The notes under the pieces: model-generated
The model's database searches: none
What the model was told of the DNA's origin: nothing
What the model saw: the letters and a program-made list of their open reading frames with translations, nothing else
Translations under genes and position numbers: made by a program
Shown: one piece after another, positions 1 to 64,000 of the stretch
Layout: each line of letters starts with the position of its first letter
How positions within the stretch are numbered: the stretch's first letter is position 1
From: Podarcis pityusensis
Taxonomy: Eukaryota
Strand: one strand, 5' to 3'
Length of the DNA: 64,000 nt
NCBI GenBank assembly: GCA_964106645.2
Contig: OZ067045.1

Positions 1-2101
1 AACATCAAAATGCAAAATGCATAATAAAACCCTCCAGGAGTGGACGCCCCCCCAGCGGTGGCAGCCGATGGTTAGGGTGACGGGAGCAGTAAGAGGACAA
101 AGCGAGCCTTGCAGACCAAGGAACCGCCTAGTCCAGCACCTTTTTCTCACGGTCCTTCAGTGCCATTCAGACGTTGCTGGACCCAGAGGTGGATTTAGAG
201 GCGCTCAAGTTGTTCAGTAGCACTGGGCGTGGAGCCTCGAAGGCACCTGCAGCAGATGCCACAACAGTGATGTAAAATGAAAGACAAGAGATGGGGGTGT
301 GCACAGAATTTTGGCACCACTTGCTGGACCATCGCCCCTGATCGTTGGCCGTGCAGGCTGCAGGGAGTTGGGAATCCAGCAGCACCTGGAGGGCATCATG
401 TTGACTAGCCTTGCTCCAAGCTGTTGTCCTGATTGCAGCGCTGTCACTCCAAGGAGCCACATCAGCACATCCTCTGCTCGCTGTTTGAGCAGAAATGATT
501 TTTCTCATGACAATAATCATGTGTTGTCTGCTCTCTCTATAAGGATCTTATAAGATCCCAGCCAGAGTGGTGTAGTGATGAGAGAGTTGGACCAGGCCAG
601 GTTCAAATCCGCACTTGGCTTTGAAGCTCCTTGGCCAGTCACTCTCTCACAGGCTCACCACGGAGCAGCCTGCTGGATCAGGCCAATGTCCCATCTAGTC
701 CTGCATCCTGTTTTCAAAGTGCCCAACTAGATGCGTGCCAGGAACATGCAAGCAGGACATCGGCGCAACAGGACCTCTTTCCTCCTTCGGTTTCCAACAA
801 CTGGTATGTGGCAGAAGAGCATAGCCTCCATCATGGCTAGTAGTCATTGGTCACTACCTTCTCCATGAATTTGTCCGATTCTGTTTAAAATCCATCCAAG
901 TTGGTGGCCATCACTATCTCCTGTTGGAGCGAATGCCATAGGTTAACTTAACTGTAGCCCAACATCATGTTCTAGATTGTGGTAGGAGATCCGTGTGTGA
1001 TTTCCTGGCATTGGAACAAGGGGCAGCGAGTAGTTGCCCAAGGCTTGCCTGTTGCCTTGCTAGCAGTGGTAGGGCTTGAATGCCATATCCAGTTATCTTT
1101 CTAATCCCCACCACCAATTTAAATACCCCCTGTATTCAACCTGATGTTCTCTGGATGTTTTGGCATATAACTCCGCTTAAGCCTGTGCCGCTGTATGATT
1201 CTGGGCCTGATGGAAGCATAGCTTTGCTGTTTGGGACTGATGGGACTTGTAGTCCAAAATATCCCAAGTTGGGAAAGGCTGATCTGGGTGCCTTCAGTTG
1301 GAGGATCAGTCTGGACTTCAGTACAAAAAGACTTTAGAAAGATAATCATCTTTCTAGCATGCTCATCTAGTGAATGAGAAGTACAGCACAAGTTGAGTGT
1401 CACAGTTTAGTATAAAAAGCCCACATGCACACATTACCTGAGGCAAAGCTATTTGGGAAGGTTGCTTATTATCAGCAGCTGAAAAAGCGAGGCTGTTTGG
1501 AAGTCACAACTCCTATTCTAGCATTAAAAACATCTGATGAAGGGTAGCATCATCATCAAGCTGACTACAGTACTAGGTGGAACTATATTTAAAGGCTGCC
1601 TTTCTATCCAAGGCAGTGAACAAAAAGTACATTATTATAATAAAACATTAAAAGTACAAAAAATACCCAATATATTAAAATATAATTTAGCCCATATAAA
1701 AGCCATTTCCTGAGCTGCAGCAATATGATGAGAGGGGGGATTTCTAGTAGTGAAAGGGAGGTTTCCTACTAAAGTTAATTTAGCATTTCCTTATAATTTG
1801 GTCTCTTAAATGACTTGTAGTCCCCAGTTCCTGCTTCTGAAGACACAACTGGTAGTGGAAATGCTTGTTGATATGTTTTTTATAATTAATACCTGAGACA
1901 CTGTGACCTTAAGGTTTATTGGATTGTAGTCATAAGATGTGTTTTCAACCAGCATTCTTCAGTTACACAAATATTAGAGCTTAAGTTTATATGAGAGTCC
2001 ATGTCCCCGTGTATCTTCCAGAGATTTCAGTTAAAGGGTTTATCTGGATACAAATGGTTTCAGTGCCGGTCATATCAATTTTCTTTACAGACTGACCCCC
2101 T

Positions 2102-17698
<15,597 letters not shown>

Positions 17699-18603
17699 AG
17701 CAAATGCCTTCATGCCTTTCTCAGCCATTAACTGTCCTCTACATTAATTTATGATGACTAATAATACCCTCTCTATGCAGCAGTTCCCAAGGCTCTCCCT
17801 GTAACGCCACAAGAGTTTCACATTCTTTCTGATCTCAGTTGTTAAATTAGGGAGGAGAGAGGAACTCTTAGGAGATATCACTAAACTTAATTCAAGTAGT
17901 ATTTGGCTGCTCACTGATCCTCTTCAGGCTTTACTCTGCTGAACCTTAATCCAAAAATCAAGCAAATTAATAACCTATAAAAATCTGTTTGTGATATGCT
18001 GAGCGCATAAATTCATCTGTTTCCTCTCTTTCAAGCTGCAAACATAGAATTTCCTCCAAAGCTCATAAACCTTTGGTGGATTCCCCAAGTGCTGTGCCAA
18101 TAGCTCTACTTCTTGTGAGCGACAACAAAATGATGTTTACGTTGGAAGGAAATGAGCATATGCAGGAAGATTGTGTTTTTTGTTGTCAGGAATTCTTCAA
18201 AAGATAAATAAATCACAAGTTCTTCCAGGCTTCCGTTTCAGGGAGAGGGAGGAGATAGGAGTTACAGGAAAAGAGAAGCCAAAGGAAGGGATTCCATAAA
18301 TAGCTTCTTGGTTCCATTCTTGGCACAGTTTGCCAAAGGATGGATCTGCACTTGATTTGTGCTATGAACTTTCAGTTCCAGCAAGTGCCGATATGCACTG
18401 AATCATCTAACTCGAGTTGGACAACCCCTTAAGTAATGCTTTAAGGCCTAGACCAGCAACTTAAAGGCCTAGACTGAGGGTTAGTTCGATATAGAGATTT
18501 AAAAATAGGTTTACTGTTGGAAAAACGACTCTGGTACCTCTACATCTTGTACCCTGGCCTCGTATCACATTGCAGTGAAGGGCAGGTTTAAAATATTTTA
18601 AAT

Positions 18604-18613
18604 AATAAATAAA
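18604..18613 (+). terminator. Candidate STAMBP polyadenylation signal (overlapping AATAAA x2)
   Basis: AATAAATAAA about 900 nt after the stop; an alternative AATAAA is at 18207-18212. Confidence 0.45.
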
Positions 18614-20335
18614 TACACCTATAAAAAGAACGTAAGTGTGATGACACTTCTCTCTTTCTCAAGCAGGTGTAGCCAATGTATGTTCCAGATGTTCCACGAC
18701 TCTAAACTCTCATCCACCCAGTCAGCATTTGCCAATGGCCAGGGATGATGGGAGCTGTAGTCCAGCAACACCTGAAAGGCCACAGGTTCCCCATCCCTAC
18801 CCTACAGATTGTGTCTTGCCACCCCGCCTTGTCACTTGATTGCAGCTGCTTCTTCCAGTCTGTAAATTGTAAACAGATCAGTGGGTGAGAAGCATTATCT
18901 ACAACTCTGCGGCATGGAATGCTTACTGGGAGCGGAGGGGAAACTGACAGCTAGCTGGGAGGGGGAATAGAATGGAGAAGATGGAAAGGGAGGAAGAGAC
19001 ACAAAGATAAGAAGCAAGCAGAGAAGACCCATCTCCTTGTCTGCATAGGCCATGCCCTGGTTCACATTGAAAAGCCATCTACTGTACAGTACTCCCAGGT
19101 ACAGAAGTGAGTGCTACCCTGAAGAAGAAAAAAATCAATATTTTTATGTAGTTGGCTCCAACACCAGTGTGCCTAACCTCACCCCCAATACCCTAAAAGA
19201 TAACAGCAAAATGAAAATATATAAAAAATAATATATTTATATTTATTTATTTATATTTATAATATATATATAGAGAGAGAGAGACTGTGTCAGACCAACA
19301 CGGCTACCTACCTGAATCTAGCAAAATGAAAAGTTCCTCTTTTTCCTATTCTGTGTGAACCGCACTGCGGGGCTGTCATAAGCCACTCTCTCCCACCCTT
19401 CCTATCTGCAATATGGAGAATGAACTGGAGTTGCTTTGGAATTTGCAGCAGAAGTTGTTTTAAAGCACACTAAGTAAGAATTGAATAAAAAAGTAAGTCC
19501 CATAAGTTTAGCCATGCACTATGGGAAGAAGCCGTTTATTTTATCAATATCTGCAAAGCTGACAAACGATGGCGGTGAAAGCAAGTATGTGAGAACCACT
19601 GGCAAGAGGGGCTGCTCAGCTTGGGAGCTCCAGGAGACGAAGCATATTCCCTTGGCAGCTTCTTAAATCTCTTCCCCTGCAATGTGAGTGTGTGTGTGTT
19701 GTTACACTCCACTTAAGTGAGGCCTAGCTGGCCTGGCGAACACCCCACATGAATTCTGTGTGCATCTACATCAGCCTTCCTCAACCTGGCGTCCTCCAGA
19801 TGTTCTAGACTCGTAATTCCCATCAGCACAGCACTGCCCAAGTAATTTTGCTTCCTGAGACAAAGGGCAAGATGGCGCCCTCCCATTCCACCTACAGAAT
19901 CTGATCAGCAGTTGAATCTTACTTCACCTTTGGTGATGGGTCAGAATTGTAGAGTTGGACCCAAAGGGTCATCTGGTTCAACTCCCTGTAATGCAGGTAC
20001 ACAGCTAAGGAATCCCTGACAGATGGCCTTCCAACCTCTGGTTAAAAACCTCCGTTCCATTAACCACATTGGCAGGCGGGGCAGGAGGACCAGCGGAAGA
20101 CAAAGACAGTGTAAAAAAAGTAAGAAGAATTCAGAAATAAGGAATCAAATGCAGCTTTGGTTTTAAAATAGTTGCAAACCTAACATAAATTTGTACATGA
20201 AATAACTTTATGGAATCAAATGACAATTAAGAAAGAACAATGTATATCTGCCTATATCCAAAGCAAAAGAGCACGAACACAGTATACTGACAAAATATAA
20301 ACAATGGGAACAGATGATGGTGATGATTGCTATTA

Positions 20336-20566
20336 CAGTGGTACCTCGGGTTAAGAACTTAATTCGTTCTGGAGGTCCGTTCTTAATGTGAAACTGTTCT
20401 TAACCTGAGGTACCACTTTAGCTAATGGGGCCTCCCGCTGCTGCCGCGCAATTTCTGTTCTCATCCTGAAGCAAAGTTCTTAACCCGAGGTACTATTTCT
20501 GGGTTAGCGGGGTCTGTAACCAGAAACGTCTGTAACCTGAAGCATCTGTAACCCGAGGTACCACTG
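20336..20566. mobile_element. Tc1/mariner MITE, family A (opposite orientation)
   Basis: TA|CAGTGGTACCTCGGG...CCCGAGGTACCACTG|TA. Confidence 0.9.
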
Positions 20567-20925
20567 TATCACCATTATTTATTACCCAGCCTTCCCCGTA
20601 ACATTGCAGGGTGGGTTACAACAGTTTAAAAATACAGCAGTAAAACAATTTGAAAAACTTAACAATTACAAAAAAACACAATCACAAAAAACAACATAAA
20701 ATGACAATAGCATCTAACAAAAAGTAACAAAAATTCATACAGTTGCTTGTATTTAGGTTTCCAATCTTTCTGCATTAGAAATATTCATGGCTGTTTTTCT
20801 AATAAGATATAACTCACAAAGTATCACAGAACCCAAACATGTTCAGACCTCTGTCTTTCTCAGTGGTCTCTGTACTCTGGACACAAAAACAAGTGTACAA
20901 GTATATATTGTGTGTATGTGTACAT

Positions 20926-20965
<40 letters not shown>
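20926..20965. repeat. (CA)n microsatellite with embedded (CG)n
   Basis: acacacgcgcgcacacaca...; alternating purine-pyrimidine. Confidence 0.95.
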
Positions 20966-20967
<2 letters not shown>

Positions 20968-21651
20968 AAATGGAGGTGCTCCCCCAAGCATATGCCATCT
21001 GTGCCCCAGAATCCTTTGCACTGCAGTGCGGTTTCACAGCAGAGAACGGTAGTTCTTGGGCCAGCTTGTGGCATGGCAGGGGGTTCCTGGAAAGCACAAA
21101 CCTTCTGAAAAGTGCTCTCTAGTGTGAGAGGCTTGGGAGGCGTTGCCCAGTGGCAGCTGCTTCCCTGGGCCAGTCCCCGGAAGTGTGGTTTTTCTGCTTT
21201 TGGAGCTCGGGCTATGAGCCTGGGAGAGCAACAGCCTCCCCCCTTCGCCTGCTGGGAGATGCCAAGGATTCCCTGCAGCTTCTCTTCCTCCTTCCCGCTG
21301 GCCTGCTTTGTGTCATAGGTTTCTGCTGCTTCTCTTGCTGCTGCAGCTGCATTCCATTCCAGTGGCAGATGCTGGGATACCAAGCGCCCATGGTGGGGCT
21401 GCAAGGGAAGCTGGATTGGCTGCCTGGGTCAAATGCTTCCTTATTAGGCTGTCCACTGCCTGTCAGGGTTTGGGGCTTTCAAATGCAAGTGTTGTCTTTT
21501 CGCCCAAAAGCTCCCAGGGTTTCTGTGAAGGACCCCCTTCTTGCTCGGTTCAGTGGGCGTTGGCTTCCTCCTTTGCTTGAGCACAAGGCAGCCTAAAAGC
21601 CCTCCAGTTTCAGGACTGCAGTGGGCAAGGCATCCTGGAAAGTAGGTAGAT

Positions 21652-21900
21652 CAGGGGTCAGCAACCTTTTTCAGCTGTGGACCAGTCCACTGTCCCTCAG
21701 ACCATGTGGTGGGCTGGACTATATTTTGGAAAAAATATGAACCAATTCCTATGCCCCACAAATAACCCAGAGATGCATTTTAAATAAAAGCACACATTCA
21801 ACTCATGTAAAAACAAGCTGATTCCCAGATCATCTGTGGGCTGGATTGAGAAGGCAATTGGGCCGCATCCGGCCCCCAGGCCTTAGGTTGCCTACCCCTG
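21652..21900. mobile_element. Non-autonomous hAT (Charlie-like) element
   Basis: CAGGGGTCAGCAACC...GGTTGCCTACCCCTG; perfect 8-bp TSD AGGTAGAT. Confidence 0.9.
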
Positions 21901-22261
21901 AGGTAGATCTTCCCTCAGAGGAAGGACTGTAGCTCAGTGGTTGGGTATTTGCTTTGTATGTAGAAGTTGAATGTAGAAGCCACATGGAGCAATGGACTGA
22001 CTTGGTGCAAAGCTGTAGCTGGGAGGTTTTTTTGCCCCGGGTGAAGCCTCCACAAGTGCACCATTGAAGCTCCCAGCCTCTCTCTCTGTGTATGCAAATG
22101 GGGATGGGGGTACCAAACTGAGTCTTTGACCCAGATGAAATAAAGCCTAGTTTTGCCCCTGCTTGGTATAAGGCAGCTTCTTGTGTGTTGCTGTCACAGT
22201 GGTACCTCTGGTTGCGAACGGTGGCACCTTTAGGATATATGGTTTTATTTATACATATGTA

Positions 22262-22902
22262 TAAGGGGTGACCGGAAAGGTCGGTAAATGGTCACAGAAA
22301 TCGGACAGCGAGAAATATTCGAACATCCAATTGGCATCAGAAACCCACGGAATGCTCACAATTGTGGATGGAGATGAAGCTGTAACTCAAAAGACAGCGT
22401 ATGAGTGGTTAAGCGTTTCCATGAAGGGCAGCAAACCATTGAAGATGACCCTCTGTCTGGCAAACCATCGATGAGCAGAACGGCGGCAAATGTCGACAGA
22501 GTCCACAAGTTATTGATGCGGGATTGGCGTTTGTCCGTCCAAATGATGGCGGAAGAATTGCATTTTCCACATGAAATCATTACTGAGGTTACTGAATTGT
22601 CCCACCCTCCATATTTTCCCAATCTGGCCTCACTGGATTTCTTTCTTTTTCCAAAACTGAAATTTGTACTGAAAGGGCACAGATTTTCCAACATTTCACA
22701 CGTCCATGCTGCTGTGACGAGGGAACTGAAAGCAGTACGAAAAGAGGACTTCTCCAGAAGTTTCCAACAGTTCTACGAACGTTGTCAGCGGTGCATTGTA
22801 TCAGAGGGGGCCTACTCTCAAGGCCTGTAAGGTATGTATGCTTGAATGTTTCTCGCTGTCCGATTTCTGTGACCATTCGTTGAACTTTCCGGTCACACCT
22901 TG
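22262..22902 (+). mobile_element. Internally deleted mariner DNA transposon (641 bp)
   Basis: Imperfect TIRs of about 60 bp, TA TSD. Transposase remnants: HTH region DDPLSGKPS and HPPYFPNLASLDFFLFPKLK (YSPDLAP-type motif); the catalytic middle is missing. Confidence 0.9.
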
Positions 22903-23548
22903 TACAACCTGAGCATAAGGTGGAGGAGCTCACAGCATTAAGATCCCATTAGAACTTGTTTCTCCATTTGGATCCAGCCCAGAGCAAGCAGGTCTCTGGG
23001 CTCATCAAGACTTCTGCTTGCCCCAATGCTTTCTAGACACTGGTGTGAGCAGTTTTGCATGCCCCTCCCTTAGCCTGGAGGCCCCATCATTATTTTGGGA
23101 TGCTAATGAAGACACTTAAGCAGCCGGCTAAGGTCAATGCCTTACAAAGAAATTTGTCTGACAAGTCCAGCAACCTCCTCTGTTAGATTCAAACCCTCAC
23201 TGGGTACCAGACCGCCAGAATGAGAAGGGACTCAGGACGTTTTCCAGATGGATCCCCCAAACCCACAACACTAATTAGAGAAGTCAGATAATTTCAGAGC
23301 TGTATGATAAGCCCATATGGAATTTAGAGGTATTTTATGATACCCATCCCCTCCATCAACTGAATGTGAGCATAACCGATGACTGCTGACCCACTCCTCC
23401 CCAACTGGCATGGGTTTTTTAGTTTAGGTTGCTTTTTGATGTTCTGTTTGTTTTATTGGCATTAACAATAGCAGCCACAGCAGCAGCAGCAACAAAAACA
23501 CAATAAAATAATGTTTGTTAAACATGGCTTTGGGTCGTATCCAGTGTA

Positions 23549-23880
23549 AAGGTAAAGGGACCCCTGACCGTTAGGTCCAGTCATGACCGACTCTGGGGTT
23601 GCAGCGCTCCTCTGGCTTTATTGGCCGAGGGAGCCAGCATACAGCTTCTGGGTCATGTGGCCAGCATGACTAAGCCGCTTCTGGTGAACCAGAGCAGCGC
23701 ACAGAAACGCCGTTTACCTTCCCGCCGGAGCGGTACCTATTTATCTACTTGCACTTTGACGTGCTTTCGAACTGCTAGGTTGGCAGGAGCAGGGACCAAA
23801 CAACGGGAGCTCACCCCGCTGACCTTCTGATTGGCAAGTCCTAGGCTCTGTGGTTTAACCCACAGCACCACTCGCGTCCC
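23549..23880 (-). mobile_element. Sauria SINE
   Basis: Reverse copy; 13-bp TSD CGTATCCAGTGTA (23536 and 23881). Confidence 0.92.
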
Positions 23881-24949
23881 CGTATCCAGTGTAGTGCTGT
23901 GCTAAAGTCATTTCAATTTATACTTGCTCCATGGGTGAAATATTTTGTGGAACATTGTTGCACGAGAGAATGCATAAGCAGGTTGCTGCACTGTTTGCTG
24001 CACCATAGATTGCACAATCTGTTGCATACTGTTGATCCCTCTGCCTGTTCCCAGGTCTCAAGGAGGCTTCCCTTTGCCACTGTGAGCTATCAGCATCTAT
24101 CTGCAACTCTTGCCTCCCTCTTTTGCTGCTGCTGCTGCTGCTGCCCACTCCTGGGAGGCTCTGCTTGGCTACTGTGTACATTTATTTTCCTTTAAAAGGC
24201 AGCAGGGAGTTTCTCAGCTTCTGGTTGGATCTTTTAAGGCAGACTTCGCCAACCTGGCCTCCTCCATATGTTTGGGGTTAAATTAAAGCAATAGCTTCAC
24301 ACAGCGCTTAATATAGCTCTTCATCGCCTGGCAATCTCTTTACTCACCTCACACCATGCTTATATTATGTTTACTCAGAAGTAAGTCCTGTTAGCAAAGA
24401 TCCTCTGCAGCTTTAGTGAGAAGGATTCTCCTTAGTGTTTCTGCATCTAGTAGTAACTTCCTGCTCCATACAGGAATGCTCCTGTCAAACTTACATTGGC
24501 AGGGAGTACCACAGGCCCATTATAGGCTCAGGTACAACAAAGGCCAACCTCAGGGGCCTGGGGGACCACCAAAAGTTTGGCAAATCTTGTGCTACTGAAA
24601 TAGTTGCTCCGCAGCTGCCCTGTTATGCTTATGGAGTCATCACATTGATTTGTTAAAGCATTTTAATTGTTTTATATATAATTGCTGTTTGTTTATGTTT
24701 TTTAATTTTTTTACATGAGACATGGTTTTAACTGTTTTTAAGGGAAGATCGTGGCATTTGCTCTGAGGAGGCTAAGTTTATCACGTGATAAGATTTTCAT
24801 AGAGTCACAGAATTGCGGTGTTGGAAGGTGCACAAGGGTCATCGAGGTCAACCCTTGCAATGCGTGTATGTAAGTTATTGCTTCATATATGCTTTTGCTG
24901 CATTGCAAATTGCACTGAGATGCCTCGTAGGAAGCGATTCATTAATAAA

Positions 24950-25612
24950 ACAAATAATGTGACCAAGTTTGCTGATAATAGCAAATGGTTCAGCGCAGTC
25001 AAAACAAAGAGAGGTTGTGAAATGCTCCAGGGACCTAGTGAGGGGGGCATCGAAGTGGAAAAGCACCCGCCTTCATGTATATGCTGAACTGCGTCTTGGG
25101 GTTGTGACCGATAGCTTGAGGAAAACATTGGTGCAATGTGGGGCTGCTCAGAAAAAGGTGGAGAGCATGCTAGAGAACAATTTGGGAAAGGCTTGAAAAG
25201 AAAGCTGCTGATATCATAATGCCATTATATATACCTGGGGTGTGACTCCACTATTAACATCCACTTGGAAGGCTGAGTTCAGTTCTGGTCCCTGCATCTC
25301 AAAAGCGGTACAGTGGTACCTCGGGTTACATATGCTTCAGGTTACATATGCTTCAGGTTACACACTCCGCTAACCCAGAAATAGTGCTTCAGGTTAAGAA
25401 CTTTGCTTCAGGATAAGAACAGAAAACGGGCTCCGGCGGTGCGGCGGCAGCAGGAGGCCCCGTTAGCTAAAGTGGTGCTTCAGGTTAAGAACAGTTTCAG
25501 GTTAAGAACAGACCTCCGGAACGAATTAAGTACTTAACCTGAGGTACCACTGTATTCTAGACCTGGGAAAGGTGCAGAAAAGGGTAGCCAAAATGATCAA
25601 GGGGCCAGAGCA
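24950..25612 (+). mobile_element. Degenerate CR1 fragment interrupted by a MITE
   Basis: KFADNSK (RT-end FADD-like motif), cagttctggtccctgcatctcaaaa and ggaaaggtgcagaaaagggtagccaaaatgatcaagggg. Confidence 0.7.
25311..25552. mobile_element. Tc1/mariner MITE, family A, nested in CR1
   Basis: Same TIRs, TA TSD. Confidence 0.9.
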
Positions 25613-25918
25613 AATCTTGAGTGCCATCAGAGTGGCACTGCCAGTCAGCTATAGAGAATCCTGTACTAACTGCCCAAGAGGCATTCAGTGCCTTTCTTTG
25701 TCACTTCCCTTTCTGCACAAAGCCTGATCTTTGGGGGAAGTTGGTTGCAAGGCCTTCCAGTCAACTTCAGTTACGCACCCTGAATTGCATGGTGCGTGAC
25801 TGAATCCTCCTGGAAAATAGTGATCGTCTGGAAGTGCCCTGCAACTAGTCAAGAGGGGCATCTACCTTGCTGCTGCTGAAACAGCTTCCTGGGCTTTCTC
25901 CCTGTCCCCAGGCCCATC

Positions 25919-25959
<41 letters not shown>

Positions 25960-26175
25960 TATTTATACCCCGCCCATCTGGCTGGGTTTCTCCAGCCACT
26001 CTGAGCGGCTCCCAACAGAATATTAAAAAAATGATAAAACATCAAACATTAAAAACTTCCCTAAACAGGACTGCCTTCAGATGTCTTCTAAAAGTCAGGT
26101 AGTTGTTTATTTCCTTGACATCTGTTGGGAGAGCGTTCCACAGGGCGGGTGCCACTGCTGAGAAGGCCCTCTGCC
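25919..26175 (-). mobile_element. L2 3' end with (AAT)n tail
   Basis: RAFSAVAPALWNALPTDVKEINNYLTFRRHLKAVLF; same 3' UTR as the 38.4-kb copy. Confidence 0.88.
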
Positions 26176-26526
26176 TTGAATACTCTGTGTTGTTTGGAGC
26201 CAGGGAACCAGGTGGAGGACTACCATTTCCACCATGAGCTTCTGGGGCACTTGAGTAACCTTTGCAAGCTCTCCTCCAGAGACCCCCAGCATGTGAGGTA
26301 GGGGGCAACTGAGGAGTGAGCCTGCTTAGTGGTAGCACCACAGCTGTGAAACACTCTCCCCCCCCCCCCCTGCCGCAGGAGCAACATACTGTGTTCTTTT
26401 GGTGCCACACAAAATCCTTTTTATTCTTGATGGCAGTGCTTCCCATTGGTGGTCAGCGGACACCAGGAGGACTGCACAACCCACCCAGGAGGTCCGTAGC
26501 ATCACTCACATAACAAAAACAACCAT

Positions 26527-26882
26527 TGTTGTTGTTGTTGTTTAGTTGTTTAGTCATGTCCGACTCTTCGTGACCCCCTGGACCAGAGCACGCCAGGCAC
26601 TCCTGTCTTCCACTGCCTCCCGCAGTTTGGTCAATCTCATGCTGGTAGCTTCAAGAACACTGTCCAACCATCTCGTCCTCTGTTGTCCCCTTCTCCTTGC
26701 GCCCTCCATCTTTCCCAACATCAGGGTCTTTTCCAGGGAGTCTTCTCTTCTCATGAGGTGGCCAAAGTCTTGGAGCCTCAGCTTCAGGATCTGTCCTTCC
26801 AGTGAGCACTCAGGGCTGATTTCCTTCAGACTGGAGAAGTCTGATCTTCTTGCAGTCCATGGGACTCTCAAGAGTCTCCTCC
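26527..26882 (-). mobile_element. RTE-BovB LINE, 5'-truncated 3' end
   Basis: ORF end ...LLRVPWTARRS..LKEISPECSLEGQILKLRLQDFGHLMRREDSLEKTLMLGK; (CAA)n tail; 11-bp TSD AAAACAACCAT (26516 and 26883). Confidence 0.92.
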
Positions 26883-27054
26883 AAAACAACCATAGAGATA
26901 TCAAAATGTTCAAAAGAACATTCAAAAGTCTGTCCCTTGGCTTTTGAAAAACAGATGTCTGCAGTGCTAAGCTATTTGGGAGCCACTGCTCAAGACCTTT
27001 TACCCTCCGTGGTTTCTGTCTACAGTTCTGGTTGCCTCACCTCAGAAAGGGTAT

Positions 27055-27420
27055 TTTGAAGTGCAACCAAGATGATCAAGGGGATGGAGCGACTCACATA
27101 TGATGAGAGGTTGCAGCATTTAGGACTTTTTAGTTTAGAAAAATGGTGAGTAAGAGGCGGCATGAAATAAGTTTATAAAATCATGCATGGCATGGAGAAA
27201 GTAGATAAAGAAAGATTTTATCCTTCAGCCAGAACAGGATAACTCCTCAACATCCACTGAAGCTGAATGTTTGAAAAATTAATGGCAGATAAAAGAAAGT
27301 CCTTCTTCACACAGTACATAGTTAAACTATGGGACTCACTGCTACAGGAATCAGTAATGGCCACCAATTTGGATAGCTTTTAGAAAAGGATTAGATAATT
27401 CCATAGAGCAGCGGGTTATC
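27055..27420 (+). mobile_element. Degenerate CR1 3' fragment
   Basis: caaccaagatgatcaaggggatggagc...tttagtttagaaaa...ggattagataattccat. Confidence 0.7.
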
Positions 27421-27787
27421 CTAGTTACAGTGGCTCTGTTGTGCCTCCATGGCTGGAGGCAACAAGACTTCTGAATACCAGCTGCTAGAAGCTCCAGGAA
27501 AGGACAGAGCTCTCATGCTCAAATCCTGCTTGTGGGGTTCCCACAGGCATCAGTTTGGCCACTGTGAGAGCAGGATGCTGGATTAGATGGGCCATGGGCC
27601 TGATCCAGTGGTCAACCAGATGCCTGTGGGAGCCCCACGTGGAATCTAAGCACAAGAGCACGCTCCTCTCTTGCAGTTTCCAGCAACTAGTATTCAGAAA
27701 CATAACTGCTTCAGGTCATGGAGGCAGAGCAGAGCAATCACAGCCAATCGCCATCAAAAGCCCTCTGCTCTATGAATCTGTCTAACC

Positions 27788-28040
27788 CAGGGGTAGGCAA
27801 ACTAAGGCCCAGGAGGCCAGATCCAGCCCAATCGCCTTCTAAATCCGGCCCGCGGACGGTCTGGGAACCAGCGTGTTTTCACATGAGTAGAATGTGTCCT
27901 TTTATTTAAAATGCATCCCTGGGTTATTTGTGGGGCATAGGAATTCGTTCATTTCCCCCCTAAAAAAATATAGTCCAGCCCCCCACATGGTCTGAGGGAC
28001 AGTGGACTGGCCCACGGCTGAAGAAGGTTGCTGAGCCCTG
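27788..28040. mobile_element. Non-autonomous hAT element (same family as 21652, opposite orientation)
   Basis: CAGGGGTAGGCAAAC...GCTGAGCCCTG; degenerate TSD gtctaacc/gtcgaatc. Confidence 0.85.
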
Positions 28041-28160
28041 GTCGAATCCTCTTTTAAAGCCATCTAGGCTGGTGGCCTGTGGGAGCGAGTTCCATAGTTC
28101 AAGTGTGCGCTGTGTGAAGAGTCAGACCTTCCAGACAGGGCTGGATTTAGGGCAGTGTGG

Positions 28161-28191
<31 letters not shown>

Positions 28192-28427
28192 GGCTCAACA
28201 ACAACAACAACTTACATTTGCATGGGTACCTATTGAGAAGTTCCATAAAAAGCAACTGTGAAAATAAAAAATATTTAGGGGCGTGCCAAATTTTGTCTTT
28301 GCTTAGGGTGCCATATTATGACCCTGTCCACTCCTGTCTCAGTGGATTGGGCCCTTGATAATGAAGAGGAAGGGTGTGCATTTGGATTTCCTGCTTGTGG
28401 AACCAGAATGTCTTGGTCTGACTCTGG

Positions 28428-28740
28428 CCATTCTTGGTAACTTTCTCACCTCTGTCCCTGGACCGGCTGCCACTTCCTCTCCCAGTGCAGCTTATAAGGA
28501 CTTGCCCCTCACTTGTTTACTGAAGTGTAGCATAAAAGGAGTCAGTTCACAAATGAGGCGTTGCTTCCCAACTTTTTTCCTGCATACATTTTTCTGAAGA
28601 TAATAATTCACCGGGCTCTGTTCTACCATCAGCCCAAGGTCAATATAATGAAATAAAACACCTTATATGGCTAACATACTATCCATTGGCCTTTTTAGGG
28701 TCTTGGCTTGGAGAAGATCCGCCTCTGAGGTTTTATAGTC
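28428..28740 (+). promoter_or_regulatory. ACTG2: ACTG2 smooth-muscle promoter: SRF CArG cluster and TATA-like box
   Basis: Perfect CArG boxes CCTTATATGG (28661-28670) and CCTTTTTAGG (28690-28699). Degenerate CArGs CCATTCTTGG (28428), GCTTATAAGG (28490) and GCATAAAAGG (28530). TTTTATA at 28731. The layout resembles the mammalian ACTG2 proximal promoter as recalled (GAAGATCCGCCTCTG.GGTTTTATA). Confidence 0.88.
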
Positions 28741-28759
28741 TCACTGGTATTTATACCAA

Positions 28760-28810
28760 AGGCATCGTCAGAACAGAGTCCCCGAGGAAAGGAGTTTTCC
28801 TGTACACTTG
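28760..28810 (+). other. ACTG2: ACTG2 non-coding exon 1 (TSS approximate)
   Basis: Starts about 25-30 nt after the TATA-like box and ends at donor TTG|gtgagt (28811); exon 2 acceptor cttccag|32548. Confidence 0.8.
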
Positions 28811-29510
28811 GTGAGTAGCTGCAGAAAGATTCTGCCTGCATGAACCCTCTTCTTGGAAACTGCCTCCTTCAGGGGCAAGGCAGGAGTTGTGCATGGCAAG
28901 GGAGACTTGGGAACCACCTTGCTGGCTGGCCAGGTTTGGAATGCACCTGAACATTGCTCCCTGTGTGTGCCTCTGGGAGGAGTGAGTGGCCGAAGCTCTG
29001 CCGCTTCATTGAAGGTTTCTGCCGGTTTTTGTGGCTGTCTTTGTGCAAGTGTTGTGCAAGGCTGTCTTTGTGCAAGTGTTAGCGGCTGTGGCTTGCCTCT
29101 CTCCACGGCACACTTTGGAGGCAGAGGGAAAGACCGGGACTTCTTGGGTTTATGGTCCAAGACGCAAATCAGGGTGTCAAGTCGTTGCTGTTTTTTAAAA
29201 GCGCAACCTGGTGTTTTGGATGCCATTTGTGGAGAAAGCCAGAAGTTTTTGACTACTATTCCTGTGGATGCTAAGTAATTTGAGATTATCTGTCACATGT
29301 TATTGATTGCCTAGGGCTAACCCCTCCCCCCACCCAGTTATTGATTCCATACAGCTGCTTTATATTCAATACTTGCTGAAATTAGTATTAGCTGTGACTG
29401 TTTCATCTTTCTTTATATGATAAAAGCAGCCTGGTGTGCCTGAATCTGAAGGAAATATGTGGGGAGGGGCCTTTTTTCCCTTTGGAAGCCAGGGGTTGGA
29501 GAGATTATTT

Positions 29511-29520
29511 CCATTTTTGG
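29511..29520. promoter_or_regulatory. Intronic CArG box in ACTG2 intron 1
   Basis: CCATTTTTGG is a perfect CC(A/T)6GG about 700 bp into intron 1; a degenerate CCATTTGTGG is at 29223. Intron-1 CArGs are typical of smooth-muscle genes. Confidence 0.5.
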
Positions 29521-31357
29521 GAAAAGCTTGTGAGAAACCTCGTGTTTCTGTTTACTCTCGCCCAGAGTCCTGGCGTGGGATGCCAGGCTTGCTCTCTGAT
29601 TCATGCCTGCAGCTTGCGGAAAATTTAGAAAAATTCCAGAGGACACAGAACAAGGCTTGCGTGTTAGAAAAGGAAAATATAAGTATGTGATACAATTGCA
29701 TCCTCCAGGGAAGGAAAAGTAAAGTGATCCAAAATCTCTGGTGTGTGAAAACTCTTGTGCAGAAACCCAGCATGAAAGTAACTGCCCTCTGCACCTGCTC
29801 TGTGACACCTCCCTCTGGTAAAATCCTGGAATTAGGAAAAGAATCAGAGTCTGAGAGTTGGTGAGCCCAGGTCCAGTTAAGTCATGTTCCTTGGGGGCCC
29901 ACTTTTATTTAGTATTTATTATTTTATTTATTCAACTTATATACTGCCTTTCATCAAAAGATCCCAGGGTGGTGTACAACATTAAGAACACACTTTAAGA
30001 CAGCCACTGTGGTGGAGTACCTGGAGTGGCCTGACTTGGACCTGGGAGACCTTGGGCCGGTCACTTACTCTTAGCCTGAACTACCTCACAGGGTCGTTGT
30101 GAGGAGAAAAGGGGTGTGTGGGAGGAGAACCCCTTGAGCTCCTTAGAGGAAAGGTGGGATATAAATGCAAGAAATACGTTAATTAATTAATTAAATAAGA
30201 TGAGACTCTCACCACCTGCTCTGCAGATGCGCTGAGATATATAGTCATTTCAATCTTTGATTCTTTGGAAATGGTATCATTTACATAAAAACCTCAAGCT
30301 TTAAATCTGAGTGGCATTTAACCAGACTGTGTTGAAGCTGAATCAGTGGAACAAGCCATGGCAACAGCAGGGAAGTCGAGGCAGCTGTCTTCTGGTCACG
30401 ATGGCACCTTAGGCAAGGGATGAGACGTGAAGGGCAGGGTGTCAGATGTGGAGGAGCTGGCTGGAAGAGGGGAATTCCTTGCTGGATCAGGCCAAGTGAG
30501 GCTCATCTAGTACAACAATCAGTTCGCAAGAGGGGCCGCCCCACTGGGAAGCAGGGCAGGCAGGCATGCAATTGTTGGCCTGGCTTTCCCCTGTTGATTT
30601 CAGCATCTGGCATTCAGTGGCTTTTTTCAGCTGGAACTCATTGGAACTGGGTTCTGGCACCTCTCAGGTGTATGACATTGTCATTATACGAGAATAAGGG
30701 AGGCATTCATGGTGAGTTCTGGCGCCTTTTTTCTAGAAAAATAGCACTGGGTATACTGCCTCTGTACAGAGTCTCCACATATGTACTGTGGGTAATGGCC
30801 AAGCCCTAGGCTCCATGAACTTATCCATTCCATTTTTATAAGCAAGAGTGGATGCTTCAATCATTTCAGCTGCTTCCTGCAGCTTGCAGTTGTTTTCCCG
30901 GCTTTTGTGAATGGAAAAATCATGAGCTCCCCATCAGCTCAGCTTCATGACACATGGGGCTTACTTGCCATGATTCTCCTGCTCACACTAGTATTGCTAA
31001 GGGGTTTTCCATCTGGCCTTCTGTGTCTCTGCAGTTTGCTCCAATGGATGGGTTGCATCCTTTGATGTTTTCGGTTGGTGCCTTGAAAAGGAATTGGAGG
31101 ACAGCCCCAAAGTTGCTAAAGCAGACTTGCCCAGCCTTGGACCCTCCAGATGTTCTGCACTACAACATCAGCCCTTGTATACTATGATGGGAATTGTAGT
31201 CCAAAGCATATGGCGGGCGCCAGGTTGGGTCAAGGGGACAAATTCTTTCTGATCACAATAGGTCCATCAAAAACCTTTAGCTGTTTTATGCCAGCAAAAC
31301 TATCATGGCTCCCCTCAAAGAATCCCGACAATGGCATTTTGGTGAACATCCTGGTGA

Positions 31358-31560
31358 TAGATTCAGGTAGGTAGCTGTGTTGGTCTGATGCAGTATATAT
31401 ACCGTATATATGTTGTATATATGTTGGTACTGTATAAGCTTTTGTGTGCATGCACACGACTTCAGATAAGAACTTCTTCGTATCTGAAGAAGTGTGCATG
31501 CACACGAAAGGTTATACCAAGAACAAATTTAGTTGGTCTCTAAGGTGCTACTGGACAATT
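31358..31560. mobile_element. Penelope-like element remnant with head-to-head inverted pLTR segments
   Basis: gtatCTGAAGAagtgtgcatgcacacGAAA...ttagttggtctctaaggtgctactgg on +, inverted copy at 31432-31468. The 3' end (cagaccaacac.gctacctacctgaat) is on the minus strand at 31361; another such end is at about 19283-19320. Confidence 0.75.
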
Positions 31561-31561
31561 T

Positions 31562-31566
<5 letters not shown>

Positions 31567-31605
<39 letters not shown>
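31567..31605. repeat. (TA)n microsatellite
   Basis: Direct reading. Confidence 0.95.
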
Positions 31606-31609
<4 letters not shown>

Positions 31610-32532
31610 CCGGTGATAATTCTGCTAGCCATCCACCCTCACAGAGGTACAGGCCCCAGAGCAGGTTCCTTGCAGAAACGAAATGACTGTCAAGCTAAAT
31701 CTGCACTGCAAACATGCTTTATGGGGTATCCTTTCACGGCTGGATTCACTGGCTGCCTTCAAGTCAGTTCTTTGGTCAGTCTCTGTGTTTAATGCTTGCA
31801 ACATAATTGAATCCCCTTCTGCCTGTCCTTCATTCAGGGCTGCCTGAGCCAAAACACAAGATTCCAACTCTCCAGTTATAGCATTCTATGATTAGTGCAA
31901 ATTTATTCTAATAAACATATTTTTGTATGCAATTTGACTTATATATGCAGCAACATCCCCCAATAGGATGCGGTTTTGTATGTCATTTTCAATAATATAT
32001 TAATTTTTATGTGCACTTTCCCTTAGTATATGCATTTTTGTAAGCGCTGGTTGTCAAACTGCATCACAAAATTCAGATGAGCATGAATTCTGAAGGATAA
32101 TTCTGTCTTTTGGTTCGCATATTGTTTTGAAAAGAGCAGATTTGATAGCTTCAGCTTTAATTGAAATACTTTATTGTCACTTGTACAAATTGTATACAGT
32201 GAGATTACAAGTGAATCTTGGATCGAATTCCCCCTCCTCCTCTACCTCAGAAAGAAAATGGGTTTTTCAAGGAATGATCAACCCACTGTGTAAAAAGCAT
32301 GTGTGTTCTCCCCAGATATGCAGTGACTGCCCACTATAATAGCAGCTCCCACTCAATGCTGGTGAGAGGAGATCAGGCTAGCTTGGAGGGCAAAGTGCAC
32401 ACATCTCCGTCTTCAAACCCCTCATTGCCACTCCCTGTAGCATCTTCTGTCTGATGCCTTTGCCTAATGATGCCTCTTGCTTTCACCAGCAAAGACCCCC
32501 CCTCCTGCACAGTCCCTACATGTCCTTCCTGA

Positions 32533-43117
<10,585 letters not shown>

Positions 43118-43201
43118 AGGCCAGAGCTAGATTCTTCTAGAGCATGGAGACTCCTTCCTCCTCCTCCTCCTTTTGCAATTCTTTCTAACTCTTCAATAAG
43201 C

Positions 43202-43207
43202 ATTAAA
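43202..43207 (+). terminator. Probable ACTG2 poly(A) signal ATTAAA (short 3' UTR)
   Basis: ATTAAA 85 nt after the stop, followed by T/GT-rich sequence. Confidence 0.55.
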
Positions 43208-43259
43208 ACGTTTTTCAAACTCTGCCTGTAGCACTTTGTCCCCTGTTGTTGCTGCTGCT

Positions 43260-43860
43260 GTAATCTACCTTGCACCCTAAGGCTCAGGGCAGGTCACAAC
43301 AATTTAAAATACCATTTTAAAACACACAACAGTTTTTTAAAATCACAAAAAAACAGTGGGGGTTCTGAAAATATACATTTTAGGTGTCAAAGGTGCTAGG
43401 ATAAAAAGATGTGTCTTCAGCATACAGTGGAAACTATATAGTGAAGGGCCAGGTGTACCTCTGTGGGGAAGGAATGCCACAACTTAGGGGCTGCCACAGT
43501 GAATGCCCTCTTCTGGCCTACCACCACTCCAAACTTCTGTGGGTTGTGGAACTACCAAGAGGGCCTGCTCTGTTGACACTAGAAAACTGTTTGCAGCAAT
43601 GAGGTGGTCTCTTTCAGATATTTGGGGCCTGAGTCCTTTTGGGCTTAAAATGTTGATGTAATGACCCTGAATTGGGACCAGAAATGAACTGGCAACCAGT
43701 TCAGTTGTTCCAAAACAGCAGCTCCATGAGATCTAAACAGAACCCCAGCCAATAATCTGGATGCTGCATTTTGGACCAATCGAAGTCGCTGGGTCGTTCA
43801 AGCACATTGTAATAATCCAGCCTGGGAGTTACCAGAGCATGGAATACAGTGGTTAGGTCT
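43260..43860 (-). mobile_element. Old L2 fragment immediately 3' of ACTG2
   Basis: Degenerate L2 ORF2 end on the minus strand (gctgcattttggacc, attgtaataatccagcctggg). Confidence 0.7.
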
Positions 43861-44383
43861 TTTGTATGCCATTGATCTTCACATCTGGCTCTTGAGTAAA
43901 CTTATTTATGTTTTATAAAGGGAAGGTATGCAATTCAGAGGAGTGGAGGTTGTTCAAATGAAATAAACCTTTACCTGAAAATTCAGTACTTCAGATGCTA
44001 GTCTGTTGCATGAAAAACAACAAAACCATGTGGCATCTTAAGAGGGCTGAATCAAGACCATGATGGTCCCTGGGCCAGCAGCCTGTAGTGGGTACCCTAC
44101 TCTACTCCCAACTCTAGAGTCCCATGTACGACATCTTGGGCATGTGAACACACTCACACAAAGAAAAAGCATGTTATGTGCAACGATGGGGTGGTAAGCT
44201 CTACTCACAGTCAGATTAATGGGCCTAAGTTATGTCCATTGATTTCAGTAGGTTTACTGTGAGCAGTGCTTAGTTGGATACAAGCCATGTAGGAAACATT
44301 TCTACATATCTTAAAGCAGGGGCAGCCAATGTGGTGCCTCCCAGATGATGTTGGACTGCAGCTGTTGCCATTTGCTGACCATT

Positions 44384-45333
44384 AATCCGTAAACAGACCC
44401 CCGTGTTGCAATATAGACAAGCTGAACAAAATAACACAACACGATGGCCAATAACAATGGCACAGAACACTACTGTATTTATAGACTAATCCAAATGATC
44501 AGAAATTGCAACCAGTCTCTAAATCTTCACCAGTCGTGGCAGAGTAATTCAAAAGTTTGATATATACATAATCTTGATGAAGAATTGATTAAGATTGGCT
44601 GATGAAGCATTGAATGAAACAGATTGGTTATCCAGAAACTTCTGTTCCAGCGATATTTGATGACAGATTATGGGACGCGGATGGCGCTGTGGGTTAAACC
44701 ACAGAACCTAGGACTTGCCAATCAGAAGGTCGGCAGTTCAAATCCTCGCGACGGAGTGAGCTCCCATTGCTCGGTCCCTGCTCCTGCCAACCCAGCAGTT
44801 CGAAAGCACATCCAAGTGCAAGTAGATAAATAGGTACCGCTCTGGCAGGAGGGAGTGCTTAGGGGATGCGGGTGGCGCTGTGGGTTAAACCACAGAGCCT
44901 AGGACTTGCCGATCAGAAGGTCGGCAGTTCAAATCCTCGTGACGGAGTGAGCTCCCATTGCTCGGTCCCTGCTCCTGCCAACCCAGCAGTTCGAAAGCAC
45001 ATCCAAGTGCAAGTAGATAAATAGGTACCACTCTGGCGGGAAGGTAAGCGGCGTTTCCGTGCGCTGCTCTGGTTCGCCAGAAGCGGCTTAGTCATGCTGG
45101 CCACATGACCTGGAAGCTGTACGCCGGCTCCCTTTGGCCAATAAAGCGAGATGAGCGCTGCAACCCCAGTTGGCCATGACTGGACCTAATGGTCAGGGGT
45201 CCCTTTACCTTTACCTATGTATATATCAAACTTTTGAATTGTTCTGCTGTGACTGGTGAAGGTTTAGATTAAATAGTGATTAAATAGTGTTAATGCCATT
45301 GTTATTGGCCATTGTGTTGTGTTATTTTGTTCA
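44384..45333 (+). mobile_element. Penelope-like insertion with inverted arms and 14-bp TSD, split by a SINE
   Basis: TSD ATTTGCTGACCATT (44370 and 45334); inverted arms 44423-44574 vs 44665-44671+45217-45333; CTGATGA...GAAAC core between the arms. Confidence 0.62.
44672..45216 (+). mobile_element. Sauria SINE with internal duplication and chimeric insert
   Basis: The 5' half is repeated (44672-44846, then from about 44862); tail ACCTTTACCT. Confidence 0.92.
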
Positions 45334-46141
45334 ATTTGCTGACCATTGGCCATGCTTGCTGGGACCAATGGCAACAGCAGCCCACAACATCTGGAGGGAA
45401 CCGAGCTGGCTGCATCTTCTGCACTTCACCGGAAGCAAGACTGGAAAGGCCCCCTTCACACATTTGTTGTGCCACGGGGTCTTCTTCAGTGCAAGCACTG
45501 GCCTCACCCCTGGTGCTACGTGGATTTCCTGGCCCTCTTCCAACCTGCACATGCTGGATGTTGCCACCTGCCTCAGGGACGCCTGCCTGATTCTCCTGCT
45601 GCCTATGTCCAGGGTGTGGCCATTATGGCGGAGGCTGGGGAAAGGGCAGCGTCTGGAGCACGGCCAGCAGCATGTTCACTGGCCCCTTGCTCTGGTGGAG
45701 CCCCCTTTGCACAGTTGACACATGAAAGGGGCTTGACACATCCCCAAAGGGAGCAGGGGTGATGTGCTGCCTCCTGCCTCCACTCGACCCCCTTCCACAT
45801 GAGGGGCACAGCCTCTTGCTCTTCTGCTGCCTCAGGTGGCTGCTTCATTCCGCCTAATGGGTGGGCCGGCTCTGGTTCTTTGGCAACTTTTCTTCGCTAG
45901 AATCCCTGTTTTTACCTCTGCAGCACAGAGCTGTGAAATGCCACTCAAATGCGTTCCAGGAAATGCTCCGAGCTGTGAGAGGAGAAGTGGCCTCCCTCGT
46001 GCTTTTTTGTTACAGGCTGCAGGGAGAGGAGGTGGCTACGCTACCGAGCACTGCAGGGGGGCCTTCTCCCGAGGAGACATGCATAGGGTGGCGCTGCAGG
46101 TGCCTGATCCTCTCCAAACATAACTCCAACAAGCACACCCT

Positions 46142-46500
46142 AAAAGGTAAAGGTAAAGGGACCCCTGACCATTAGGTCCAGTCGTGGCCGACTCTGGGGT
46201 TGCGGTGCTCATCTTGCTTTACTGGCCGAGGGAGCCGGCATACAGCTTCCGGGTCATGTGGCCAGCATGACTAAGCCGCTTCTGGCGAACAAGAGCAGCG
46301 CACGGAAACGCCGTTTACCTTCCCGCCGGAGAGGTACCTATTTATCTACTTGCACTTTGACGTGCTTTCGAACTGCTAGGTTGGCAGGAGCAGGGACCGA
46401 GCAACGGGCGCTCACCCCGTCTCGAGGATTCGAACCGCCGACCTTCTGATCGGCAAGTCCTAGGCTCTGTGGTTTAACCCACAGCGCCACCCGCATCCCC
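46142..46500 (-). mobile_element. Sauria SINE abutting the DGUOK CpG island
   Basis: Reverse copy; TSD aagcac(a/t)ccct (46131 and 46502). Confidence 0.92.
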
Positions 46501-46870
46501 TAAGCACTCCCTCCTGCCCCGCAAATGGCCGCCCGCGGGAGTACTGCTGCCCCGAGCTGGCGGAGCCCAGCGCCGGAACCAAGTGAACTGGGCCCCTTTG
46601 GGCGGCGGGCTCCGGAAAGACACGAGCGACTTCGGCAGGGCGGGGGCGCAGGCGCAATAGCGGGGCTGCGCCTCCCGACAGCTGGGCGCTGGGTGGCGCT
46701 GCTCTGCGCGATGGCTGCGGCGCGGGAGGCCGGCAAGAGGCTCGCCATCGAGGGAAACATTGGTAATGGGTCTGGGGACGGGGGGCAGGAGGAGCTCGGG
46801 GGTCTTTCCTTCCATTGTATGTCGGCAGCGCCGTCCTGCGACTTGGAAGCGCCCGTCCAGCCGGAGGTGG
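46490..46870. promoter_or_regulatory. DGUOK: DGUOK CpG-island promoter
   Basis: Very GC- and CpG-rich. GC box GGGCGGGG at about 46638, NRF1-like GCGCAGGCGCA at 46646-46656, ETS-like CCGGAA sites, YY1-like AAATGGCCGCC at 46523. Confidence 0.8.
46711..46762 (+). CDS. DGUOK: DGUOK exon 1 coding part
   Basis: [18 protein letters not shown]|gtaatg; 5' boundary uncertain. Confidence 0.8.
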
Positions 46871-49800
46871 GGGGGGGGGGGAGGAACTCTGCACTTGCTT
46901 AGAGGCAGCCTTATTATTGCCTTGGTCGCTCGGGCCCTTGCACGGTTGCAGGAGATATGCCTTAGGAGCAATGCTCCGCCCCATTCCCCGTCTTGCTCCA
47001 GTTGGGGAAGACGCGCAGTCTCGGGCTTTGGCGAACCTCCAGGGAAGATCTTGGTTGGGTGGGTGGTGATTGATTTATTTACTATATTTCTATGCTGCTT
47101 TTCATTCAGATGAATAGCAGTCGGTTACAAACAGTAAATAACATTCCAAACTCAACGCAAATCATATAGAACAGATAACAGATCATAAGTAAAACTATTA
47201 CAATCCATATAGCACCATCAACTAAAAAGGTTAAAGCATGAACTGGAGCCTCCGCGAGTGTTCAGAAGTGAATGGAACTTGGTGGTGGTGGTTGCAAGAG
47301 CGCTGTTAGGTTGGGCAGTATTATTACACCCCATAATATGCAGAAAGGGAGTGGGGCCAGGGTGAGGTGCCAAGTGGGTCACATGCACACCATACGTTTG
47401 AAGCACATGGCATCCGAATCCTGGGAACTGTGGTCGCTTAAGAGTGCTGGGTATTGTAGCTCCTTGAGGAGCAAACTACAGGTCCCAGGATTCTTTATCC
47501 AATAAGGTGAGTGTTGGAAGATTCAGGACAGGGGAAAAAAATGCCCTCCTTCATGCAGCATGTAGTTTAACTATGGAACTCACTTCCACAGGAGGCAGCA
47601 GTGGTCACCAACTAGGTAAAGGTAAAGGTAAAGGTACCCCTGCCCGTACGGGCCAGTCGTGTCCGACTCTAGGGTTGTGCGCTCATCTCACTTAAGAGGC
47701 CGGGGGCCAGCGCTGTCTGGAGACACTTCTGGGTCACGTGGCCAGCGTGACGAAGCTGCTCTGGCGATCCAGCACCAGCGCAGCACACGGAAACGCCGTT
47801 TACCTTCCCGCTATAAAGCGGTACCTATTTATCTACTTGCACTTAGGGGTGCTTTCGAACTGCTAGGTGGGCAGGAGCTGGGACCGAAAGACGGGAGCTC
47901 ACCCCGCCGCGGGGATTCGAACCGCCAACCATACGATCGGCAAGTCCTAGGCACTGAGGTTTTACCCACAGCGCCACCCGCGTCCCTGCTTAAAATTTAT
48001 ATACTGCTTGACTGAAACCCCCACCCACCCTCAGAGCTGTTTGCCAGAATGATTCTTAGGGGGAAGCCATGTGCTCCAAGTATGTGGTGTGATTGTTACA
48101 TCCCATCTCCACGGCTCATTCTCTGCACAACGTAAGCAGAATGAGGTTGCTTTTCCTTTTGCTGATATTTGGAAACGCAGTATAAGGAGGAATGTTGACT
48201 AATGGGCATACGTGCTTTTTGCTCCGCCAGCGGTGGGGAAGTCAACGTTTGTGAGAGTGCTCAGAAAAGCCTTTCCAGAATGGTCCATGATCTCGGAGCC
48301 AGTGTCCAAGTGGCAGAAAGTTCAAGCTGCTGGTCCCCACCAGGTAAGAGTCCAGATGTAAAACTTGTTTGGTCTGTAAGGAACTGAGCTATTTTGGTTC
48401 AGAATATTGTATTCAATCAACTGGGAGTTCTTCTTCAGTACAAGAATTCTGAGCAAAGGGGAAACTTGCCTTCTTACCAAAATAATCATTCAGATAAAAT
48501 AACCATTCACTCTCGTGCAACTTCCTTTGGCACCAAAGAGTATTCACCCGCTTTGTGCTAAAGCAGGCTTCCTCAAACTCAGCCCTCCAGATGTTTTGAG
48601 ACTACAGTTCCCATCATCCCTGACCACTGGTCCTGCCTAGCTAGGGATCATGGGAGTTGTAAGCCAGAAATATCTGGAGGGCCGAGTTTGAGGAAGCCTG
48701 TGCTAAAGGTTATAAGAACACCAGTAGAGCCTGCCGGATCAGGCCAATGACCCATTGAGTCCAGCATCCTGTTCTCCCTGTGGCCAAGCAGATGCCTGTG
48801 GAAAACCTTCCAGCAGGGAACGACTGCAAGAGCAGCCCTCTCTCCTCCTGTGGTTTCCAGGAGCTGGTGTTCAGAAGCGTTGCCGCCTCCGACTGGGCAG
48901 GCAGAGCACTGCCATCATGGCTTATATAGCCACAAATAGCCTTATCTTCCTGAATCTTCCAACGTTTGGCTCCCCTGAATGCCTACGAATTTTAGTGTTC
49001 TGAGAGAGGTAGAAAAATATTTCTCTATCCACTTTCTCCATACCATGCATGATTTTATAAAGTTCAAAAAAACTTCTATAAAGATTTTTAAAGACTCCAC
49101 CCATCCCCTATGCTGTTCCTTATGTGCTTCCATTTATCCCAGCTTGCTGGCTGGGACTGAAAGGAGTCCAAAACATCTGGAGGGCACCAAGTGGGAGAAG
49201 GTTGAGCTGGAGGGAGGCGAAGAGAAGAGGAACCTTGCAATATCTTCACATGGCACAGGTTCACAGGCCCTGCTGTGGCCTCCCCCCAGAAAACACGCAC
49301 TTTGTTTTGTGGTTCCTTTTCCGTTCGGTTCTTAAATGTTTGTCTCTTAAATTATTCCCCGTCACAGGCCTCTCCTTCTCAGAGCTTTGCAAACCTGCTT
49401 CAAATGATGTATCAGGAACCCTCGCGATGGTCCTACACATTCCAGACTTACTCATGCCTGAGTCGGCTGAAGGCGCAGCTGGAGCCTCTGTCTGTCAAGC
49501 CCCTGAAGATGTGGGACCATGTGCGGGTTTTTGAGAGATCTATATACAGTGATAGGTATGGTGCCACAGTCCTGTTCCTGAAGTTGGCAGCAGCAGCAGC
49601 AGCAACAGTGAGATGGGGCCACAGGCCAAGAGAAGTGGGGAGATGTTTGCCTTTTGAAAGAACTGTACACCCCCTTTTGAAATGTTCTCAAGTATTCAGT
49701 GCCCCCTCTCCATGTGCAGAGTGCTCTGCAGTTTCTTCCCACGCTTTCATTGTTGTTGAATGTCCTTGCAGTTCCTTCCAACTTATAATTGGGGAAACTA

Positions 49801-52800
49801 AGGATGGTGCCCCCTTAGCAAGGAAAGCTTTGCCATTCCTTCCATTGGAGCCTCTTCCCCACAAGGAAGAGGAAAACCTTCCATTTTGTAATGATGAATG
49901 GATGCCAATTGCAAATACAATATTTGGGAAGCTTGGCAGTTTCGCATTTATCTCTGACTTGCCTGTTCTTCTTCCTGTGTTTGTTGCTGTGCGGGTGGTT
50001 TAACTACATGGTCCTCCCCCAGGTACGTCTTTGCCAAAAACCTGTTTGAGATTGGCCACCTGGCAGAGATTGAGTGGGCAATTTACCAGGACTGGCACAC
50101 TTTTCTCCAACAAGCATTCGGGGACCAGCTTGACATCCATGGCTTCCTTTATCTACGGGCACCTCCAGAGGTAACTGGAAACCTCTGTTATATTTATTAG
50201 ACACTTCGCCACCTCCCACCCTCAAAAATGAAAGTCAAAGTGATTTACAAAAATGAAGATTGAAAGCAAGTTTTAAGCCAGATGGTTCACTCATGTAGGA
50301 AACTGCCTGCTACATCTCTGTCCGAGTCATTGCTCTGGCTGCCTCACCTTCTACTCTGCTGAAGGCAGGTAAATCGGCAGGCTTGTTGCATTGGATGTGA
50401 ATGGATCCTTCAAAGTTGGTGCCCTGGGTGCACCTTCTCCCAGTCAGGAAGCATGTCCGTGAAGGTTTGGGTGGGCTTCTTTAATCATAGAATTTTAGAG
50501 GTGAAAGGGACCCAGTGGGTCATCTAGTCCAACCCCCTGCAATGCAGGAATCAAGGCAAGTTTTGACTTGTATACATCAGCAGTGGCTCTGCTTTGTTAG
50601 CCCAGGGGCCACATTTTGTACCAGCAAGTTCTCCAGGGGCCGCAGTACGTGTTAGGCATTGTCTGAAAAGTCGGTGTGATGACCAACACACCTGCGCATA
50701 TGTGTGCGCACACATCAGAACACCACACATGCAACGCACATCACACCACTGAGCACTCATGCAAAGCAGAGATTGTGAAGGAGGGGATGGTACTTGGTTG
50801 TTCCAGCTAGAAACACAGCAATTTTCTCCATTGCAACCCAGAACGCTTTTCCAATTCAAGAGGGAGAACGGAGAAGACCATGGAAAGGGAAAGCCACGAG
50901 AGAGTTAGTGTGGCCAGCCAGGTGCCTTTGGGAAATCCACAAGCAGGATTAATAATAATAATAATTATTATTTATACCCTGCCCTCCCCGGCCAGGCTCA
51001 GGGCGGCTAACACCAATAAAATCACAGTAAAAACTTAATAGGGGGAAAAGAGGGGGGGGGGGGAGGAAAAAAACACCCAATTAAAATACAGGTTAAAATG
51101 CAATTTAAAATGCAGCCTCATTTTAAAGTAGCTGATAAATCAAGACTATAAGGGGAGGGAAACATGAGGGTCAGACTGAGTCCAAACCAAAGGCTGGGTG
51201 GAACAGCTCTGTCTTGCAGGCCCTGCGGAAAGATGTCAAGTCCCGCATTGCCCTAGTCTCTTGTGACAGAGCGTTCCACCACGTTGGGGCCAGTGCTGAA
51301 GAGGCCCTGGCCCTAGTTGAGACCAATCTAACCTCCTTGAGGCTCGGCACCTCCGAAGCGTTGTTATTTGTGGACCTTAAGGTCCTCCGCGGGGCTTACC
51401 AGGAGAGGCGGTCCCGTAGGTACGAGGGCCAATGAATTTCCCTTTCCCTCCTTTCAGATCTGCATGGAAAGATTGCGCCAAAGAGGGAGGCCTGAAGAGA
51501 AGGAGGTCCAGCTGCGCTACCTGGAGCAGCTTCACACTCAGCACGAACATTGGCTCATGGAGAAGAGCACAGAGTAAGTCACAGGCGGAGCAGCAGAGAG
51601 CTGGCTTCAGTGGGAAGGCAGTTGTGGCTCTGCAGGGAGCGCCTGCTCTCTGCGCTTGAGCCTCTTCATTTTGGTTGCACGCGGTTGTGTCACGTGGCAG
51701 GTGTATGTTGGTGCCAGAGCACCTGCCTGATTCCACACGGAAGAGAGAAGCATACAGCCAAGCCACAGTTCCCCTTCACCTGGAGATGAGGATGAGGATT
51801 TACATCCCACCTTCTTTCCTTCGAGGATCTCAAGGCGATGTATGTGGTCCTCTCGCTCCCTGTTTTATTCTCACAACAACTCTGTGAAGTGGGTTCGGCT
51901 CCAAGACAGTGACTGGCCCAAGGCTTCTGAGTGAGGATTCGTATCCAGGTCTCCCAGGTCCTTGTCCAACACTTTAACTGCTAAACATTACTGCTGCTGG
52001 GCTATGATGCTGAACAGCAGAAAGGGCCAAAAGGAACCAGGAAGTCTTGGTAGCACAGAAATGGGTGGGCTAAAGACCACGAAGTGCAGGAGGGCAGCTG
52101 TGTACAGACGGGTGCTGTGTCCTGGGCTGCGCGCAACTCGGGCCCCAAAATAAGATACGTGGCAGGCAGCATTTGGAAATGGGCCATGGGGTGTATTTGC
52201 CATTCGCTTCCCAACCAGAATCCTTAACAGTCTCTTGCTCACCAGACACAATTAGTGGGCTCTGGATCACTCAAGAGCAGCTTTCCTAACAGTAAGTCAG
52301 GCCTGATCCAGATTACTCTTTTATGATTAATTTGGGATTACTTATTGGCAGAATTTTTATCCTTTCCCATTGTCACAGTTTACAGGCCACTACTGTGTTA
52401 GTTGCAGTGTTGTTGCAAACCAGAGAGAGGCTGGAAGTTTCCGTTCTGCAGTGGGAGCGATGTGTGAAATCACAAGCTAGCTCAGCCTTCTCCAACTTTG
52501 TGCCCTCCCCATGTTTTAAGCTGCAACTCCTATCAGCTCCAGCTAACATGGCTGTGCTCCCATCAACTCTGGCACACTGGCTGGGGCCGATGGGAGTTGA
52601 AGACCCAAATCTCCGGAGGGCATCAAGTTGGGAAAGGCTGCTCTAGGGATTAAGTCGTCATCATCCTTTATTTTTTATTCATTCTGTTCCATTTATGAAT
52701 GCTTCCTGTAGTGACTAAGAATAAAAACAAGTTTGTATATTTTAAACAAGTTCAAAGCCAATCCATGCGCAGACTGGGATAAAAATCTCTACTGCACTTC

Positions 52801-55385
52801 TTTTAAACCTGCAAGATGTATGTTCTCATTTTGCATGCTTTATTCTGAACACATTGCTAGGGTTTTCCAACTGTTATTTAGCAGGAAGAGAGGCAGGAAG
52901 GAATTATTGTTGCTTTACGCCAGCAGTTAAGGCAACTTCACCCCTCCACCAAAAAGCAGAAGAGACTGTAAATTACAGGTGCCCAATGTTATCTTCCTTG
53001 CTGTTTAATCAGGAAAAACACATCTGACAGCCTTGCATATTGTGCTCACTTACAACTGAGCTTCCGGAATCCAGTGAGTCTTTGGGTGGTGATGTCTTCA
53101 CTCAGCTGAGCTCTCTCGCCACACAGAGCCTGTCCATCAACTTCTGAACCTTAATCAGTGGAAGCAAAGCAGATGAACTTTCATGTTTTGCCTTGATCTT
53201 TCACCCCCCGTCCTCTTGCTCTCAACCTATAGTTAGTCATATCCATCTTAAAGAATAAGTGCGTTTTCCAGTTCTACATTATTAGTTTTCAGAACCAAGC
53301 TTTTTTAAAGCTTACATAGTTGCAGTACGGGCAAAAGCAGCAGAGTAACTGTCAAGCATGATCAGAACATGGGACTATCTGATCTCCCCTTTCCACTGCT
53401 TGTGAATTCTAAAGATTTAATTCATTTTAAATGAAGCCCAATTCTATATCCCTACTTACAGTGGTACCTTGGGTTACAGACACTTCAGGTTACAGACTCC
53501 GCTAACCCAGAAATAGTACCTTGGGTTAAGAACTTTGCTTCAGGATGAGAACAGAAATTGCATGGCGGCAGTGCAGCGGCAGCAGGAGGCCCCATTAGCT
53601 AAAGTGGTACCTCAGGTTAAGAACAGTTTCAGGTTAAGAACGGACCTCCAGAACGAATTAAATTATTAACCCGAGGTACCACTATACTCATAAATGTGGG
53701 GCACTCCTCCTTTCTTATTCTGACATGTTTCTTCTTGTGATGATGCAGACATTTGGCCAAAACTTTGTCTCCCTCACTTGTGTCCCTCTTGAAGTTGCAT
53801 GTAATACTAAACTGTAGTCAGAAACAAACTATGGCTTACTGTGAATTTGTGTGTTTTTCCACACAGTTCAAATTGCACCCACCCTTTGCCAAGCTGGGAG
53901 TAAACAAAACTACTGTGCTAGCTTAGCATTTTGTGTGAACCAGCATTGGTAGTTTGCATCTCTCCAAAGAAACTAGTAAGTCAAGAACAAACCTTGACTT
54001 CCGCCCATGGTTTGTTTGGGTTAGTGTTTGCACACAGCCCTAATCCAGCACTGTTGTTTGTTTCCTCCCAGTTGCCAAATGGATGAGCAGAGTGGGTGTG
54101 ATTTGAGCAGCACTTATCAGCTTGCTGGCACATTCATAGTAAACTATAGTTTGTTTCTGACCATGACTTACTGTTGGGTGAAAGCGAGGCCATTAACTAG
54201 CTTGTCCCATCCTTCCTCACTATAGCCTGTCACTACAAACACACACCATTCCCTGTATCCTAAGTGAAGGCAAATAGAGAAAGCAGAGGTTTGGCTTGCA
54301 GTGAGGTGGCCAGTGACCTGTGGTGTTGTGAGCCTCAGTGTTACCTTAGACGAAGAAGTTCGGGGCTGAAAGACGGAGGCAGAGCGTGGGTGCATGGAGG
54401 CTAGATTGTTAAGTGAGCACATTGCAGAAAATGCTTGCTGCTTACATGATGCAGAAATTAAGGTTGGCACCTTAAGTTACAATTTCTACATTTTGGGATG
54501 TGCGTAATGGAATTAGTAAGTGCCTTGAAAAACGTGGTTTTTTTTATCTGAAGGTAGAATGTATTTGGCTTTGTTTCAAGGAAATCCATTGAATTATATG
54601 AGTCATGGTGATGGTGCAAAGCAGCAAAATTTAGCTTCACTGTGGGTGTATAGTAGTCAACATATGCACTATGCTTTAAGATGTTGAAAGCTCTATCTGT
54701 GTAATAATCTGCAATCCTTGCATGAAGCTGCAAGAGAGGCTGTTTTATAAAATTATTGCTGGTTTTATTAACTTCACAGTGTGATCAACAGTTCAAGGAG
54801 TAGATTTGGTATACTGTATAGTATAAGCCAGGGACGCGGGTGGCGCTGTGGGTTAAACCACAGAGCCTAGGCGGTTCGAATCCCCGTGACGGGGTGAGCT
54901 CCCATTGCTCGGTCCCTGCTACTGCCAACCTAGCAGTTCGAAAGCACGTCAAAGTGCAAGTAGATATCGGCGGGAAGGTAAACGGCGTTTCCGTGTGCTG
55001 CTCTGGTTCGCCAGAAGCGGCTTAGTCATGCTGGCCACATGACCCGGAAGCTGTACGCCGGCTCCCTCGGCCAGTAAAGCAAGATGAGCGCCGCAACCCC
55101 AGAGTCGGCCACGACTGGACCTAATGGTCAGGGGTCCCTTTACCTTTACCTATAGTATAAGCCACTTTTATCTCCAAATTGCTCTGGGATGGCAATATGG
55201 TAAAGCTGAGGATTACAACAGGGGCAGGAATCTTTGGGTCCGTAGAGAGAATGCACCCCCAGACCTCTTTGTCTGGCCCTTGGAACATTCCACAGGCCAT
55301 GCCCCTCACTGACCCTGCTTCACACCCTTTTTGGCCCGGCTGGAATGTAAGCTTGAACTCTTGATTGTCTGGATGGATGATGGAG

Positions 55386-55420
<35 letters not shown>

Positions 55421-56088
55421 AACTACCCTACTACACAAAGGTAAAATTTCCATTCATTCTTCTGTCACCAATATGTGACCCCGAGAAGATTGTTTAAAGG
55501 GAATGTGGCCCCTGGTCTGCAAAAGGTTCCCCTTGCTCTGCTTTCAACAACCTTGGCATGTAGTGCACTGAAGGGAATGAGGTGAATTAATGAGACAACT
55601 CAAAGTCAATGCAGATGAGATCATTCAAGGAAGTGAGCTGAACTACCCACTGTAACTGATGCCACAATATTGATTGTATAGTGAAAAGAATTAAGGAAAT
55701 AACATTCTTATTGCCCCCACAGGATTCATTCTGAAAACATAAGAAATGCTCCAGTCTTGCTGCTTGATGTCACAAAGGATTTTGAGGATGACACAAATGA
55801 ACAAGGGAGGCTTATGTCCCAGGTAAGATTTCACTTCTGTGAAATGTGAAAGCTTTGGTATAATGCACAAAACTTGCGTTTTCTTCCATCAGATTAAAGT
55901 TGGCACCGTAAGCTACCAATTTGCCTTAATTGTGTGCCTCTTATTCACTGGAACTAACATGGCAACAACTGAACAAACAATTGTTTGGATTTTATTTGAA
56001 GATCTGTTTCCTCTTTTTGTAGGTGAAGACTTTTATAAAGACTCTCTCAGGGGAGGCTTTCCCTTCTGCATCTACCACTGCCTCCTAG
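46711..56088 (+). CDS. DGUOK: Deoxyguanosine kinase; join(46711..46762,48231..48343,49368..49555,50023..50170,51458..51573,55723..55822,56023..56088), 260 aa from ATG 46711 (start codon uncertain; in-frame ATG also at 46525)
   Basis: P-loop IEGNIAVGKST, ERS motif ([10 protein letters not shown]), lid [10 protein letters not shown], and [10 protein letters not shown] with the dGK-type Ser (Ala in dCK). All introns are GT-AG. Internal exon sizes 113/188/148/116/100 match the dGK/dCK gene structure as recalled. Syntenic with ACTG2. Confidence 0.94.
47614..47986 (-). mobile_element. Sauria SINE (different subfamily) in DGUOK intron 1
   Basis: (AAAGGT)n tail on the + strand and head ...gcgccacccgcgtccc; diagnostic differences from the other copies. 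Confidence 0.9.
48231..48343 (+). CDS. DGUOK: DGUOK exon 2
   Basis: gccag|[39 protein letters not shown]|gtaaga; branch-point-like tgactaat upstream. Confidence 0.95.
48564..48700. mobile_element. Palindromic hAT MITE
   Basis: Perfect 8-bp TSD TGCTAAAG. Confidence 0.9.
49368..49555 (+). CDS. DGUOK: DGUOK exon 3
   Basis: cacag|[33 protein letters not shown]...[10 protein letters not shown]|gtatgg. Confidence 0.95.
50023..50170 (+). CDS. DGUOK: DGUOK exon 4
   Basis: cccag|[29 protein letters not shown]...[10 protein letters not shown]|gtaact. Confidence 0.95.
50950..51431 (-). mobile_element. L2 3' fragment ending just upstream of the DGUOK exon 5 acceptor
   Basis: (AAT)n tail, tttataccctgccc, agcgttccaccacgttggggcc...gaggccctggcc. 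Confidence 0.85.
51458..51573 (+). CDS. DGUOK: DGUOK exon 5
   Basis: tttcag|[40 protein letters not shown]|gtaagt. Confidence 0.95.
53459..53684. mobile_element. Tc1/mariner MITE, family A
   Basis: Same TIRs, TA TSD. Confidence 0.9.
54831..55150 (+). mobile_element. Sauria SINE in DGUOK intron 5
   Basis: Perfect 14-bp TSD TATAGTATAAGCCA (54817 and 55151). Confidence 0.92.
55388..55417. repeat. (GT)n microsatellite (others at about 28162 and 38331)
   Basis: Direct reading. Confidence 0.95.
55723..55822 (+). CDS. DGUOK: DGUOK exon 6
   Basis: cacag|[34 protein letters not shown]|gtaaga. Confidence 0.94.
56023..56088 (+). CDS. DGUOK: DGUOK last exon
   Basis: ttgtag|[24 protein letters not shown]. 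Confidence 0.9.
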   Translation: MKTFIKTLSGEAFPSASTTAS

Positions 56089-58518
56089 CCCAGGAGCTCA
56101 AAGCAGGCTCCTCTGAGTGGATGGCCACCAAGAAGAGGCCAAGAGAAAGCAGTCCTTGATGGTCAACTCCATTGGGAGTTAAGAGCTCGGCCAGGTCAGA
56201 GGTGCTTGCAAGAATTAAAGGTCTCTCTGCTCAGTACTTGCAGGGAAAGAAGCCCTCTGGGCAGCAAAATCCCAACCTAGTCTACAGATAGAAAGAGGAA
56301 TTGCAGCAGGTGAAAGAGAGGGATGTTGGGGGCAATGTCACTTGGGCTGGGTGAGCTCAGAAGCCACACAGAGGCCTCTGTTCGGTCAAGTGAGAGATCA
56401 GTCCTCTGATCTCTTGCCTGGAAAGGGCCTGGCAGGGTGCTCTACCACGTGAGAGAGTGGTGGCCCATTTAATAGATTTGGGCAGTGGTGCATCTACTTA
56501 ATTTTGTTGGTACTGGCTACCAGTGGCTCCTTTGCCATGATTCTGGACCTGCTCCCTCTCCAACTTCTGCCTGCTGCATTTTCTCAGGGTGGGGAGTCTC
56601 AAGTTGTTGAGTCTATATGTGCCCTCAATTCCTGCTACTTACTGTGACATGGCATGATAGCAATAGACACCTTGGGCTCACTTCTGTAATATATTATTTT
56701 AAAGCACCCTGCACTTAGACACCCACTTGAATTTCCTAGGCACTGTGGGACCGTCTAACAGTGCCCAGTTCCTGTGCATCTGCACACCTTTCCATTGTCT
56801 GTGCATCAATAGCCTCCCCCTTGGAGAAGAGAGATTGGAAATTGATTGACACCGAATTCAGGGACCAACCGAGGAATCTCGAAGGTTCAGAGTGTGAAGA
56901 ATAGACTGAATTCTGTACAGTTGTGTTAGTGTCTGTATGTGGCAGATGTAAAAAAACCAGACACGTACTTGAGTTTTTCAAGGGGCTGTTGTCTCTTCTG
57001 CTGCTTCCCACCCCCAGTGCAACTCTTACTTATGTGATGGAGGCCTCTTGGGCTATAGCATCTCTGTGCATGAAGGCCACTGCATGGTTGATGTCACACA
57101 CAAATATAGCAACTGTACATTGTTTTTGAGAATACTTTTCACCTTCTTTATCTGCCTTTATCACATTTCCATGAAATTTATCAAGTTTATCCTACAACCA
57201 TAGCCCTCTTCATTCATTGCTTGTGCAAAGGGGCAACATGGATACAAAGGTTTTAAATTTTTTGTAGATTTTCCTTCAGCACAAGCACCTGCAAAGTTCC
57301 TTTTAAAAGAAATGGAATAAATGGGATGTCTGTCTATGAGCAGTCCAGTTTAAAGTTTAAGATAGCCCTGTGGTATAGTATCTTAAGACGCTAGAGGCGC
57401 ACATATCACCATGAATTTTGCAGAGAGGATATGAAAAGTATGCCCAGTGCCTCTGTGGATAGTAAAGTTCACGAAGTTGACTTTGGGAAACTGGAATATG
57501 GATGTCCAAGTATTTTTGTCCATGCATGTTTCATCCTTTTCTCCTCAAGAAATAGTCCTGTTGCGTTTGATGTTGCTTTTCCAAGCCTCACTAAACCTAT
57601 ATATGCAAGTTCATCAGCAGTAGATGGAATGACGTGTCACCCCCTTACTTTTTGTACATAGCATTAAAATTCATGCACCAATTATAAATAAGCAACAGTA
57701 CAAAACACTCCCTTTTTAATGCAGTGCTTTTAATGATGGGTGTTGTCAACATTTAATTTATCTCTCTTCTAATGTATAAAATTACTGTATTTTTTTTAAG
57801 GCTGTTGTGTGTGATTATGGCCTGTGTCCAGTGGTCTGTTGAAGTTCAGAGATTCTGTTTCCAAAGCTGCTTGCAGTATCCTTAGAAAGTTTTGGATAAA
57901 CTATTTCTGCCACTGGGCTATTGTCCTTATATACTCAGTTGCACTGGGGGCATCAACATTTACTGCAGCTGAAGAAATGTGTATGGGGGAGGGCAGCTGC
58001 TGGAGATCCCCTCCTCACAGAGTTCTTGAATGTTGGGTCCCTGAGTGTGGTTGGGTTCTCAATTCCCATCATCCCCAGACAGCTTAGCTGGGAGGTCAGG
58101 GAGGAGTAGTCCGGAACACTTTTCTCCTTTATGTTTTTTACTACATCTAGTTGATAGTTTCTGTCCCTGCGCAAGGATATCGTTAGCATGTTACAAAATC
58201 CTCTGGCTGCAGCCCTCTTTGTGTTGCTTCTGTGTAAACATGCAGTTGACCCTGAAGATGTACATGCTTCTTGGAGTTGAATGGGAGCAACCACAGAAGT
58301 GGTGTCAGCCATGTAGAATCAAGCTCATCTTAAGCCAATTCTAAATAGAATTGACTTCTGTGTTCCAGTCTTCTACTCATCTCAGCCTCCCCCATTAAGA
58401 GGAAGGCTGCTTCTGTACCACTATAATGTGCTTTTTAAAAGATTCAGTACGCTGTTAAACCTTTCGTTTGTAGATAACTGCATTCTTCTCACATTTGTAA
58501 AATGCTACAGTTAAATCA

Positions 58519-58968
58519 AGGTTCGTATAGTTAAAGCTCTGGTTTTCCCAGTAGTGATGTATGGAAGTGAGAGCTGGACCATAAAGAAGGCTGATCGCCA
58601 AAGAATGGATGCTTTTGAATTCTGGTGCTGGAGGAGACACTTGAGAGTCCCGTGGACTGCAAGAAGATCAAACCCATCCATTCTGAAGGAAATCAGCCCT
58701 GAGTGCTCACTGGAAGGACAGATCCTGAAGCTGAGGCTCCAAGACTTTGGCCACCTCATGAGAAGAGAAGACTCCCTGGAAAAGACCCTGATGTTGGGAA
58801 AGATGGAGGGAACAAGGAGAAAGGGACGACAGAGGATGAGATGGTGGGACAGTGTTCTCGAAGCTACCAGCATGAGTCTGGCCAAACTGCGGGAGGCAGT
58901 GGAAGACAGGAGTGCCTGGCGTGCTCTGGTCCAGGGGGTCACGAAGAGTTGGACACAACTAAACAACA
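58519..58968 (+). mobile_element. RTE-BovB LINE, 5'-truncated 3' end
   Basis: YGSESWTIKKADRQRMDAFEFWCWRR...; (CAA) tail; 12-bp TSD ACAGTTAAATCA (58507 and 58969). Confidence 0.93.
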
Positions 58969-61900
58969 ACAGTTAAATCAGTAAAACGAGTAACTTTAAA
59001 CACGGAGAAAGGGAGTAAATAAAAGTTTGCTTTCCTCTCATAACACTAGAACTTGTAGACATCCAGTGAAGTTGGAAGATTTTAAAAAGTCATTCTTCAC
59101 ACACTAGGGAACCTGCTCCCACAGGAGACAGTGATGGCTCCCACACATCCTGGCTTTGCTCTGCCTCCGTCGTTGGAGTCAGCAGTGCTTCTCAATACCA
59201 GTTGCTCAGTCTAAGCCAGAGGAGGGGAGAGGGCTGCATGCGCTCATGTGCTCCTTGTGGGTTCCCCACGGGCATCTGGTTGGCCCCTCAGAACAGGATG
59301 CTAGGCTAGATGATCCAGCAAGCTCTTCTGATGGTCTCAGTTCTTGTTCTGCTGGTGACGGTGGTGGGGGAGGGCAGGACTTGAAAAGCACCCTTTCATT
59401 TCATATTATATCTCATGGTGTATAATATCTTTGTAAAGGAAAAGTTGTCCTGCCGCAGTTCACGTGGCCACCAGTTTCTTGCTGCTGCAAAATACAGTGT
59501 GAGGACAGACTTAGGCTGGCTGGGCAGAGAGTGAAAGAGCAGTGGGGGGTTGGGGCAGCAGAGCCTGGGGGGAAGAGTGGGGATGGGCAGGAGACCCCCC
59601 CAAGACACTGCTCTCTGAAGGGAAGGGGAGAGAAAAGCCTTCAGCAGCCCCCTTTTCCTTCAAGCTTCTGGGGTTTGTGTACAGAGGGGCATTTGAAGGC
59701 CTGCTCCCTCCCTACAGCTGATAGGCAGCAGGGAATGTGCTGAGAAGTTCCCCACACCCCCGGCTGCATTTCTCCTTCTGACCTCTGAGGTTAATTATAT
59801 ACATATACACAGACAGGTATCTTTTCCTGGGTTGCATCCAGTGTGGTGTTAAGTAACTTGCTCTATTAGCACTCATGTGATGGAACTCCTCCACTCTTTG
59901 CACCCCCCTGATCTGTTTCGGGGTTCACTCCAATCCTCTGGGGCTGATTTAGGGAGGGTTTGGGGCACACACAGGGGCAGGAGAAAGGAGAACTTTTGTT
60001 GCACAGGCACAAATCTTTGTGCTAATGGAACAAGTACATTGGGTGCAGTCCCATGAGTCAGATCCTTGGTCCAGCCAGGTCAGTGTTGTCTACACAGACT
60101 AGCAGTGACCCTCCAGAGTTTCTGACAAGGGGTCTTTCCCAGTCCTGCCTGTGGGTGCTTGGATTTGAACCTTCTGCATGCAGCGCAAGTATTATTGAAC
60201 TAAGGCGCTCCCTAGTTGTAATGGTGTTTCTGTAGTTAATATGAGGAATAGGAAAGTGATAGCAACAAACGCTCTTTGCATTGAAAAAAGGCAGTGGATT
60301 CTGTCTTGAGTAGATGTAAGAGTAGATTTTGCTCATAGCCACCCACCCCCATGCGCTCCTGGATGTGGGCTTGCAAAATCTAAGTTTGGACAGCAACATA
60401 GAAAGCTGCCTTATACTGGTCCGTCTAGCTCATTATTGTCTACCCTGACTGCAGCAGCTCTTGGGGTTTCAGACAGGGAGTCTCTCTTTCCCAGCTGTGA
60501 TTGGGAGCTTAAAAGAGGAGAGGAAGGCAGCTTGCAAAAGCCTTGGGGAGCCCCCCACCTCAATTCCCTTGTCAGTCCCTGATCTTACTCTAATGTTAAA
60601 CGGATTGTGGGGTTGCAAGATCTGAGAGAATTGACCCTGAAATCTCTTGCCACTTTGAGATTGGGGTGCATGCAACAATATGCTCCCTCCAAGTTCAGAG
60701 GTGGATGCCTCTGAAAACCTGTTCCTGAGGACCATGTGCAGGGAGGGTGACCAGGCACACCGATCTTGTTCATGCACTTGCCAAAGGCACCTAAAGGTTG
60801 GTGGCTGTGGAAACAAAACTGGGCTTGATGGGCCTTTGGTCTGATCCAAAGGAGTCCTCCTCTGCCATTTCCCCACTGCTGTCTCCGAAGGGCTGCTAAC
60901 CAGCCAGGTATTTCCTTTTGTTTCTCCTCTAGCCGCTCATGTCGTGCATCCAGCAGTTCTGACTTATAAATAACACTTTTGACTGACGCTGAAACAGTTC
61001 CCTGCTTTCTGGCCCAATGGCTTTGAGTGTGCAGCCTGTTCTCTAAAGCAGGGGTGAGAACCTGGATCCTGCCAACAGGAGTAGAACCTTCTGGCTCTTC
61101 CTTTCCCCCTCTGTTCCTCTCTCTTTCTCCCAGCCCCCCCCCCCCCCCAAACAAATACACCAAGCCAAGTTTGACAGGTGGGTGGGACTCCCCACATGCC
61201 AATCACCTGATGTCACAGTGATGGCTGCTGGCCAGTTTTTGTCCACGCAGTTGGAAAGCAAATGGTGCAGGCTAAGGCACAAGCATGTGTGAGTGTGGTG
61301 TAGTGGTTGGTGTGTTAGGCTAGGACTGGGGAGACCAGGGTTCAAACCTCCACTCAGTCATGAAGCTCACTGGGTGACCTTGGGCTAGTAACGCACTCTC
61401 AGCCTAGCCTACCTCACAGGGCTGTTGTGAGGGTGAAATGGGGAGGAGGAGAGCTACGTTTGCCACCTTGAATGCTTCAGGGGAAAGGTGGGATAGAAAT
61501 GTAGCAAATAAACAGCAAATAAGTGTTGATGGCCAGCTGAGTTTAAAGTATTTACTGTTGTTGTTGGCACTTATCTGCCTTGGGAGACAATGAAGTACCT
61601 TCCTAATTTAGTCAAATAGGTAGCACAGAGCCCTGCAGAACACGACAAGTTTACAGCACTCTGTAATAAGATGCCAGTGAAGGAAAAATGCCTTTTAAAA
61701 ATCTGCCTCTTGGTTTTGGCGATGAAGTATGTACATAGGCTGACTCTAAAATCGCTTTGCTGGGGAAATAACTATTTGAATTTGGTGGAGTTTCCCTGGT
61801 CTGGTAAATGCATTCTAAAAGTTCAAAGCTGTGGCTGCGCACTAGGTGGTGCTTTATTTCAAACTCGCTTTCCTGACACTAGAGTTTAATTAAGTGTTTC

Positions 61901-62518
61901 AGCTCCAGAGCCTGACAGACTCTGGAAGAACACGGCTCTGTCCCAGCATGGGAGTGAAGCGCTGCTGGGCTGGGAGATGTCTTGGAGTCAAATGTTTTTC
62001 CCCGCCCAGATCGGTGTGATAAGTTAAATATTTTTTGGTTGACTGCTGTCCACATGGTTAATCTGAAGTAAGGAGGCTCATGCTCAGAGGAGTTGGTCTT
62101 CAGGCCAGGAGAAGCTGGCTGCTTTTTTAACATTGAGGACTTTAAAAAAATTATTTTTACAGTCTGGAGGCTGCTATGCATACTATTTGTTTAATGAATT
62201 AAGAATCACTTCCCACAAAACATCCCAAAGTGAATAAAAATAAAATAAAATAAAAATGCCAATAAAAACATCAACTCTAAAAAAATGTGTAACTGATGCA
62301 TAAAGAACTGAAGTGTTTTATTGTTGTCAGCCTGTCAACTGTCAAGTTACAGCATACAGTACGAATTAAGGGGGAATCAGCAAATATTACATTAGAGGTG
62401 CAAGTTCCAAAGGTGTGTCCAATCTAATGCCTTGATGGGAAAGCTGACCAAAGAGCTGAAAGCACTGAAAGGGCATCCAGGTGGCATTGGTTTTGTTGCT
62501 GGTGACTTTTGCTTTATA

Positions 62519-62876
62519 AAGGTAAAGGTAAAGGACCCCTGACAGTTAAGTCCAGTCGCAAATGACTCTGGGGTTGCGGTGCTCATCTCGCTTTCAGGCC
62601 GAGGGAGCCAGCGTTTGTCTGCAGACAGTTTTTCCAGGACATGTGGCCAGCATGACTCTGGTGAAACCAGAGCAGCGCACGGAAATGCCGTTTACCTTCC
62701 CGCTGGAGTGGTACGTATTTATCTACTTGCACTTCGGTGTGCTTTCGAACTGCTAGGTGGGCAGGAGCAGGGACTGAGCAACGGGAGCTCACCCCATCGC
62801 AGGGATTTGAACCGCCGACCTTCCAATTGGCAAGTCCTAGGCTCTGTGGTTTACACCACAGCGCCATCTGTGTCCC
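62519..62876 (-). mobile_element. Sauria SINE (older copy)
   Basis: Reverse copy with aaaggtaaagg tail and degenerate head. Confidence 0.88.
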
Positions 62877-63102
62877 TTTATACATGCTTTATACAGTATG
62901 TTAAAAAGGAAGGAACAGACTCATGGACAGCTCTGGAGGGACCTGTTTGGGTAAGACTAGGACTACGTCCACACCAGACATTGAAAACACTATCAAAACA
63001 CTTTTAACAGACATGGCTTCCCCCAAGAATCATAGAATTGCAGAATTGGATGCAGTAGCGTCGTGTGGGGAGGCCAGAGGGGCGGTTGCCCCAGGCACAT
63101 TT

Positions 63103-63777
63103 CATAGAATCATAGAATCATAGAGTTGGAAGAGACCACAAGGGCCATCAAGTCTAACCCCCTGCCAAGCAGGAAACACCATCAGAGCACTCCTGACATA
63201 TGGTTGTCAAGCCTCTGCTTAAAGACCGCCAAAGAAGGAGACTCCACCACACTCCTTGGCAGCAAATTCCACTGTCGAACAGCTCTTACTGTCAGGAAGT
63301 TCTTCCTAATGTTTAGGTGGAATCTTCTTTCTTGTAGTTTGGATCCATTGCTCCGTGTCCGCTTCTCTGGAGCAGCAGAAAACAACCTTTCTCCCTCCTC
63401 TATGTGACATCCTTTTATATATTTGAACATGGCTATCATATCACCCCTTAACCTCCTCTTCTCCAGGCTAAACATGCCCAGCTCCCTTAGCCGTTCCTCA
63501 TAAGGCATCGTTTCCAGGCCTTTGACCATTTTGGTTGCCCTCCTCTGGACACGTTCCAGTTTGTCAGTGTCCTTCTTGAACTGTGGTGCCCAGAACTGGA
63601 CACAGTACTCCAGGTGAGGTCTGACCAGAGCAGAATACAGTGGCACTATTACTTCCCTTGATCTAGATGCTATACTCCTATTGATGCAGTCCAGAACTGC
63701 ATTGGCTTTTTTAGCTGCCGCGTCACACTGTTGGCTCATGTCAAGTTTGTGGTCAACCAAGACTCCTAGACCCTTTT
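63103..63777 (-). mobile_element. CR1 LINE, young 5'-truncated copy
   Basis: Uninterrupted ORF2 C-terminus ([24 protein letters not shown]...); (ATTCTATG)n tail; CACATTT direct repeat at 63096 and 63778. Confidence 0.94.
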
Positions 63778-64000
63778 CACATTTTTGGGGGGGTGGGCGC
63801 ATTTTATTCCTTGCCACCCTGCCAGCCGCATGCTGCAGTGCCGCTGTCTACCCGCAGCCCTTGGCAAGCGCAACAGGCATGCTCCCAAGTAGCGCACTCA
63901 TGCTGCTCTGCCAGCCGTGCCCTGCTTTGCGATGCTGCAGGGCTGTCTGAGGAGGTGCAGCGGAGCCTCGCCTGGCAGGGGGTCGCCGGCGGTGTGGGCT

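What the first reader, a model, noticed from the sequence alone, without database searches (positions are those of the whole stretch)
44672..46518. Template-switch scar: DGUOK-promoter flank copied into a neighbouring inverted SINE
Seen in sequence: SINE A (+, from 44672) breaks off at ...ggtaccgctctggc. It continues with GGCAGGAGGGAGTGCTTAGGGGATGCGG (44844-44871), the exact reverse complement of 46491-46518. That stretch is the non-SINE flank (TSD plus unique DGUOK-promoter DNA) and head of inverted SINE B, 1.6 kb away. The next ~55 nt carry B-specific bases (gATgcggG, gaGccta, gccGatc). From ~44926 the sequence reverts to A-specific bases (cAgttcAaat, ggAgtgag, cccAttg, cCcagcag, cacATCcaag), duplicating ~120 bp of A. 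The break point has microhomology (SINE ggcgggaagg vs flank ggcaggaggg). Inference: a two-jump replication template switch (FoSTeS/MMBIR-like) or gene-conversion-type repair between inverted SINEs, A to B to A. A second retrotransposition is unlikely because it would not carry upstream flank.
Basis: partly seen in the sequence, partly recalled or inferred. Interest (0 to 1): 0.72.

Follow-up and report, generated by a model that had tools for sequence, protein, structure and literature searches.

The report
SINE repair scars capture neighbours' flanks
A short repeat beside a DGUOK-like gene has part of its front half doubled around 18 bases copied from the flank of a neighbouring repeat; five more such scars with donors 25-57 kb away and one copy of the same junction on another contig occur in this genome, likely left by error-prone DNA break repair between repeats.

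Summary
The scar is in the assembly. SINE A (44672-45216) breaks at its position 173, continues with an 82-nt exact reverse complement of SINE B's 5' flank and head (46518-46437), then returns to A's own alleles, duplicating 109-123 bp.

Two new results. (1) The identical junction sits on another contig (C13) inside a host of another subfamily, so the story is not purely local. (2) It belongs to a recurrent class: in 5 of 7 other composites whose spacer was searched, the spacer is the 5' flank (17-105 nt) of a SINE 25-57 kb away on the same contig, joined by 1-4 bp microhomology, with donors inverted (3) or direct (2).

Best reading (0.6): homology-started ectopic DNA repair that overshoots the donor's 5' end and rejoins by microhomology; the C13 copy likely took A's junction secondarily. 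Main rival (0.25): RNA-templated repair by the LINE reverse transcriptase. No independent read or contig spanning the junction was found. Verdict: new variant of a known kind; interest 0.6.

The parts
44672..44843 (+). Host SINE A, unit 1 (SINE positions 2-173)
44844..44846 (+). 3-bp microhomology shared by host position 174-176 and B's flank (8 of 10 over 44844-44853)
44844..44861 (+). Captured 5' flank of SINE B: 6 unique bases, 11-nt head-side TSD, 1 base
44862..44925 (+). B-derived SINE head; the return to host lies between 44912 and 44925
44926..45034 (+). Host-type duplicate of 44735-44843 (at least 109 bp; 9 sites match unit 1, 2 private CpG changes)
45035..45216 (+). Single 3' half and tail of SINE A; no outer remainder follows, so this is not a nested insertion
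44669..44672 (+). Left copy of A's short 3-4 bp TSD (right copy 45216-45219); it encloses the whole composite
46437..46518 (-). Donor segment: B flank plus head, 82-nt exact match to 44844-44925
46145..46500 (-). SINE B, donor; keeps 26 of 32 family CpGs (3 of 45 copies as high)
46502..46512 (-). B head-side TSD (tail-side copy 46131-46141, 1 mismatch)
   Evidence: sequence
46711..46762 (+). Likely first coding exon of the DGUOK-like gene, in a CpG-rich stretch; dNK exons at 49383-49559, 50015-50173, 51455-51568
44322..45413 (.). Palindromic MITE-like element in whose spacer A is inserted (arms about 44423-44569 / 45217-45333 and 44322-44372 / 45367-45413); type recalled, not tested

Best explanation
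SINE A carries a 109-123 bp duplication of its own sequence around an 82-nt tract copied from neighbouring SINE B (18 bases of flank plus head), likely made when a broken DNA end in A's head paired with B by SINE homology, was extended past B's 5' end, and was rejoined by 3 bp of microhomology to a second end lying further down A. Shown: the anatomy, the donor, the host alleles shared by both units, five further loci with a donor within 57 kb, and the same junction on C13. Inferred: that the template was DNA; that the first switch was by homology and the second by microhomology (SDSA or one-sided invasion ended by theta-type joining, or an MMBIR-like fork restart); that the overlap came from staggered nicks or two chromatids; and that the C13 SINE later repaired a break using A's junction, which offers long homology on both sides.
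For: Host alleles in both units date the event after A aged in place; no source copy with A's full haplotype was found. Spacers were traced to a SINE 5' flank on the same contig in 5 of 7 other composites searched: L084 from L089, 57 kb, inverted, 18 nt; L094 from L125, 36 kb, direct, 79 nt; L101 from L127, 46 kb, direct, 27 nt; L097 from L130, 50 kb, inverted, 17 nt; L103 from L133, 25 kb, inverted, 105 nt. Flank mismatches are 0-1 and microhomology 1-4 bp. A random donor would lie within 57 kb with probability 7.5e-5 each. Flank length varies, which argues against a fixed RNA 5' end. Control: of 18 heads in 284 kb, only the A2/B pair shares a flank with another head; a third recurrence is a local palindrome. 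No flank-bearing full retrocopy of B was found, and its two haplotype siblings lack B's other private bases. The C13 host has the 3-bp-insertion subfamily allele in both units, which A and B lack (433 pattern hits), so it is not a retrocopy of A or B. Alu interlocus conversion is reported to fall with distance, with a mean tract of 118 bp (10.1101/241356, passages).
Against: The C13 copy is in trans while all 6 traced donors are in cis; picking A from about 1e5 copies (rough estimate) is a priori rare. Its units differ more (8 in about 155 bp) than A's (2 in 108 bp), the wrong way round if A is the donor, though not significantly (p = 0.21). Four of the 6 cis junctions fall at host positions 166-182, where nested retro-insertions also cluster (L016-L018, L086, L087); this hints at the LINE endonuclease, though my patterns favoured junctions beyond position 160. 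A return point upstream of the departure point was seen in 0 of 794 short human-chimp template switches, in repeat-masked DNA (PMC5453318, section read). Two spacers were not traced (L056, L058). No listed contig piece in 4 runs spans the junction.
Confidence: 0.6

Rival explanations
1. RNA-templated repair. A nick in the host's antisense strand would anneal by SINE homology to a transcript that reads through the donor in sense (for B, a divergent transcript of the DGUOK-like promoter). The Bov-B-type reverse transcriptase would extend it into the flank, and the cDNA end would be captured by microhomology at the host's nick-prone position 165-185. Nascent RNA would act nearby; released B RNA with a fixed 5' end would give the same junction on C13.
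For: It explains an identical junction on two contigs. Junctions cluster where nested insertions cluster. B lies at a CpG-rich promoter edge and keeps its CpGs. All captures found are head-side, although only these were searched. L057 looks like a 3'-truncated SINE with its own 7-bp duplication, as internal priming would leave.
Against: 6 of 6 traced donors lie within 57 kb. Flank lengths vary from 17 to 105 nt. Some donors are CpG-decayed old copies (L089). No flank-bearing retrocopy of B was found. Duplications over 100 bp are far longer than the 11-14 bp TSDs of ordinary copies here. No RNA data were examined.
Confidence: 0.25
2. Nested retro-insertion of a flank-bearing donor RNA into the host, later trimmed by recombination with the empty allele or homogenised by conversion from unit 1.
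For: Five unresolved nested insertions at the same host position exist. L084, L085 and L093 have unlike units. A2's two private changes fall on the CpGs where B also differs.
Against: It needs two or three steps at each locus. No unresolved nested copy with B's flank was found (2 hits, both resolved). It does not explain donors within 57 kb.
Confidence: 0.07
3. Assembly artefact: the duplications are haplotype merges or chimeric reads.
For: No listed contig piece spans the junction in X19, X1, X2 or X20 (32 of about 44,700 pieces shown; such contigs drop rare paths).
Against: The same junction lies in two hosts with different private alleles. The C13 units differ by opposite-strand decay of one CpG. 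Host TSDs enclose the composites. Five more loci have the same logic, two with 1 mismatch to the donor flank.
Confidence: 0.04

Closest known systems
FoSTeS / MMBIR (PMC4888836, passages)
   Same: Switch to a nearby template, short copy, return to the original with a few bases of microhomology, leaving a duplication.
   Different: Here one junction lies within 92-97% SINE homology and only the other is microhomologous; the events are under 300 bp; one junction recurs on another contig.
One-sided invasion / SDSA finished by end joining (term and Puchta 1998 cited in PMC9299229, passages; Belmaaza and Chartrand 1994 seen only as a reference entry; mechanism detail recalled)
   Same: One end is repaired by homology and runs beyond it, and the other junction is non-homologous.
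   Different: Seen here as fixed scars at natural SINE pairs, with a host duplication of 100 bp or more.
Alu interlocus gene conversion (10.1101/241356, abstract and passages)
   Same: SINE-to-SINE copying that favours near neighbours, with tracts around 100 bp.
   Different: That scan concerns tracts inside the element; here the tract leaves the element, carries the donor's TSD and flank, and lengthens the host.
Four-point short template switch (PMC5453318, passages and one results section)
   Same: A fits the formal model: a reverse-complement copy of a nearby segment between two switches.
   Different: Return upstream of departure was never seen among 794 events (repeats masked); distances here are 1.6-57 kb; 2 of 6 donors are in direct orientation.
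Sauria SINE retrotransposition by Bov-B (PMC13295347, outline, results and section 4.1)
   Same: (ACCTTT)n tail; TSDs; the C13 host TSD starts with TA 10 bases after a T run, as in the reported Tn-TA signature.
   Different: The captured segment has no tail or TSD of its own and sits inside an older copy.

Membership tests
FoSTeS/MMBIR-type templated rearrangement | Inserted segment templated from nearby genomic sequence | tested here: met
   82-nt exact match at 1.6 kb; 5 further donors at 25-57 kb
FoSTeS/MMBIR-type templated rearrangement | Microhomology at the switch junction | tested here: inconclusive
   1-4 bp at all 6 entry junctions, but such matches are common by chance, and the return junction lies in long homology
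FoSTeS/MMBIR-type templated rearrangement | Arises at a stalled or collapsed fork on a DNA template | not testable with these tools
   Sequence cannot separate fork restart, break repair and RNA templates
One-sided invasion / overshooting SDSA | One homologous junction and one non-homologous junction, with copying beyond the shared homology | tested here: met
   Return inside the SINE homology; 17-105 nt of donor flank copied
One-sided invasion / overshooting SDSA | Donor left unchanged (non-reciprocal) | tested here: met
   B and the five other donors are single full SINEs, each with a TSD-like repeat on both sides
Simple interlocus gene conversion | Tract confined to homology, no length change | tested here: not met
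   191-bp gain with foreign flank
Nested SINE insertion by TPRT | Inner element with its own tail and TSD, outer remainder following | tested here: not met
   No remainder at A or L003, unlike L016-L018, L086, L087
5'-extended SINE subfamily | Many copies share the 5' extension and a body haplotype | tested here: not met
   3 places only, and their bodies differ
RNA-templated repair by LINE reverse transcriptase | Sense transcript over the donor; head-side-only polarity | not tested
   No RNA run examined; the tail-side mirror class was not surveyed
Sauria SINE | Match to the family consensus | not tested

The most novel reading that the evidence does not exclude
Old SINE copies prime reverse transcription on nascent transcripts of neighbouring SINEs, so the LINE enzyme acts as a local RNA-templated repair polymerase in the germ line. 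The divergent RNA of the DGUOK-like promoter, with a fixed 5' end, wrote the same 18-base flank into two hosts on different contigs.
Probability: 0.22. Interest if true: 0.85.

Novelty: new variant of a known kind. Interest (0 to 1): 0.6.

Why it matters
The captured flank is a barcode that names the donor unambiguously. These scars therefore give direct donor-recipient distances and orientations for ectopic repair between SINEs in a vertebrate germ line, something within-element conversion scans must infer statistically. They make one open question testable in any good assembly: DNA or RNA template, by the presence or absence of a tail-side mirror class. They also show a route to dimeric SINEs and to moving promoter-edge sequence without retrotransposition. 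The single locus has no evident function.

Tried and rejected
Contigs of 5 public runs: B's flank and head are present in X19, X1 and X20, part of B's head in X3, and A's left edge in X2. No listed piece spans the junction; this was not taken as absence, since such contigs drop rare paths.

Subfamily extension: rejected (3 places). C13 as a retrocopy of A or B: rejected (subfamily allele in both units). A sibling source for C13: only L055, which lacks 3 of its 4 shared alleles. A circle cut from B itself: disfavoured, since both hosts have T where B has C at position 173. A fixed 17-18 nt overshoot, suggested by A and L084: dropped after flanks of 27, 79 and 105 nt turned up. Hairpin fold-back as the general mechanism: dropped (2 direct donors).

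L056 spacer: part of a MITE-like repeat with 72 hits; in 19 loci examined (itself included) no other has a SINE head behind it. L058 spacer: self only. L085: no close donor within 100 kb either side. Two breakpoint windows gave 0 hits, but those patterns miss decayed copies (L093 and L101 were missed). Earlier findings: none. Literature: 10 searches listed no paper on flank-capturing SINE dimers, judged by titles and abstract starts; most subscription papers are outside that library, and no supplements were read.

Full report
Observation. SINE A begins at 44672, runs to its position 173 (44843) and continues with an exact 82-nt reverse complement of 46518-46437, the 5' flank and head of inverted SINE B. 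The first 18 bases are non-SINE: 6 unique bases, B's head-side TSD in its head-side version, and one more base. From 44926 the second unit matches unit 1 and not B at 9 sites; at 2 CpG sites it is private. The return to A therefore lies between 44912 and 44925, and 109-123 bp of A are doubled. A 3-4 bp TSD encloses the whole composite, which sits in the spacer of a palindromic element. The gene next to B is a dNK-family gene closest to deoxyguanosine kinase.

Timing (inferred). Both units share 9 derived alleles, an independent chance of about 3e-9. A search for two of A's rare alleles found 5 places: A's two units and 3 copies that lack most of A's other alleles. A therefore aged in place before the duplication.

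A third copy. The 23-nt flank-plus-head string has 3 exact places in the 1.5-Gb assembly: A, B and G000:C13:54,662,253. The C13 locus (L003) has the same layout: a 12-bp TSD round the whole, a partial SINE, the same junction (81 nt identical to A's: 30 left, 51 right) and a full SINE. The junction pattern with up to 3 mismatches finds only these 2 loci. Both C13 units carry a 3-bp-insertion allele found at 433 places, which A and B lack, plus 4 shared alleles of their own. The C13 host is thus neither a retrocopy of A nor of B; the junction was brought into a resident copy. Its units differ at 8 sites against 2 at A (p = 0.21).

A class of events. Six pattern scans for a SINE head following an internal SINE motif returned 25 distinct loci. 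Six are chance or unrelated neighbours (L011, L013, L014, L059, L096, L100). Five are nested insertions with the outer remainder (L016, L017, L018, L086, L087). Fourteen are partial SINE plus head without a remainder. Of the 12 besides A and L003, I searched 7 spacers genome-wide; L092 and L102 were not searched, and L057, L085 and L093 have 7 bases or fewer. Five of the 7 map to the 5' flank of a SINE on the same contig: L084 (57 kb, inverted, 18 nt), L094 (36 kb, direct, 79 nt), L101 (46 kb, direct, 27 nt), L097 (50 kb, inverted, 17 nt, later tripled) and L103 (25 kb, inverted, 105 nt), with 0-1 mismatches and 1-4 bp microhomology. The match stops at the junction, so these are not segmental duplications. 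Host TSDs enclose L084, L094, L097 and L101; L103 has none evident, and its donor tract covers most of the element. The donor tract inside the SINE varies, and in L094, L097 and L101 its end is uncertain because later CpG decay blurs it. L056 and L058 were not traced. A random donor would lie within 57 kb with probability 7.5e-5. In a control of 18 heads in 284 kb, only the A2/B pair shares a flank with another head. The scans catch only copies with intact motifs and favour junctions beyond position 160, so the counts are lower bounds.

Mechanism. Shown: templated, non-reciprocal, local copying that leaves the donor's homology on the head side. Inferred: an antisense-strand end in the host's head invades a nearby SINE, synthesis overshoots into the flank, and the released end anneals by a few bases to a sense-strand end further down the host, doubling the interval. 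The opposite order, microhomology first, gives the same sequence and cannot be told apart here. Both donor orientations occur, so hairpin fold-back is not required, though it may have helped at A; a rare T at SINE position 76 shared by A and B but not by their siblings hints at earlier exchange. For C13 the simplest DNA route is repair on A's junction, which offers long homology on both sides. This step is the weakest, as it is the only trans case. An RNA template explains it better if B's divergent transcript has a fixed 5' end, and it fits the clustering of junctions where nested insertions also cluster. Against it stand the cis donors, the variable flank lengths and the lack of flank-bearing copies of B. 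The tail-side mirror class, which would decide between the two, remains untested.

Reality check. Contigs of public runs show B's flank and head in runs X19, X1 and X20 (two coded organisms), so B is shared and likely predates the events. No listed piece spans the junction. Such contigs show presence, not absence, so independent support is missing. The internal evidence makes an artefact unlikely: two hosts, diverged units, intact TSDs and five analogous loci.

Comparison. It works like FoSTeS/MMBIR and one-sided invasion (PMC4888836 and PMC9299229, passages) and like distance-dependent Alu conversion (10.1101/241356, abstract and passages). It fails the tests for simple conversion, nested insertion and a 5'-extended subfamily. 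The backward return was absent from 794 short switches in repeat-masked human-chimp DNA (PMC5453318, passages and one section). Instability of inverted SINE pairs (PMC3215922, passages) and homologous-to-microhomology hand-over in the germ line (PMC7615360, passages) are background. Ten paper searches listed no description of this class, within a library that lacks most subscription papers.

Verdict. A real-looking scar of a known broad kind, here shown to recur with traceable donors, plus one unexplained hop to another contig. New variant of a known kind; interest 0.6; novel RNA-templated reading 0.22.

Noticed in passing
L003:1310-1880 (G000:C13:54,662,060-54,662,630): Same host/B-flank junction on another contig. 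Unit 1 lacks SINE positions 1-18 and starts with a 7-base purine run that also occurs in B's flank; unexplained.
   Followed up: yes
L016, L017, L018, L086, L087: Nested SINE insertions cluster at host positions about 165-185, suggesting an insertion hotspot inside the SINE.
   Followed up: partly
window 44746, 44937, 46425: Rare T at SINE position 76 shared by A1, A2 and B but not by their haplotype siblings; possible earlier conversion between the inverted pair.
   Followed up: partly
window 44940 and 45030: A2's only two private changes fall on the two CpGs where B also has private bases.
   Followed up: no
L097 (G000:C13:52,496,300-52,497,200): Three tandem SINE units with the same captured 17-nt flank twice; a scar that was later duplicated.
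   Followed up: partly
L057 (G000:C6:5,309,960-5,310,080): 3'-truncated SINE head flanked by a 7-bp repeat directly before a full copy; resembles internal priming.
   Followed up: no
L058, L092, L102, L085, L093: Further partial-plus-full composites with an untraced, unsearched or absent spacer.
   Followed up: partly
window 44322-45413: Palindromic MITE-like element holding SINE A, with an unusually short 3-4 bp TSD for A.
   Followed up: partly
L061-L075: A roughly 230-bp MITE-like repeat family (72 pattern hits); a 32-nt piece of it forms the spacer of L056.
   Followed up: partly
window 46711-46762: The likely first coding exon of the DGUOK-like gene is short and shows no long N-terminal leader before the P-loop (comparison with the human leader is recalled).
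   Followed up: no
listing, G000:C13:50.7-55.1 Mb: Listed copies with the 3-bp-insertion allele are dense near contig ends, especially distal C13; may be a listing bias.
   Followed up: no
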